This document shows, one piece after another, positions 1-56,828 of a stretch of 56,828 nt of DNA. Both the position numbers and the translations under genes were made by a program. The notes under the pieces are model-generated. The model was not told the origin of the DNA. It made no database searches and was given only the letters and a program-made list of their open reading frames with translations. Within the stretch, counting starts at the first letter, position 1. Every line of letters starts with the position of its first letter. Source of the stretch: Minisyncoccota bacterium (GTDB taxonomy: Bacteria > Patescibacteriota > Minisyncoccia > Phycocordibacterales > Phycocordibacteraceae); assembly GCA_017991635.1 (NCBI GenBank), contig JAGOQE010000003.1, positions 1-56,828 on the forward strand, written 5' to 3'.

Positions 1-815
1 GTCCATAGCGACGGCGGAGTTCGGCACCTCGATGTCGGCTCACCTTAGCGCGGGGCTGGAGAAGGTCCCAAGCGTTTGGCTGTTCGCCAATTAAAAAGGT
101 ACGCGAGCTGGGTTCAAACCGTGAGGGCTGTTGAGTCTTTGACTCGACACTCTCACCGTTTGAATCCCTTCGAGATTTCTGTTGTCAGAATTCGATAAAG
201 TGAAGAAAGAATTAGAATGAATGTCTTTTCGTCTTGAAATTAAGTATAGAACCAACCATGACACGGCGGTTGCATATAGAAATATATGCAAGCAAGCTGA
301 CTCATATCGGTGAAACCCGACTTTCTAGCAATAGAGAAGGGTAATACCGAGGGAAGGGAAGAAAAGCACCCGTATCGATTACGATACGAGCGCTCGTTCG
401 GCAAGAAAGAAACCAAGTTTACTTGTTTCTTTCTGCCTCACTTCACGCCCGTAGAGACTGAACGTCAGACACCCTTCGGGGTGAAATTACAGTCCGATCC
501 TTGGAGTAATCCAAGTTAACGAAATGCGTGAGACAGGTTGGTCTCCTATCTACTACAGGCGTTGATACTTGATGAGCGTTGCCCCTAGTACGAGAGGACC
601 GGGGTGAACTGACCTCTGGTCTACGAGCTGTTCCGCCAGGAGCATCGCTCGGTAGCTATGTCGGGACGGGATAACCGCTGAAAGCATATAAGCGGGAAGC
701 CCACTCAAAGATTAGGTATCGTTATGAGACTCCTAGAAGATTACTAGGTTGATAGGCTTTAGATGTACGCACAGTAATGTGTTCAGTCGAGAAGTACTAA
801 TATGTCCAGTCTCCC
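1..815 (+). rRNA. rrl: 23S rRNA, 3' portion (partial at window start), interrupted by an insertion at 123..526
   Basis: Conserved domain V/VI strings are read directly: ggcacctcgatgtcggctc, ggctgttcgcc, gtacgcgagctgggttc, then cgtgagacaggttggtc, tagtacgagaggaccgg, ctgaaagcat, ggttgatagg and gtactaat. The 3' end is approximate (+/-10 nt). Confidence 0.95.
123..526 (+). ncRNA. Intervening sequence in 23S rRNA; probable ORF-less group I-type intron at the E. coli U2593-equivalent site
   Basis: gggttcaaaccgt (ends at 122) aligns position by position with E. coli GGGUUUAGAACGU, and cgtgagacagg resumes at 527. The 5' exon ends in U and the insert ends in G. No ORF of homing-endonuclease size lies inside. 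Confidence 0.6.
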
Positions 816-933
816 ATGCGGAATTCTGCACATCACGCTCAGCAATGAGTAGCAGAGATTTCTTTGGTGATGTATTGCGAACCTTTTGCATATTCGTATT
901 CACAGTATTCTAGAGACAGGTATATACCTGCCT

Positions 934-1048
<115 letters not shown>

Positions 1049-1068
1049 GGGCAGGTAACTGTCTAGAA

Positions 1069-1104
1069 CAGAAAAAGTCGCCTTCGGGTGGCTTTTTCTG
1101 TTTT
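1069..1104 (+). terminator. Intrinsic terminator after 5S
   Basis: Stem 1069-1082/1087-1100 with a UUCG tetraloop, followed by TTTT at 1101-1104. Confidence 0.8.
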
Positions 1105-1388
1105 ATAGAGATTTTGCAAAGGGGTGCTGTGAAATGTTTGGACGAAATCGTTTTAGAGAACTTCTCGTCATAGCGCTTTCTGCAAGCGCTATGAGTGCGA
1201 GTGTACAAACTCCTCCCATGTTTCTTTCGCGTGCCGACAACGGTAAGCGAAAACAGAAGCTTCCGCCCAAGAAGCTTCAGGTGAGAGGGCACCAGTACCA
1301 TCCGCGTCCGTATGGAAGACGCACCTGAGTTCTTTATGGGAACCTTGGACCGGTAACAAAACCGGTCCATTCCTATATACTCAAAGAT

Positions 1389-1934
1389 ATGATTACGCTT
1401 ATTACCGGAAACCTTCATAAGGTACGAGAGATTCAAGAGATGCTTGAGAGAGAGCTCGCACACCACCCAATTGAGCTTCCTGAAATTCAGCACACTGACC
1501 CTGTGAAGGTTATGGAAGCGAAGCTTGAAGCAGCATACGCGCACGCTCCTGGAGAGTATCTCGTCGAGGACACATCGCTCACGCTCGCATGTTTTAATAA
1601 TCAACTTCCCGGGCCTTTTATAAAGTGGTTTGAAGATGTGCTCACCAACGATGGAATAGTCTCTATGGTTGAGCGCATGGGAGAAAGCGGTGCTACTGCC
1701 ACTACCTTACTTGGATATGTTGATGCCAAGGGCGCGCGCCATGTCTTTAGGGGAGATACTGAGGGGAGGGTGGTAGCGTCCCGTGGTACCAATGATTTTG
1801 GCTTTGGTCCTATCTTTGAACCCTTGGGAAGTACTAAGACCTTTGGAGAAATGACGCGTGAGGAGAAATACGCAGTGAGTATGCGTGGAAAAGCCGTTGC
1901 TCAACTGAAGCGGTTTCTTGAAGGCAGAGCGTAG
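1389..1934 (+). CDS. rdgB: Non-canonical purine NTP pyrophosphatase (RdgB/HAM1 ITPase family)
   Basis: 181 aa. Motifs ITGN..K..E, VEDTSL, LPGP.IKW, FGFGPIF and TFGEM..EEK...S.RG are typical of the Ham1 family. Confidence 0.9.
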   Translation: MITLITGNLHKVREIQEMLERELAHHPIELPEIQHTDPVKVMEAKLEAAYAHAPGEYLVEDTSLTLACFNNQLPGPFIKWFEDVLTNDGIVSMVERMGESGATATTLLGYVDAKGARHVFRGDTEGRVVASRGTNDFGFGPIFEPLGSTKTFGEMTREEKYAVSMRGKAVAQLKRFLEGRA

Positions 1935-1956
1935 TCTTTTCGTTTATACTGTATAT

Positions 1957-2724
1957 ATGTCCTGGGCAAGTAGAAGAAAGACACTCATCATTATCGCGCT
2001 CTCACTTGTGGTACTTACCGCACTTGTCCTTACGGTAATTGCGTTTGTGTACGAGGCACCTTCATGTAGTGATGGTAAGCAAAATGATGACGAGCGCGGT
2101 GTGGATTGCGGAGGTGCATCTTGTGCCTATCTCTGTAGTGCTGACGTGGATGGAGCGACGGTCCGATTTGCTCGTATCTTACGCCCTCAAGCAGGTCGAG
2201 TTGATGTGATTGCATACGTTGACAACAAAGACGCGCGCGCGGCAGCTCACGGTGTCACCGCAGTTGTAGAGCTCTATGATGATGCTCAGGTACTACTTGC
2301 TACTAAGACGGTAGTCATTGATATTCCTGAAGGTACGACGGTACCTGTGTATCTTGCCGATGTGTATCGAGGACAAGGAATGGTGAGTCAGGTATTTGTC
2401 TCGCTTGATACGACAACACTTAACTGGTTTTCACCCACCCAGGCGTACGAGGTGCCTACAGTGCGTACCGTAGAAATAGGGGAGACTGAATTGCCGCGTA
2501 TTCGCGCAACACTCTATAACGACAGTGCATTTCCGCTCTACAACATTACGCCTGTCGCCACCGTCTTTGATGCAGAAGGTAATGCCATCGCCGCTTCTAA
2601 AACTATCGTGACGCAAATGGGTGGCCAGTCTAGTGCAACCGTGCTATTTACTTGGAATGAACCCTTCTCAAGTCCACCAGCGCGCATTGAAGTATTGCCA
2701 GTGACACAACTCCATTTACCATGA
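1957..2724 (+). CDS. Membrane-anchored hypothetical protein with a Cys-rich module (CSDGKQNDDERGVDCGGASCAYLC)
   Basis: The first ATG (1957) gives an N-terminal TM segment, RRKTLIIIALSLVVLTALVLTVIAFV. The stop overlaps the next gene's start (ATGA at 2721). Confidence 0.6.
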   Translation: MSWASRRKTLIIIALSLVVLTALVLTVIAFVYEAPSCSDGKQNDDERGVDCGGASCAYLCSADVDGATVRFARILRPQAGRVDVIAYVDNKDARAAAHGVTAVVELYDDAQVLLATKTVVIDIPEGTTVPVYLADVYRGQGMVSQVFVSLDTTTLNWFSPTQAYEVPTVRTVEIGETELPRIRATLYNDSAFPLYNITPVATVFDAEGNAIAASKTIVTQMGGQSSATVLFTWNEPFSSPPARIEVLPVTQLHLP

Positions 2725-3857
2725 ACGAGAGAGTTCTCGGAAAGGCGGAAGGGGTGCTACGACAAAACTGGCCACTCTTGGCAATTGCAACCGCACTCTC
2801 TCTCCTCGGGATAATTACCATGGACCCTCTTGGTGAGGGACAGTCTTTTGCGACACACCAACTCGCTTCGCTTGGGGCCGGCATAGTTGTGTTTTTGACA
2901 CTTGCCACTATAGATATGAATTTTTTGCGACGTACGCCAGTAATTGTTACTGGATACGTGCTCGCGCTCATACTGCTGGCGTCGCTCCTAGTCTTTGCGC
3001 CAACGGTGATGGGCGCAAAGAGCTGGTTTTCACTCGGTTTTATTTCAATACAACCAGCTGACCCTGCGAAGATTATTTTCATTGCCCTTATTGCAAAGTA
3101 CTTTTCTCGGCGTCACACTGAAATTGCAGATTTTTGGCATGTCATTGTTTCGGGCGCGTATGCAGGAGTAATGATTCTTTTAATACTTGTTCAGCCAGAC
3201 CTTGGTACTGCAGCAATCTTTGGCATGGTGTGGCTTGGCATGATTTTGGTATCGGGTATTCCTAAAAAACACCTCATCGCAGTGTTTCTGGCGGGTATTG
3301 TTGCAGGCTCAGGACTTTGGTTTTTTGGACTGCACGACTACCAGCGAACACGCATTATGACCTTCGTAAATCCAGCAGGAGACCCGATGGGGGCAGGGTA
3401 TAACGCCTACCAGGCAGTAGTCGCCGCGGGGTCGGGTGAACTCTTCGGTAAAGGAATTGGATACGGTACGCAGTCAAAGCTGAAATTCCTTCCTGAGTAC
3501 CAAAGTGACTTTATATTTGCTGCATTTACTGAAGAGTGGGGATTCATCGGTGTCATCTTAGTATTGCTTCTGTTTGGACTCTTGTTCAGACACCTGCTTA
3601 ACATTGCGTCACGTGCAGCAACAAATTTTGACGCGTTGTTTACCGTGGGTGTGATTATTCTTTTGTCAGCTCACGTCGGTATTCATGCAGGTATTAACCT
3701 CGGCCTGCTTCCAGTGACGGGCACGACCATTCCTTTCATGAGTTACGGAGGCTCTCACCTTGTGGTTGAGTTTGCCATGCTTGGCATCGTCGCTTCGCTT
3801 TCACGATATGGTCGAAGCGTGCCTCGTACAGAGGCAAATCAAGAATACATTGGTTAG
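2721..3857 (+). CDS. SEDS-family peptidoglycan polymerase (RodA/FtsW/SpoVE)
   Basis: 378 aa and polytopic. QPAD.AKI, PDLGTA, DFIFAAF.EE.GF.G and LP.TG...PF.SYGGS motifs match FtsW/RodA. Confidence 0.9.
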   Translation: MNERVLGKAEGVLRQNWPLLAIATALSLLGIITMDPLGEGQSFATHQLASLGAGIVVFLTLATIDMNFLRRTPVIVTGYVLALILLASLLVFAPTVMGAKSWFSLGFISIQPADPAKIIFIALIAKYFSRRHTEIADFWHVIVSGAYAGVMILLILVQPDLGTAAIFGMVWLGMILVSGIPKKHLIAVFLAGIVAGSGLWFFGLHDYQRTRIMTFVNPAGDPMGAGYNAYQAVVAAGSGELFGKGIGYGTQSKLKFLPEYQSDFIFAAFTEEWGFIGVILVLLLFGLLFRHLLNIASRAATNFDALFTVGVIILLSAHVGIHAGINLGLLPVTGTTIPFMSYGGSHLVVEFAMLGIVASLSRYGRSVPRTEANQEYIG

Positions 3858-4972
3858 TCTTGGTATAAGAGTGAAGTCGCCTTGATCATACGTGCCATAT
3901 TAAAACGAGTCTCTACATACTCTTGAAGGGCGTCAGCATGATCCTTTTCAAGGGTGGGGTCATCAAGGTAGCGAAGAATTGCACGCGTGAGCGCTTCTTG
4001 GTTTCCAGAAGGGACAAGGGTGCCAAGTGAGTGCTTTGAAATGATTTCTGGAATGCCTCCCACGCGAGTCGCCACCACTGGCACATGAGCGAGTCCAGCT
4101 TCTAGCACAACATAACCTAACCCTTCAGAACGAGACGGAAGCACAAAGAGTTCAAAGAGTGAGAGATATGATGATGCATCAGAGATATGGCCAAGCAAAT
4201 ACACGCTCTCATGAAGCCCTAGTTCGTGGATGATTCCCTCAAGTCGCGAACGGTCTTCTCCTTCACCAAGTATCAAGAGGTTTGCCTCTGGCACATGTGC
4301 CCGTACGTCTTTCCATGAGCGAATAAGTACATCAAGTTGCTTTATGGGATGTAGTTCAGCAATGGTCCCGATGTACCGTCCATCAGGCACCTTCGGTATG
4401 AGTGCGATACGAGCATCAACAGGTGATTGTAGAGGAAAGGGAGCAATGCCGTTATGAATTACGCGTGTTTTATAGTTGGTGCCGAGCATGTAGTGCGCCT
4501 GACGTTTGAGTGCATGCGACACGCAAATAATATTTGTTGCAAGAATAAAGGTCAGATAGTACACCTTCCACAGAGCGATACGTGCATACCATGGACGCTC
4601 TTCATTAAAAGCAAAGCCGTGTACGGTAAATATAAGACGCTTTACACGAAGCAGGCGTCCCGCCAATAGGGCAAGTCCCGCCTTTGAGCTATTGGCATGA
4701 ATCACGTCTGGACGGAATGTTTGTACGTATGTGTAGAGTTCATGAAATGCATTAATCTCCCGAGCAAGAGAAATTTCCTTGCCAAGGAAGGTGCTGGTAA
4801 CTACCGTAATGCCAGCCTCTTCCAAGCGCTTCGTGAGGAGTCCAGGCTCACCTGAAAATACCACCACCTCATGGCCTTCGTCCTTCATGGCGCTTGCCAG
4901 GTCAAAAACATAGCGCTGGGCTCCGCCCCAGTTAGCCTTAGTAATAGTGTAGAGAATTTTCATGGTATGCAA
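3854..4972 (-). CDS. Glycosyltransferase family 4 (GT-B)
   Basis: 372 aa. N-terminal GGAQRYV, C-terminal VLPSRSEGLG..VLEA...PVVATRVGGIPE (EX7E-type motif). Confidence 0.85.
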   Translation of the reverse strand: MHTMKILYTITKANWGGAQRYVFDLASAMKDEGHEVVVFSGEPGLLTKRLEEAGITVVTSTFLGKEISLAREINAFHELYTYVQTFRPDVIHANSSKAGLALLAGRLLRVKRLIFTVHGFAFNEERPWYARIALWKVYYLTFILATNIICVSHALKRQAHYMLGTNYKTRVIHNGIAPFPLQSPVDARIALIPKVPDGRYIGTIAELHPIKQLDVLIRSWKDVRAHVPEANLLILGEGEDRSRLEGIIHELGLHESVYLLGHISDASSYLSLFELFVLPSRSEGLGYVVLEAGLAHVPVVATRVGGIPEIISKHSLGTLVPSGNQEALTRAILRYLDDPTLEKDHADALQEYVETRFNMARMIKATSLLYQD

Positions 4973-5029
4973 CTTGCCGTCCTATATATAGGTACTATGC
5001 TATAACACAGGTATAGAGCCTATTCTCTC

Positions 5030-6382
5030 ATGACCACCTTCGGAGGCAAACAAGCCACCTTTCTACTATTCTTCGGAGACCTCATTGTCTTCGTCCTTTC
5101 CCTGTGGGCAACACTAGTTATTCGCTATGTGGAAGTCCCTTCAACAGCCTTTTTGATTTCTCACCTCATACCTTTTTCGCTCATTTTTATCGTGTGGATT
5201 GTGGTCTTTTATATGGCCGGCCTCTACGGGAAAAGGGTGGTGCTCTTTAAGAAGGAGCTTCCCGGGGCCATTATTGCTGTTCAGGTAGTGAATGTCTTAT
5301 TGGCAGCACTCTTCTTTTTCTTTGTACCGCTTGGCATTACTCCAAAGGCAAGCTTGTTGCTCTACCTTGTCGTCTCTGTTATAGGAATTTTTGCATGGAG
5401 ACTATGGGTCTTTCCTCGCATCACTAAACCCACGAAGCGAGAACGTGTCGCTTTGATTGGAGAAGGTAAGGAGGTTGATGAACTTATGCTTGAGGTCAAT
5501 AGTAATGCGCGGTATCACATGGAAATTGTGACGGTCGTTTCGCTTAGAACAGACCCGAGTACGCTACATACACTGCTGGCAGATTCGCGTGTCTCAACGT
5601 TAGTCGTTGATACTGAGTGTGCTGAGGTGGCGCCACTTCTTCCGGTTATTTACGAGCTCGCCTTCGTTTCACCTGGGTATCACTTCCTCGATTTCTACCA
5701 AGTGTATGAAGAAGTGTTTGATAGGGTGCCGTTATCGCTCCTTCGCTACGAGTGGTTTTTAAAGCATGCGACAGCGCAAAGCTCAGGCGGATATGAATTT
5801 ATAAAACGCTTGATTGATATCGTGGGTGGTCTCCTCATGCTTGGAGTAACGCTAGTAGCACTGCCATTCGTATTTGTCGCTCTTCGTCTTGAAGGAAAGG
5901 GTTCACTTTTTATAACGCAAGAACGTATTGGTCAGTTCGGAAGTCGTGTACGCACCTATAAGTTTCGTAGTATGAAAAGTAGTGATGATGGTAAATGGAA
6001 GGGGGAGGGTGAAAACTATGTAACTCGTGTAGGGAGTGTGTTGCGTCTGACGTCACTCGATGAGTTTCCGCAGTGCGTCAATGTCCTTCGTGGAGAACTT
6101 TCTCTTATTGGGCCGAGAAACGATATCAGAGCACTTGGTGAACGCTTGGCCTCATCAATTCCATACTATTCAATTCGCTACATGGTAAAGCCAGGCATCA
6201 CTGGTTGGGCACAAATCAACCAGCAGTACGAACAGGGGAATATCAGTCCGCAATCTATTGAAGAGACAAAAACCCGCCTAGCATATGACTTTTATTACAT
6301 TAAGAAGCGATCCCTCGTTCTTGACATTGTGATTGCGCTTAAGACAGTGAAACGAATGTTCTTTAGGGTGAGTTCTTGGTAG
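5030..6382 (+). CDS. Polyprenyl-phosphate sugar phosphotransferase (WbaP/bacterial sugar transferase family), priming enzyme
   Basis: 450 aa with N-terminal TM helices. The C-terminal domain has KRLIDI, KFRSM, DEFPQ..NVLRGELSLIGPR and PGITGWAQ. Confidence 0.85.
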   Translation: MTTFGGKQATFLLFFGDLIVFVLSLWATLVIRYVEVPSTAFLISHLIPFSLIFIVWIVVFYMAGLYGKRVVLFKKELPGAIIAVQVVNVLLAALFFFFVPLGITPKASLLLYLVVSVIGIFAWRLWVFPRITKPTKRERVALIGEGKEVDELMLEVNSNARYHMEIVTVVSLRTDPSTLHTLLADSRVSTLVVDTECAEVAPLLPVIYELAFVSPGYHFLDFYQVYEEVFDRVPLSLLRYEWFLKHATAQSSGGYEFIKRLIDIVGGLLMLGVTLVALPFVFVALRLEGKGSLFITQERIGQFGSRVRTYKFRSMKSSDDGKWKGEGENYVTRVGSVLRLTSLDEFPQCVNVLRGELSLIGPRNDIRALGERLASSIPYYSIRYMVKPGITGWAQINQQYEQGNISPQSIEETKTRLAYDFYYIKKRSLVLDIVIALKTVKRMFFRVSSW

Positions 6383-6397
6383 AGTAAAGCAACTTTT

Positions 6398-7483
6398 ATG
6401 GAAGAACTTTCTCGAGGCCGAATAATACTTATTACAGGTGCCGCAGGTTACGTCGGTGCCATGCTGGTGAAGCATTTTTGTGCCCTCCCTCATGTAGAAA
6501 AAGTTATTGGTGTCGACAAAGAGCCATTACCTGAGTTTCTTGCAAGCGAGACTAAGCTTCACTATATTCACGCGAACACAGCAGATGGTTCATGGCAGGG
6601 GAGTGCGAAAGATCGAGGGGTAGATACCGTCATTAATACTGCGTGGCAAATTCGTGAGATCTACGGGAATCATCCACTCACGTGGAAGTGGAATATTGAA
6701 GGCTCGGATGCGGTCTTTGATTTTGCTATCAGTGAAGCGAGTGTGAAAACGCTTATTCATTTTTCTACTGTCGCTTCTTACGGTGCCTTTAAAGAGAACA
6801 CCATTGAGCACCGATTCACTGAAGATGAGCCGTTTAGAGAAGTTGAGTACTTGTACGCTGAAGAGAAACGAATTTCAGAAGTGCACCTTGAAGAGAAGGT
6901 AGTTACTCTTCCTGAAGATAGAAACCTTTCCATTATCGTCGTCCGCCCCGCTGCAATCACAGGTCCGCGAGGACGCTTTATGCGAATTCGTTTTGGATTA
7001 CAGGCTGCACTCGCCGGCCAGCTTAAGGATTCCTTTGTGTACAGGATTGTTTCTGGTCTCGTCTCCTTTGTCCCTGTGACGCCAAAATGGTGTCGACAAT
7101 TCATTCATGAAGATGATGTTGTGGGACTTATTGATACTCTGGTAAAAAAGCCAGCAACGAGTCGCTATCAAGTATTTAACATTTGTCCTCCGGGAGATGT
7201 CGTCGAAGGTGCCGACATGGCAAAGGCAGTGGGGAAGAAGACCATTTCAGTACCGCCGTGGTTTGTGCGTATTGCGTTCTTTATCTTCTGGCATCTGACG
7301 CGCGGAAAAGTGCCTACAGGGAAGGGTGCATGGAAAAGCTACTCCTATCCTATTGCGGTGGATGGCTCCAAGCTAACTTCGGTCTATGGCTATGAGTACC
7401 AACATGAAAGCTTTGATGCCTTCTACTACACTGATGGCGCATACGAATACTCTGTTCCAGAAGAATTCCGCAGAAGTAAATAA
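6398..7483 (+). CDS. NAD-dependent epimerase/dehydratase (extended SDR)
   Basis: 361 aa. ILITGAAGYVGAML Rossmann motif and YAEEK catalytic YxxxK. Confidence 0.8.
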   Translation: MEELSRGRIILITGAAGYVGAMLVKHFCALPHVEKVIGVDKEPLPEFLASETKLHYIHANTADGSWQGSAKDRGVDTVINTAWQIREIYGNHPLTWKWNIEGSDAVFDFAISEASVKTLIHFSTVASYGAFKENTIEHRFTEDEPFREVEYLYAEEKRISEVHLEEKVVTLPEDRNLSIIVVRPAAITGPRGRFMRIRFGLQAALAGQLKDSFVYRIVSGLVSFVPVTPKWCRQFIHEDDVVGLIDTLVKKPATSRYQVFNICPPGDVVEGADMAKAVGKKTISVPPWFVRIAFFIFWHLTRGKVPTGKGAWKSYSYPIAVDGSKLTSVYGYEYQHESFDAFYYTDGAYEYSVPEEFRRSK

Positions 7484-7495
7484 TGAAAGTATAAA

Positions 7496-7524
7496 TTGAC
7501 TCACTGTCAATTTAGTAGTATAAT
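7496..7524 (+). promoter_or_regulatory. Near-consensus sigma70-type promoter (TTGACT-17 nt-TATAAT)
   Basis: TTGACT at 7496-7501, a 17-nt spacer, TATAAT at 7519-7524. The -35 lies within the palindrome ttgac-tcact-gtcaa. Confidence 0.6.
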
Positions 7525-7602
7525 GTATTCGGACAGCATCGTCCGTTCCATACTTTTCTTGCCCACTATCTGTGCGTGAGGAAGGTCTACCAGGAGCTAC
7601 AC

Positions 7603-8478
7603 ATGTCAGTGCTTGATCGTAAGAAGTTCGGCATGGTTCTTCGCACGTTTGCGAAGACTCCCGAACAAGTCGAAATGAACGCCACTATGGCGCTCTCCGC
7701 TGCTCGCAAGGCCGAGGCCATCGAGAAGGGTGGGAAACCGCTCTATGCGAAAGTCCTAATTCTTATCCCGCGGGACCAGTCCTACGCGGACTGTGACTGT
7801 GGCGAGACTCTCGCCTTCCTGAAGCGCTTCATCGAACCGGGTTCGCGCATTGAGGTGCATGAAGTCGAAAATGGCGATCTGTTCTGCGGTCTGCTGAACT
7901 ATGGTGTGGCGAAGCTCGCTCGCTTCGGCTGCGACTACGTCACCATCATGTCACCAGGTGCCGCTAGCTACCTTTCCCTCGAGGAAATGGAACGCGCGGG
8001 TGTCGCCTTCGAACACGGTGCAAGGGTGAGTGCCATCGCCATCGATGAGCTCGCCGCAAGCGTGCTCGAAGGCAGAGCGGCAAACACCTTGGCAACCTGG
8101 GACACGGTCGCTCTTCAAACGGTGGGCGCGTTCGATCTGCGGGCTAGCCAACCACGCCAAAACGACCCCACGGCGCCCTACGTCCGCGGGTACGATCTGA
8201 CCGAAGGGAAGGAGGTCTTCTATGCCCAGGCGGGTGTGGAGGAAATCATTCCACTCATTCGGCTCGTACAACTTTTCGGTGAATGCATTGCACCGATGTT
8301 ACCGCTGGCTCCCTCAACCTGGGAAGTACCGGACTCTGTCACTGATCCGGAAGGCTACCAGCGTCACCTGAAGAAGCTCGGCACTAAGTTCGAGCGTCAG
8401 GTGATCCACGCGGCCTACGTCAATGCCGATCTATCAGTGATTCAGGGCGGTGTCATGAAGAGGTACCGCACCTTCTAG
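7603..8478 (+). CDS. Hypothetical protein on a GC-rich single-gene island, unknown function
   Basis: ATG at 7603 is preceded by AGGAG (7592-7596, 6-nt spacer). Third codon positions are G/C-rich, unlike the neighbours. I recognise no family motif; NGDLFCGLLNYG...CDYVTIMSPG gives only a weak GT-A-like impression. Confidence 0.6.
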   Translation: MSVLDRKKFGMVLRTFAKTPEQVEMNATMALSAARKAEAIEKGGKPLYAKVLILIPRDQSYADCDCGETLAFLKRFIEPGSRIEVHEVENGDLFCGLLNYGVAKLARFGCDYVTIMSPGAASYLSLEEMERAGVAFEHGARVSAIAIDELAASVLEGRAANTLATWDTVALQTVGAFDLRASQPRQNDPTAPYVRGYDLTEGKEVFYAQAGVEEIIPLIRLVQLFGECIAPMLPLAPSTWEVPDSVTDPEGYQRHLKKLGTKFERQVIHAAYVNADLSVIQGGVMKRYRTF

Positions 8479-8568
8479 TCACATTTGAAACTCAGAGGCC
8501 CGTGTTCAAGTTTAACTACTTGAGCCGGGCCTTTTGCTTTTGCTCTCGTAATACGGTACACAAGAGAT

Positions 8569-9516
8569 ATGACCATTCTCGTCACGGGCGCCTGTGGAGC
8601 CATTGGCTCTCATGTTGCGGAAGCTTTGAAAGAAGCAGGGCACCATGTTATTGGCGTGGATTGTTTTACCCCCTACTACGCTCGCCAACTCAAGGACCTT
8701 AACCGACAAGAGATTGAGGAAAAGGGAATCCAGATTATTCAGGCTGACCTTGCCTTTGACGACCTTGCTCCACTAGTGTCTGCAGTAAATGTCATTTTTC
8801 ATTTTGCAGCCCAACCAGGTATTTCAGAATCAACACCCTTTGTTGATTACGTTAACAACAATATTTACGCGACACAGCGCTTGCTTGAGGAAGTAAAGAA
8901 GCAGGGACACATTGAGCTTTTTGTACATGCGTCCACCTCTTCTGTATATGGCGCTTTCGCAAGTAGCGATGAAACTGCAGAGGTAAAGCCAACCTCTGCA
9001 TACGGCGCAACAAAGCTTGCAGCTGAACAACTTGCTCTTGCGTACCAGAGGGATCAGGGACTTCCAGTTACCGTTTTGCGTATTTTTTCTGCGTACGGTG
9101 AGCGCGAGCGTCCTGAGAAGCTCTATCACAAATTTATAAAGGCCGTCCTTGAGGGAACGCCGTTTCCTCTTCATGAAGGTTCTGAGAATCACATCCGAAG
9201 TTACTCCTATGTCGGAGACATCGTGAATGGGTGCATGCTCGCTCTCGCACATAAAGAAAAAGCAATTGGAGAAATTTTTAACATTGGTTCCGATAAAACA
9301 GTCACCACAGGTGAGGGGCTCAAACTTGTTGAAGAAATTATTGGAAAGAAGGCACAGATAATGCAAACCCCTAAGCGTGCGGGGGACCAATTAGAAACTT
9401 CGGCAAACATCATGAAGGCGAGACGTATTCTCGGCTATCGTCCACTCATGACCTTGCCAGAAGGATTGCGTAGGCAAGTTGCGTGGTATACGAAAAGCGT
9501 ATTTGGCAAAATGTAG
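8569..9516 (+). CDS. NAD-dependent epimerase/dehydratase (UDP-sugar epimerase/decarboxylase-like SDR)
   Basis: 315 aa. ILVTGACGAIGSH, STSSVYG, YGATK (YxxxK). Confidence 0.85.
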   Translation: MTILVTGACGAIGSHVAEALKEAGHHVIGVDCFTPYYARQLKDLNRQEIEEKGIQIIQADLAFDDLAPLVSAVNVIFHFAAQPGISESTPFVDYVNNNIYATQRLLEEVKKQGHIELFVHASTSSVYGAFASSDETAEVKPTSAYGATKLAAEQLALAYQRDQGLPVTVLRIFSAYGERERPEKLYHKFIKAVLEGTPFPLHEGSENHIRSYSYVGDIVNGCMLALAHKEKAIGEIFNIGSDKTVTTGEGLKLVEEIIGKKAQIMQTPKRAGDQLETSANIMKARRILGYRPLMTLPEGLRRQVAWYTKSVFGKM

Positions 9517-9529
9517 GTAGAATGAACAT

Positions 9530-10354
9530 ATGATTATTGATGGCCGAGCTATTGCAGAGGAAGTGCTAACGCGTGTCCATGCGGAAGCCAAAACACTTCC
9601 TGCATCTCCTCGTTTGACGGCATTTGTCGTTGCGCCTACACCAGCCACCCGTTCGTACCTTTCCATCAAGCGCGCCCAAGCCTCAAAGGCGGGAGTGGTT
9701 ATGGATGTGCGTGAGCTACCAGAAACTATTAAGACTGACGAATTGATTTCAGTCATGCGCAACACGCCCACGGACGCAATCATTGTCCAGCTCCCACTAC
9801 CTTCTCATATAGACACTACTAATGTGCTCGAAGCCATCTCTGTTTCAAGAGATGCTGACGTATTATCTCCCCGCACGAGAAGTGATGGCGCGCTCATTCA
9901 TCCCATCGCAGCGTCCGTCGCTGAGGTGCTTCGAGTTGCTGGTGTTGAAGTTCTCGGCAAGCGAGCCGTTGTTGTGGGGCAGGGATGGCTGGTGGGACTT
10001 CCAAGTGCAGATTGGCTCACTAAACAGGGGGCAGAGGTAACACGAGTTACTAAGGAGTCGGGAGATTTACAGACCGCGCTCAAGACCGCTGACATTGTAG
10101 TGACTGGAGTAGGGAGTCCAAACCTCATTACGGCCGACATGGTGCCTGACGGAGTAGTTATCATTGATGCGGGCACAAGCGAGCTCGGAGGCTCCATTTC
10201 AGGGGATGTAGAGAGAGGAGTGGCAGAGAAGGCACGTGTATTTACTCCTGTTCCAGGTGGTCTCGGTCCCATCGCCGTGTCATTTCTTATGCATAATGTC
10301 GTCGCCCTCGCTAAGGCTCGCCTTTTGACAAAAGAGTCCCAAGAAGTACACTAA
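9530..10354 (+). CDS. folD: Bifunctional methylenetetrahydrofolate dehydrogenase/cyclohydrolase
   Basis: 274 aa. IIVQLPLP, VVGQG..VG.P and TPVPGGLGP motifs. Confidence 0.9.
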   Translation: MIIDGRAIAEEVLTRVHAEAKTLPASPRLTAFVVAPTPATRSYLSIKRAQASKAGVVMDVRELPETIKTDELISVMRNTPTDAIIVQLPLPSHIDTTNVLEAISVSRDADVLSPRTRSDGALIHPIAASVAEVLRVAGVEVLGKRAVVVGQGWLVGLPSADWLTKQGAEVTRVTKESGDLQTALKTADIVVTGVGSPNLITADMVPDGVVIIDAGTSELGGSISGDVERGVAEKARVFTPVPGGLGPIAVSFLMHNVVALAKARLLTKESQEVH

Positions 10355-10359
10355 TCCTC

Positions 10360-11670
10360 ATGAAATCAGCGCTTTCGCGCATAGTACCTGCGCTTTTAGT
10401 TCTTGGTATTGCTGTATTGCTCGGTTATTTCGTCTTTACTACTAATGCTCATGGAAATAAGTATGCGGTAAAACTTGGCCTTGATTTGGCGGGTGGAACC
10501 GAACTAATTTACAAAGCTGACACGAGTGCACTTACCGCTGACAAAAAAGGCGCCCTAGATTCTCTTCGCGAAGTAATTGATAAGCGCATAAACGTCTTTG
10601 GTGTTGCAGAACCTCTCGTGCAGATTGAGCAAGCAAGCACTTTTTCTGGGCAGGGAGAAGACAGACTCATTATTGAACTTCCTGGCGTAACTGATGTTGC
10701 TGCAGCGGTTGATGCGCTTGGCAAAACTCCTGTGCTTGAATTTAAGCTTGCGACTGGGGCAACTGATGCAGTATCAGAGGGTTTTGTTGATACAGGACTC
10801 ACTGGCCGTTACCTCAAGAAGTCCGAGCTCCAGTTCTCACAAGGAAATGGATCTACTGCAGCGAATGAACCGGTCATCGTTCTCTATTTCAACGAAGAAG
10901 GTGCAACACTATTTGAGAAAATTACGACAGAGCACACCGGACAGTCCCTCGGCATCTTCCTAGACGGTGAGTTAATGTCAGCGCCAATGATTCGTGAACC
11001 GATTGCAGGAGGTACTGCAACCATTACCGGTCAATTTACGCCAACAGAGGCGCGTGACCTTGTGCAGAATCTGAATTTCGGAGCGCTTCCAGTACCTATC
11101 GAACTTATTTCTTCAGGCTCTGTAGGCCCTACCTTGGGTGGGATTGCCTTTCAAGCTGGACTTATGGCGAGCGCCATTGGGTTCGCACTCGTCGCACTCT
11201 TCATGATTATCTGGTACCGCCTTCCTGGATTTGTCGCAGCGATAGCGCTCTTCATCTACATCATCATCACGCTCGCTGTAGTGAAGGTCGTGCCTATTAC
11301 GTTGACTGCTTCAGGTATTGCGGGACTCATTCTCTCCATAGGTATGGCAGTGGACGCAAACGTCCTTATCTTCGAGCGCATGAAGGAGGAACTCCGTCAT
11401 GGAAAGACGGTTCGTGAGTCACTCACGATTGGCTTTGGACGTGCATGGCCTGCAATCCGCGATGGACACCTCACCATGATTATCTCATCAGCTATTTTGT
11501 TCTGGATTGGCACTTCAATTGTCCAGGGATTTGCCCTCGTCTTCGGCTTCGGTGTGATTGCCTCTCTCGTCTCAGCAGTATTCATTACCCGCGTCTTCTT
11601 ACTCGCTCTCTTGCCTGAAGACCTAAAGGGGTGGAAGAGAAGTCTTGTCAGTAGCGGTTTTCACAAATAG
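10360..11670 (+). CDS. secD: Protein translocase subunit SecD
   Basis: 436 aa. LGLDL.GG, a periplasmic domain, and a C-terminal 6-TM region with GMAVDANVLIFER. Confidence 0.9.
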   Translation: MKSALSRIVPALLVLGIAVLLGYFVFTTNAHGNKYAVKLGLDLAGGTELIYKADTSALTADKKGALDSLREVIDKRINVFGVAEPLVQIEQASTFSGQGEDRLIIELPGVTDVAAAVDALGKTPVLEFKLATGATDAVSEGFVDTGLTGRYLKKSELQFSQGNGSTAANEPVIVLYFNEEGATLFEKITTEHTGQSLGIFLDGELMSAPMIREPIAGGTATITGQFTPTEARDLVQNLNFGALPVPIELISSGSVGPTLGGIAFQAGLMASAIGFALVALFMIIWYRLPGFVAAIALFIYIIITLAVVKVVPITLTASGIAGLILSIGMAVDANVLIFERMKEELRHGKTVRESLTIGFGRAWPAIRDGHLTMIISSAILFWIGTSIVQGFALVFGFGVIASLVSAVFITRVFLLALLPEDLKGWKRSLVSSGFHK

Positions 11671-11672
11671 GT

Positions 11673-12593
11673 ATGAACATCATCAAACATAGAATCGTCT
11701 TCTTCTGGCTCGGAGGCATCATTACGGTGCTTGCGATTGGGGCAATGGTTTTCTTTGGTATGCCTCGCTCTATAGAGTTTACGGGTGGCTCACTTGTTGA
11801 AGTTTCTTACACAGAAACTCGTCCAGATATAGCCTCACTCAAGGAGTCGCTCCATACCATTGGAGAGTTGGGTGAAGTATCTCTTCGAGAGAGCGGTGAT
11901 AATGGTGTACTGCTTCGCACACGTACACTTACTCCAGCTGAGCATGACGCCGTACTTGTCGTACTCTCCAAAGAGGGAACAGCTCCATTGACCGAGCTTC
12001 GCTTCAACTCAATCGGCCCTTCTCTTGGAAGTGAACTTGCTGGTAAGGCGCTCTACGCTCTCGGCGCCGTTATTCTTGCTATCGTCCTCTACATTGCGTG
12101 GGCGTTTAGACGAGTATCTAAGCCTGTATCCTCATGGGTGTATGGAGCGAGTGTCGTCTTGATTCTGCTTCATGACGTGATTGTGCCTGCAGGTTTCTAC
12201 GCCGTCTGGATGCATTTCACTGGTGCACAAGTAGACTCACTCTTTGTAGTTGCTATTCTCGCCATCCTTGGCTACTCAGTGAATGACACCATTGTTATCT
12301 TTGACCGTGTTCGCGAGAATCTTTCGCACCTTGAACACGGTAAACAGGAAGAGTCATTTGAGGATGTGGTAGGTCGCTCAATCACAGAAACGTTGGGACG
12401 TTCTATTAATACCTCAGTAACCGTTGCACTCGCGCTTCTGGCTCTTATCTTTGCAGGAAGCTCGGCAACCTTTACGTTTGCTCTCGTTCTTCTCGTGGGA
12501 GTGATTGTGGGAACGTACTCATCAATTCTCATTGCGGCACCGCTTCTCGTACCATTTGCAAAATGGTTTGCGAAGAAAGAGGAGGCTAAGTAA
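11673..12593 (+). CDS. secF: Protein translocase subunit SecF
   Basis: 306 aa. IEFTGG, GYSVNDTIVIFDRVREN. Immediately follows secD. Confidence 0.9.
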   Translation: MNIIKHRIVFFWLGGIITVLAIGAMVFFGMPRSIEFTGGSLVEVSYTETRPDIASLKESLHTIGELGEVSLRESGDNGVLLRTRTLTPAEHDAVLVVLSKEGTAPLTELRFNSIGPSLGSELAGKALYALGAVILAIVLYIAWAFRRVSKPVSSWVYGASVVLILLHDVIVPAGFYAVWMHFTGAQVDSLFVVAILAILGYSVNDTIVIFDRVRENLSHLEHGKQEESFEDVVGRSITETLGRSINTSVTVALALLALIFAGSSATFTFALVLLVGVIVGTYSSILIAAPLLVPFAKWFAKKEEAK

Positions 12594-12599
12594 CTCACC

Positions 12600-13190
12600 A
12601 TGATACTTGGCATTACCGGCACAAACGGAGCAGGAAAAGGTTCGGTAGTTGAGTATTTGGTTAAAGAGAAGGGGTTTGCGCACTACTCAGTACGCGACCT
12701 CGTCATGGAGGAAGTTGAGCGCCGCGGGCTTCCACTAAATAGGACAAACATCGGAGAGACTGCAACGAGTATGCGTGCCGAATTCTCGCCTTCATATTTC
12801 GTAGAGACATTTCTCAAGCGGGCAAACGAGGAAGGGAAGAGCGACGTCATTATTGAGTCTATAAGAACTCTTAAGGAGGCAGACCACCTCAAGGACCACG
12901 GAGCTTATTTAGTTGGAGTGAATGCGCCTGTAGAGGAGCGGTATCGTCGCATAACGGCGAGAGGTTCAGTCACGGATCACGTCTCCTTTGAGGATTTTAG
13001 AGCGCAGGAAGATGCTGAATACAGTCCCAAGGACGCTACTGACCCAAGCCAGATGAATGTCCTCGGTGTACTTGAGAGGGCGGACTACACGGTCATAAAC
13101 GACGGCACTGTAGGAGAGCTTTCTGCTAAAATTGAAGACATGCTTACTCATATTGCTTCACTCCATGCCACACATACACGAGAAAATTGA
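12600..13190 (+). CDS. P-loop nucleotide kinase (dephospho-CoA kinase/adenylate kinase-like fold)
   Basis: 196 aa. Walker A ILGITGTNGAGKGS. The specific substrate cannot be assigned from sequence. Confidence 0.65.
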   Translation: MILGITGTNGAGKGSVVEYLVKEKGFAHYSVRDLVMEEVERRGLPLNRTNIGETATSMRAEFSPSYFVETFLKRANEEGKSDVIIESIRTLKEADHLKDHGAYLVGVNAPVEERYRRITARGSVTDHVSFEDFRAQEDAEYSPKDATDPSQMNVLGVLERADYTVINDGTVGELSAKIEDMLTHIASLHATHTREN

Positions 13191-13629
13191 TTGGTCTGTA
13201 GATGTTTTCATAGTTAACGGTGACGCTGTTTTGCTTAGAAAGCACGACAAATACAAAATGTGGCTTGCGCCGGGGGGTCATGTGGAACTTGATGAGACTC
13301 CTGATGTCGCTGCGGTACGCGAAGCAAAAGAGGAGACAGGACTTGATGTGACGCTTGTCGGAGATGTGCCCGCTATAGGGGAGGGAGTAGGGTACAAGGA
13401 ACTGCTCGTACCAGCCTTTATGAATATCCATCCCATAAATGATGTGCATAGCCATATGTCGCTTGTCTACGTGGCAACGTCAGAATCTAGGGACGTGCAT
13501 GACGGCGAGACTGAAGTGAGTGATGGTATGCGTTGGTTTACTAGGGATGAGCTTGATGACCCTTCATGGGAGATTAAGGAAACTATTCTTCACTACGCTC
13601 GCCATGCTCTCACGCTCGTCGGAAAATAA
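13165..13629 (+). CDS. NUDIX hydrolase
   Basis: Nudix box GGHVELDETPDVAAVREAKEETGLDV. The first ATG is at 13165 and overlaps the end of the upstream gene. Confidence 0.8.
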   Translation: MPHIHEKIDWSVDVFIVNGDAVLLRKHDKYKMWLAPGGHVELDETPDVAAVREAKEETGLDVTLVGDVPAIGEGVGYKELLVPAFMNIHPINDVHSHMSLVYVATSESRDVHDGETEVSDGMRWFTRDELDDPSWEIKETILHYARHALTLVGK

Positions 13630-13636
13630 TTGGTAT

Positions 13637-14143
13637 GTGATTACGGGCGCACCATCGTCCGGGAAGACGACGCTTGTGAATGCGCTACAGGCGCGCGGGT
13701 ATGTAATAAGCGAAGAGTCCGCAAGAGCGTACATTCTAGAAGAATTAGAAAAGGGTAAAAAGCTCAAAGAAATACGCAAAGAAATTCTTTCTTTTCAGCG
13801 AGAAATTTTAAAACGAGTAGTAGAGAAGGAGTCAAAGCTCAACAAGGAAGAAGTGGTGTTTTTGGATAGGGGAGTTCCCGACACGCGAGGCTTCCTTATG
13901 TATAACAATGTCGAAGAGCCTGTGGATGTGAAAAATGTCATAGACGCAGTGTCATACAAAAAGGCGTTCATTCTTGATACGCTTCCACTCACACCTGACG
14001 AGGTGCGCACTGAAGACGCAGAGGCAATTAAGGGTCTTGATAGGATGCTTGAGGAAACCTACAAGGGACTTAATATTCCACTTATTCGTGTGCCAGTAAT
14101 GCCAAACGAAGATCGAGTAGATTTCGTGCTAAATAATCTGTAG
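13637..14143 (+). CDS. AAA_28/NadR-like P-loop ATPase
   Basis: A GTG start at 13637 gives (M)ITGAPSSGKTTL directly after the upstream stop (13627-13629). The longer track ORF from 13520 would overlap the NUDIX gene by 110 nt. Confidence 0.6.
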   Translation: MITGAPSSGKTTLVNALQARGYVISEESARAYILEELEKGKKLKEIRKEILSFQREILKRVVEKESKLNKEEVVFLDRGVPDTRGFLMYNNVEEPVDVKNVIDAVSYKKAFILDTLPLTPDEVRTEDAEAIKGLDRMLEETYKGLNIPLIRVPVMPNEDRVDFVLNNL

Positions 14144-14233
14144 TTTTCGAGTATTAGATTATCTCTGTAGTGAGTCGGGGTGACTTTCCCCGAGTACGTC
14201 ATGAGGCAGTGTGTAGCCTGTTACACTTTATGT

Positions 14234-14728
14234 ATGTTTAATAAGATGAAGGGATTCACTCTTATAGAGCTTCTTGTGGTGATCGCCATAATTGGAATTT
14301 TGTCATCGGTTGTGTTGTCTTCACTTAATACTGCAAGAGCCAAAGCTCGTGACGCACAACGGAGAGCTTCTTTAAGTGCACTCGCTAATGCCAATGAATT
14401 GCGGTACTCAGATACGGGGCTATACCCATCCACTGCAGGGTGGCTATCAAATCCCAATCATGGCGGACTAGACTCGGCCTTAACACCTACGTATATATCG
14501 AGAGTCCCCGATGATCCGTTAGGAACAAATGGTCATACCTTTATGTATTGGAGACGTGATTACAATCTGAACTCATATTGTGTCGGTGTGGCAGGAACAG
14601 ACCCTAACAGATATGCGTACTACGCAAAACTTGAGAATCCTTCAAGTGTAGATCTTGGCGCATTTACTGATGCGTTTGATCAGTGTATAAGAACGCAGTT
14701 TGGAATGAACTATAAAAGAGGAAACTAA
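14234..14728 (+). CDS. Type IV pilin/pseudopilin (prepilin-type N-terminal cleavage/methylation domain)
   Basis: MFNKMKG|FTLIELLVVIAIIGIL is a class III signal peptide. The start is either 14234 or 14246. Confidence 0.8.
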   Translation: MFNKMKGFTLIELLVVIAIIGILSSVVLSSLNTARAKARDAQRRASLSALANANELRYSDTGLYPSTAGWLSNPNHGGLDSALTPTYISRVPDDPLGTNGHTFMYWRRDYNLNSYCVGVAGTDPNRYAYYAKLENPSSVDLGAFTDAFDQCIRTQFGMNYKRGN

Positions 14729-15447
14729 ACCTGTCCGATTGTTGAGCCCGCAAAGGAAAGTCCATCAAGGTATTTTTCAAACTCATCCAACTTCTTTCCG
14801 TTGATGATAGCTACTTCAAGCTTGAGGTGGTCTGCTTCTTTTGCGGCGACGGGGTCAAATGGGGAAGAGAGACCCGGGTCCCATTCTTTAGGAATGATGT
14901 TTCTGAAATCAGTCCATGAAATTTGTTCAATCTTTTTTGCGTCAGGATTCTTCTTTGGGTCTGCGTCGTAGACGTAATCAATGTTAGAGAGGTTCACCAT
15001 TTTTTTTGCACCAATTTTCTTCGCTGCAAGTACGGCACAGTAGTCAGTAGACCAACCCGGCTTCCATCCGGCACCAATGATGACAGAAGAACGCGTAGAC
15101 ACGTGTCGCGTTGGGTTTTTTACAATACGCGCTTGAGCATCTTCCTTGAAAAGAGTACGCATGAGGTGTGCGTTAAGGCGCGTTGAGTGAATACCAATCC
15201 AATCCAAATCTTCACGAGGTAAATCTCCACGTGCTGTTTGAATTGCGTCTTGGTAGTTGCGCGCAGTGCGCCCTCCACCTGTGATGATATAGAACGAAAG
15301 GCCCTCAGAGACCTTTTTTAAAATAAGGGAGCGAAACCTTGTCAGGAATTCAGTATCAATACCGTCGGGAACGATTAAAGAACCCCCAACGGACACAATA
15401 ACGTACTCACCCCGTCGCACCCGACCTTTTTGCTTAAACAATTCCAT
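14725..15447 (-). CDS. pyrH: Uridylate (UMP) kinase, archaeal-type
   Basis: 240 aa. Amino-acid kinase fold motifs VSVGGS, ITGGG..AR and AG..PG.STD. Its stop overlaps the pilin stop by 4 nt. Confidence 0.85.
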   Translation of the reverse strand: MELFKQKGRVRRGEYVIVSVGGSLIVPDGIDTEFLTRFRSLILKKVSEGLSFYIITGGGRTARNYQDAIQTARGDLPREDLDWIGIHSTRLNAHLMRTLFKEDAQARIVKNPTRHVSTRSSVIIGAGWKPGWSTDYCAVLAAKKIGAKKMVNLSNIDYVYDADPKKNPDAKKIEQISWTDFRNIIPKEWDPGLSSPFDPVAAKEADHLKLEVAIINGKKLDEFEKYLDGLSFAGSTIGQV

Positions 15448-15671
15448 ACATTTGGTTTCGTTCTGCGGATTTCGCAGTTCCTCTGTAGAGGTGCAACGGG
15501 GCGAGCGCTTTTAAACAGTTAGAATGCATGCAAGGTTTGACGGCTCCTCAAAGTATACGCTGTTTGCCCATGAGAACAACTTGAAAAGTGGGAAAAGTAT
15601 TTCACAAACTTTTCTAAGTGTTTGTGCAAAGGGTAAGTGTGAACCATGTGAAGAAACGGAAAGGGCAGGTG

Positions 15672-15700
15672 TTGACAAAATATTCAGTATGGTATATAAT
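15672..15700 (+). promoter_or_regulatory. Consensus sigma70-type promoter (TTGACA-17 nt-TATAAT) about 240 nt upstream of 16S
   Basis: TTGACA at 15672-15677, a 17-nt spacer, TATAAT at 15695-15700. Confidence 0.6.
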
Positions 15701-15706
15701 GTATCT

Positions 15707-15781
15707 ATACAAATGAGCGTCTTTGACCTCAATTTCTCCACTAAAAAGACCCCGAAAGCACCTGTGCTTTCGGGGTCTTTT
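15707..15781 (+). ncRNA. Candidate small RNA of about 75 nt, or an rRNA leader attenuator, bounded by a consensus promoter and an intrinsic terminator
   Basis: The predicted TSS is about 7 nt after the -10. The hairpin at 15745-15780 plus a T-run closes the unit. No ORF. Confidence 0.3.
15745..15781 (+). terminator. Terminator-like hairpin in the 16S upstream region (A-run/T-run flanked, potentially bidirectional)
   Basis: aaagaccccgaaagca / cctg / tgctttcggggtcttt, a 16-bp stem followed by T. Confidence 0.6.
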
Positions 15782-15799
15782 GCCTTGATTTACCTATGC

Positions 15800-15828
15800 T
15801 TGACGTGCGTATACGGGGCGTGTAGTAT
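15800..15828 (+). promoter_or_regulatory. Possible proximal 16S promoter (TTGACG-17 nt-TAGTAT)
   Basis: TTGACG at 15800-15805 and TAGTAT at 15823-15828. Motif match only. Confidence 0.4.
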
Positions 15829-15909
15829 ACCTCTACTACCCCTGATTAAAGGGGTGGGGGATTTGTTTGACCTTTGATAATTGAATAGATCTAAAAGGTA
15901 GTGAACCAA

Positions 15910-15936
15910 GAGTGTTTTCTTGTGTTCCGCCTATTC
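15910..15936 (+). other. 16S precursor processing-stem strand (leader side)
   Basis: These 27 nt pair with 17608-17634, giving 25 Watson-Crick pairs, 1 G-U and 1 mismatch. Confidence 0.65.
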
Positions 15937-15938
15937 TT

Positions 15939-17646
<1,708 letters not shown>

Positions 17647-17662
17647 ATCTATTTGATTATCG

Positions 17663-17710
17663 CGAACAAGGCGGAGTTGTTTTCCTCGGAAAACAACTCC
17701 GCCTTGTTCG
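17663..17710 (+). terminator. Strong hairpin terminator after 16S
   Basis: A stem of about 22 bp, gaacaaggcggagttgttttc / gaaaacaactccgccttgttc, followed by a T-rich tract. Confidence 0.75.
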
Positions 17711-17714
17711 TTAT

Positions 17715-17743
17715 TGACTTTTCATATTTTTTGTTATATTATT
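17715..17743 (+). promoter_or_regulatory. Possible promoter (TTGACT-17 nt-TATTAT)
   Basis: TTGACT at 17715-17720 and TATTAT at 17738-17743. Confidence 0.45.
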
Positions 17744-17778
17744 TGAATATCGTTCACCGTGCGTAAAGGGGATAGCAA

Positions 17779-18009
17779 GTGCCTGAGTTCCTTCAGATGT
17801 GTATGTGTCGCCCTCTGCGACGCTTCAAGTGGTACCGAAATGCCTCGGGCGGTCATTGGATTATGACCGAGTATAAAAAGCCGTCGTCCTGGAAGCCGAT
17901 TTCCGAGCGGCAGTCCGAGGACCATCGCTACAAGACGAACAAGTTTCCTGTTCGTTCGTGGAGTCTTCCGCAGGAAGACCCCACCAAGAAGAAAGAGCCC
18001 TCAGTGTGA
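17779..18009 (+). CDS. rpsU: Possible divergent ribosomal protein bS21
   Basis: 76 aa with a GTG start. MPEF..., LRRFK, then YKKPS 14 residues later, and a basic tail; this mirrors the S21 pattern (..ALRRFKR..17 aa..YEKPS..). AAAGGGG lies 8 nt upstream. Many conserved positions are substituted, so the call is tentative. Confidence 0.4.
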   Translation: MPEFLQMCMCRPLRRFKWYRNASGGHWIMTEYKKPSSWKPISERQSEDHRYKTNKFPVRSWSLPQEDPTKKKEPSV

Positions 18010-18015
18010 GGGAAA

Positions 18016-18043
18016 AGGCGTTACTGACAAGTCAGTAACGCCT
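18016..18043. terminator. Hairpin between convergent small ORFs; the T-run is on the minus-strand side
   Basis: aggcgttactgac / gtcagtaacgcct. On the minus strand it is followed by TTTT. Confidence 0.5.
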
Positions 18044-18370
18044 TCAACGATTGTCTCGCGCATTCTTTTCACACATCTGCGCCATATGCGAATTTTGTTT
18101 CGGTGACGCTTACGCTTCTCCTCAATGGAAGACATTCGAACACCCTGGAGTCGTTTGGATTCACGCGTTGTTCCGCGGTGCACCATGATACTTCCACTAT
18201 AGCAAGGAGCTGGAAAAGGAAGGAAGAGTCTGTTAATATCGTTTGACCGGGCTTTGGGGCATCGTGCGCTTGTATACCGTGTCGAAATGCTCCGCATTTC
18301 TCAGGTATACACGTCGCTCGCTCGGAGTACGTATATAAAGGTAAGAACCTTCATATACGTATCCTCACTC

Positions 18371-18443
18371 GCGCGTGTAGCTCAGTTGGTAGAGCACTCG
18401 ACTGATACTCGAGCGGTCGTAGGTTCGAATCCTACCGCGCGCA
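18371..18443 (+). tRNA. tRNA-Ile (anticodon GAU), CCA not encoded
   Basis: Cloverleaf read by hand: acceptor gcgcgtg/cgcgcgc, D arm gctc-agttggta-gagc, anticodon arm ctcga-ctGATac-tcgag, T arm gtagg-ttcgaat-cctac, discriminator A. Confidence 0.9.
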
Positions 18444-18609
18444 CTCACTAGGTTGTATTTAATGTAGATTACTCAGGGGAAGTAGGCGACCTTCTTGCGG
18501 AGGAGTCTTCGATGACTAGCAAGAAGAAGTCCTTTAGGGCTCGACATCATACCGCGCACCAAAGGGCTGTATTTTGTTCAGGATTACTCAAGAGGGAGTA
18601 GGCGACCTT
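18433..18609 (+). repeat. Imperfect direct repeat of about 60 nt: the tRNA-Ile 3' end plus flank (18433-18493) is duplicated at 18550-18609
   Basis: Both copies share taccgcgc...gtattt...gattactca.g.gga.gtaggcgacctt. The second copy reads ccgcgcacca, like a mature tRNA 3' end with CCA. Confidence 0.5.
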
Positions 18610-18661
18610 ATACGGTGCGGATAATGGCCACTATTGTAATGTGTACTGGTATACTGAATAT

Positions 18662-19159
18662 ATGAAAGATGCCTTCGTTATTGGAATCCTCGCCCTTGTC
18701 GCAATTGCTGTAGGGCTCGTGTTGTACTTCTCAGTTCCTACTCTTTTTAAGGATTCGGAGGGAACCGTTTCGTATAAGGAGATTAAGTCAGGGCAAAATG
18801 CTACTCAGGAACCACAGCGTGCCAACTATCGCATCCGCTCTCAATCAGAGTTTGAGGCGCTTTGGTACCACCTCTATGGTACTGATCAACCTGGTGTAGA
18901 AAATATTGATTTCACCAAACAAGAAGTGCTCGCAGTCTTTGACGGCACACACTCAACAGGTGGTTATGCAGTAAAGGTTACCAAGGTTGAAGACACGCTC
19001 CTGGCTCGTGTCGTTACCATTGAGCACGTGGCACCGGACCCTTCCTGTACTGTTCCTGAATCAATTTCAGCACCGTATCAAATAATTGTCCTACCTATCC
19101 TGAAGCAGGGGAATACGCTTACGCACAATGACGTAGAGTCAGTGATTCGTTGCCCATAG
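18662..19159 (+). CDS. Membrane-anchored PrcB-C-like domain protein
   Basis: ATG at 18662 gives MKDAFVIGILALVAIAVGLVLYF (TM). SEFEALW...IDFTKQEVLAVFDGTHSTGGYAVKVTKVE resembles the PrcB C-terminal domain pattern. Confidence 0.6.
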   Translation: MKDAFVIGILALVAIAVGLVLYFSVPTLFKDSEGTVSYKEIKSGQNATQEPQRANYRIRSQSEFEALWYHLYGTDQPGVENIDFTKQEVLAVFDGTHSTGGYAVKVTKVEDTLLARVVTIEHVAPDPSCTVPESISAPYQIIVLPILKQGNTLTHNDVESVIRCP

Positions 19160-19242
19160 TCGTTTTAACCTGTCTTTTAGGGTAGGATGCGAAGTATGGA
19201 CCCCGTTAGAAGCATTGCGCCGATAGCAAAGCCTACACACAT

Positions 19243-20598
19243 ATGAATAAAGATACACTTACAGCTTCTAACGGGGTGGATGTGAACTCATATTTCACTG
19301 GGAAAAAGATAACCGTCATGGGACTGGGGCTTTTAGGTCGTGGTGTCGGGGACGCATACTTCCTGGCTTCCAGAGGGGCAAAGCTTACTATTACCGACCT
19401 AAAGTCTAAGGAGGAGCTCCGTGACTCTTTGGACCGACTTGCTCAGTTTCCTGATATTGAATACGTCCTCGGCGAGCATCGCCTTGAGGACTTTGAAGGA
19501 AAAGACTTTATCTTGAAGGCAGCAGGCGTGCCACTTGATTCAGAATATGTAGCGCATGCCGTTTCTTCCGGTGTGCCTATTAAGATGAGTGCGACATGGT
19601 TCATGGAGCTCTCAGGAATTAAAACGATTGGTGTTACTGGAACGCGAGGAAAGTCCACGACGACCTATATGATTTTTGACGCCCTCAAAGAAGCAGGTGT
19701 GCCCGTCGTGCTTGGGGGAAATATCAGAGGTGTATCGACGCTCGCCCTTCTTGACGAAGTAACTCCTGAACATACGGCAGTACTCGAACTTGATTCATGG
19801 CAGTGTCAGGGATTTAGGGATTCACAGCGTGGTCCACTCGTCTCAGTATTCACGACGTTCTTTCCTGACCACCTCAACTACTATAAGGATGACCTTGATG
19901 TATACCTTGCTGATAAGGCAGGACTTTTTTTATACCAGTCTGAAACAGACACGCTCGTACTTGGAGCTCAAGCAGCCCCAGTTGTACTTGAGCATTACGG
20001 AGAGAAGATTGAAGCAAAAATTCAAATAGGGGATGAACACACATTTCCAGAGGAGCTCGCGCTCATGGTACCTGGAGAGCATAATCGTTATGACGCAGGT
20101 CTCGCTCTGTTGGCGCTTCGTGCGTACGGCTTGCCTGATGAGGAAAGTCTTCGAGCTCTTGCGCTCTTTACCGGAGCGCCAGGAAGGCTTGAACTCGTTC
20201 GAGAGGTGGACGGTGTGCGTTATTACAACGATACAAATGCAACGACACCAGAGGCCACCATCGCAGCTCTGAAGGCTCTTAGTGTTCCTGGACGTATGAA
20301 TGTCGCGCTTATTATGGGAGGCGCTGATAAGGGACTTTCCCTTGATACGCTTCTTGAACTCATTCCTGATTACACACGTCATGTCTCACTACTTAAAGGC
20401 ACGGGTACCGAACGAACAAAGGAGGTTTTGTTTGAGGCCTCAGAGTTTGACTCACTCAAGGAAGCCTTCGAAGACGCAAGAAGCCATGTGGGACCAGGTG
20501 ACATTGTTCTCATGAGTCCTGCCTTCGCGTCCTTTGGAATGTTTAATAATGAATACGATAGGGGAGATCAATTTAACGCACTCGTTAACGCACTATGA
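19243..20598 (+). CDS. murD: UDP-N-acetylmuramoylalanine--D-glutamate ligase
   Basis: 451 aa. GLG..G, GVTGTRGKSTT, and Mur ligase middle and C-terminal domains (NDTNATTPEA, GGADKG). Confidence 0.9.
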   Translation: MNKDTLTASNGVDVNSYFTGKKITVMGLGLLGRGVGDAYFLASRGAKLTITDLKSKEELRDSLDRLAQFPDIEYVLGEHRLEDFEGKDFILKAAGVPLDSEYVAHAVSSGVPIKMSATWFMELSGIKTIGVTGTRGKSTTTYMIFDALKEAGVPVVLGGNIRGVSTLALLDEVTPEHTAVLELDSWQCQGFRDSQRGPLVSVFTTFFPDHLNYYKDDLDVYLADKAGLFLYQSETDTLVLGAQAAPVVLEHYGEKIEAKIQIGDEHTFPEELALMVPGEHNRYDAGLALLALRAYGLPDEESLRALALFTGAPGRLELVREVDGVRYYNDTNATTPEATIAALKALSVPGRMNVALIMGGADKGLSLDTLLELIPDYTRHVSLLKGTGTERTKEVLFEASEFDSLKEAFEDARSHVGPGDIVLMSPAFASFGMFNNEYDRGDQFNALVNAL

Positions 20599-21101
20599 CT
20601 CCTCTAGTACAGCACTCGGAGAGAAATCCTTTTCACATTTCTGTGGGTGCAGTGGTGGTGAATAGTGAAGGGAACATCATGGTCCATACCTTATCGGCTG
20701 ATTCGGTGCCTAAAGACATCGCCGACGTGCTCGGAGGCCTTGATACTGCATATATACTTATGCGGGAGTCAGTAGAAGATAATGAGTCACTTGAAGAAGC
20801 TGTGCTGAGAGGTATACAGGAAGAGTTTGGAGTTGAGGGAACAATTCGTAGATATCTTGGCTCGACACAATCTGTACTCCCGGCGAGGTATGGTGACTTT
20901 GAGAAGACAACACTGTATTTTGAAGTGACTTTTAGTTCACAAGCGGAAAGAGTCGTGCACGACTGGGAATCAACAACGCTCCTTGAGTGGCATGATCCTG
21001 AATTTTTAATTACTAAGATGAAGGAGCAAGGGCAAGCGACTTCGCGCGGTGATTTAGATGAATCAAAGATTATTGAAACATACCTTGCTTATGCTGGATA
21101 A
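20595..21101 (+). CDS. NUDIX-family hydrolase
   Basis: 168 aa. The degenerate Nudix box E...ESLEEAVLRGIQEEFGVEG. Overlaps the murD stop (ATGA). Confidence 0.6.
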   Translation: MTPLVQHSERNPFHISVGAVVVNSEGNIMVHTLSADSVPKDIADVLGGLDTAYILMRESVEDNESLEEAVLRGIQEEFGVEGTIRRYLGSTQSVLPARYGDFEKTTLYFEVTFSSQAERVVHDWESTTLLEWHDPEFLITKMKEQGQATSRGDLDESKIIETYLAYAG

Positions 21102-22380
21102 ACGAACCATTTTCTTTACAGGTATTGGTGGCATCGGTATGTCAGCGCTCGCACAGCTTCTTAAGGAGCGTGGTGATGCAGTTTCTGGTTCAGATAGAGA
21201 AGAAAGTCCGATTACTGAAATGCTTGTAGGTAAGGGGATAGAGGTGCACATCGGTCAGAAAGAAGAACATATTTTTGAAGGAATTAACCTTCTTGTGTAT
21301 AGCGACGCAGTACCAGAAAGCAATCCTGAACGTGCTCGTGCTCGTGAGTTAGGCATTACCGAACTTTCTTATTTTGAAATGCTGGGCACTGTCTCAGCAA
21401 CAAAACGTACGGTTGCAGTTGCGGGTACTCACGGAAAGACCACAACGACAGGGATGCTCACAAAAATTCTATATGACGCAGAAGTTCATCCGCAGGCAAT
21501 CATAGGGTCAATTGTTCGTGATTTTGGTTCCAACTATCTCTCAAGCGGGGACATTGATTCCAATGTGTTTATTGTTGAAGCGTGTGAATGGAAGCGTCAC
21601 TTCCTCTCTTTGTCTCCTGAAGTGCTGGTCATAACCAATCTTGAATTTGACCACACCGATTACTTTGATGATCTTTCTGATGTGCAAGATGCGTTCGCGT
21701 CCCTTATTTCTAAAGTGCCAAGTCATGGTGCCATCATTACTGACACTGAGCATCCTAATATCGCTCCGTTACTTCAACACACAGGCGCGAGAGTAATAGA
21801 TTACATGAAAGAGCCAGTGTATCCGCTTGTACTCAAGGGAGAATTTAATGAGATGAATGCACGCGCCGCTGCTGCGGCAGCAAAAGTAATCGCTCCTGAA
21901 ATTTCCATGACTTCTCTCAACCGTTCGCTTGAATCATTCACGGGCACATGGAGGCGTTTTGAATATAAGGGAGTAACTAAGACTGGCGCCAGGGTGTATG
22001 ACGATTACGCGCATCATCCTACAGCAATCATGGAGACGTTACGTGCACTTAAACCAGAAGTGAACGGGAAGGTGTATGTCGCATTTCATCCACACCTTTA
22101 TTCACGCACTCGAGATTTATTTGATGGTTTTGTGCGCGCCTTTCGTCTTGCCGACGAAGTCTTAATTGCCCCCATTTACCCTGCACGGGAAATTGACGAC
22201 GGAACGGTTTCAAGTGAGCTTCTTGCAGGGGCGATGGGAACTATCGGTACGCACGCACGAGCTCTTTCGTTTGAAGATATTGAACAAGTATTACTTCATG
22301 AACCAAAAGAAGGCGATGTCATTATGACGATGGGTGCAGGTGATATATACAAGATTGCCGACCGGTTAACCGCAAACTAA
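21091..22380 (+). CDS. murC: UDP-N-acetylmuramate--L-alanine ligase
   Basis: ATG at 21091 gives MLDKRTIFFTGIGGIGMSALA. Also GTHGKTTTT and DDYAHHP. Confidence 0.9.
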   Translation: MLDKRTIFFTGIGGIGMSALAQLLKERGDAVSGSDREESPITEMLVGKGIEVHIGQKEEHIFEGINLLVYSDAVPESNPERARARELGITELSYFEMLGTVSATKRTVAVAGTHGKTTTTGMLTKILYDAEVHPQAIIGSIVRDFGSNYLSSGDIDSNVFIVEACEWKRHFLSLSPEVLVITNLEFDHTDYFDDLSDVQDAFASLISKVPSHGAIITDTEHPNIAPLLQHTGARVIDYMKEPVYPLVLKGEFNEMNARAAAAAAKVIAPEISMTSLNRSLESFTGTWRRFEYKGVTKTGARVYDDYAHHPTAIMETLRALKPEVNGKVYVAFHPHLYSRTRDLFDGFVRAFRLADEVLIAPIYPAREIDDGTVSSELLAGAMGTIGTHARALSFEDIEQVLLHEPKEGDVIMTMGAGDIYKIADRLTAN

Positions 22381-22381
22381 T

Positions 22382-23062
22382 ATGGGAACTCTCTCAGTTG
22401 TAGCTACGCCAATCGGCAATCTCGGAGATATAACGCTCCGCGCAGTGTCTACGTTTAATGAGGCGGATGTAATTGCGTGTGAGGATACTCGCGTTTCAGC
22501 AAAACTCTTACAGCGCTACGATATACAGAAACCTCTTCTTATTTTTCATGCACAAAGCGGAAGACATGCGAGTGAGCGAATTTTGCAACTACTCGCAGAA
22601 GGGAAGCGTGTAGCTCTCATAACTGACGCGGGTACTCCTGGAATTTCTGACCCAGGAACGCAACTTGTGCGCTTGGTTCGTGATCGGCTTCCTGACGTAA
22701 CCATTGAGGCAATCCCAGGACCATCTGCTCTAACAGCAGCGCTCTCCATTGCGGGAGTCCCAACTGATGCTTTTACGTTTCTTGGCTTTTTGCCACACAA
22801 GAAGGGACGCCAGACGCTCTTCAAGGAAATTGCTGAATCAGATCGTACTATGATTTTTTACGAATCTCCTCATCGACTCGAGAAGGCGCTTCAGTCCCTC
22901 ACTGAATTTTTAGAACCAAGCCGAAAAGTGATGGTTTTTAGAGAACTCACCAAACTCCATGAAGAGGTGGTTGAAGGAACTCCCGAGGAAGTGGTGGCCT
23001 ACTTTAAGGCTCACAGTGACCATATCCGGGGTGAGTGCGTCATCTTGGTATCCCCACGGTAG
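22382..23062 (+). CDS. rsmI: 16S rRNA (cytidine1402-2'-O)-methyltransferase
   Basis: 226 aa. L.VVATPIGNLGDIT.RA, CEDTR, TDAGTPGISDPG, YESPHR. Confidence 0.9.
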   Translation: MGTLSVVATPIGNLGDITLRAVSTFNEADVIACEDTRVSAKLLQRYDIQKPLLIFHAQSGRHASERILQLLAEGKRVALITDAGTPGISDPGTQLVRLVRDRLPDVTIEAIPGPSALTAALSIAGVPTDAFTFLGFLPHKKGRQTLFKEIAESDRTMIFYESPHRLEKALQSLTEFLEPSRKVMVFRELTKLHEEVVEGTPEEVVAYFKAHSDHIRGECVILVSPR

Positions 23063-23105
23063 GCATATTTGGAAGGTTTTGCGTAATTTCTGTATACTGT
23101 AGGTA

Positions 23106-23303
23106 ATGAACCCTCGGAAGATGCTTATTGCGTTTGGTGTTGTTACCGCACTGTCTCCATTTATCGGCCTTCCTCGCGATATTCTCTCAATACTTCTTCC
23201 AGTGCTTGGTATAGGCATCGTCGCTATAGTGTTGTTGCTTATTCCTAAAACAGGACCTCAAGCTCCTGAGGGAGAACTCATACATGATACTCACGCGACT
23301 TAA
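23106..23303 (+). CDS. Small two-TM membrane protein (hypothetical)
   Basis: 65 aa and hydrophobic. TATACT lies 7 nt upstream of the ATG. Confidence 0.45.
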   Translation: MNPRKMLIAFGVVTALSPFIGLPRDILSILLPVLGIGIVAIVLLLIPKTGPQAPEGELIHDTHAT

Positions 23304-24363
23304 GCACGCCTTTTCGCATCCTTTGTCGCTGCCTGCCGTCTCTGGTGTCGTACTAGTAGGAGTGGGTGTGTTCATATTGCCTCAGGTCTTTGCCACAACA
23401 TTTGAGCGAGGAGATATCTCTACAACTACACCTTCCTTTGTATTGAAACTTAAGAGAGAAGAAAAGCTTGATACGAAGGCATATGATGCGAAGATGCTTG
23501 CCCTTGCAAACGTGGCTACAACTACAGGCACGAGTACACCATCACTCTGGCCAGTAACCGGTCCGTACCCAAAGGCAGGAGCGATACTTCCTTTTAAGAG
23601 AATTGTTGCGTATTACGGTAACTTTTATTCAACGAAGATGGGTGTCTTAGGAGAGTATGAGGAGTCAGTAATGCTAGAAAAGTTGCGAGGAGAGAAGCGA
23701 CGATGGGAGGAAGCAGACCCAACCACCCCCGTGATGCCGGCTATTAATTACATTGCAATCACTGCACAGGGAAGTCCCGGGCGGGAAGGAAAGTACCTGC
23801 TTCGTATGCCCGATGATCAAATAGATTATGCACTCACGCTCGCCGACAAGGTCGATGGTATTGTCATCCTTGATATTCAGATTGGTCTTTCCAATCTTGA
23901 AAAGGAGCTTCCACTTCTTGAGAAGTATTTGGCAATGCCAAATGTACATCTCGGTCTTGATCCTGAATTTCATATGATTACCGGCGACGTTCCGGGTGAT
24001 GTTATTGGTTCCTATGATGCAAAGCAGATAAATTATGCGACGGCATATTTGGCAGATCTCGTGCAAAAGCACAATCTCCCACCAAAGGTCGTCATCGTTC
24101 ATCGTTTTACTCAACGCATGGTGACAAATTACGACGACATTATTCTTCGTCCAGAGACACAGATTGTTATGGATATGGACGGATGGGGACCTCCTCTAAA
24201 GAAGATAAATACGTACAAACAATTTATTTACCCTGAACCAGTTCAATTCACCGGTTTCAAATTGTTTTACAAGAACGACCTCAAGCCACCAAGCGACAGA
24301 CTGTTAACGCCTGCTGACTTACTTAAGCTCACCCCACAGCCGAGTTTCATTCAGTATCAGTAG
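23284..24363 (+). CDS. Hypothetical exported/membrane-anchored protein
   Basis: 359 aa with an N-terminal hydrophobic anchor ending ...PQVFA. I recognise no family confidently. Confidence 0.6.
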   Translation: MILTRLKHAFSHPLSLPAVSGVVLVGVGVFILPQVFATTFERGDISTTTPSFVLKLKREEKLDTKAYDAKMLALANVATTTGTSTPSLWPVTGPYPKAGAILPFKRIVAYYGNFYSTKMGVLGEYEESVMLEKLRGEKRRWEEADPTTPVMPAINYIAITAQGSPGREGKYLLRMPDDQIDYALTLADKVDGIVILDIQIGLSNLEKELPLLEKYLAMPNVHLGLDPEFHMITGDVPGDVIGSYDAKQINYATAYLADLVQKHNLPPKVVIVHRFTQRMVTNYDDIILRPETQIVMDMDGWGPPLKKINTYKQFIYPEPVQFTGFKLFYKNDLKPPSDRLLTPADLLKLTPQPSFIQYQ

Positions 24364-24417
24364 TATTCCCAATAGGCGCCCGCTTCTCGTATATAAGGCG
24401 TTATACTGAACTACAGC

Positions 24418-26142
24418 ATGGATAATCCTGAGAGAATTACGTACTTTGCAGCTACCGATTCACGCGGGAAGCGCATTCCTTTTGGTATTAAAGAAAAGGA
24501 CCGTTCGAAGCACATGTATGTGATTGGAAAGACGGGTATGGGTAAGTCGACTCTGCTTGAGAATATGGCCATTCAAGACATCAGAAATGGCGAGGGTATG
24601 GCCTTTATTGATCCTCACGGAAGTGCTGTCGACAAACTCCTAGATTACATACCTAAAGAGCGCATGAATGATGTGGTGTATTTTGCTCCATTTGATATGG
24701 AGCACCCTGTTGCCTTTAACGTGATGGAGGATGTTGGTTATGACAAACGCCACCTAGTGGTGTCGGGCTTGATGGCAACGTTTAAAAAGATCTGGAAGGA
24801 CCAGTGGAGTGCACGTATGGAGTACATTCTTTCAAACACGCTTCTCGCACTCCTAGAATATCCTGATGCCACCTTGATGGGAGTGAATCGTATGTACACC
24901 GACAAGGGGTATAGAAAGAAGGTAATTGAAAATGTGAAGGACCCCTTGGTGAAAGATTTCTGGGTAAAGGAATTTGCAACCTACACTGACCGTTACACAC
25001 AAGAAGCAACACCAGCAATTCAAAACAAAATTGGACAATTTACCTCTAACCCGCTTATTAGAAATATCATTGGCCAGCCAAAATCCTCTTTTGATATTCG
25101 TGAGTTGATGGATCAAAAGAAAATTCTTCTCATCAATCTTTCAAAGGGTCTGGTGGGAGACACCAACATGCAACTCTTGGGGTCTATGCTCACAACACGT
25201 ATCTTTCTTGCTGCCATGAGTAGGGCAGACCTTTCTGCGCATGACATTAAAACGCTTCCGAACTTCTACTTTTATGTGGACGAATTCCAGAACTTTGCGA
25301 ACGAGACCTTTGCAGAGATTCTTTCCGAGGCACGTAAGTATAAATTGAATCTTCTTATTGCTCACCAGTACGTAGAGCAAATGGAAGAAGAGGTGAGGGC
25401 AGCGGTCTTTGGAAACGTCGGTACCACCATTTCTTTTAGAGTGGGACCGTTTGATGCTGAGGTTCTGGAGACGGTATTTTCTCCAGAATTTATGAAGGAG
25501 GATATTGTGAATCTCGGTTTCGCGCAAATTTATCTCTCGCTCATGATTGATGGAGTGGGCTCTCGTCCTTTTTCTGGAGTTACGATTCCTCCGATTGAGC
25601 CTCCTCCGGTTTCGTATCGAGCAGACATACTTCAGGCTTCACGTTCGCAATTTGCTGCGCGAAGAGAAGATATTGAACGGGTGATTTTTGACGAATTGAA
25701 ACTACTTGATGCTGAGCCTCCCGAGCCTCCTCAGAAGTCAGTCAAGACATATCCTCCAAAGCCAAAGGCGCAAAGCGCTGAGACGAGACCTGCGCTTCGA
25801 AAGGATTCACCTCCAAGGGAACGTCAACCCGAGACACGTCAGCCTGAAATGCGCAGACCTGACGTGAAGCGTCCTGAACCTCCTCAGAAGTCTGCCGAAG
25901 ACTTAAAGGCTATTTTGAAGACCATGTCTTCAAAGCACGAGAAACACGTTGAGAAGAAACACACAGAGGAGAAGAAAGGACTTCAAGAAGTCCTCAAGAG
26001 GACTAATGAGCAAAAGCCGACCCGTCCTGTCTCGGAGCGGGATAAACCAAGGGATGTTCCTCAAGCTCCACGACCGAAGATGCAGAAACCGTTTGAAGTT
26101 TCTGAAGATACACTTAACGCCATTTTCAAGGAGCATGTCTAA
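24418..26142 (+). CDS. VirD4/TraD-like P-loop ATPase (T4SS coupling-protein DNA-binding-domain type) without TM helices, with a Pro/Lys/Glu-rich C-terminal tail
   Basis: 574 aa. Walker A VIGKTGMGKST, Walker B YFYVDEFQNF. The tail has repeated (R)PEPPQKS units. Confidence 0.7.
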   Translation: MDNPERITYFAATDSRGKRIPFGIKEKDRSKHMYVIGKTGMGKSTLLENMAIQDIRNGEGMAFIDPHGSAVDKLLDYIPKERMNDVVYFAPFDMEHPVAFNVMEDVGYDKRHLVVSGLMATFKKIWKDQWSARMEYILSNTLLALLEYPDATLMGVNRMYTDKGYRKKVIENVKDPLVKDFWVKEFATYTDRYTQEATPAIQNKIGQFTSNPLIRNIIGQPKSSFDIRELMDQKKILLINLSKGLVGDTNMQLLGSMLTTRIFLAAMSRADLSAHDIKTLPNFYFYVDEFQNFANETFAEILSEARKYKLNLLIAHQYVEQMEEEVRAAVFGNVGTTISFRVGPFDAEVLETVFSPEFMKEDIVNLGFAQIYLSLMIDGVGSRPFSGVTIPPIEPPPVSYRADILQASRSQFAARREDIERVIFDELKLLDAEPPEPPQKSVKTYPPKPKAQSAETRPALRKDSPPRERQPETRQPEMRRPDVKRPEPPQKSAEDLKAILKTMSSKHEKHVEKKHTEEKKGLQEVLKRTNEQKPTRPVSERDKPRDVPQAPRPKMQKPFEVSEDTLNAIFKEHV

Positions 26143-27433
26143 ACACCTCGCCATCTCACTTCTTCTTGTAGGAAGTGTAGCGCTTCCTGCAAAGGTGTGT
26201 GCGGCGGTGGTGATTAATGAGATTGCTTGGATGGGTTCTACCGAGAACTCAAATGCGGAATGGATTGAACTTTTTAATGATGGAAATGATGCGGTCTCTC
26301 TTACTGGATGGACCATAACATCAGCCGGAACCGCACCCAACATAACGTTGACCGGAACCATTAGTGCCGGAGGATACTACCTACTTGAGCGCACCAGTGA
26401 TGCGAGTGTGCCGAGCGTGTCGGCACATCAGATATACACCGGAGCACTAGCTAATGGGGGCGATACCTTAACACTTAAAGACAGTACTGGAGTGGCAAAG
26501 GATACGGTAGTCGGCGGAACAAGTTGGAGTGCTGTTGGAGGAGACAACACAACTAAGAACACTCCCCAACGAAATGGAAGTACGTGGAGTACCGGTAATC
26601 CTACGCCAGGAAGTCAAAATGTCAGTGGTACGGTAGAGAACGATGAAGAAGATACGGCGACTGAATCAACGGTAAGCACTACACCTACAGTGACGATTCA
26701 AGGGTCGGTCGCAAACGCACTCCCTTCTACGATTGAAATAACACGACTGTACATAGATGCAGGCCCTCCACGTATTGTGCAGAGAGAGGTACCGGTGCTC
26801 TTTGAGGCAACTACGTACGACAAGTATGGAAGTAGGCGTGATGCGCGCATGTCCTGGTCGTTTGGAAATGGGGAGCGACTTTCAGGCAAGTCACTATGGT
26901 ATACCTATCACGCTCCAGGTACCTACACGCTTACCGTAAGAGGGAATGATGGTAAAAAGGAAGGTGTGGCACTTGTGCCTGTGCAGGTTATTGATGCGCA
27001 GGTTTCTATCAAAGAACTGAGTCAGTACGGGGTGGTCGTTATGAATGATAGTGACGAGATGATTGACTTCTCCTCTTGGCTGTTAGTTCAGGGAACAAAA
27101 ACCTTTTCTGTTCCTTCAGACACTGTGTTGCAAGCGAAGAGCAGGGTAACGTTCACCTATCAAATACTAGGATTCTCACCAGGCGCACCGGTGGTACTCT
27201 TTTATCCAACAGGAATTAAGGCATCCGAGTTTCCAATAGTTCATGAAGAGAAACCCGAGACACGTTCAACAGAGTTATCTGTAAGGGAGGAAGAGAGTGA
27301 ATTACCGATAGCAATACATACTCATGAGCCTCACATACGTGCCCCTGCCACACGGAATAATGCCGAGGTGGCAGGGGCGTATGTGCCCACTCCTATTTTG
27401 TTTCAAGAGGCCACAGTTCTAGTCTCGCCATAG
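26135..27433 (+). CDS. Secreted lamin-tail-domain (LTD) protein with a PKD-like domain
   Basis: ATG at 26135 gives the signal peptide MSKHLAISLLLVGSVALPAKVCA. VINEIAWMGS...EWIELFN...GW is LTD-like. WSFGNGE...YTYHAPGTYTLTVRGNDG is PKD-like. An 8-nt overlap with the ATPase stop. Confidence 0.75.
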   Translation: MSKHLAISLLLVGSVALPAKVCAAVVINEIAWMGSTENSNAEWIELFNDGNDAVSLTGWTITSAGTAPNITLTGTISAGGYYLLERTSDASVPSVSAHQIYTGALANGGDTLTLKDSTGVAKDTVVGGTSWSAVGGDNTTKNTPQRNGSTWSTGNPTPGSQNVSGTVENDEEDTATESTVSTTPTVTIQGSVANALPSTIEITRLYIDAGPPRIVQREVPVLFEATTYDKYGSRRDARMSWSFGNGERLSGKSLWYTYHAPGTYTLTVRGNDGKKEGVALVPVQVIDAQVSIKELSQYGVVVMNDSDEMIDFSSWLLVQGTKTFSVPSDTVLQAKSRVTFTYQILGFSPGAPVVLFYPTGIKASEFPIVHEEKPETRSTELSVREEESELPIAIHTHEPHIRAPATRNNAEVAGAYVPTPILFQEATVLVSP

Positions 27434-27465
27434 TGAGCGTCATGGGGTAGGGTGTACCTATAATT

Positions 27466-28332
27466 ATGCAAAAGACGATACTTGTTACTGGTGGCGCGGG
27501 GTTTGTTGGTTCTCATCTCTGTGAGCGCTTACTCAAAGATGGACATAGGGTTATCTCTTTAGATAATTACTTCACTGGAACTAAGGATAACCACATTGAA
27601 GGTGTTGAGTATCGAGAGGGTCACACGAAAGATATCGCCACCTTGATTACAGAGGCTCCAGATGTCATCTACCATCTAGGTGAATATTCACGCGTTGCAA
27701 AGAGTATTGAAGAGCCAATGCTGGTATTCGATTTAAATATGGAAGGCACGTTCGCCGTTCTTGAATTTTGGAGAGCACGTGGAGGGAAGCTCGTGTATGC
27801 TGGCTCCTCAACAAAGTTTGCAGGAGTACGTGCTGACGGAGTCGATGGGCGGGAACTCTCTCCGTATACGTGGGGTAAGGCAGCAAACTCTGAACTCGTT
27901 CATAACTACGGACGATGGTACGACCTACCCTATGCAATTGCATATTTTTATAATGTCTACGGCCCACGAGAACGTGGAGGAGTGGACGCCTACGGAACAG
28001 TGATTGAAACCTTCCATCAAAATGTGCTTCAGGGAGCGCCACACCAAATTCGTGGCACGGGAGAGCAGACACGCGCATTTACTCATGTCCTTGATACGGT
28101 AGAAGGTCTTGTAGCAATTGGAGAGGGAGGAGAAAAAGATGAATACGCCATTTCTGCAAAAGAAGTGTACTCATTGCTGGACGTTGCGCGTCTGTATGGG
28201 GGAGAGATTGAATTTCTACCTGCCACAAAATCAACACGTTCAACAGGAGCTGAAGATACCTCAAAGCTCGAAGCTCTAGGTTGGAGCCAACGGTATACGC
28301 TAGAAGACTATATTCAAGGTCAACAGAAGTAG
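27466..28332 (+). CDS. NAD-dependent epimerase/dehydratase (short SDR, UDP-sugar modifying)
   Basis: 288 aa. ILVTGGAGFVGSHL, YTWGK (YxxxK). Confidence 0.8.
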   Translation: MQKTILVTGGAGFVGSHLCERLLKDGHRVISLDNYFTGTKDNHIEGVEYREGHTKDIATLITEAPDVIYHLGEYSRVAKSIEEPMLVFDLNMEGTFAVLEFWRARGGKLVYAGSSTKFAGVRADGVDGRELSPYTWGKAANSELVHNYGRWYDLPYAIAYFYNVYGPRERGGVDAYGTVIETFHQNVLQGAPHQIRGTGEQTRAFTHVLDTVEGLVAIGEGGEKDEYAISAKEVYSLLDVARLYGGEIEFLPATKSTRSTGAEDTSKLEALGWSQRYTLEDYIQGQQK

Positions 28333-28335
28333 GGT

Positions 28336-29505
28336 ATGAAACGAATTCTTATTTTCTCCCTCGCATACTACCCAAGCTTTGTCTCAGGAGCAGAAGCGGC
28401 GATTAAAGAAATCACCGACCGTATCTCGCCTGAAGATATTGAGTTTCACCTCATCACGCTGCTGTTTGATAAACACGCGCCCTGTGAGGAGCAGATAGGG
28501 AACACTCACATATACCGTGTTGGATTTGGCGGAGCCTATCTTTCTAAGGTTCTTTTTATACCGCTTGCAGCCCTAAAAGCTAGAAGCCTACATAAGAAAC
28601 TATCGTTTAATGCTGTGTGGGCAATGATGACCTACATGCTTCTTCCGGCAGTATTGGCTCGTGCAATTGGTGTGAGGGTTCCGCGTATCCTTACGCTTCA
28701 AGACGGTGACCCGTACGAGAAGGTTTTCGAACGTGCGTTCATTAAGCCATTTATTCCTGTGCTTGATTATGGTTTTAGAACTACTGATCTGGTCCAGGTA
28801 ATTTCTTCGTATCTTGGTACGTGGCCTAAGAGACGTGGATATATGGGAGAGGTGGTACATATACCTAATGGCGCAAATCCAAGAGACCTTCACGAAGAGG
28901 TTAGTGAAGACGAAATTAGTAAACTCAGAGCGTCTCTCAAGAAGAAGCCTGGAGATATATGGCTCGTAAATACTGCACGCTTAGTACATCAGAAGGGTAC
29001 TGATGACACGATACGGGCACTTACCATGCTCCCCAAGCAAGTATCATTTTTGGTAGTGGGTGGGGGACCTGACGAACAGTCTCTTAAAGCTCTTGCTCTG
29101 GAGTTAGGTGTAGAAGACAGAGTGATCTTCACAGGAGCGGTGGAGCGCACTCAAGTCACTGCCTACAGAAGAGTGGCTGATATTTTCGTAGGCCCTTCTC
29201 GCTCAGAAGGTCTTGGTAATGCTTTTCTCTCAGCAATGGCTTCGCAATTACCTGTAGTTGCTACTCAAGAAGGAGGGCTCGCCGAGTTTGTGTTTGGTCC
29301 AAATGATACGCACCCTCAAACAGCGTGGGTGGTAGGGAAGGATGATTCTGAAAGTATTGCTCGAGCAGTTGAAAACATTCTTGCGCATCCAGAAAAGGTG
29401 GAGATGGTGACTAAGACCGCCCGAGAGATGGTTCTTGAAAAGTATGATTGGGACAAAATTGCCCTTCAGATGAAGGAGCGGGTTTTTAATACTGTCTTAC
29501 AATAA
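28336..29505 (+). CDS. Glycosyltransferase family 4
   Basis: 389 aa. VGPSRSEGLGNAFLSAMASQLPVVATQEGGLAE. Confidence 0.85.
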   Translation: MKRILIFSLAYYPSFVSGAEAAIKEITDRISPEDIEFHLITLLFDKHAPCEEQIGNTHIYRVGFGGAYLSKVLFIPLAALKARSLHKKLSFNAVWAMMTYMLLPAVLARAIGVRVPRILTLQDGDPYEKVFERAFIKPFIPVLDYGFRTTDLVQVISSYLGTWPKRRGYMGEVVHIPNGANPRDLHEEVSEDEISKLRASLKKKPGDIWLVNTARLVHQKGTDDTIRALTMLPKQVSFLVVGGGPDEQSLKALALELGVEDRVIFTGAVERTQVTAYRRVADIFVGPSRSEGLGNAFLSAMASQLPVVATQEGGLAEFVFGPNDTHPQTAWVVGKDDSESIARAVENILAHPEKVEMVTKTAREMVLEKYDWDKIALQMKERVFNTVLQ

Positions 29506-29509
29506 TCCT

Positions 29510-30055
29510 ATGTACTCACCACTACTTGAGAAGGCATTTCGTATGGCGCTTGAGGGTCATGCCTCTCAGAAGCGAAAAGGCGAGGAAACTCCCTATATAA
29601 CCCACCCTGTTGGAGTTGCGCTCATACTCGCCCGATATGGATTTGAAGAAGAGGTCATTGCTGCAGGACTTGCTCATGACTTGGTAGAGGATACGACCTA
29701 TACCGAAGAGGATTTGCGAGAGGAGCTTGGAGATACGGTGACTGATATCGTTATGAGTGTAACTAATTCGGCGACGCTCCCATGGAAAGATAAGAAGGAA
29801 GCCTACATAGAGAGCGTGAAAGAGGGAAGTGTAGGAGCAAAGGCTGTTTCTGTTGCTGATAAAGTTCACAATGCCGAAAGCCTTATTGCTCGGTATCGCG
29901 ACATAGGTACTCGACTATGGTCTGACTTTAACGCTTCTCGCGAAGACAAGCTTTGGTTTGAGGAGGCAATGCTCTCAATGCTTAAGGAGACGTGGAGCCA
30001 TCCACTTGTAGATGAGTACGAAGCACTCGTTACAGAGATGCGTACCCTCGTGTAG
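29510..30055 (+). CDS. HD-domain (p)ppGpp-hydrolase-like protein (RelA/SpoT HD_4 type, small alarmone hydrolase-like)
   Basis: 181 aa. A..GH..Q.RKGEETPYI.HP..VA, AGLAHDLVEDT. Confidence 0.8.
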   Translation: MYSPLLEKAFRMALEGHASQKRKGEETPYITHPVGVALILARYGFEEEVIAAGLAHDLVEDTTYTEEDLREELGDTVTDIVMSVTNSATLPWKDKKEAYIESVKEGSVGAKAVSVADKVHNAESLIARYRDIGTRLWSDFNASREDKLWFEEAMLSMLKETWSHPLVDEYEALVTEMRTLV

Positions 30056-30057
30056 GG

Positions 30058-31161
30058 CTAGTGAAGATTCTTTTGTCGCAACTTTTCGTCCTCGCTACGA
30101 AGAGCGTCGCGACTTTCTATATAGGTACCACGAATTGAATCTGGTAGCGCTGAATCTGAAAGTACTGATGAGAGTACTTCTGACCAAAACACTATGCGCT
30201 CACCGTTAAGTTTTTCTAGATTACCCTCACTTCTGCTTTTTGCGAGTGTGTAATACCAAATGATCTCGGCGAGACGATAGATACGCATGAGGCGAAGCGA
30301 AACGGATTCTTCCGGAGTGCGGTTTTTCTCTACGTACGCCAGAAGATACTCCTTAAGCTTCGGATGGTAGAGTTCCATAAAGTTAAGGAAACGAGCCCAC
30401 CCCTCGTACTTATTTCCAAATTGCAAAGAGGAGTGGTCAAGAAGATATATGTTTTGATTCTGAATTCGAATATTGTGAGGAACAAAATCTGTGTGAGTAA
30501 GGAATCCGGAATATTGTTCAATCACGCGTTCGTCCTTTTCGAGAAGTGCCTGTCCTTGTAGAAGATGGCTTTCAAGAGATGGGGGTACAGGCGCGTCTTG
30601 AGTGATGTTAGTAACAAATTCCTTATAGGTACGTAGGTAATCTTTGGCAGTTCTTTGACCAAAGGTACGTTCCGCAACAAGTGCGTGCTCAAACGTAGTT
30701 GCGTGTGCAGATTCCTGAATCTTAAAACCTTTTAGTGCCAAGAAAAACTGCTCTTCAATAGGGCGAGCTAGAAATGTCGATTCCTGAGGAATAAATTCCT
30801 GTATTGAGATAGTCTGTCCTTGATTGTTTGCAAAGAGTATTTCCTTTGGTGTGTAAAATGGCTCGTATGCAAAAGCAATGTTCTTGAGTGCATTTCTGCA
30901 TACACGCTCATGCGCAAGTTCTTGAGCTCCTTGAAGGTCCGACGTTGCCTTAATAACCACGCGCTCATCAGATTTAGTGTTGCCGAGCAAGATTACTTTC
31001 TTGCCACTTGATGTGGTTACTGCCTGCATTAGAAAACGCTCTCCCTGCAAGTGAAGCTGTTCTTCATCGAGTGTAAGGCCGTGCTCGGTAAGGAATGGAC
31101 GCAGTAACTCCAACTCTTGTGCTACATACGCTTCCCATTGTTGTTGTTCAGTCTTAGGCAT
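30058..31161 (-). CDS. APH/choline-kinase-family phosphotransferase
   Basis: THTDFVPHNIRI...IYLLDHS resembles the Brenner/APH catalytic loop. A start at 31161 gives the 8-nt overlap ATGCCTAA with the upstream gene; longer starts are possible. Confidence 0.6.
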   Translation of the reverse strand: MPKTEQQQWEAYVAQELELLRPFLTEHGLTLDEEQLHLQGERFLMQAVTTSSGKKVILLGNTKSDERVVIKATSDLQGAQELAHERVCRNALKNIAFAYEPFYTPKEILFANNQGQTISIQEFIPQESTFLARPIEEQFFLALKGFKIQESAHATTFEHALVAERTFGQRTAKDYLRTYKEFVTNITQDAPVPPSLESHLLQGQALLEKDERVIEQYSGFLTHTDFVPHNIRIQNQNIYLLDHSSLQFGNKYEGWARFLNFMELYHPKLKEYLLAYVEKNRTPEESVSLRLMRIYRLAEIIWYYTLAKSRSEGNLEKLNGERIVFWSEVLSSVLSDSALPDSIRGTYIESRDALRSEDEKLRQKNLH

Positions 31162-31690
31162 GGAGAAGTGTTTCGTTAATGAGTCTGACATGTTCTTTCC
31201 AAGAGTTCTCGTACGGTTCAATGTTCTCCGGCTCACCAAAAGGAAGGATTTCAGGACGTTCCATAGGTATTGCGTAAATGGTTTCGTGAGAGCGCAGTTT
31301 CAGGAGGTGTTGAATGAGTCGTGGTAAAAATCGTTTTTGGGACTTTGCGTTTGCAGACACATCTCCGATATGGAATATGATTGGAGTTTTCAGAACCAGT
31401 GAACACAGTAGGGAAGGGAGTTCAACAGAAAGACCATTTTCCACGAAGAGCACATCAGCCCGTTTGCTCTTTCGGTATAGGGCCACGGTAAAGGAAATCA
31501 GCCGAGGCAGCTTTCGCTTACGTTTACTTACTGCTTCGATTCCAACCCCAAATACGGCTTCTGGGATATGGCCATAGGTAACAATATGCACGTCGTGAGC
31601 CTCTTTAAGTCGTGTCGCCAGCTCCTTTATATAAGGGGCTGGAGGGGCAATATCGGGCGGATAGAGGGGTGTCGCAAGTACGACCTTCAT
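31154..31690 (-). CDS. Stand-alone GT4 N-terminal-domain protein (no C-terminal catalytic half)
   Basis: 178 aa. MKVVLATPLYPPDIAPPAPY parallels MKMVLATPLYPPQSGGPATY of the divergent full-length GT4 at 31754. The EX7E region is absent. Confidence 0.6.
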   Translation of the reverse strand: MKVVLATPLYPPDIAPPAPYIKELATRLKEAHDVHIVTYGHIPEAVFGVGIEAVSKRKRKLPRLISFTVALYRKSKRADVLFVENGLSVELPSLLCSLVLKTPIIFHIGDVSANAKSQKRFLPRLIQHLLKLRSHETIYAIPMERPEILPFGEPENIEPYENSWKEHVRLINETLLHA

Positions 31691-31753
31691 ACTAGAAATC
31701 TATCATGTATTTAATTGTGCGCTTGTCTCATAAACACGTTAGTATACATAGGT

Positions 31754-32833
31754 ATGAAAATGGTGCTTGCTACACCCTTGTATCCTCCTCAGTCGGGCGG
31801 ACCAGCGACTTACGCCCGTCTTTTAGAGGAAGAGTTACCTAGGTACGGAATTCAGGTTGTAATAGTAAAATTTGGTTCAGTATTATTTCTTCCCCCGGTT
31901 GTGAGGCATTTTGTATATTTCTGCATGTTATTAATTAGTGGAATTGGGGCTCGTGTTTTGTTCGTTCAGGATACTGTAAGCGCAGGCCTTCCGGCAGTGC
32001 TTGCTTCACGAGTGTTGGGCATTCCGTTGGTGTTGCGTGTGCCAGGTGATTTTGCTTGGGAACAAGGGGTGCAACGATATGGAGTGGCTGATAATCTTGA
32101 TAAGTTTCAGAAGAAAACTTATAGCAAGTCAGTGGAACTTCTACGGAAGATACAACAGTTTGTTGTGCGTTCCGCTAATTCAATCGTAGTACCGAGTTTA
32201 TACTTTAAAAACATCGTTAGTCACTGGGGAACACCGCAAGCTCCAATCCATGTAATTTATCACGGAGTACTTCCGCTTTCGGACAAGATAACGGTGCAGT
32301 CACACATATATCAACACTTGGCGGTCACAGCAGGACGTCTAGTTCCTTGGAAGGGGTTCGAAGGTGTCATAGATGCAGTTGTGGCTTGCCCTGAGTGGCA
32401 TCTTGTCATAGTGGGAGGAGGCCCGTACGAGGAAACGTTGAGGGAAAAAATTAGAACTGCAGGTGTTGAAGATAGAGTCCATCTCATAGGCGAACAGCCA
32501 AGAGATATTGTACTTGGGTGGTGTCAGGCCGCAGACGTGTTCGTTTTAAATTCTTCTTTTGAAAGCTTTTCGTTTCAAATAGTCGAGGCGATGGCGGTTG
32601 GTGTCCCAATTATTGCGACAAATATTGGAAGCATTCCAGAATTAATAACTGACAAAAAGGACGGTTTGTTAATTTCACCAAATGATACGCCTGCAATAGT
32701 TGACGCACTCAGAGATTTAGAAGTTCATCCCGAGGTGTGGCTTGCTCGTCAAAGGTCTGCAAAAGTGAAAGCGCTCGAATTTAACCGAGAGAGAATGATA
32801 GATGAAATCGTACAGTTACTCAAGGCCTTATGA
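31754..32833 (+). CDS. Glycosyltransferase family 4
   Basis: ATG at 31754. VLNSSFESFSFQIVEAMAVGVPIIATNIGSIPE. Confidence 0.85.
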   Translation: MKMVLATPLYPPQSGGPATYARLLEEELPRYGIQVVIVKFGSVLFLPPVVRHFVYFCMLLISGIGARVLFVQDTVSAGLPAVLASRVLGIPLVLRVPGDFAWEQGVQRYGVADNLDKFQKKTYSKSVELLRKIQQFVVRSANSIVVPSLYFKNIVSHWGTPQAPIHVIYHGVLPLSDKITVQSHIYQHLAVTAGRLVPWKGFEGVIDAVVACPEWHLVIVGGGPYEETLREKIRTAGVEDRVHLIGEQPRDIVLGWCQAADVFVLNSSFESFSFQIVEAMAVGVPIIATNIGSIPELITDKKDGLLISPNDTPAIVDALRDLEVHPEVWLARQRSAKVKALEFNRERMIDEIVQLLKAL

Positions 32834-33930
32834 AGATTCTTTTCATTTCAAGTGACTCAAAAATTTGTGAACCACAAAGTAAAGTTCGTGACCGACTTCG
32901 TGCATATGCCGCACTCACTGACTCTCTGATAGTCGTGTCTTCAGCCCATAGATCGATGCAACTGAATGAAGGGAATCTCTTTTTGCACACATTTGCCGAT
33001 AATAGAATTGTATATTTTTTTCTTTTACCGTTCCGTATACGCCACATCATACGCACTAGAATGGTTGATGTTATTTCTACTCAGGACCCATTTGAGCATG
33101 GTTTATTAGCTTTGCTTGCAACAATTGGTACCGGAGTGCGTGTGCATATGCAACTTCATACCGACCCTTTTGCGCCGGGATTTGTATCTGGAAGCACTTT
33201 GGGTGTTGTGAATTTAATACGAAGAATTCTTTTGTCAGTCACAATACCTAGGGCCTGTCGAGTCCGTGTAGTTTCAGAACGATTGAAAGATGAAATTGAG
33301 GCGAGGTGGAAGATTCCTGTCTCAGTTATTCCAGTCATGGTGCAGGAGCTTGTGTCTGAACCCACGTCAGTCCCAAAAGATCTAAATTCATTTATAACTA
33401 TCGGAAGGTTGGCTCCGGAAAAGAACGTAGAGGATATTATTTCCTCTTTTGCGCGAATCGTTTCTGAATTTCCTGAAGCCACACTTACTGTTCTCGGAGA
33501 TGGTCCAAGAAAGAAATTTCTTACGCAACTTACTGAACGATTAAGGGTACAGAAGAGCGTCACCTTTTTAGGGCACACCTCATCTGTTGCAGATATTCTT
33601 GCCAGAAAGCAAGTGTATGTGCACGCAAGTTCTTACGAAGGGTACGGACTGACACTTATAGAAGCTGCCCTCGGAGAACTTCCTATTATCACTACTGATG
33701 TGGGTGTTGTGGGAGACGTCCTCACTCATAACGAAAGCGCGTTAGTGTATCGGCCACACGATATAGATTCGTTGTGCACACACATGAAAGCCTTGCTTGA
33801 GAATCCAGAGCGCCAAATTACTCTTGGACAAGAGGGAGCGAAGAGGGTTAGAGAGCATCTTGCTCAGTATGCGAATGTACCTGAAATGGTGGTGCGCGAC
33901 CTCAAGGCCTGTATAAAGAGTTCTAGTTAA
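32830..33930 (+). CDS. Glycosyltransferase family 4
   Basis: 366 aa. VHASSYEGYGLTLIEAALGELPIITTDVG. Confidence 0.8.
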   Translation: MKILFISSDSKICEPQSKVRDRLRAYAALTDSLIVVSSAHRSMQLNEGNLFLHTFADNRIVYFFLLPFRIRHIIRTRMVDVISTQDPFEHGLLALLATIGTGVRVHMQLHTDPFAPGFVSGSTLGVVNLIRRILLSVTIPRACRVRVVSERLKDEIEARWKIPVSVIPVMVQELVSEPTSVPKDLNSFITIGRLAPEKNVEDIISSFARIVSEFPEATLTVLGDGPRKKFLTQLTERLRVQKSVTFLGHTSSVADILARKQVYVHASSYEGYGLTLIEAALGELPIITTDVGVVGDVLTHNESALVYRPHDIDSLCTHMKALLENPERQITLGQEGAKRVREHLAQYANVPEMVVRDLKACIKSSS

Positions 33931-33932
33931 GT

Positions 33933-34898
33933 ATGAAGCGTATTGTGACTATCGGGGGCGGAACCGGCACCTTTGTGGTGCTTTCTGGGCTTAAAGTGTA
34001 CAAAGACCTTGAATTAACTGCAGTCGTTAGTCAGGCCGATGATGGAGGCTCTACGGGACGTCTGCGAGATGCGTACGGATTCCTTCCTCCAGGGGATACC
34101 AGGCAAGCACTCGTGGCACTTGCCGAAGATGGAGACGTGCTTCGAAACTTATTTGCGTATAGGTTTACGAAGGGTGATGTACAGGGACACACGCTCGGAA
34201 ATCTTTTCCTTACTGCACTTACTGATCAGTGCGGAAGTAATGCTGAAGGTATTAAAGAAGCATCTCGAATTTTGCGCATACAAGGAAAGGTAGTCCCTGC
34301 AACAGAAGAGCCAGCAACACTGCTCGCAACGTTTGCCTCTGGGGTACAGGTGCGAGGACAACATGCCATGAGTGAGGCGGGGAAGGATATGGGCGCTCTG
34401 ATAACACTCGATCTTGCCGAGCCACTAAAGCTCACTCCTGAAGCTTTTGAAGCAATCGTTTCAGCCGACATGATAGTGCTTGGGCCGGGCTGTCTTTATT
34501 CTTCGACAATCGCTGCACTGTTGCCCGAAGGAACAAAGGACGCTTTCCAAAGGTCAAAAGCAAGAATCGTGTATGTCGTTAATTTGTTTACAAAACTTGG
34601 TGAGACGCATGGGTTTTCAGCAGGTGACCATGTGCGCGAGGTTGAAAAATACATTGGACGGAGTGTTGATTCACTGCTTGTGCACGCAGGTGAATTTAGC
34701 CAGGAAGTATTGTCTTGGTATGCGGAGGAAGGGGAAGAGCCTGTGGCTGATGATTTAATAGACGATGCTCGTGTCATTCGTTCTAACATTGCTTCGGTAT
34801 CTGTCGTTCCACCAATTCCAAACGATCCGATGAGACGGTCGCTTCTTCGTCATGATAGTAGTAAGGTAGCTAAAGCACTCTATGATGTACTTCGTTGA
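33933..34898 (+). CDS. YvcK/CofD-family (UPF0052) protein
   Basis: 321 aa. IVTIGGGTG, DDGGSTGRLR, PPGD.RQ. Confidence 0.85.
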   Translation: MKRIVTIGGGTGTFVVLSGLKVYKDLELTAVVSQADDGGSTGRLRDAYGFLPPGDTRQALVALAEDGDVLRNLFAYRFTKGDVQGHTLGNLFLTALTDQCGSNAEGIKEASRILRIQGKVVPATEEPATLLATFASGVQVRGQHAMSEAGKDMGALITLDLAEPLKLTPEAFEAIVSADMIVLGPGCLYSSTIAALLPEGTKDAFQRSKARIVYVVNLFTKLGETHGFSAGDHVREVEKYIGRSVDSLLVHAGEFSQEVLSWYAEEGEEPVADDLIDDARVIRSNIASVSVVPPIPNDPMRRSLLRHDSSKVAKALYDVLR

Positions 34899-35403
34899 TT
34901 TCGACCGAACCCTATTCGATACAGAACGCTTTTTCGCATATCTGAGTACACTTTCTTTCTTTAAAGATGTGTATGAGAACTCAAATGGTGATAAGGCTTC
35001 AATGGTTGCTCACGCGCTTCAGAATCCTGATTTTGCGTTTAAAAAGGGAGAACTCGCACCATTTTTATACGAAGACGCTGCAGCATTTCTTCGTGAAAAG
35101 GAGAATAGCGCCATGATTATTACCTTTGGGAATCCAGTATTTCAAAAGGCGAAGGTGGTGAGTGCTGTCGACGGCATTCCGCGCGTACAGGCACTTTATA
35201 CTGGGAATGTAAGAAAGGGAGAGTTTATCGCGCCCCACCTTGATATGTACGGACCCACACCAACCTTTATAGACGACGCGCCTCTAGAACTGGGAATACT
35301 AAATGAGCACTGTCCAACTGCACGACTATTTGAGATGCGTAGAGATGGGGGAGAGGGGTCCGGAGACTATACCGTTATACGTTCTCTACGTGAACTTCCA
35401 TGA
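34882..35403 (+). CDS. HAD-superfamily hydrolase-like protein
   Basis: 173 aa. The N-terminal motif I is VDFDRTLFDT. Confidence 0.55.
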   Translation: MMYFVDFDRTLFDTERFFAYLSTLSFFKDVYENSNGDKASMVAHALQNPDFAFKKGELAPFLYEDAAAFLREKENSAMIITFGNPVFQKAKVVSAVDGIPRVQALYTGNVRKGEFIAPHLDMYGPTPTFIDDAPLELGILNEHCPTARLFEMRRDGGEGSGDYTVIRSLRELP

Positions 35404-36440
35404 AGCTTTTATTTATCACACAAATCGTTGATAAGAATGACCTCGTGCAGGGTATTTACCATGAGTGGATTAGCATGCTTGCAAAGGAATATGAGCACCT
35501 ATCGGTCATGTGTCTCTATAAAGGAGGGCATACTCTTCCAGATAATGTGACTCTCTATTCTCTTGGTAAGGAAACGTATGGTGCTAAGTGGTACGCACGA
35601 CTGATGTATCTATTTCGGTTTTATAAATTTCTTCTAACTCGAAGTTACGGGTACGACAGAGTACTCGTCCATATGAATGAGGAGTACGTAATACTTGGAA
35701 AACCGCTTTGGTCACTGTTTGGAAAACGAGTATCAATGTGGAGAAATCACTACGCGGGTTCATGGAGAACTGCACTTGCATCAAGACTTTGTCACAAAGT
35801 GTTCTACACATCGGACCATTCGTATACTGCGCGCTTTAAGAATGCTGTGAAAATGCCGGTCGGAGTAGATACTACTCGATTTAAGAAACAAAACAGGATT
35901 CCTAAGAAAGAGAATTCGATACTCTTTCTGTCTAGGATGTCTCCTTCAAAACGGCCGCATATTTTTGTGGAAGCGTTACAGCTTCTAAAAGAAGAGGGAA
36001 TTACTTTTACCGCAACAGTGTGCGGTTCCCCAATCAAGAAAGATGTCCAATACTACAGAGAGTTAATGGATAAGGTTCGCACGCTGGGACTTAGTTCTTG
36101 TGTAACGTTTCTGGATGCTGTGCCAAATAGTGAGACACCCGCACTCTATCAGTCTCATGAACTGTTTGTGAACTGTTCACCGTCAGGCATGTTTGATAAG
36201 ACGCTGTTTGAAGCCGCGGCATGTGGCGATGCAGTTTTTGCTGTAAGTGACGACCTTGCAGAACTTACTGATGGATTGAGTTTTGTAAGTCAAGACAATG
36301 CGCAGTCTCTTGCTCAGGTGCTTAAAAAATACATGGCCAGCTCTCCAGAGGAGAGAGACGTGTATCTGAAAATCCTAGATACAGTCGTGGTTAAACATAG
36401 TTTCAGCAATTTAATGCGCCGTATTGTACTTGAGGTATGA
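35400..36440 (+). CDS. Glycosyltransferase (GT-B, GT4-like)
   Basis: 346 aa. A C-terminal FVNCSPSG.FDKTLFEAAACG region. More divergent than the other GTs. Confidence 0.65.
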   Translation: MKLLFITQIVDKNDLVQGIYHEWISMLAKEYEHLSVMCLYKGGHTLPDNVTLYSLGKETYGAKWYARLMYLFRFYKFLLTRSYGYDRVLVHMNEEYVILGKPLWSLFGKRVSMWRNHYAGSWRTALASRLCHKVFYTSDHSYTARFKNAVKMPVGVDTTRFKKQNRIPKKENSILFLSRMSPSKRPHIFVEALQLLKEEGITFTATVCGSPIKKDVQYYRELMDKVRTLGLSSCVTFLDAVPNSETPALYQSHELFVNCSPSGMFDKTLFEAAACGDAVFAVSDDLAELTDGLSFVSQDNAQSLAQVLKKYMASSPEERDVYLKILDTVVVKHSFSNLMRRIVLEV

Positions 36441-37219
36441 TGCACGTAATGAAGAAATTAACTTGCTACTGGCGTACTGCAGTAGCACTGCACAATTACC
36501 ACCCACTCCTCCTGTTCATCGAGCTTCTATCGGTGCCCTTTTTTAAAGGGGTTCGACGCAGAAAGCCGCAGCGCCTTCATGTTCGACTTGAAGGAGTGCC
36601 GCATGATTTATACGTACGTGACGGCGCTGATATTGCGACCCTGTATGAGGTATTTGTTTTAAAAGAATATGCGGTCTCTATACCTCAGCCTGCTCGTATT
36701 GTTGATATTGGGGGACATATTGGGAGCGCCACTCTCTTTTTCGCAACTTTATATCCTGAAGCAAAAATTTTTACGTACGAACCAGATCCTGACAGCTTTA
36801 AAGTACTACTAAAAAATACAGAGAAATTTCAAAATGTTTCTTGTGTAAACGCTGCAGTTAATGATGTTGGTGGAGTCGTTGAATTTTTTGTGAATAAGAG
36901 TTCTATATCAAGTTCACTTATAGAGCGAGACGGAACTTCAAAGATGACTGTTAAAGCAGTGGCTTTAGATACTATACTTTCTGAAACTATTGATTTAGTT
37001 AAGTTTGATATAGAGGGAGCTGAGTCAATCGTCTTTAGCTCTGCAAAAAATATTAGGAATGCGAAAGTTTACATAGGTGAAGTCCATCTCGATTTGATGA
37101 GTCAAGACAAAAAGTCTTTCTTTGAAAACTTCACCGGATATTACGTAAATGAGACTAAAATAAATGACTCACGGCTATTGGTCATTTTTGAGAGAGGGAA
37201 GGCACAGAAATGTTTGTAG
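36437..37219 (+). CDS. FkbM-family methyltransferase
   Basis: 260 aa. VDIGGHIGSATLFF, YEPDP, VKFDIEGAE. Confidence 0.75.
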   Translation: MMHVMKKLTCYWRTAVALHNYHPLLLFIELLSVPFFKGVRRRKPQRLHVRLEGVPHDLYVRDGADIATLYEVFVLKEYAVSIPQPARIVDIGGHIGSATLFFATLYPEAKIFTYEPDPDSFKVLLKNTEKFQNVSCVNAAVNDVGGVVEFFVNKSSISSSLIERDGTSKMTVKAVALDTILSETIDLVKFDIEGAESIVFSSAKNIRNAKVYIGEVHLDLMSQDKKSFFENFTGYYVNETKINDSRLLVIFERGKAQKCL

Positions 37220-37255
37220 AACAGAAATGTATATACCTGTATACTTAGAAAAAAT

Positions 37256-37918
37256 ATGAGCAAAAGTTGTGTGTACAAGAATAAACAGGAGCTAATAAGG
37301 TCTCTTATAAGAAATACTGATACTGTACTGGACGTTGGTTTCCTTGGTCAGGGTATTCAGGCAGATGACGTGCGCTGGCCCCATGCGCTCTTGATCAAAA
37401 CCGCAAAGGACGTTTACGGTGTGGATTTGTCGGTCGACCGTTCGCTGTTTCCTAGCGAATCTCATTATCAAAGTATTAGTGCGGAAAACTTCTCTTTTCC
37501 CGGGGTTGTGTTCGACGTTATCTTTGCAGGAGATTTAATTGAACATCTTCAAAATCCGGGACTATTTCTTGAAGCGTGCCGAACTCACATGAACGCTACT
37601 AGCCGACTCATAATTACCACACCAAACTGCTTCAATCTATTTAATATTACGGAAAAGATTTCAAAAGATGAGCCCACTGTGAATTCAGATCATACTTGTT
37701 ACTTTAATCATAAGACATTACGGACTTTACTATCTAAATCAAACATGGATGTAAATGACATTGGATATGTTTATTCCCTCGAGTACTCACATAAAGAGAG
37801 TTGGAAGAAGCGATTCCTGAATCTCATATACGCATTAGTATCATCGGTTACTCCGAAGTACCTTGAGACCCTTGTTATTGTTGCCAGTGTTAAAAATGAT
37901 GCGAATCAGACTGCTTAG
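37256..37918 (+). CDS. Class I SAM-dependent methyltransferase
   Basis: 220 aa. VLDVGFLGQG (motif I-like), DVIFAGDLIEHL. Confidence 0.7.
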   Translation: MSKSCVYKNKQELIRSLIRNTDTVLDVGFLGQGIQADDVRWPHALLIKTAKDVYGVDLSVDRSLFPSESHYQSISAENFSFPGVVFDVIFAGDLIEHLQNPGLFLEACRTHMNATSRLIITTPNCFNLFNITEKISKDEPTVNSDHTCYFNHKTLRTLLSKSNMDVNDIGYVYSLEYSHKESWKKRFLNLIYALVSSVTPKYLETLVIVASVKNDANQTA

Positions 37919-37940
37919 AGAGGGAGGATTAATTCTACAT

Positions 37941-39065
37941 ATGCTCACATCAGAATCACAACAATCCAAGAATAATCCAAGAATCAAGGTGCTGTATTTG
38001 TACACTGGGTTAAATCGTTCGTCTTTGTTTGAGCCTGTAGCCAAAGGCATTATTCCAAATTCCGCTTTTAGGGGATACTTTGAATTAAAAAATGCTCCAG
38101 CACTTGACGTAAGTTTATTTGATCTTTCCGGGACCCTGAATCAGTTCCCACCTTTAGTTAAGAAGATTTTTCCAAATGATGTGCTGTACCTTTTTTCGCT
38201 CCCCAAAGTTCTTAGCTATGATTGTGTTATTGCGTCAGAGGTCTATTTACTTGGTCTCGTGGCGTCTCTTTACGGAAAACTAGCAAGGAAACCAAAATGG
38301 ATTTACGTGCCTATTAACAGTTCGGTTCTTGTAACTAGACATAAAAGAAACTTTATTAAAAGATTTTCCTTGTCAGTTTTTTGGAGAAGTTTTTCTAGGA
38401 TTGCGTATATAACAGAGAGTCAGAGAAGAGATTTTGTAAATCTTGGAGTCAAAAACGATGCGTTGGTTTATGTCCCTTTTGGGGTAGACGTTAATTTTTT
38501 TAACAGCACATACAAAGATAGTGATGATGATTACGTGCTGAGCATTGGTAGAGATCTGGGAAGGGACTTTAGCGCTCTATTCAGAGTTGCCAAATTGCTT
38601 CCGTATAAGTTTATTGTTGCGACGTCACCATCGAACGTTCCGGAAGGTTCAGATATTCCTGATAATCTCTTGGTTTATTACAATCTTTCTCCAGAAGAGA
38701 TTAGAATGCTATATAAAAAGGCAAGAATTGTTGCATTATTTCTTGATGAAGATGGGTCGGTTAAAGGTTCAGATTGTACTGGTCAAACGGTTATGCTGGA
38801 GGCGTTATCTGCTTCGCGTCCAGTGTTTGCAACTAATCGCGCGTGGATTAGAGAGTATTTTAATGAGGGACAAGAATACTGTGCTGTACCAAAGGGAAGT
38901 GATGCCGAAATTGCTCAAACACTCACCTCGCTTTGGAACGATACTGATCTTAGATTCACGCTTTCTCGAAATGGATATCAAGCGGTCACAAGAAAATATA
39001 GTTCATCTGCGTACGCTTCTCGTGTTGAGAAATTAATACATGACCTGTACGCGAAATCTATTTAA
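37941..39065 (+). CDS. Glycosyltransferase (GT-B family 1/4)
   Basis: ATG at 37941 lies after the upstream stop and is preceded by GGGAGGA. The C-terminal half is GT-B-like (GQTVMLEALSASRPVFATN). Confidence 0.7.
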   Translation: MLTSESQQSKNNPRIKVLYLYTGLNRSSLFEPVAKGIIPNSAFRGYFELKNAPALDVSLFDLSGTLNQFPPLVKKIFPNDVLYLFSLPKVLSYDCVIASEVYLLGLVASLYGKLARKPKWIYVPINSSVLVTRHKRNFIKRFSLSVFWRSFSRIAYITESQRRDFVNLGVKNDALVYVPFGVDVNFFNSTYKDSDDDYVLSIGRDLGRDFSALFRVAKLLPYKFIVATSPSNVPEGSDIPDNLLVYYNLSPEEIRMLYKKARIVALFLDEDGSVKGSDCTGQTVMLEALSASRPVFATNRAWIREYFNEGQEYCAVPKGSDAEIAQTLTSLWNDTDLRFTLSRNGYQAVTRKYSSSAYASRVEKLIHDLYAKSI

Positions 39066-40317
39066 GTGAGACTTTAGAAATAGTGATAACAATAATAAAA
39101 GCAAGGCAAGATGAGATAACTTTCCCTGCTACGAGTCCCCAAATACCAAAAGTTAAAACTCCTAAAAGTGGGAAAGCAACTTGGCAGCCTGATATAAGGA
39201 GATTCCCTACATACATCGCTTGAGTTTTTTTGGTCGCCGTAAGTGCAGTGAGTGGCAAAACAGTACCTGAATTGAAGATAACTGTCGCAGCGTAAAGTAT
39301 TGAAAGAGGAACAGCTTCCATATATGTCGCAAAGAATACGGAGAAAAACCAATGAGCAAGGATTGTATAGATTGCTACCACAATCACAGTGATGCTCATT
39401 CCATACAGCACTTTTGGAAGCAATTTACTTCTAATCTCAAGAGCGCTCCTTGTTGAAAATCGGGGCAGAGCGGCATTTCCTAAGAATCGGTAGGAGATAC
39501 TTCCCAGACGGTCAGGAACGGCAGTTGCAAAACTGTAGGTGGCAAGGGCGACAGGTCCAAGAAAATGGAAGGCGAACACGTTATCAAGCTGGCTTGCTAA
39601 CGCACTTATAAAGTTCATTGCGCTTAAGTGAAAACTATATCGAACGGCGGCTGGATCGGTCGGTTCTGTTGGTTTGTATATACGTAGTGTGACGAAGTAG
39701 AAAAATACATGAGTCACCACTTGGACAGCAAGATTAATAAACAAAAGGACCAAGACATCTGCGCCGAGCACTACTGCAAGAACAAGGAATCCGTAGTACA
39801 GGAAACTTCCCGTGAGTCCAAAAATACCGTTACGCTTGAAATCCTTTTTTCCAGTTAGGAATGCATTGTAGGTGTTGAACGTGTAAAGAAGTGGAGCAAG
39901 AACTGCAACAATGGCCGCACCGATAGCAATTGTGTAATTGCCAGCAATTACGTAGTAAAGGGCAATACAACCCCCTAGGAGGGTCGGAATTATTCCGTAC
40001 ACAAGTTGAATACGTATTGAGTGCTTTAGAATTCCGTCGTGGTTTTGCGCGACAGCTCTAGTTACTGCCGTGTTCATCCCGGTAAGGGTTACTGTCGTTA
40101 CAATTGCAAATAGGGAAAGGAGGTACTGATACAGGCCATATGTTTCTTTTGGAAGAAAGTGAGCAAACATGACATACAGTACGAATGACCCCAGTGCAGT
40201 TGTAACCGTCTGGGCATTGGTCCAAAGTCCAGCTGAAGCAAGGTACACCATATCGGTGCCTGTAAAGCGTTCCGATTTTCTAAGTGCTCCAATAGCTGCC
40301 TTTTTGAGTGTTTTCAT
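39058..40317 (-). CDS. Oligosaccharide/polysaccharide flippase (Wzx, MOP superfamily)
   Basis: About 419 aa with roughly 12-14 TM segments. Start at 40317 (MKTLKKAAIG). Confidence 0.8.
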   Translation of the reverse strand: MKTLKKAAIGALRKSERFTGTDMVYLASAGLWTNAQTVTTALGSFVLYVMFAHFLPKETYGLYQYLLSLFAIVTTVTLTGMNTAVTRAVAQNHDGILKHSIRIQLVYGIIPTLLGGCIALYYVIAGNYTIAIGAAIVAVLAPLLYTFNTYNAFLTGKKDFKRNGIFGLTGSFLYYGFLVLAVVLGADVLVLLFINLAVQVVTHVFFYFVTLRIYKPTEPTDPAAVRYSFHLSAMNFISALASQLDNVFAFHFLGPVALATYSFATAVPDRLGSISYRFLGNAALPRFSTRSALEIRSKLLPKVLYGMSITVIVVAIYTILAHWFFSVFFATYMEAVPLSILYAATVIFNSGTVLPLTALTATKKTQAMYVGNLLISGCQVAFPLLGVLTFGIWGLVAGKVISSCLAFIIVITISKVSLK

Positions 40318-40426
40318 GAGTGTATAGAAGCATCCTAGCATTTACGTAGAACTCCTATGTACCTACTGTATAACTAAGGGCTATATAGATATGGTGCACA
40401 GGAAGAGTGGTGGTAAGGTAGTGAGT

Positions 40427-41356
40427 ATGAAGAATGTCCTTGTTACAGGAGCTGGTGGGTTCATTGGTTTGGCGCTATCACGCTATCTTGCCGACAAAGG
40501 GTATTCAGTCGTCGCCTTGGTTAGAGAGGGGCGTGTGCCAACAGAATTAACTAACCATCCTCAAATAACGGTAGTGCCTGTCGATATCCGTGACGAGGAT
40601 GAAATGAAGAGGGTGGGCGAACTATATCGTCCTGAGTGGGTCTTTCATCTCGCAGCTTCAAATATTCAAAGCGGAATTACTGCTGACCCAAGGACACTCA
40701 TTGATACAAATATTCTTGGTACGCGTGCAGTGCTTGAAATGGCGAAACACTCCGGGTCTCAAGCATGCGTGACGATGGGTTCGTTTTTAGAGTATGGACA
40801 AAGGGAAACTGCACTTAGAGAGGATATGGTATGTGCGCCACCAGAACTCTATAGTGTAAGCAAACTTGCAGGAACGCTTCTTGCGCAATCGTATGCACGG
40901 GAGGGAACATTGCCACACATAGTAAGCTTTAGACTCTTTACTCCCTATGGTCCAGGTATACAGGAGGGAAGGTTGGTGAGAGAGATTATCACGCGTGCAT
41001 TACGAGGAGAGCCATTACTGCTGACGCGACCTACAGTTACACGCGATTTCATATTTATAGATGATATTGTGCGTGTGCTTGAAGAAGCGGCAGAGCAATC
41101 GGAACGCCATATGGGACAGATTTACAATCTTGGGAGCGGAGAGAAAACTACCCTTGAGTACCTTGCTAACACCGTTCTTAATCTGACGGGCTCTCTAAGT
41201 GAGATTGAATGGGGAGGGTTCGGAAACGTCTCATACGATACTGATCTCTGGCAGGCAGATATGAAAAAGACATACAGTGCTTTTTCCTGGAGGCCAGAAA
41301 CATCTCTTACGGAGGGCGTAGAGAAGACGATTTCATGGGTGAAATCATTATCTTAG
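40427..41356 (+). CDS. NAD-dependent epimerase/dehydratase
   Basis: MKNVLVTGAGGFIG at 40427. YSVSK (YxxxK). Confidence 0.8.
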   Translation: MKNVLVTGAGGFIGLALSRYLADKGYSVVALVREGRVPTELTNHPQITVVPVDIRDEDEMKRVGELYRPEWVFHLAASNIQSGITADPRTLIDTNILGTRAVLEMAKHSGSQACVTMGSFLEYGQRETALREDMVCAPPELYSVSKLAGTLLAQSYAREGTLPHIVSFRLFTPYGPGIQEGRLVREIITRALRGEPLLLTRPTVTRDFIFIDDIVRVLEEAAEQSERHMGQIYNLGSGEKTTLEYLANTVLNLTGSLSEIEWGGFGNVSYDTDLWQADMKKTYSAFSWRPETSLTEGVEKTISWVKSLS

Positions 41357-41420
41357 GCAGGAAAATTCGTATCCTGTACGGTTCATTTTAGCTGTGATAT
41401 CGTTTACCTAAGCTCATACT

Positions 41421-42644
41421 ATGGAAAAAAACAAACAACCAATGCGTGTCCCTTATGCTCAAGCAGTGTACGGAAAGGAAGAAGTGAATGCTGTACTGAA
41501 TGTGCTCAAGGATCCACTTAAGCTCTCGCCAGGAGTTGCTGTCGCAGCCTTCGAGGAGAAGGTGGCTTCAGTATTTGGTCAAAAGTTTGGTATTTTTGTA
41601 AATTCAGGTTCATCAGCAAACATGATTGCTCTTGAGGTGTTGAATGCTCCTCCAGGTTCTGAAGTTATTACTCCAGTATTTACGTTTGCAACAACCGTTG
41701 CTCCTATCTTGCAGAAAGGGCTTGTGCCAGTGTTTGTCGATATTGAAGAGGGAACATATTTGGCAAATATTGATCAAATTGAAAAGGCCATTACTCCAAA
41801 AACCAAGGCAATCATGATTCCTTCGCTTTTGGGGAATATTCCTGATTTAAAGCGACTTCAGAAGATTGCGAAGAAGCACAATATACTTCTGATTGATGAC
41901 TCATGTGATACTATCGGCGCAACATTTGCTGGTAAGCCAACAGGTAGCTTTAGCGATGTCTCTGTTACGAGCTTTTACGCTTCACACATAATCACTGCGG
42001 CAGCTACAGGCGGTATGGTGTGCTTTAAAAATCCTGCACTAGCTCGAAGGGCTCGAGTACTGGCTGCTTGGGGTCGAGAATCAACACTCTTTGGAAGTCA
42101 TGAGAAATCGGAAGATATCAAGAAGCGCTTCAATGGAGTTCTTGATGGCGATACCTATGACGCAAAGTTTTTGTTTACAGAAATTGGCTACAATTTCCAA
42201 TCAACAGAGATTTCAGCAGCGTTCGGACTTGAGCAGTTGAAGCGGTTACCTGGATTTGCAAAGAAACGAGCACAGCGATTCGCTCAACTCACCGCATTTG
42301 CGAAGCGTTATGAGAAGTGGTTCACACTCCCAAAGCAGGACCCACGTGCCGTTACTAACTGGCTCGCGTTTCCACTTACGCTAAAGCCGGAGGCTCCCTT
42401 TACTCGAGCTGAGATTACTCGTTATTTGGAAGAGGCAAATATTCAGACGCGACCTGTATTTACTGGAACCATTCTGAAACAGCCAGGATATCAGAACATA
42501 AAGCACCGAAAGGCAGTAAAAACATTCCCGGTGTCTGATTATGTGATGAAGAATGGTTTTCTGGTCGGCGCACATCACGGACTCACTGATGCGCAAATGA
42601 CCTATCTCCTCAAGACGCTCGAGACATTTTTAAGCAAGTACTAG
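41421..42644 (+). CDS. DegT/DnrJ/EryC1/StrS-family PLP enzyme (RfbH-like sugar aminotransferase/dehydrase)
   Basis: 407 aa. NSGSSAN, SFYASH (Lys/His pocket region), a C-terminal TRPVFTG. Confidence 0.8.
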   Translation: MEKNKQPMRVPYAQAVYGKEEVNAVLNVLKDPLKLSPGVAVAAFEEKVASVFGQKFGIFVNSGSSANMIALEVLNAPPGSEVITPVFTFATTVAPILQKGLVPVFVDIEEGTYLANIDQIEKAITPKTKAIMIPSLLGNIPDLKRLQKIAKKHNILLIDDSCDTIGATFAGKPTGSFSDVSVTSFYASHIITAAATGGMVCFKNPALARRARVLAAWGRESTLFGSHEKSEDIKKRFNGVLDGDTYDAKFLFTEIGYNFQSTEISAAFGLEQLKRLPGFAKKRAQRFAQLTAFAKRYEKWFTLPKQDPRAVTNWLAFPLTLKPEAPFTRAEITRYLEEANIQTRPVFTGTILKQPGYQNIKHRKAVKTFPVSDYVMKNGFLVGAHHGLTDAQMTYLLKTLETFLSKY

Positions 42645-42653
42645 ATATTACGT

Positions 42654-43709
42654 ATGAGTGTCCAAAGTAAAACCGTACTAATCACTGGAGGGTGTGGTTT
42701 TATGGGTTCTCATTTCGTTCGCACGCTGTATAACAAATATCCCAACTATAAAATAGTAAATCTGGACGTTCTCACCTATGCAGGGAATGGAGATAATTTA
42801 AAGGACCTAGAGCATACCGAATCAGAAAAAGCACCTTCAGACAGACGGTACGATCATGTTGTCGGAGACATATGTGACATTCCTCTCGTTTCAGATCTCT
42901 TCAAGACACACACCTTTGACCTTGTTGTGCATTTCGCCGCCGAGACTCATGTGGACCGTTCAATCTTTAACTTTGGTGATTTTATTAGAACAAATGTTGA
43001 AGGTACCCGTGTCTTACTTGAAGCAGCTCGTGTACATAAGACACCTCGCTTCATTCATGTATCAACAGATGAAGTCTATGGAAATGTACTTGAGGGACAC
43101 TCAGATGAGGGAGCGCCGCTTAATCCTTCAAGTCCCTATTCAGCCTCTAAGACAGCAGGGGACATGCTCGCGCGAACCTATGCAAAAGTGTACGAGCTCC
43201 CTGTAGCTATTATTCGTAGTTCAAATAACTACGCTTCATTTCAGTATCCTGAAAAACTTATCCCGCTCACTATTACCAATTTAATCGAGGGTGCAAAACT
43301 TCCAATCCACGGTGAAGGAACACAGGTACGAAGTTGGCTGCATGTTGATGATTTTTGTAACGCCGTTGACTTAATGGCACACGATACAAAGCCGTTTTCA
43401 ATATATAACTTGGCAGGTGAGGCTCGAACAAATCTAGAAATTATTGAACACATCGCTAAGATTCTAGATAAGGACCATATCCCGCACTTGGCGTTTGTGC
43501 CTGACCGACCTTGTGCCGATTTGCGTTACGCACCGAGTTCTGCACTCATAGAACAAGAGCTTGGCTGGAAGCGTGAACGTGCGCTTGATGAGGCGCTTTC
43601 AAAGGTGGTTCAGTGGTATTTGGAGAATGAAGAGTGGTGGAGAAAAATTAAAAGCAGGAAGGAGTTTATGGATCACTATGAAAAACAGTCTAAGGCATCT
43701 TGGTACTAG
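42654..43709 (+). CDS. rfbB: dTDP-glucose 4,6-dehydratase
   Basis: 351 aa. ITGGCGFMGSHF, LTYAGN, HFAAETHVDRS, STDEVYG, YSASK. Confidence 0.9.
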   Translation: MSVQSKTVLITGGCGFMGSHFVRTLYNKYPNYKIVNLDVLTYAGNGDNLKDLEHTESEKAPSDRRYDHVVGDICDIPLVSDLFKTHTFDLVVHFAAETHVDRSIFNFGDFIRTNVEGTRVLLEAARVHKTPRFIHVSTDEVYGNVLEGHSDEGAPLNPSSPYSASKTAGDMLARTYAKVYELPVAIIRSSNNYASFQYPEKLIPLTITNLIEGAKLPIHGEGTQVRSWLHVDDFCNAVDLMAHDTKPFSIYNLAGEARTNLEIIEHIAKILDKDHIPHLAFVPDRPCADLRYAPSSALIEQELGWKRERALDEALSKVVQWYLENEEWWRKIKSRKEFMDHYEKQSKASWY

Positions 43710-43711
43710 GT

Positions 43712-44266
43712 ATGGAGGTTGAAGCACTCCATCTTAAAGGGTTGCTCGTACTATCTCCCAAGGTGCATGGAGACGCACGAGGATACTTCATGGAGGCTTT
43801 TAATAAGGAGCGTTTTCGCGAGCAAGGTATTACTCTTGAAGTCTCCCAGCATAACCACTCATATTCTCAAGCAGGAGTTGTACGAGGCCTTCATTTTCAA
43901 TGGGACAATCCGCTTGATAAACTCATCCGAGTTATAGGAGGTCGTGCTTTTGTAGTCGCTGTCGATATACGAAAAAAGTCACCCACGTATAAAGAATGGG
44001 TGGGAATTGAACTTTCCTCGGAGAATAAAAAGCAGATATTTATGCCGTTCGGATTTGCCTCTGGTTTCTATGCATATGAGGACGGAACGCAGTTAGAGTA
44101 CTACTATTCTGCACAATTCAATGCTGAAGGGGAGTCAAATATTCGTTACGATGACCCTGAAATAGCAATTACGTGGCCTGCAAAAGACGTCACTGTTTCA
44201 GCTCGTGATGAGGCGGCTCAGTTACTCTCTGAGTGGGAGAAACGACCTGAATCGGACCTCTTTTAA
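43712..44266 (+). CDS. rfbC: dTDP-4-dehydrorhamnose 3,5-epimerase
   Basis: HGDARGYF.E, S.S..GV.RGLHFQ, Y....F. Confidence 0.9.
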   Translation: MEVEALHLKGLLVLSPKVHGDARGYFMEAFNKERFREQGITLEVSQHNHSYSQAGVVRGLHFQWDNPLDKLIRVIGGRAFVVAVDIRKKSPTYKEWVGIELSSENKKQIFMPFGFASGFYAYEDGTQLEYYYSAQFNAEGESNIRYDDPEIAITWPAKDVTVSARDEAAQLLSEWEKRPESDLF

Positions 44267-44320
44267 TGCTCTGATAAGGGCATTGGAGGATTTTGCCGGA
44301 AGCATACTATACTGATTCTT

Positions 44321-46468
44321 ATGAAAAAAGCTCTGCGCTATGTAGTTCTTGGTGGTCTGTTCGTCATTCCGTTCCTCCCTTTATATGTTGAATACGGGTT
44401 CTTTTTTCCTTTTATCACAGGAAAGGGTTTTGCTTTTAGAATTATTGTTGAATTAATTGTTGTTGCGTGGGGAGTACTACTATTGCTTGAGCCTAAGTAC
44501 CGTCCACAACACTCACCACTCTTAGTTATATATGGAGGACTAGTTCTGTGGATGGTCGTAGCGAATTTGCTTGGAGTAAATCCTCACAAAGCGTTTTGGA
44601 GTAACTTTGAGCGAATGGATGGATGGGTGACACTCGTACACGTCTTTATGTTCTTTGTTGTTTCGGGTACGGTGTTGACTGCAGATAAATTGTGGCAGAA
44701 GTGGTGGCAGACATTTATCGTCGGTGCTGGAGTGGTGTCGGCGTACGCTGTACTACAACTTGCAGGTCTGCTTACTATTCACCAAAGTGGTGTGCGTGTA
44801 GATGCGACTATCGGAAACGCTGCGTACCTTGCCGCGTACCTGCTCTTTGCAATTCCTGTAACGATTTGGCAGGCCTTGGTGAGTAAGGGAAATCTACGAT
44901 ACGCACTTTACGCACTCGCTTTTGTAGAAATTGTAGTGCTGTTTGCAACGGCAACTCGAGGGGCGCTTATTGGGTTTGTTGTGGCAACCTTTGCAGGTCT
45001 TGTGTACGCCCTATGGCAGAGTACAGGGAAGAGTAAGAAAATAATTGTAGGCGTACTTCTTCTGTGTGTCACGACAGTCTCTCTTTTTGTTGCGCTACGA
45101 AGCACGCCTCTTATTGCTGAAGATCCAACGCTCTCGCGTATTGCATCAATCTCAACTAAAGAGCTCGGAGTACGCTTCACCTTGTGGGGTATGGGTATTA
45201 CGGGCGCTTTGGAGCGACCACTCACCGGTTGGGGTCAGGAAGGTTTTAACTATATCTACAACGCGAACTACAAGCCGGAACTCTTTGCACAGGAACCATG
45301 GTTTGATAGAGCGCACAATGTCTATCTAGATTGGTTTGTCGCAGGAGGTCTTCCAGCACTCTTACTCTTTCTCTCTCTACTTGGAGTAACGCTTGTTACC
45401 TTGGCACGAAAGAATATTAATCCGATCGCAAAGATTTTATTAACGTGTGCGCTGATTGGGTACGGTGTGCAAGGTCTTGTAGTGTTCGACAACTTGTTTT
45501 CGTACGTCCCACTTGCAGCGATTATTGCCATGGTGCATGGCTTCAGCGCCAAACCATACACTACACGTGCATCAGGCTTTGTGTTTGATAGTGCTACCGT
45601 GCAAACTCTAGTCTTGCCCGTAGTCTTGCCGGTTGGTCTGGTTCTCGTGTATCTCGTAAATATTCAGTCGATGCTGTCTGCGCACCACCTCATTCAAGCG
45701 CTTTCTCCTTGGCCAGATCCACAATCAAATGTTGCCGCGTTTGAGGCAGCACTTGCTGATAACTCATTTGCAAAACAGGAAATTCGAGAACAGCTTGTCG
45801 TTATGGCAGCAGGAGCAGCAAGTAATCAAAATATTAATCCCGATATTCGATTGAAAATGCTCACGCTTGCGGTTACAGAAATGCAGGCACAGTTACAAGC
45901 GTCACCAGGAGATGCTCGACTTTGGTTACAGCTTGCATACGCATATAGAGCGGGAGGTGACTTTGAAAGTGCCCACAAAGCAATAGCGGAAGCTCGCAAA
46001 CTCTCGCCTGTAAAACAGTCATTGATTGTCGAGGACGGAACACTCTATTGGCAACAGCAGAGGTATGAACTAGCACACGCAGAATTTCAGCGTGCGTACG
46101 ATCTTGGTTCAGTGCGGTTTCCTGAGCTTGCAGTTAACCTCGCCGCGTCCTCTGCACGTCTAGGTAATGAAGAGGAATCGGACGCACTTCTCACTGAACA
46201 TTTCGGAACCACTACGGTAAATCGTCAGATGCTCATCATCGCCTACGGTGAATTAGAAAATTATCGTCGGTTAATTCCACTTCTTGAACTCAAAGTGCGC
46301 GAACAGCCCCAAGATGCACTGTCGATTCTTCAGCTTGCAACAGCCTATGCACAGAATGGAAGAACAACTGAAGCTAAGAACTTAGTTCAAGAGATCATGC
46401 GATCAACTCAAGACCCGGCTCTCCTTCAGATTGGAGCTAATCTTCTTACTCAGTTTAAGACGCCATGA
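44321..46468 (+). CDS. O-antigen ligase/polymerase-like (Wzy_C) membrane protein with a C-terminal TPR domain
   Basis: 715 aa. Many TM helices, TRGALIG and HN.YL.....GG motifs, and C-terminal TPR-like repeats (ARLWLQLAYAYRAGGDFESA...). Confidence 0.8.
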   Translation: MKKALRYVVLGGLFVIPFLPLYVEYGFFFPFITGKGFAFRIIVELIVVAWGVLLLLEPKYRPQHSPLLVIYGGLVLWMVVANLLGVNPHKAFWSNFERMDGWVTLVHVFMFFVVSGTVLTADKLWQKWWQTFIVGAGVVSAYAVLQLAGLLTIHQSGVRVDATIGNAAYLAAYLLFAIPVTIWQALVSKGNLRYALYALAFVEIVVLFATATRGALIGFVVATFAGLVYALWQSTGKSKKIIVGVLLLCVTTVSLFVALRSTPLIAEDPTLSRIASISTKELGVRFTLWGMGITGALERPLTGWGQEGFNYIYNANYKPELFAQEPWFDRAHNVYLDWFVAGGLPALLLFLSLLGVTLVTLARKNINPIAKILLTCALIGYGVQGLVVFDNLFSYVPLAAIIAMVHGFSAKPYTTRASGFVFDSATVQTLVLPVVLPVGLVLVYLVNIQSMLSAHHLIQALSPWPDPQSNVAAFEAALADNSFAKQEIREQLVVMAAGAASNQNINPDIRLKMLTLAVTEMQAQLQASPGDARLWLQLAYAYRAGGDFESAHKAIAEARKLSPVKQSLIVEDGTLYWQQQRYELAHAEFQRAYDLGSVRFPELAVNLAASSARLGNEEESDALLTEHFGTTTVNRQMLIIAYGELENYRRLIPLLELKVREQPQDALSILQLATAYAQNGRTTEAKNLVQEIMRSTQDPALLQIGANLLTQFKTP

Positions 46469-47475
46469 GTAGTAAACGTACGACAGAACTTAAAACACTC
46501 ACTACACTCAAAGTAGGAGGCACGACAACATATGTAGATATAGAGACGGTGAATGAGCTTGAAGAGGTTCTTGCTCTGTTAAGACACACTGGTGAGCGAT
46601 GGTACGTTCTTGGCGGGGGTAGTAATGTCTTGGCTTCAGACGCTGGTTTCGACGGAGTCATACTGCGCATGCGTATACAAGGAATGGAGTATAGGGAAGA
46701 GAACGGTTCCGTGGTCGTACGTGTGGGTGGTGGAGTAGAATGGGGTGCGTTTGTTATAGATACTGTAGAACGAGGTCTGTGGGGTGTAGAAAATCTAGCA
46801 GGAATTCCAGGCACGGTAGGTGCGGCACCTGTGCAGAATATTGGAGCATATGGTGTTGAGGTCGAACAAAGCATCACTCACGTTGAGGCATTTGATACAG
46901 AACTCTCTCGCGTAGTTACCATTCCTAAGGATATGTGTAAATTCTCATACCGTACTTCAGCGTTCAAAAATCAAAAGAGGTACATTATCACTTCGGTACA
47001 TTTCATGCTCTCGCGTACGTACTCTCCCCGAACGCACTATAAGGATATTGCGTTCGAACTCCAAAACTATTCAGGCGAACTCACCCCACAGTTTCTAGCA
47101 GAGACTGTTACACGAATACGAAGTAAAAAGTTTCCTGATATAACAAAGGAGGGAACTGCCGGATCTTTTTTCAAAAATCCAATCCTACCTATCGAGGAGT
47201 ATCATCGCCTCACCAAAAGATATGAAGCACTACCAAGCTATCCTGCTGGAGAAGGTTTGGTAAAGATTCCAGCAGCATACATCCTCGATGTCATATTGCA
47301 TTTGCGAGGATACGTAGTTGGTAGAGTGCGTTGCTTTGAAACTCAGCCACTCGTCATTGTTACGAAGGAGGGTGCGAGCGCAAATGACGTAGAAAAATTT
47401 GCAGAAGAGATAGAAAAAAAAGTTTTTGCAGTAACAAAAATAAAAATTGAACGTGAAGTGCAAACAATAAAATAA
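46465..47475 (+). CDS. murB: UDP-N-acetylenolpyruvoylglucosamine reductase
   Basis: 336 aa. LGGGSN.L, GIPGTVG.AP.QNIGAYG, GS.FKNP. Confidence 0.9.
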   Translation: MSSKRTTELKTLTTLKVGGTTTYVDIETVNELEEVLALLRHTGERWYVLGGGSNVLASDAGFDGVILRMRIQGMEYREENGSVVVRVGGGVEWGAFVIDTVERGLWGVENLAGIPGTVGAAPVQNIGAYGVEVEQSITHVEAFDTELSRVVTIPKDMCKFSYRTSAFKNQKRYIITSVHFMLSRTYSPRTHYKDIAFELQNYSGELTPQFLAETVTRIRSKKFPDITKEGTAGSFFKNPILPIEEYHRLTKRYEALPSYPAGEGLVKIPAAYILDVILHLRGYVVGRVRCFETQPLVIVTKEGASANDVEKFAEEIEKKVFAVTKIKIEREVQTIK

Positions 47476-47643
47476 TTTTGTTATCCACAACAATTTTTTT
47501 TTCGTAACTTTATTTTTCAACAACGCGCAATAATACATATAGAACGCATTTGCGTTCGTTACGTTGTTTAGATGCAATAGCATGTGAACGATAGAACGTA
47601 AGTGGGTCGACGATTAGTCATAGTCATAATCAACTACAGATAT

Positions 47644-47802
47644 ATGGCAGCTAAGAAAAAAGCAGCAAAGCGTCCAGCAAAGAAAGCGGCAAAGAAGACA
47701 GTGAAGAAAGCCGTTAAGAAGGCTGTGAAGCGTCCTGCAAAAAAGGCAGTGAAGAAGGCGGTTAAGAAGACCACCAAGCGCAAGGCCGCAAAGCGTAAAT
47801 AG
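47644..47802 (+). CDS. Lys/Ala-rich histone H1-like basic protein
   Basis: 52 aa, MAAKKKAAKRPAKKAAKKTVKKAVKKAVKRPAKKAVKKAVKKTTKRKAAKRK. Followed by a strong terminator. Confidence 0.6.
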   Translation: MAAKKKAAKRPAKKAAKKTVKKAVKKAVKRPAKKAVKKAVKKTTKRKAAKRK

Positions 47803-47811
47803 CTTTGTCAG

Positions 47812-47866
47812 AAAACACCCTGTATGCGAGTTTCGGCTCAGCATACAGGGTGTTTTTGCTTTTTTG
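47812..47866 (+). terminator. Intrinsic terminator
   Basis: A 16-bp stem, aaaacaccctgtatgc / gcatacagggtgtttt, followed by T-runs. Confidence 0.8.
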
Positions 47867-47922
47867 GTGGCGGCACGTAAAGGGTAGAATAATAAGCCAA
47901 TACGCGCTATAATGGCGAAATC

Positions 47923-50445
47923 ATGCCCTCCTTGCTCGGGAATATGTTTTCCAAGAATCAATCTGCAACCTTTGTTAAAAAGGCTGGATTAGTAGTGCGT
48001 TTAGCGGGAGAACTGTCTGACAAGCTTGAAGGCGAGACACAGGCAGACCTCATCAAACGTCTTGAAGTAATTCGAAGTAAGGGAGAGGACTTTCTACTGA
48101 GTGATGCTGGTACCGCGGAAGTGTTTGCACTCGTGAGAGAAGCATCACGACGTACTCTAAAGGAGCGTCACTACGACGTGCAGTTAATTGGTGGCCTTGC
48201 TCTCGCCAAGGGATCAATCGCTGAGATGAGAACAGGAGAAGGAAAGACACTTGTTGCAACACTCCCGACTACACTACTCGCCCTTTTGGGAAAGGGTGTG
48301 CACATGGTCACCGTAAACGATTACCTCGCTAGACGTGACGCTGCGTGGATGGGTCAAATTTATGACTACCTCGGTCTTACCGTTGGTGTAATCACTTCGT
48401 CAGGCGCGTATCTGTATGACAGTTCGCACGTCCAAGAATCTCAAGATGAGGTGAGAGATGACATGGCATCGTTTAAGGTTTTCTATGATTACCTTAGACC
48501 TGCTACAAAAAAAGAAGCCTACGCTGCTGACATCACCTATGCCACAAATAATGAGCTCGGGTTTGATTACTTGCGCGACAATACCGCGTATGACGCCGGT
48601 CAGATTGTACAGCGAGGACATCATGTAGCTATCGTAGACGAGATTGACTCCATCTTAATTGACGAAGCGCGCACACCGCTAATTATCTCAGGTCCTGCAG
48701 GAGACGCTGAAGGGCTTTATGAGCGTTTCGCCACCATTGTCCGTACCTTTGAAGAGGGGGAGCATTACACTGTAGACGAAAAGCAACGAGCGATATCACT
48801 TACTGACGCAGGTATTCAGAAAGCAGAGGAAGCACTTGGCATTGAGAATTTGTACACCGAAGGGGGAATGAAGTATGCGCACCATCTTGAAACAGCGATT
48901 CGTGCAAAAGCACTTTTCCACCATGATAAGGAGTACGTGATTCGTGACGGGACTATTGTTATTGTCGATGAATTTACTGGACGCCTACAATCAGGAAGAC
49001 GCTGGTCTGAAGGTTTACATCAAGCTGTAGAGGCAAAGGAGGGAGTACCGGTACAAAAGGAGTCAAGAACATATGCTTCGGTAACATTTCAGAACCTCTT
49101 CCGTATGTATGACCGTCTTTCAGGCATGACTGGTACAGCACTCTCATCTGAGGAGGAGTTTTATACCGTATATGGACTAGACGTTGTGGTAGTGCCAACG
49201 CACAGACCGGTACAGCGTATCGATCTTCACGACCTCATTTTCCAGAATCAGGAAGGCAAATATACAGCGCTCACGAGAGCGGTAAAAGCGCTTCATGCGA
49301 AGGGTCAGCCCGTTCTTGTAGGTACTGTGTCGATTGAAGACAATGAAGTTATTAGTAATTACTTGACGCGCGCTGGTGTACCTCATGAGGTGCTTAATGC
49401 AAAAAACCACGAACGTGAGGGTGAGCTTATTGCACAGGCTGGTAAATTTGGACGTGTTACGGTCGCCACAAATCTCGCAGGTAGAGGCGTTGATATTAAG
49501 CTTGGTGGCGCACCAGTCTCTGAGACTGAGAAGCAGTCGGTAATGGAACTTGGTGGACTTGCTGTGCTTGGTACTGAACGACACGATGCTCGACGCATTG
49601 ATAACCAGCTTCGAGGTCGGTCTGGCAGACAGGGAGATCCCGGAATGACTCAGTTTTATGTCTCGCTTGAAGACAAGCTTATGAGAGTGTTCGCGTCAGA
49701 CCTCTTAAAGAATGTGATGGGTGGATTCAAGCTAGCCCCCGACGAGCCTATTGCAAGTGGCATGATTTCTAAAACATTGGAGACAGCTCAGAAGAGAATA
49801 GAGGGCTTTAACTTTGATTCAAGAAAGCAGGTGCTCGCATACGATGACGTGCTTAATTCACAACGTCTCTCTATATATAGCGTGCGTCGCACTATATTAC
49901 TCGGCTCGCCAGACGAGGTACGAGAACTCGTTGAAACATATATACAGGGCGAGCAGGAAGTTAAGGCTCGTCTCGACGAGAAACTTTCAACTATGCCTGC
50001 CGAAGTTGCCGATGCGCTTCTTCGTAGGATCTTGCTCCAGATCATTGACATGTACTGGCTTGAGCAGCTGGAGACCATGGACTATCTGAGACGCTCAGTC
50101 TCACTACGTGCGTACGGTCAACGTGACCCTCTTATTGAATATCGAAAGGAGGGACTACAGCGTTTCAGGGACATGGAGGAGAATATCGCACGCGCATTCG
50201 TTGATGCGATACCACGTATTCAGGTATCCGATGATACGGAACTAAGAAAGCGTGAGGAGAAGATTCGTACGAGTCTCGTTGCCGCCTCGGAGGGAGAAGA
50301 GGTAAGAAAGGAACCCGTAGTGCGAGAATCTGTTCCAGGAAGAAATGAGATGGTAACCCTGGTCAAGGGAGAGGAGACAATTACCGTTAAGTACAAAAAA
50401 GCGGAAGACTATTTACACGACGGCTGGTCACTTACTGGTCGCTAA
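47923..50445 (+). CDS. secA: Preprotein translocase ATPase SecA
   Basis: 840 aa. MRTGEGKTLV, DEIDSILIDEARTPLIISG, TNLAGRGVDIKLGG, RGRSGRQGDPG. Confidence 0.95.
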   Translation: MPSLLGNMFSKNQSATFVKKAGLVVRLAGELSDKLEGETQADLIKRLEVIRSKGEDFLLSDAGTAEVFALVREASRRTLKERHYDVQLIGGLALAKGSIAEMRTGEGKTLVATLPTTLLALLGKGVHMVTVNDYLARRDAAWMGQIYDYLGLTVGVITSSGAYLYDSSHVQESQDEVRDDMASFKVFYDYLRPATKKEAYAADITYATNNELGFDYLRDNTAYDAGQIVQRGHHVAIVDEIDSILIDEARTPLIISGPAGDAEGLYERFATIVRTFEEGEHYTVDEKQRAISLTDAGIQKAEEALGIENLYTEGGMKYAHHLETAIRAKALFHHDKEYVIRDGTIVIVDEFTGRLQSGRRWSEGLHQAVEAKEGVPVQKESRTYASVTFQNLFRMYDRLSGMTGTALSSEEEFYTVYGLDVVVVPTHRPVQRIDLHDLIFQNQEGKYTALTRAVKALHAKGQPVLVGTVSIEDNEVISNYLTRAGVPHEVLNAKNHEREGELIAQAGKFGRVTVATNLAGRGVDIKLGGAPVSETEKQSVMELGGLAVLGTERHDARRIDNQLRGRSGRQGDPGMTQFYVSLEDKLMRVFASDLLKNVMGGFKLAPDEPIASGMISKTLETAQKRIEGFNFDSRKQVLAYDDVLNSQRLSIYSVRRTILLGSPDEVRELVETYIQGEQEVKARLDEKLSTMPAEVADALLRRILLQIIDMYWLEQLETMDYLRRSVSLRAYGQRDPLIEYRKEGLQRFRDMEENIARAFVDAIPRIQVSDDTELRKREEKIRTSLVAASEGEEVRKEPVVRESVPGRNEMVTLVKGEETITVKYKKAEDYLHDGWSLTGR

Positions 50446-50462
50446 CACTAATACATAATCGT

Positions 50463-51431
50463 ATGGCTTTCATTGACGAAATGCGCGTTTCTGCCAAGGC
50501 AGGAAAGGGAGGAAATGGAGTCGTGCGTTGGCTTCACCTTAAAGGAAAAGACAAGGCGGGTCCCGCAGGAGGAAACGGAGGAAGAGGTGGAGACATTATT
50601 CTTGAAGGAGTGCGTGACTTGGGTATTCTTGCTTCATATCGTTTTACTAAATCCTTCAAAGCAGAGGATGGAAGTCCTGGTGATAACAATAATAAGTATG
50701 GAAAGGATGGCGAAGCACTCATCATTAAGGTGCCTGTAGGTACTGTTGCAACAGATAGCACGAGTGGAGTATCGCATGAAATTCTTGAAGAAGGTCAGCA
50801 GATAGTTGTATATAGGGGAGGACAAGGGGGCCTCGGTAATGCCCACTTTAAAGGTGCAGTAAATCAGAATCCAGAGCAATCGACTCCAGGTAGAAAGGGC
50901 GAGGGAGGGGAGCTTCATATAACGTTGAAGTTGATTGCGGATGCTGGGTTTGTAGGTTTTCCTAATGCTGGAAAATCCTCGTTACTTAATGCGCTTACAC
51001 GTGCAGAGTCAAAGGTCGGTGCATACCCGTTCACTACTCTTGATCCTCACCTCGGAGATCTGTACGGAAAGATACTTGCTGACATTCCAGGTCTTATTGA
51101 CGGTGCCTCGTCGGGGCGAGGTCTTGGTTCTAAGTTCCTAAGGCACATTGAAAGAACCAGATTGCTTGTACATCTCGTCTCGTCTGAACAAGATAGCCCA
51201 GCTGATGCGTACAATGCTATACGTAATGAGTTAGTCACGTTCAATCCATTGCTCGCAGATAAGGAAGAGATAGTGGTTCTCTCTAAGGTGGACATGATTG
51301 ACACTGATGAAGTTACTAGGAAGAAGGACGAGCTTGAAAAGGCCTCTGGAAAGGAAGTAGTGGTGCTCTCAGTGATTGATGACAAGTTGCTCAAGTCATT
51401 CCAAGACATGCTAACGAAGAGACTTCCTTAG
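50463..51431 (+). CDS. obg: GTPase ObgE/CgtA
   Basis: 322 aa. FIDE..V...AG.GGNG, a Gly-rich Obg fold, GFPNAGKSSL, DIPGLI. Confidence 0.9.
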   Translation: MAFIDEMRVSAKAGKGGNGVVRWLHLKGKDKAGPAGGNGGRGGDIILEGVRDLGILASYRFTKSFKAEDGSPGDNNNKYGKDGEALIIKVPVGTVATDSTSGVSHEILEEGQQIVVYRGGQGGLGNAHFKGAVNQNPEQSTPGRKGEGGELHITLKLIADAGFVGFPNAGKSSLLNALTRAESKVGAYPFTTLDPHLGDLYGKILADIPGLIDGASSGRGLGSKFLRHIERTRLLVHLVSSEQDSPADAYNAIRNELVTFNPLLADKEEIVVLSKVDMIDTDEVTRKKDELEKASGKEVVVLSVIDDKLLKSFQDMLTKRLP

Positions 51432-51477
51432 TCATTTTCTTGCGTCTAGTGCGGTAAGTAAGGTAGTCTTTGAGTAC

Positions 51478-52896
51478 ATGTCCACGACCTATCGCCCAAC
51501 TATTGGTCTTGAAGTTCACGCAGAGCTAAACACAGCAAGTAAGATGTTCTGTGGCTGTATGAATGCACCAGAGGGTAGTGAGCCGAACACGTTGGTCTGT
51601 CCGGTATGTTTAGCCCATCCTGGCGCGCTTCCAACGGTTAATAAGCAGGCAGTCCGTCATGTGCTTAGAGTCGGCACTGCGCTCGGTGCAACGTTCGCGG
51701 ACTATTCTGAATTTGATAGAAAATCTTATTTCTATCCAGATATGGCAAAGGGGTATCAGATTAGTCAGTATGAATACCCGCTCATACAGGGTGGAGAGCT
51801 GCAGGGTGTTGAAATTACTCGAGTTCACCTTGAAGAAGACACTGCGCGCTCCTCGCACGGTCTTGCAGGGGACAATGAAAGCCTCGTAGACTTTAACAGG
51901 GCCGGTGTACCACTGATGGAGCTCGTTACGGAGCCGGTAATTCATGACGCACAGACCGCAGGTGCTTTTGCGAAGTCCTTGCAACTCCTACTCCGCACGC
52001 TTGAAGTGTCCGGGGCTGAACTTTCTAAAGGTGAGATGCGTATTGAGGCGAACATCTCTGTAAGTAAGAGTGATGTTTTTGGTACAAAGGTAGAGGTTAA
52101 GAACTTGAATTCGTTTAGAGCTGTGGAGAAGGCCATAGAGTTTGAAATCAAAAGACAAATTGAAGTCCTCGAGGCGGGTGGAGAGGTAATTCAAGAGACG
52201 AGAGGTTGGAATGAGACTACGGAAGAGACGTTTCCTCAGAGAGTGAAGGAAGGAGCAGCTGACTATAGATACTTCCCAGAGCCTGATTTAACTAAGTTTT
52301 CTATCTCGTCTACACAAGAATTCTCGTTTGACGAGATTAAGAACGCGTTGCCAGAGCTTCCATGGGCTAGGGAAGAGCGGTACAAAAAGTCAGGAATCAA
52401 GACCGAGGACGCTCAGTACCTTGTTCAGACGAAAGAAAGGTCGGACTTTTTTGATAAGATTCTTGTACTCACAGCCGATCAAGAGACTATACGACTATCA
52501 AGCAACTACATCGTAAGTGAACTTGCAGGGTGGTACACGAAAAATCAGGTCACTGAGTTCAGTAATATTACACCTGAGACATTTCTCGAGGTTATCGCAC
52601 TTATACGAGAGGGCAGATTGTCCTCTCGAGGAGCAAAGGACGTGTTCGCCCACGTGCTTCAAGAAGGTGGTGCGCCAGAATCAATCATGACAAGCCTTGG
52701 ACTTGAACAGGTGCGGGATGAAACTAAGCTTCGTGAGGTTGTAGACCGGGTGGTAGAGTTGCATCCTCAGGCAGTGGTAGAGTTGAAGCAAGGCAAGGAG
52801 GCTCTACTGCAATTCCTTGTTGGGCAGGCCATGAAGGAATCTAGGGGTGGCGGAAACCCTGCTGAGTTCCAACGGTTGTTTAGGGAATTGCAATAA
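51478..52896 (+). CDS. gatB: Asp-tRNA(Asn)/Glu-tRNA(Gln) amidotransferase subunit B
   Basis: 472 aa. IGLEVHAEL, K.FC.C, C.VC...PG.LP, HLEEDT, DYRYFPEPDL. Confidence 0.9.
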   Translation: MSTTYRPTIGLEVHAELNTASKMFCGCMNAPEGSEPNTLVCPVCLAHPGALPTVNKQAVRHVLRVGTALGATFADYSEFDRKSYFYPDMAKGYQISQYEYPLIQGGELQGVEITRVHLEEDTARSSHGLAGDNESLVDFNRAGVPLMELVTEPVIHDAQTAGAFAKSLQLLLRTLEVSGAELSKGEMRIEANISVSKSDVFGTKVEVKNLNSFRAVEKAIEFEIKRQIEVLEAGGEVIQETRGWNETTEETFPQRVKEGAADYRYFPEPDLTKFSISSTQEFSFDEIKNALPELPWAREERYKKSGIKTEDAQYLVQTKERSDFFDKILVLTADQETIRLSSNYIVSELAGWYTKNQVTEFSNITPETFLEVIALIREGRLSSRGAKDVFAHVLQEGGAPESIMTSLGLEQVRDETKLREVVDRVVELHPQAVVELKQGKEALLQFLVGQAMKESRGGGNPAEFQRLFRELQ

Positions 52897-52907
52897 CGTT
52901 CACATTG

Positions 52908-52931
52908 AAGCGCTCGCCAGGGCGCTTTTTT
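52908..52931 (+). terminator. Probable intrinsic terminator after gatB
   Basis: aagcgc / tcgccagg / gcgctt followed by TTTT. Confidence 0.5.
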
Positions 52932-52974
52932 GTTTTCCCCGTATTAGAATGTTGCCTCTTTTAAACAAGACAAG

Positions 52975-53820
52975 ATGTCTTATACTTACAGTATGGATGA
53001 ACTAACAATAGGAGACAAAGTATACATCTCGACAAAACGCGCTGCTGATATTACTGGTTACGCAAAGGATTATGTGGGCCAGCTTTGTCGTGAGGGTCGC
53101 GTTGAAGCAACACTCGTTGGGAGAAGCTGGTATGTGCTCGAGTCTTCAATAAGGGAGCATCGATTTGGTGAAGAAACAAAGAAGACGAGCTCATTTGAGG
53201 AAAAGGAACCGATTTTGAATACCTGGAGTGTGCCCGTATATAAGCCAGAACCTGTAGTAGAAGTCCCTAAGTTAAGCTCAAGAGAAACTCCGCCTGCTCC
53301 TTCTGATGAAGAAACTATTGAGGATATGCAAGCAGCTTGGAAGGAATGGTTTGTAAGACGAGAGGATAAGGAAGTTACTTCTCAGGAAGTGAGTCAGGTC
53401 GAGTCAGAAATTTTTAGCGAGGTCGAAGTAGAGGAGGAAGAGCAAGAATCGTCTACGTATGAAGAGCCAGCACAGGAGTCAGAGTATCTTGACCCTGTGC
53501 CCTTTACGCCTGAAATCGAGACGCCAGTGCCAGTTATGAGGGATTACAGTCGTGAGGAACCCATCTCTATTGAACATGTGGAGCGTGCTGTGAGACAGAG
53601 GGAGGAGGTAGAGCCTGTAGTTGTGCCTCGCGCAAGAAGGTCGAGGAAGGGAGGTGCGGTGAGTCTGGTCATCGTACGCGCAGTACTCGTGGGCGTTATG
53701 CTTGTAACGGTCGCTATAACTCTCATCGGTCTCGGCTTTGCAGATCAGTACGCGTTTAAGCAAGATGCACGGTACGAGGCAGTGAGATTCTTTAGTGGTG
53801 TAAATAGTGTTGAAAAATAA
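52975..53820 (+). CDS. N-terminal excisionase/MerR-like HTH protein with an acidic linker and a C-terminal TM anchor
   Basis: 281 aa. ISTKRAADITGYAKDYVGQLCREGRVEATLVGRSWYV, an Glu-rich middle, and the TM AVSLVIVRAVLVGVMLVTVAITLIGLGF. Confidence 0.65.
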   Translation: MSYTYSMDELTIGDKVYISTKRAADITGYAKDYVGQLCREGRVEATLVGRSWYVLESSIREHRFGEETKKTSSFEEKEPILNTWSVPVYKPEPVVEVPKLSSRETPPAPSDEETIEDMQAAWKEWFVRREDKEVTSQEVSQVESEIFSEVEVEEEEQESSTYEEPAQESEYLDPVPFTPEIETPVPVMRDYSREEPISIEHVERAVRQREEVEPVVVPRARRSRKGGAVSLVIVRAVLVGVMLVTVAITLIGLGFADQYAFKQDARYEAVRFFSGVNSVEK

Positions 53821-53879
53821 AGATATCTCGTCTCGTTTAGACAAGATATACAATAACCAGCTAATAGGATTGGTATAGA

Positions 53880-53927
53880 AGAAACGAAAATGCGCGCAGA
53901 CTAGAGTCTGCGCGCATTTTCGTTTCT
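53880..53927. terminator. Perfect inverted repeat of about 21-23 bp (hairpin), no clean T-run
   Basis: agaaacgaaaatgcgcgcagact / agtctgcgcgcattttcgtttct. Confidence 0.55.
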
Positions 53928-54318
53928 GTTGTGTGGTGCATTACTCCATTTTCAATAGTTACCACGGACTAGGAACTAATAAATATGCATGTTGATGGTT
54001 AGTTAAGACTCTCGGTACTGTTTGAAGTAAGAATCTATCAACGCGTGCCTGTACGTATTCAAAGAGTCTGACACTCTGCTGCATCCTGTTAGAAAGGGAA
54101 CGTATGATCATGAAGAGTGCCTGATGAAGATATTTTTTGTGTATTAATTTCGTACGGGTGCGAGGCTAAGTTAAATTTTTTTAATAGATCTATCGCATCA
54201 TTATCCGAGCGTAAAAAATTATTTTTCATGATGATTTTTTTGTGCAACGCTATCCACACTCGTTTTGATACTTCATCCGAAAAAACAAGTTATTATTTGG
54301 ATAGTTCGGATATCCGAT

Positions 54319-56828
54319 ATGGCTCTTCTCACCAAAAACAAGCTCATCTCAACTAAGGAAGCATCAGAGCTTTCAGGCTACCATCCTGACTACCTTGCGC
54401 GCCTCTGCCGCACAGGAAAGATCGGAGGAATGCAGGTTGGAAGAACCTGGCTTGTTGAGTCAGATTCACTTTCAAAATTTGTTCGTGAACAAGCTGAAAG
54501 GAAGAAAAAAATTGCTGAGGAACTTTCTGAAAAATTGGAAAAGGAATACAAGACTTTTCAAACTCCTGTTTCCACCCCTCGCACAGTTTCTACGACTTCT
54601 TATTCATTTGCTAACTTCTCGGTTTTTGCGCTCTCATTCTTTATCGTAGGACTCTCTGCTCTCACCGCATCTTCTGGTGTTATTTCAAAGGTTGCTCAGG
54701 TTGTTGTTGACGAGGCGCTCGTTGCTTCACTAAGTTTCCATAGCTCACTAGCTGCATTTGAAATGCCTTCAACCACTGGAGCGTCACTCAAAACCGTTGC
54801 CTTTATTTCAAATACAGAAGTACTTCCTGAGGCAGTACAAATCTTGGAAGGAAAGTTTGCCGAAGTGATGGTTGCTGGTGACCCATCGTTAACTTTTCTC
54901 TCACCAGCACCTCTAACTCGCACTGCCTCTGTCGAGCGTGTTGTTGCAGTTGAAAATCCTGGGTTGATGTTTGGAACACTTCTCCGAGATGGAGTTGTTT
55001 CTTTCAACAAGGAAGGTGTTCGTCACCTCGAAGCATTAGTAACGCTTCCTAAGATTGCAGTACGCGCAAAGAACGAATTACTTTCAAATTACGAATTGCT
55101 TGTATACGGTTGGGTTACAGAAACACCACGTGTTGCAAGGTCGGTAGCAACACTTCCACTTGCTCTTGGCGATGCATCACTAGCATTTACTGCACACATC
55201 GTTCCTACTGGGTCATATGTATATACCGTTGGTGTTGAGAAGGTTGCATCAGCGCTTAATGATGCTCCTGCACACGGTGCAGTTCTTGCAAATGATACTT
55301 CTCATCAGGTCGAGAACCTCATCGCGCTTGTTCCGCAGTATTCGTTTAGTAATACAAAACTAAATACCTCATCTCTCGCCTCACTTCCATTTGGTGTTTC
55401 TGGTATCCAAGAAGTGACGAGTACTGCAGCACTCCTTACGTACCAAGGAGTTACCAAATTCTTTAACGGCTTCAGTGCAAAGGTCGCCTCATACTTCTCA
55501 TTTGACGACACAGTTCGTCTTACTGTGGTTTCTGAGGATTCTTTTGTGCCTGAGGCGCCTGTAGAGCCTTCAGAAGCGGGAGGTGAATCAGTTTCAATAG
55601 CGCTTACGAATGAAGGTAATTCTTACTACACGACCATTTCAGGTATTTCAAATGAGGTATTTGTACGCACCTTAAGCGCATTTAAGAAGTCAATCACCGA
55701 TCCTGTATACGCCTCGTTTTATGCTATGGACGAGCGCATCGCAAAGATTGGAGATCGCGTCTCAGCGCTTGAGGATGGCGACACTACTAGTGGTGGAGGT
55801 AGCGGAGGAGCTCTTTCTGGCACAACACTCACTGTTACTGGAAACGGCTCAGTAGGGGGAACGTTCCAGGCAGGAACCACCACAGTAAGTGGTGGACTTA
55901 CCGTTACGGGTGATGCCGCTATTTCAGGAGCACTTACTGTTGGATCATTTTCAGTTTCAAATCTTTCTGTAACTGGCTCTATCTCGGCCCCAACATTTAA
56001 TGCAACGTCAACAACAGCAACCTCAACGTTCTCAGGTGGTTTTGTATTCGGAAACGCTGTAGGTAATTCTCTTTCCGTAAATTCTTTTGTTGCAACAACA
56101 TCAACGATTTCAAATCTCACAGCAACTAATGCAGTGGTAACTAATGGAACTACCACAAACGCTACATCAACAAATCTTTCAGTATCAAATGCACTCACAT
56201 TAACCGGCCTTACACCATCACGCTTGGTGATGGTGAATGGAACTGGTATTGCAACATCAACAAATCTTTCTTCATGGATTTCAGGAACTACTGACCAAAT
56301 CACTGTCACTGACAATAGTGCTGGTGGTATCGCGCTCTCACTTCCAACAACGGTTCGTATCACCAATGCTTCTACGACAGCGCTTTCATCAAATACATTG
56401 GCGGTTGGACAGACAGGAACAACAACAATTTCTTCAACAGGCGCTCTCTACACGCCAACACTTACCGTAGGCGCGCTCTCTGGAATTTTGAAGGCTACTG
56501 CAGGCGTAGTGTCTACGTCACTCATCTCGCTCACTTCTGATGTCTCAGGAACACTCCCTGTTTCTTCTGGTGGTACTGGTACAGGTACTGCACCCACATA
56601 TGGACAGCTTCTGGTTGGTAATGGAAGTGGTGGCTACACGCTTACATCAACATCCTCACTCGGTATTGTTGGCGGAGGAGGTGGAGGTACGTGGGGTTCA
56701 ATCACCGGCACACTCTCCGACCAGACCGATCTTCAGTCAGCACTTGATGCAAAACTCTCTCTCACCTCATGGTACGCAACCACCACTGACGGACTTGATG
56801 AGGGGTCATCAAACCTTTACTACACCCT
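54319..56828 (+). CDS. Large HTH-TM-fibre protein, partial (runs off the window): N-terminal HTH paralogous to 52975, one TM helix, then a Thr/Ser/Gly-rich tail-fibre-like ectodomain
   Basis: Translated by hand in frame 1 from ATG 54319: 836 codons with no stop. It is not in the supplied ORF track because it has no stop in the window. ISTKEASELSGYHPDYLARLCRTGKIGGMQVGRTWLV; TM FSVFALSFFIVGLSALTASSGVI; later LPVSSGGTGTGT and SDQTDLQSALDAKL motifs. Confidence 0.8.
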   Translation, partial: MALLTKNKLISTKEASELSGYHPDYLARLCRTGKIGGMQVGRTWLVESDSLSKFVREQAERKKKIAEELSEKLEKEYKTFQTPVSTPRTVSTTSYSFANFSVFALSFFIVGLSALTASSGVISKVAQVVVDEALVASLSFHSSLAAFEMPSTTGASLKTVAFISNTEVLPEAVQILEGKFAEVMVAGDPSLTFLSPAPLTRTASVERVVAVENPGLMFGTLLRDGVVSFNKEGVRHLEALVTLPKIAVRAKNELLSNYELLVYGWVTETPRVARSVATLPLALGDASLAFTAHIVPTGSYVYTVGVEKVASALNDAPAHGAVLANDTSHQVENLIALVPQYSFSNTKLNTSSLASLPFGVSGIQEVTSTAALLTYQGVTKFFNGFSAKVASYFSFDDTVRLTVVSEDSFVPEAPVEPSEAGGESVSIALTNEGNSYYTTISGISNEVFVRTLSAFKKSITDPVYASFYAMDERIAKIGDRVSALEDGDTTSGGGSGGALSGTTLTVTGNGSVGGTFQAGTTTVSGGLTVTGDAAISGALTVGSFSVSNLSVTGSISAPTFNATSTTATSTFSGGFVFGNAVGNSLSVNSFVATTSTISNLTATNAVVTNGTTTNATSTNLSVSNALTLTGLTPSRLVMVNGTGIATSTNLSSWISGTTDQITVTDNSAGGIALSLPTTVRITNASTTALSSNTLAVGQTGTTTISSTGALYTPTLTVGALSGILKATAGVVSTSLISLTSDVSGTLPVSSGGTGTGTAPTYGQLLVGNGSGGYTLTSTSSLGIVGGGGGGTWGSITGTLSDQTDLQSALDAKLSLTSWYATTTDGLDEGSSNLYYT

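Follow-up and report, generated by a model that had tools for sequence, protein, structure and literature searches.

A conserved Paceibacteria gene pair joins paralogous winged helix–turn–helix domains to the membrane and to the start of a predicted giant fibre

Two adjacent genes, A and B, lie at the end of the window, the whole 56,828-nucleotide stretch of DNA that was analysed (Table 1). The open reading frame of gene A exists as a preliminary description of the window had given it, with its likely start moved because all orthologues begin MDELTIGDK. Gene B, which the same description had found missing from the list of open reading frames, is indeed open to the end of the window. The two genes are probably separate transcription units, because a terminator-like hairpin follows gene A.

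Table 1. Features of the gene A–gene B locus, in window coordinates.
Feature	Position	Strand	Description
Gene A ORF, mechanical call	52975–53820	+	281 aa
Gene A, likely form	52993–53820	+	275-aa tail-anchored membrane protein
Gene A winged HTH	53017–53166	+	Excisionase/MerR type; Pfam HTH_17, AlphaFold2, Foldseek
Gene A C-terminal TM helix	53656–53730	+	AlphaFold2 helix 222–246 of the 275-aa form
Terminator-like hairpin	53881–53926	+	Perfect, 20 bp stem; 3′ of gene A
Distal promoter box CTATCCACA	54250–54258	+	Consensus TTATCC[AC]CA, same as the DnaA-box consensus
Second upstream motif CATCCGAAA	54274–54282	+	Consensus TCCGAAATA; information profile and alignment
−10-like box TATTAT	54291–54296	+	Consensus TAnnAT; alignment; always 8 nt 5′ of the palindrome
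Operator-like palindrome TTCGGATATCCGA(C)	54305–54317	.	At the predicted transcription start; ends 1 nt before the gene B ATG
Gene B	54319–56828	+	First 836 codons, no stop; runs off the window and contig end
Gene B winged HTH, residues 10–58	54346–54492	+	HTH_17, AlphaFold2, Foldseek
Lys/Glu-rich long helix, residues 48–79	54460–54555	+	AlphaFold2; kept in relatives
Gene B single TM helix, residues 97–119	54607–54675	+	Hydropathy scan
Membrane-proximal ectodomain, residues 120–515	54676–55863	+	Poorly conserved; mostly helical in a low-confidence model
Fibre shaft start, residues 516–836	55864–56826	+	Tail-fibre motifs including WGSITGTLSDQTDLQSALDAKL

Two membrane proteins with paralogous N-terminal domains

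The N-terminal module common to A and B, first matched by eye, was recovered by BLASTP (18 of 37 residues identical, E 2e-10). Its proposed excisionase/MerR-type helix–turn–helix (HTH) nature was borne out for both proteins by profile, model and structural comparison. Gene B passes the Pfam HTH_17 cut-off (27.6 bits against 27) and gene A falls under it (21.2 bits); gene B also scores 22 bits against TIGR01764, under that model's cut-off. AlphaFold2 gives both domains a β-α-α-β-β-α fold, with pLDDT above 90 over gene A residues 1–60 and of 78–87 over gene B residues ~11–70. Top Foldseek matches for both are Pukovnik Xis (TM ~0.7, r.m.s.d. 1.5–1.7 Å), BldC, RdfS and RacA, with weak E-values (0.06 or worse) because the HTH domain is small. 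These small MerR-like proteins (TM 0.6–0.78 on the target) occupy DNA in cooperative arrays or at inverted repeats; unlike A and B, they are soluble, 50–180 aa long and free of any membrane anchor or ectodomain.

Behind its HTH, gene A encodes an acidic disordered linker, a basic cluster, one transmembrane (TM) helix preceded by RARRSRK, and a tail of ~30 aa outside. The HTH is nearly invariant throughout the family, and so, in more than 100 relatives, are HRFG, which flanks it, and the linker motifs TW..P.Y and DMQxAWxEWF. In gene B, the Lys/Glu-rich helix between HTH and membrane could be a rigid spacer or coiled coil, judging from the structural model. AlphaFold2 places the TM helix of B at residues 94–115 with low confidence; nearly all gene B relatives have one TM helix at residue 95–250 and none later.

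That each protein crosses the membrane once, N-terminus inside, as the preliminary description had supposed, is upheld by the Lys+Arg counts flanking the TM helix in relatives. These are higher on the N-terminal side in 115 of 120 gene A relatives, with the reverse in none, and in 41 gene B relatives, with the reverse in 3. The predicted topology of gene A accordingly has its N-terminus inside, and a type II, N-in/C-out orientation of gene B, in which the uncleaved TM helix near residue 100 would act as a signal anchor and the remainder would lie outside the cell, is well supported. The HTH module is tandemly duplicated in many gene B relatives. In one lineage (L050), the giant protein encoded 3′ of gene A has a cleavable-signal-peptide-like N-terminus and no HTH; the HTH is therefore not essential to make a fibre.

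A fibre-like ectodomain at a conserved chromosomal locus

The membrane-proximal ectodomain of gene B ends in a conserved 'neck' helix (~residues 445–486) and a Gly/Thr-rich hinge, and the AlphaFold2 model of residues 80–520 is uninformative (pLDDT ~28). The phage-tail-fibre-like character noted earlier for the sequence beyond was corroborated: residues 516–836 consist to 51% of Thr, Ser and Gly, encoded by DNA in which no tandem repeats were found, and residues 783–820 match a PHROG tail protein family (E 3e-7). Complete or near-complete relatives reach 2,000–7,275 aa and combine a single TM helix near the N-terminus with fibre sequence rich in Thr, Ser and Gly, and a phmmer search with the gene B N-terminus returned 3,662 representative clusters, many of 3,000–7,275 aa. 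It is well supported that the portion of gene B seen here corresponds to the first fifth or less of a predicted giant surface fibre.

Most of the complete or near-complete gene B relatives carry a C-terminal Peptidase_S74 self-cleaving chaperone followed by an Ig-like domain, an ending known from the relatives, with the window's copy covering the first 836 codons only. Peptidase_S74 was detected in seven of eight full-length relatives tested and Bact_surface_Ig-like likewise in seven of eight; the S74 domains contain the SDxxxK motif, and SSDERLK motifs were seen. By analogy with the fibres of phages and the MAT fibres of Bdellovibrio, the relatives imply a trimeric fibre whose C-terminal chaperone would cleave itself off after folding, with trimerisation and surface exposure read from knowledge of the family.

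One full-length relative matches by sequence the Bdellovibrio MAT fibre structures 8ond, 8oml and 8ojn. The MAT (mosaic adhesive trimer) fibres of Bdellovibrio bacteriovorus include an S74 subfamily (Caulton et al. 2024, PMC10769870). Like B and its relatives, fibres of this subfamily are chromosomally encoded and phage-tail-fibre-like, in a bacterium that lives on other bacteria, and have a C-terminal S74 chaperone/protease with SDxxxK; their shafts are β-helical (PMC10769870). MAT proteins are ~1,000 aa long (PMC10769870), whereas gene B relatives are 2–7 times longer, have at their N-terminus a cytoplasmic HTH domain, single or double, and an uncleaved TM anchor, and carry S74 ~420–560 aa ahead of the C-terminus with further domains after it. 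Among phage proteins, the tail fibres and tailspikes that carry an intramolecular chaperone (T5 pb1, K1F endosialidase) share with B and its relatives the Thr/Ser/Gly-rich repeats, Peptidase_S74, the W-G-x-I-x-G-x-L-x-x-Q-x-D-L motif and an arrangement with the N-terminus fixed to the particle or cell and the C-terminus at the far end. B is many times longer, is anchored in the cell membrane by its TM helix where phage fibres dock to a baseplate, and is encoded at a non-viral locus.

The suspected pairing of the two genes was found across related genomes. Of 80 species loci retrieved, 74 have a B-type ORF just 3′ of gene A; among the other six, the contig ends at gene A or within 600 bp after it in four (L026, L045, L048 and L082) and stops ~1 kb past it in one (L030). 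The order Wzy–MurB–SecA–Obg–GatB–A–B recurs in related Paceibacteria genomes, 250 species genomes hold a gene A relative, and gene A has at least 1,532 related clusters. Genes A and B are a conserved, syntenic chromosomal pair of the Paceibacteria, ultrasmall bacteria of the CPR. No published description of the pair or of the HTH+TM+fibre architecture was found, in keeping with the earlier statement that no function was known for it.

Two concerns raised in the preliminary description were a chimeric assembly and a complete prophage. Gene B is the same through residue 804 in an independent assembly (L006), where gene A is 97% identical, and contig breaks within gene B are systematic (51 of 74), as expected from its length and repetitiveness. 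No virion genes occur around the housekeeping-syntenic locus across species, and a search of 2.9 million viral contigs gave no relatives. As far as visible, the locus is neither prophage nor chimera. The idea of a phage-derived attachment module thus stands for the repeats, with their tail-fibre motifs and the S74 domains of relatives, and fails for a prophage gene, given the synteny.

An operator-like palindrome at the gene B promoter

The promoter of gene B contains a conserved palindrome, TTCGGATATCCGAC. Already flagged from the window, this element turned out to be strongly conserved: TTCGGATATCCGA occurs with at most two mismatches in 59 of 74 species, exactly in 28, and as a single copy in each locus. 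Its spacing to the −10-like box stays at 8 nt also in promoters whose start codon is displaced 12 nt downstream. When metagenomes were searched for the exact 17-mer, the matches were B-promoter contexts only, apart from chance hits in unrelated DNA. The arms are invariant and the centre variable (C7, G8 and C15 invariant, G16 altered in 1 of 40 variants, central GGATAT most variable), which fits half-sites of a DNA-binding protein; the 4-bp stem showed no compensatory changes that would indicate an RNA hairpin, with a fold z-score of 0.18. The transcription start is predicted from the −10-like box by itself, which a sigma-70 scan did not call because no −35 match was found. Further upstream, the TTATCC[AC]CA box is present in 71 of 74 gene B promoters, at a median of −71 from the start, and the CATCCGAAA motif has the ATCC core in common with it. 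The conservation of the palindrome at this promoter, its −10 spacing and the distal box are new here.

Palindrome and gene B HTH appear to vary together. An exact palindrome accompanies Cys in the recognition helix of gene B (27 of 28 versus 27 of 46, p 3e-4, uncorrected for phylogeny), and decay of the palindrome goes with greater divergence of the gene B HTH (also uncorrected); this covariation is confounded by clade structure, with few independent events. The gene A HTH remains invariant where the palindrome is lost, so gene A must have some other conserved partner.

Proposed regulation of a costly fibre gene and alternative readings

Our preferred account, held tentatively and at somewhat less than even confidence, is of a giant N-anchored trimeric fibre in which the HTH of B, of A or of both binds the operator-like element and controls a gene that is costly to express. 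Support is good for the fibre itself; DNA binding, which protein binds and the sign of regulation are what we infer from the observed anatomy and conservation. On the cytoplasmic side of B, an excisionase/MerR-type winged HTH of ~60 aa would be kept off the membrane by the Lys/Glu-rich helix, and gene A would supply a paralogous, nearly invariant HTH tethered through its long acidic linker to the C-terminal TM helix. These HTHs would bind DNA at gene B's own promoter. A nascent or membrane-bound B HTH would occupy the palindrome and shut off further initiation, a local negative feedback capping the output of a gene that would demand 12–22 kb of transcription per molecule. The product of gene A may always be present at the membrane as a partner or co-regulator, perhaps acting on the TTATCC[AC]CA box, the more universal of the elements.

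HTH folds may also serve as protein-binding modules, as in RodZ, whose HTH binds MreB, and this counts against a DNA-binding reading. RodZ, too, is bitopic: a cytoplasmic HTH at its N-terminus is followed by a linker, a single TM helix and a domain on the outside. It illustrates that HTH proteins tethered to the membrane are not necessarily transcription factors; it differs from A and B in its XRE-type HTH and DUF4115 periplasmic domain, and no sequence relationship to A or B was found. The HTHs could by this precedent dock onto a conserved cytoplasmic partner and thereby position the fibre base or gather it into clusters, or link A to B, with the palindrome read by another factor or by RNA polymerase itself. 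The near-invariance of the gene A HTH and its flanking motifs, a degree of conservation seen more often at protein interfaces than in families of transcription factors, its persistence despite palindrome decay, and the L050 giant without an HTH all favour docking. We consider it unlikely, however: the nearest structures are all of DNA-bound proteins (Xis, BldC, RacA, RdfS, GlnR), the recognition helix keeps its basic residues and the wing its GR.W, and a B-promoter-specific palindrome co-varying with the gene B HTH is left unexplained.

Less probable still is one-component contact sensing, in the manner of ToxR/CadC or Notch, in which fibre load or host contact would alter HTH oligomerisation or release the HTHs by proteolysis and thereby act as a transcriptional switch for gene B and perhaps others. 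The ToxR/CadC topology invoked in the preliminary description holds only as an analogy: in ToxR, CadC and TcpP likewise, an N-terminal DNA-binding domain lies in the cytoplasm and a single TM helix leads to a C-terminus beyond the membrane. Their DNA-binding domain is an OmpR-type winged helix, whereas that of A and B is HTH_17 (excisionase/MerR-like) with putative binding, and outside they carry a small sensor domain where B has a giant fibre and A a 30-aa tail. Contact sensing is favoured, besides this topology, by the conserved operator-like element, by the tandem HTH duplications, which suggest that valency matters, and by MYRF, which shows that S74 can cooperate with a DNA-binding domain tethered to the membrane (PMC3742443). 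This membrane-bound transcription factor of eukaryotes contains in a single polypeptide, besides its DNA-binding domain and TM helix, an ICA/S74 domain of the phage tailspike type that trimerises and cleaves itself (PMC3742443, PMC3742440). MYRF is ordered DNA-binding domain, S74, TM, so cleavage frees a DNA-binding trimer; gene B is ordered HTH, TM, fibre, S74, and cleavage would only shed the distal chaperone. Their DNA-binding folds also differ. Further against sensing, B has no sensor domain, thousands of residues separate the HTH from the fibre tip, neither a protease site nor a partner protease was identified, and no regulon was detected, the palindrome occurring at B promoters only.

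Chromosome–membrane tethering, with low-specificity HTHs in RacA/BldC-like arrays anchoring the nucleoid or an origin-proximal region at fibre bases and the palindrome incidental or a high-affinity nucleation site, strikes us as improbable. In its favour, RacA and BldC score among the top structural matches, a membrane anchor and long spacers are common to A and B, a motif resembling the DnaA box is conserved nearby, and in one complete chromosome (L072) the locus lies ~5–26 kb from the record end. However, the element is unique in each locus rather than one of an array, the locus shows no evidence of an origin (no strand switch, and a skew change that coincides with gene B composition), and the HTH–fibre fusion would go unexplained. 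We give similarly little credence to an element acting in the mRNA, where SD-like GGAUAU would pair with an altered 16S tail (AUAUCC) or a small 5′ hairpin would control translation. The 16S 3′ tail is GGAACAUAUCCAAU, without CCUCC; most genes of the window show no SD and seem leaderless, which makes the gene B leader unusual for the organism; and GGATAT lies 5 nt 5′ of the gene B ATG, the leader GGAUAU being complementary to that unusual tail. Against this, GGATAT is the most variable part of the palindrome and the outer arms are conserved, the distance is kept to the −10 box and not to the start codon, and the stem and fold statistics give no sign of a hairpin. An ordinary prophage tail fibre or an assembly artefact, to which the tail-fibre motifs, the PHROG match, the S74 domains of relatives and the contig end within gene B might point, is extremely improbable and refuted as far as the data allow by the synteny without virion genes, the viral-contig search, the recurrence of gene B in independent assemblies and its systematic breaks.

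Gene B is, going by its relatives, far larger than the window showed. At ~0.04 nm per residue (Bd2133: 370 aa = 14 nm), its fibre would extend ~100–250 nm, a length comparable to the cell itself, and its role is likely to be attachment to a host or surface.

Two adjacent membrane-anchored helix-turn-helix proteins

Genes A and B exist as the preliminary description had drawn them from the sequence alone, the second gene going unlisted because its frame meets no stop before the end of the window. The mechanical open reading frame (ORF) of gene A spans 281 aa, but all of its relatives start at MDELTIGDK, so the real start probably lies at the later of the two positions in the table. Gene B is open for 836 codons, up to the final base. 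The 498-bp spacer between them contains a hairpin, and two minus-strand ORFs there, which are without support, are probably spurious.

Coordinates of features in the window and in related loci
Feature	Sequence	Position	Strand	Remark
23S rRNA 3′ end and 5S rRNA	window	1-1044
16S rRNA region	window	15936-18443		~15 kb downstream of 23S/5S, then tRNA-Ile
16S rRNA	window	15936-17393
16S rRNA 3′ tail	window	17366-17400
TTATCCACA box	window	47481-47489		between murB and secA
Gene for Lys/Ala-rich protein	window	47645-47802		52 aa
Gene A, mechanical ORF	window	52975-53820	+	281 aa
Gene A, probable start	window	52993-53820	+	275 aa
Hairpin	window	53881-53926		perfect 20-bp stem, ~60 nt past gene A stop
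ORF, probably spurious	window	53959-54111	-
ORF, probably spurious	window	54089-54259	-
Gene B promoter stretch	window	54240-54325		includes TTCGGATATCCGA and CTATCCACA
Palindrome	window	54305-54317		12-bp core within TTCGGATATCCGA
Gene B	window	54319 to end	+	836 open codons
Tandem-HTH lineage, example	L004	11021-12160 and 12682 onwards
Giant gene without HTH	L050	11102-14698		downstream of gene A
Duplicated 5′ end of gene B	L065	10990-11325
Second HTH-TM gene	L018	20022-20879

A common helix-turn-helix (HTH) module had been proposed for the two N-termini, and the comparison bears this out: 18/37 residues are identical (49%, E 2e-10) and both proteins match Pfam HTH_17, gene B at 27.6 bits against a curated cut-off of 27 and gene A at 21.2 bits, under that cut-off. 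The same profile reaches 63 bits in a gene B relative with two HTHs. NCBIfam TIGR01764 matches gene B at 22.1 bits, under its cut-off of 28.8, and does not match gene A. AlphaFold2 and Foldseek likewise support an HTH fold. In the gene A model, built on a 25-sequence alignment, residues 1-60 form a domain at pLDDT >90 with the order strand, strand, helix, helix, beta-hairpin, helix. The model of gene B residues 1-520, from a 4-sequence alignment, is uninformative past residue 79; its confidence is limited to residues ~8-78 (pLDDT 78-87), which fold as in gene A and then continue as a long Lys/Glu-rich helix. The beta-alpha-alpha-beta-hairpin-alpha fold of both models superposes on Xis and MerR N-domains, and the top Foldseek match for each is mycobacteriophage Pukovnik Xis (TM 0.69-0.72 on the target, rmsd 1.5-1.7 Å), with BldC, RdfS and RacA also matching both and GlnR matching gene B in addition. 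The E-values are weak (0.06 or worse) because the domain has only ~50 residues.

Gene A continues through an acidic, disordered middle with a single conserved helix, DMQxAWxEWF, to a confidently modelled transmembrane (TM) helix at residues 222-246 (AlphaFold2). Lys+Arg counts beside the TM helix are higher on the N-side in 115/120 gene A relatives, with the reverse in none, and among gene B relatives the N-side is higher in 41 and the C-side in 3. This bias places the N-terminus in the cytoplasm and not outside, and hydropathy together with the positive-inside pattern gives the topology that had been suggested, that of ToxR and CadC: a cytoplasmic N-terminal HTH, then a single TM helix, with the C-terminus outside.

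The resemblance of the cytoplasmic ends to ToxR/CadC, and also to RodZ, is one of topology only. The OmpR/PhoB-type winged helix (Trans_reg_C) of ToxR/CadC is absent from both proteins, in which a Pfam scan gives HTH_17 only, and no sensor domain was matched in either; the outside portion is a 30-aa tail in gene A and a fibre in gene B. The HTHs could instead be protein-docking modules in the manner of RodZ, which the shared topology would allow, but their Foldseek matches are all DNA-bound MerR-like or excisionase domains. A second, unlikely alternative, that the pair forms a contact-sensing regulator similar to ToxR or Notch, draws on the same topology and has to be set against the missing sensor domain.

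A probable giant fibre rooted in the membrane

Outside the membrane, gene B residues 120-515 form a membrane-proximal, poorly conserved and probably helical region that ends in a conserved 'neck' helix, followed by residues 516-836, in which Thr+Ser+Gly make up 51% and no tandem repeats are found at the DNA level. The tail-fibre-like repeats of the preliminary description stand, as residues 783-820 match the tail protein PHROG 25379 (E 3e-7) and the repeat motifs recur in relatives. Among eight full-length relatives tested, seven carry Peptidase_S74, known as an intramolecular chaperone from endosialidases and tail fibres, ~420-560 aa ahead of the C-terminus and seven a Bact_surface_Ig-like domain near the end; the SDxxxK dyad is present as SSDERLK in several relatives, and the window copy stops at residue 836. 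The full-length relative P0158 matches the beta-helix shafts of Bdellovibrio MAT structures by sequence search (8ond (Bd2133), E 3.4e-7; 8oml, 1.7e-3; 8ojn, 8e-3), and a PDB sequence search with the window fragment of gene B gave no match. In MAT and phage fibres, S74 enforces trimerisation of the beta-helical shaft and then self-cleaves (PMC10769870). By analogy, we infer from the S74 domain that gene B encodes a trimeric fibre, N-terminally rooted in the membrane, and at the ratio of length to residues seen in Bd2133 (370 aa in ~14 nm) it would measure roughly 100-250 nm.

Patterns derived from the gene A alignment located relatives in 250 species-representative genomes, and the gene A family numbers no fewer than 1,532 clusters (90% identity), each of ~260-350 aa. 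We fetched 80 loci, called their ORFs and scored these by phmmer. The A-B pairing for which a survey had been proposed recurs: a B-type ORF follows gene A on the same strand in 74/80 loci, its open frame starting 231-1,764 bp past A (median 554). Of the six other loci, four (L026, L045, L048 and L082) reach their contig end within 600 bp of A and L030 stops ~1 kb past it. The sixth, L050, has a giant gene downstream of A that begins with a cleavable-signal-peptide-like sequence (…FSIVSYAPAAHAAE…) and carries no HTH, so that the cytoplasmic HTH is dispensable in at least one lineage.

An exhaustive phmmer search with gene B residues 1-140 found 3,662 representative clusters, among which 585 have E ≤1e-10, with the largest member reaching 7,275 aa. 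Word-indexed searches, in which low-complexity words saturated the candidates, gave 4 matches for full gene B and 2 for residues 1-520. Nearly all B-type members have one or two tandem HTH modules and exactly one TM helix (residues 95-250), with none later. Complete B ORFs number 5 of 74, four of them 2,022-2,929 aa; 18 are still open beyond 2,900 codons, and B-type gene calls on long contigs are 4,097 and 5,368 aa. As many as 51/74 run off the contig end, making the giant gene a systematic assembly breakpoint in loci L007-L086, where most assemblies break; public records are consequently mostly 'partial' fragments and annotation is systematically truncated. The sources, Paceibacterota/Parcubacteria MAGs, label the relatives 'helix-turn-helix domain-containing protein, partial' or 'hypothetical protein'.

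Several loci depart from the common arrangement. In the L004/L005/L051 lineage, the giant has two tandem HTH + Lys/Glu-helix modules ahead of its TM helix, an additional gene, coding for a TM helix and a domain like the membrane-proximal region of gene B, separates A from B, and the canonical palindrome is replaced by an inverted repeat (GAGATA, 17 nt, TATCTC). Two HTH stretches are common across the wider family. In L065 the gene B promoter and first ~40 codons are tandemly duplicated, the first copy ending at a stop, and in L018 a complete 2,690-aa B gene is directly followed by a second, more divergent HTH-TM gene with no palindrome. Many HTH-TM proteins of 300-500 aa occur among the best 150 of the 3,662 representative matches.

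We rejected a prophage origin or an assembly artefact for gene B, either of which had been raised as grounds for doubt. The fetched contigs with A or B relatives keep a housekeeping gene order (Wzy_C/TPR, MurB, (small gene), SecA, Obg, GatB, A, B), and a context of phage or prophage virion genes was not found. When 2.9 million viral contigs were scanned with the gene B N-terminus, no relative came up, and L006, a near-identical independent assembly, has the same gene B through residue 804.

Functionally the fibre resembles that of a phage tail or of the MAT family, yet it belongs with neither. [quoted passage not shown] MYRF has parts in common with gene B in another order, the S74 of B relatives lying thousands of residues past the TM helix. 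Literature searches turned up no account of an HTH-TM-giant-fibre protein or of the gene A family, and a giant-gene preprint (10.1101/2023.11.21.568195) mentions neither HTHs nor CPR giants.

A conserved element in the gene B promoter

The palindrome seen in the preliminary description lies just 5′ of the gene B ATG, and is unique within the window and within each related locus. Of the 74 species loci, 28 carry the exact palindrome, 23 differ from it at one position and 8 at two, and most of the remainder have recognisable variants such as TTCG[CT]TCAT[CT]CG. The promoters share the layout TTATCC[AC]CA, ~20 nt, TCCGAAATA, a -10-like TAnnAT, TAGTTAA, palindrome and start codon; TTATCC[AC]CA occurs in 71/74 at a median of -71. 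The gap from palindrome to -10 box is a constant 8 nt, even with a TTG start codon 12 nt further on; the palindrome therefore goes with the promoter, independently of the start codon. Within the arms C7, G8 and C15 never vary and G16 is altered in 1/40 distinct variants; the centre is variable. In metagenomes, exact 17-mers comprise 25 matches followed by a B-type HTH, 2 at contig ends with B-promoter context, and 32 that fall by chance in unrelated, often GC-rich DNA. On this exact-match search a wider palindrome regulon was rejected, and the extra copies in a few loci are either remnants or the outcome of a tandem duplication at the 5′ end of gene B.

A third, unlikely alternative is that the HTHs tether the nucleoid to the membrane, to which both proteins are bound; against this stands a candidate site that is unique in each locus. 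Action of the element in mRNA, also an unlikely alternative, could use a possible 4-bp RNA stem, but that stem shows no compensatory change, each departure breaking a pair, the palindrome folds no more stably than shuffled sequence, and Rfam has no match in the A-B intergenic region. Given its arm conservation, -10 spacing, lack of RNA signal and restriction to B promoters, the palindrome resembles a protein-binding DNA site, one specific to the gene B promoter and placed over the predicted transcription start.

Two further readings of the region were considered. The 16S 3′ tail reads ...GTCGTGGAACATATCCAATCGGAATGAG where GGATCACCTCCTTTCT is usual, so the CCUCC anti-Shine-Dalgarno is missing; GGAGG was not seen upstream of ~50 window genes, and TATAAT-like boxes often 5-10 nt before ATG suggest mostly leaderless mRNAs. 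With this odd tail, GGATAT was considered as a Shine-Dalgarno and rejected as the main explanation, being opposed by the variation pattern and the -10 spacing. The rRNA genes themselves are unlinked. A replication origin in the A-B spacer, suggested by the DnaA-box-like motif, is not supported: there is a single box, the same box also lies upstream of another gene, and there is no strand switch. That other box, TTATCCACA, an exact DnaA-box consensus also present in the gene B promoter, precedes a gene for a histone-H1-like basic protein and recurs with a CGCGCAATAAT motif between murB and secA in related genomes.

Candidate binders and a proposed circuit

Both HTHs are candidate binders of the palindrome, and its conservation and covariation with the gene B HTH are indirect signs that sequence-specific DNA binding may occur. 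An exact palindrome accompanies a Cys in the gene B recognition helix in 27/28 loci, against 27/46 otherwise (Fisher p 3e-4), and in loci with a decayed palindrome the gene B HTH has diverged further (mean 63 versus 80 bits, p 0.006), both values being uncorrected for phylogeny; the counts reflect few independent events within a clade structure. The gene A HTH hardly varies, even in loci that have lost the palindrome. We therefore lean towards gene B reading its own promoter, with gene A possibly reading something more universal, for which the TTATCC[AC]CA box is a candidate. This box is identical to the E. coli DnaA-box consensus, making DnaA an equally good candidate for it.

In the circuit that we propose, the gene B TM helix would act as an uncleaved signal anchor, and the fibre would be exported, trimerise from its S74 end and project from the cell. 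The Lys/Glu helix would keep the HTH away from the membrane, allowing it to bind the palindrome at +1 and so limit further initiation at gene B. Because the HTH is translated first, under coupled transcription-translation it would emerge near its own promoter, so that feedback in cis is plausible. Gene A, a paralogue that never leaves the membrane, would serve as partner or co-regulator. Of this scheme, the anatomy, the topology, the family architecture and the conservation of the cis element are established. A more far-reaching version, which coincides with the contact-sensing alternative above, is unlikely: the fibre and its cytoplasmic HTH would form one single-polypeptide device between the cell exterior and the chromosome, a trimeric filament of 100-250 nm with its inner end on the promoter of its own gene and, jointly with gene A, perhaps on further sites, and the assembly, load or host contact of the fibre would set promoter occupancy. 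If so, the locus would stand for a class of transcription regulator, fibre-coupled and membrane-spanning, that has not been described before, and for a major regulatory and attachment organelle of Paceibacteria.

CPR bacteria, Paceibacteria among them, are abundant but uncultured, and a life attached to other cells is presumed for them. The locus offers a conserved candidate host- or surface-attachment fibre that shares the build of a phage tail fibre and has its root in the cell membrane. A candidate regulatory circuit comes with it, in genomes with few recognisable transcription factors; it consists of a pair of membrane-tethered HTH proteins and a single operator-like site of sharp conservation, and lends itself to simple tests. 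If DNA binding were confirmed, joining an HTH to a fibre several thousand residues long would amount to a new coupling of surface to expression.
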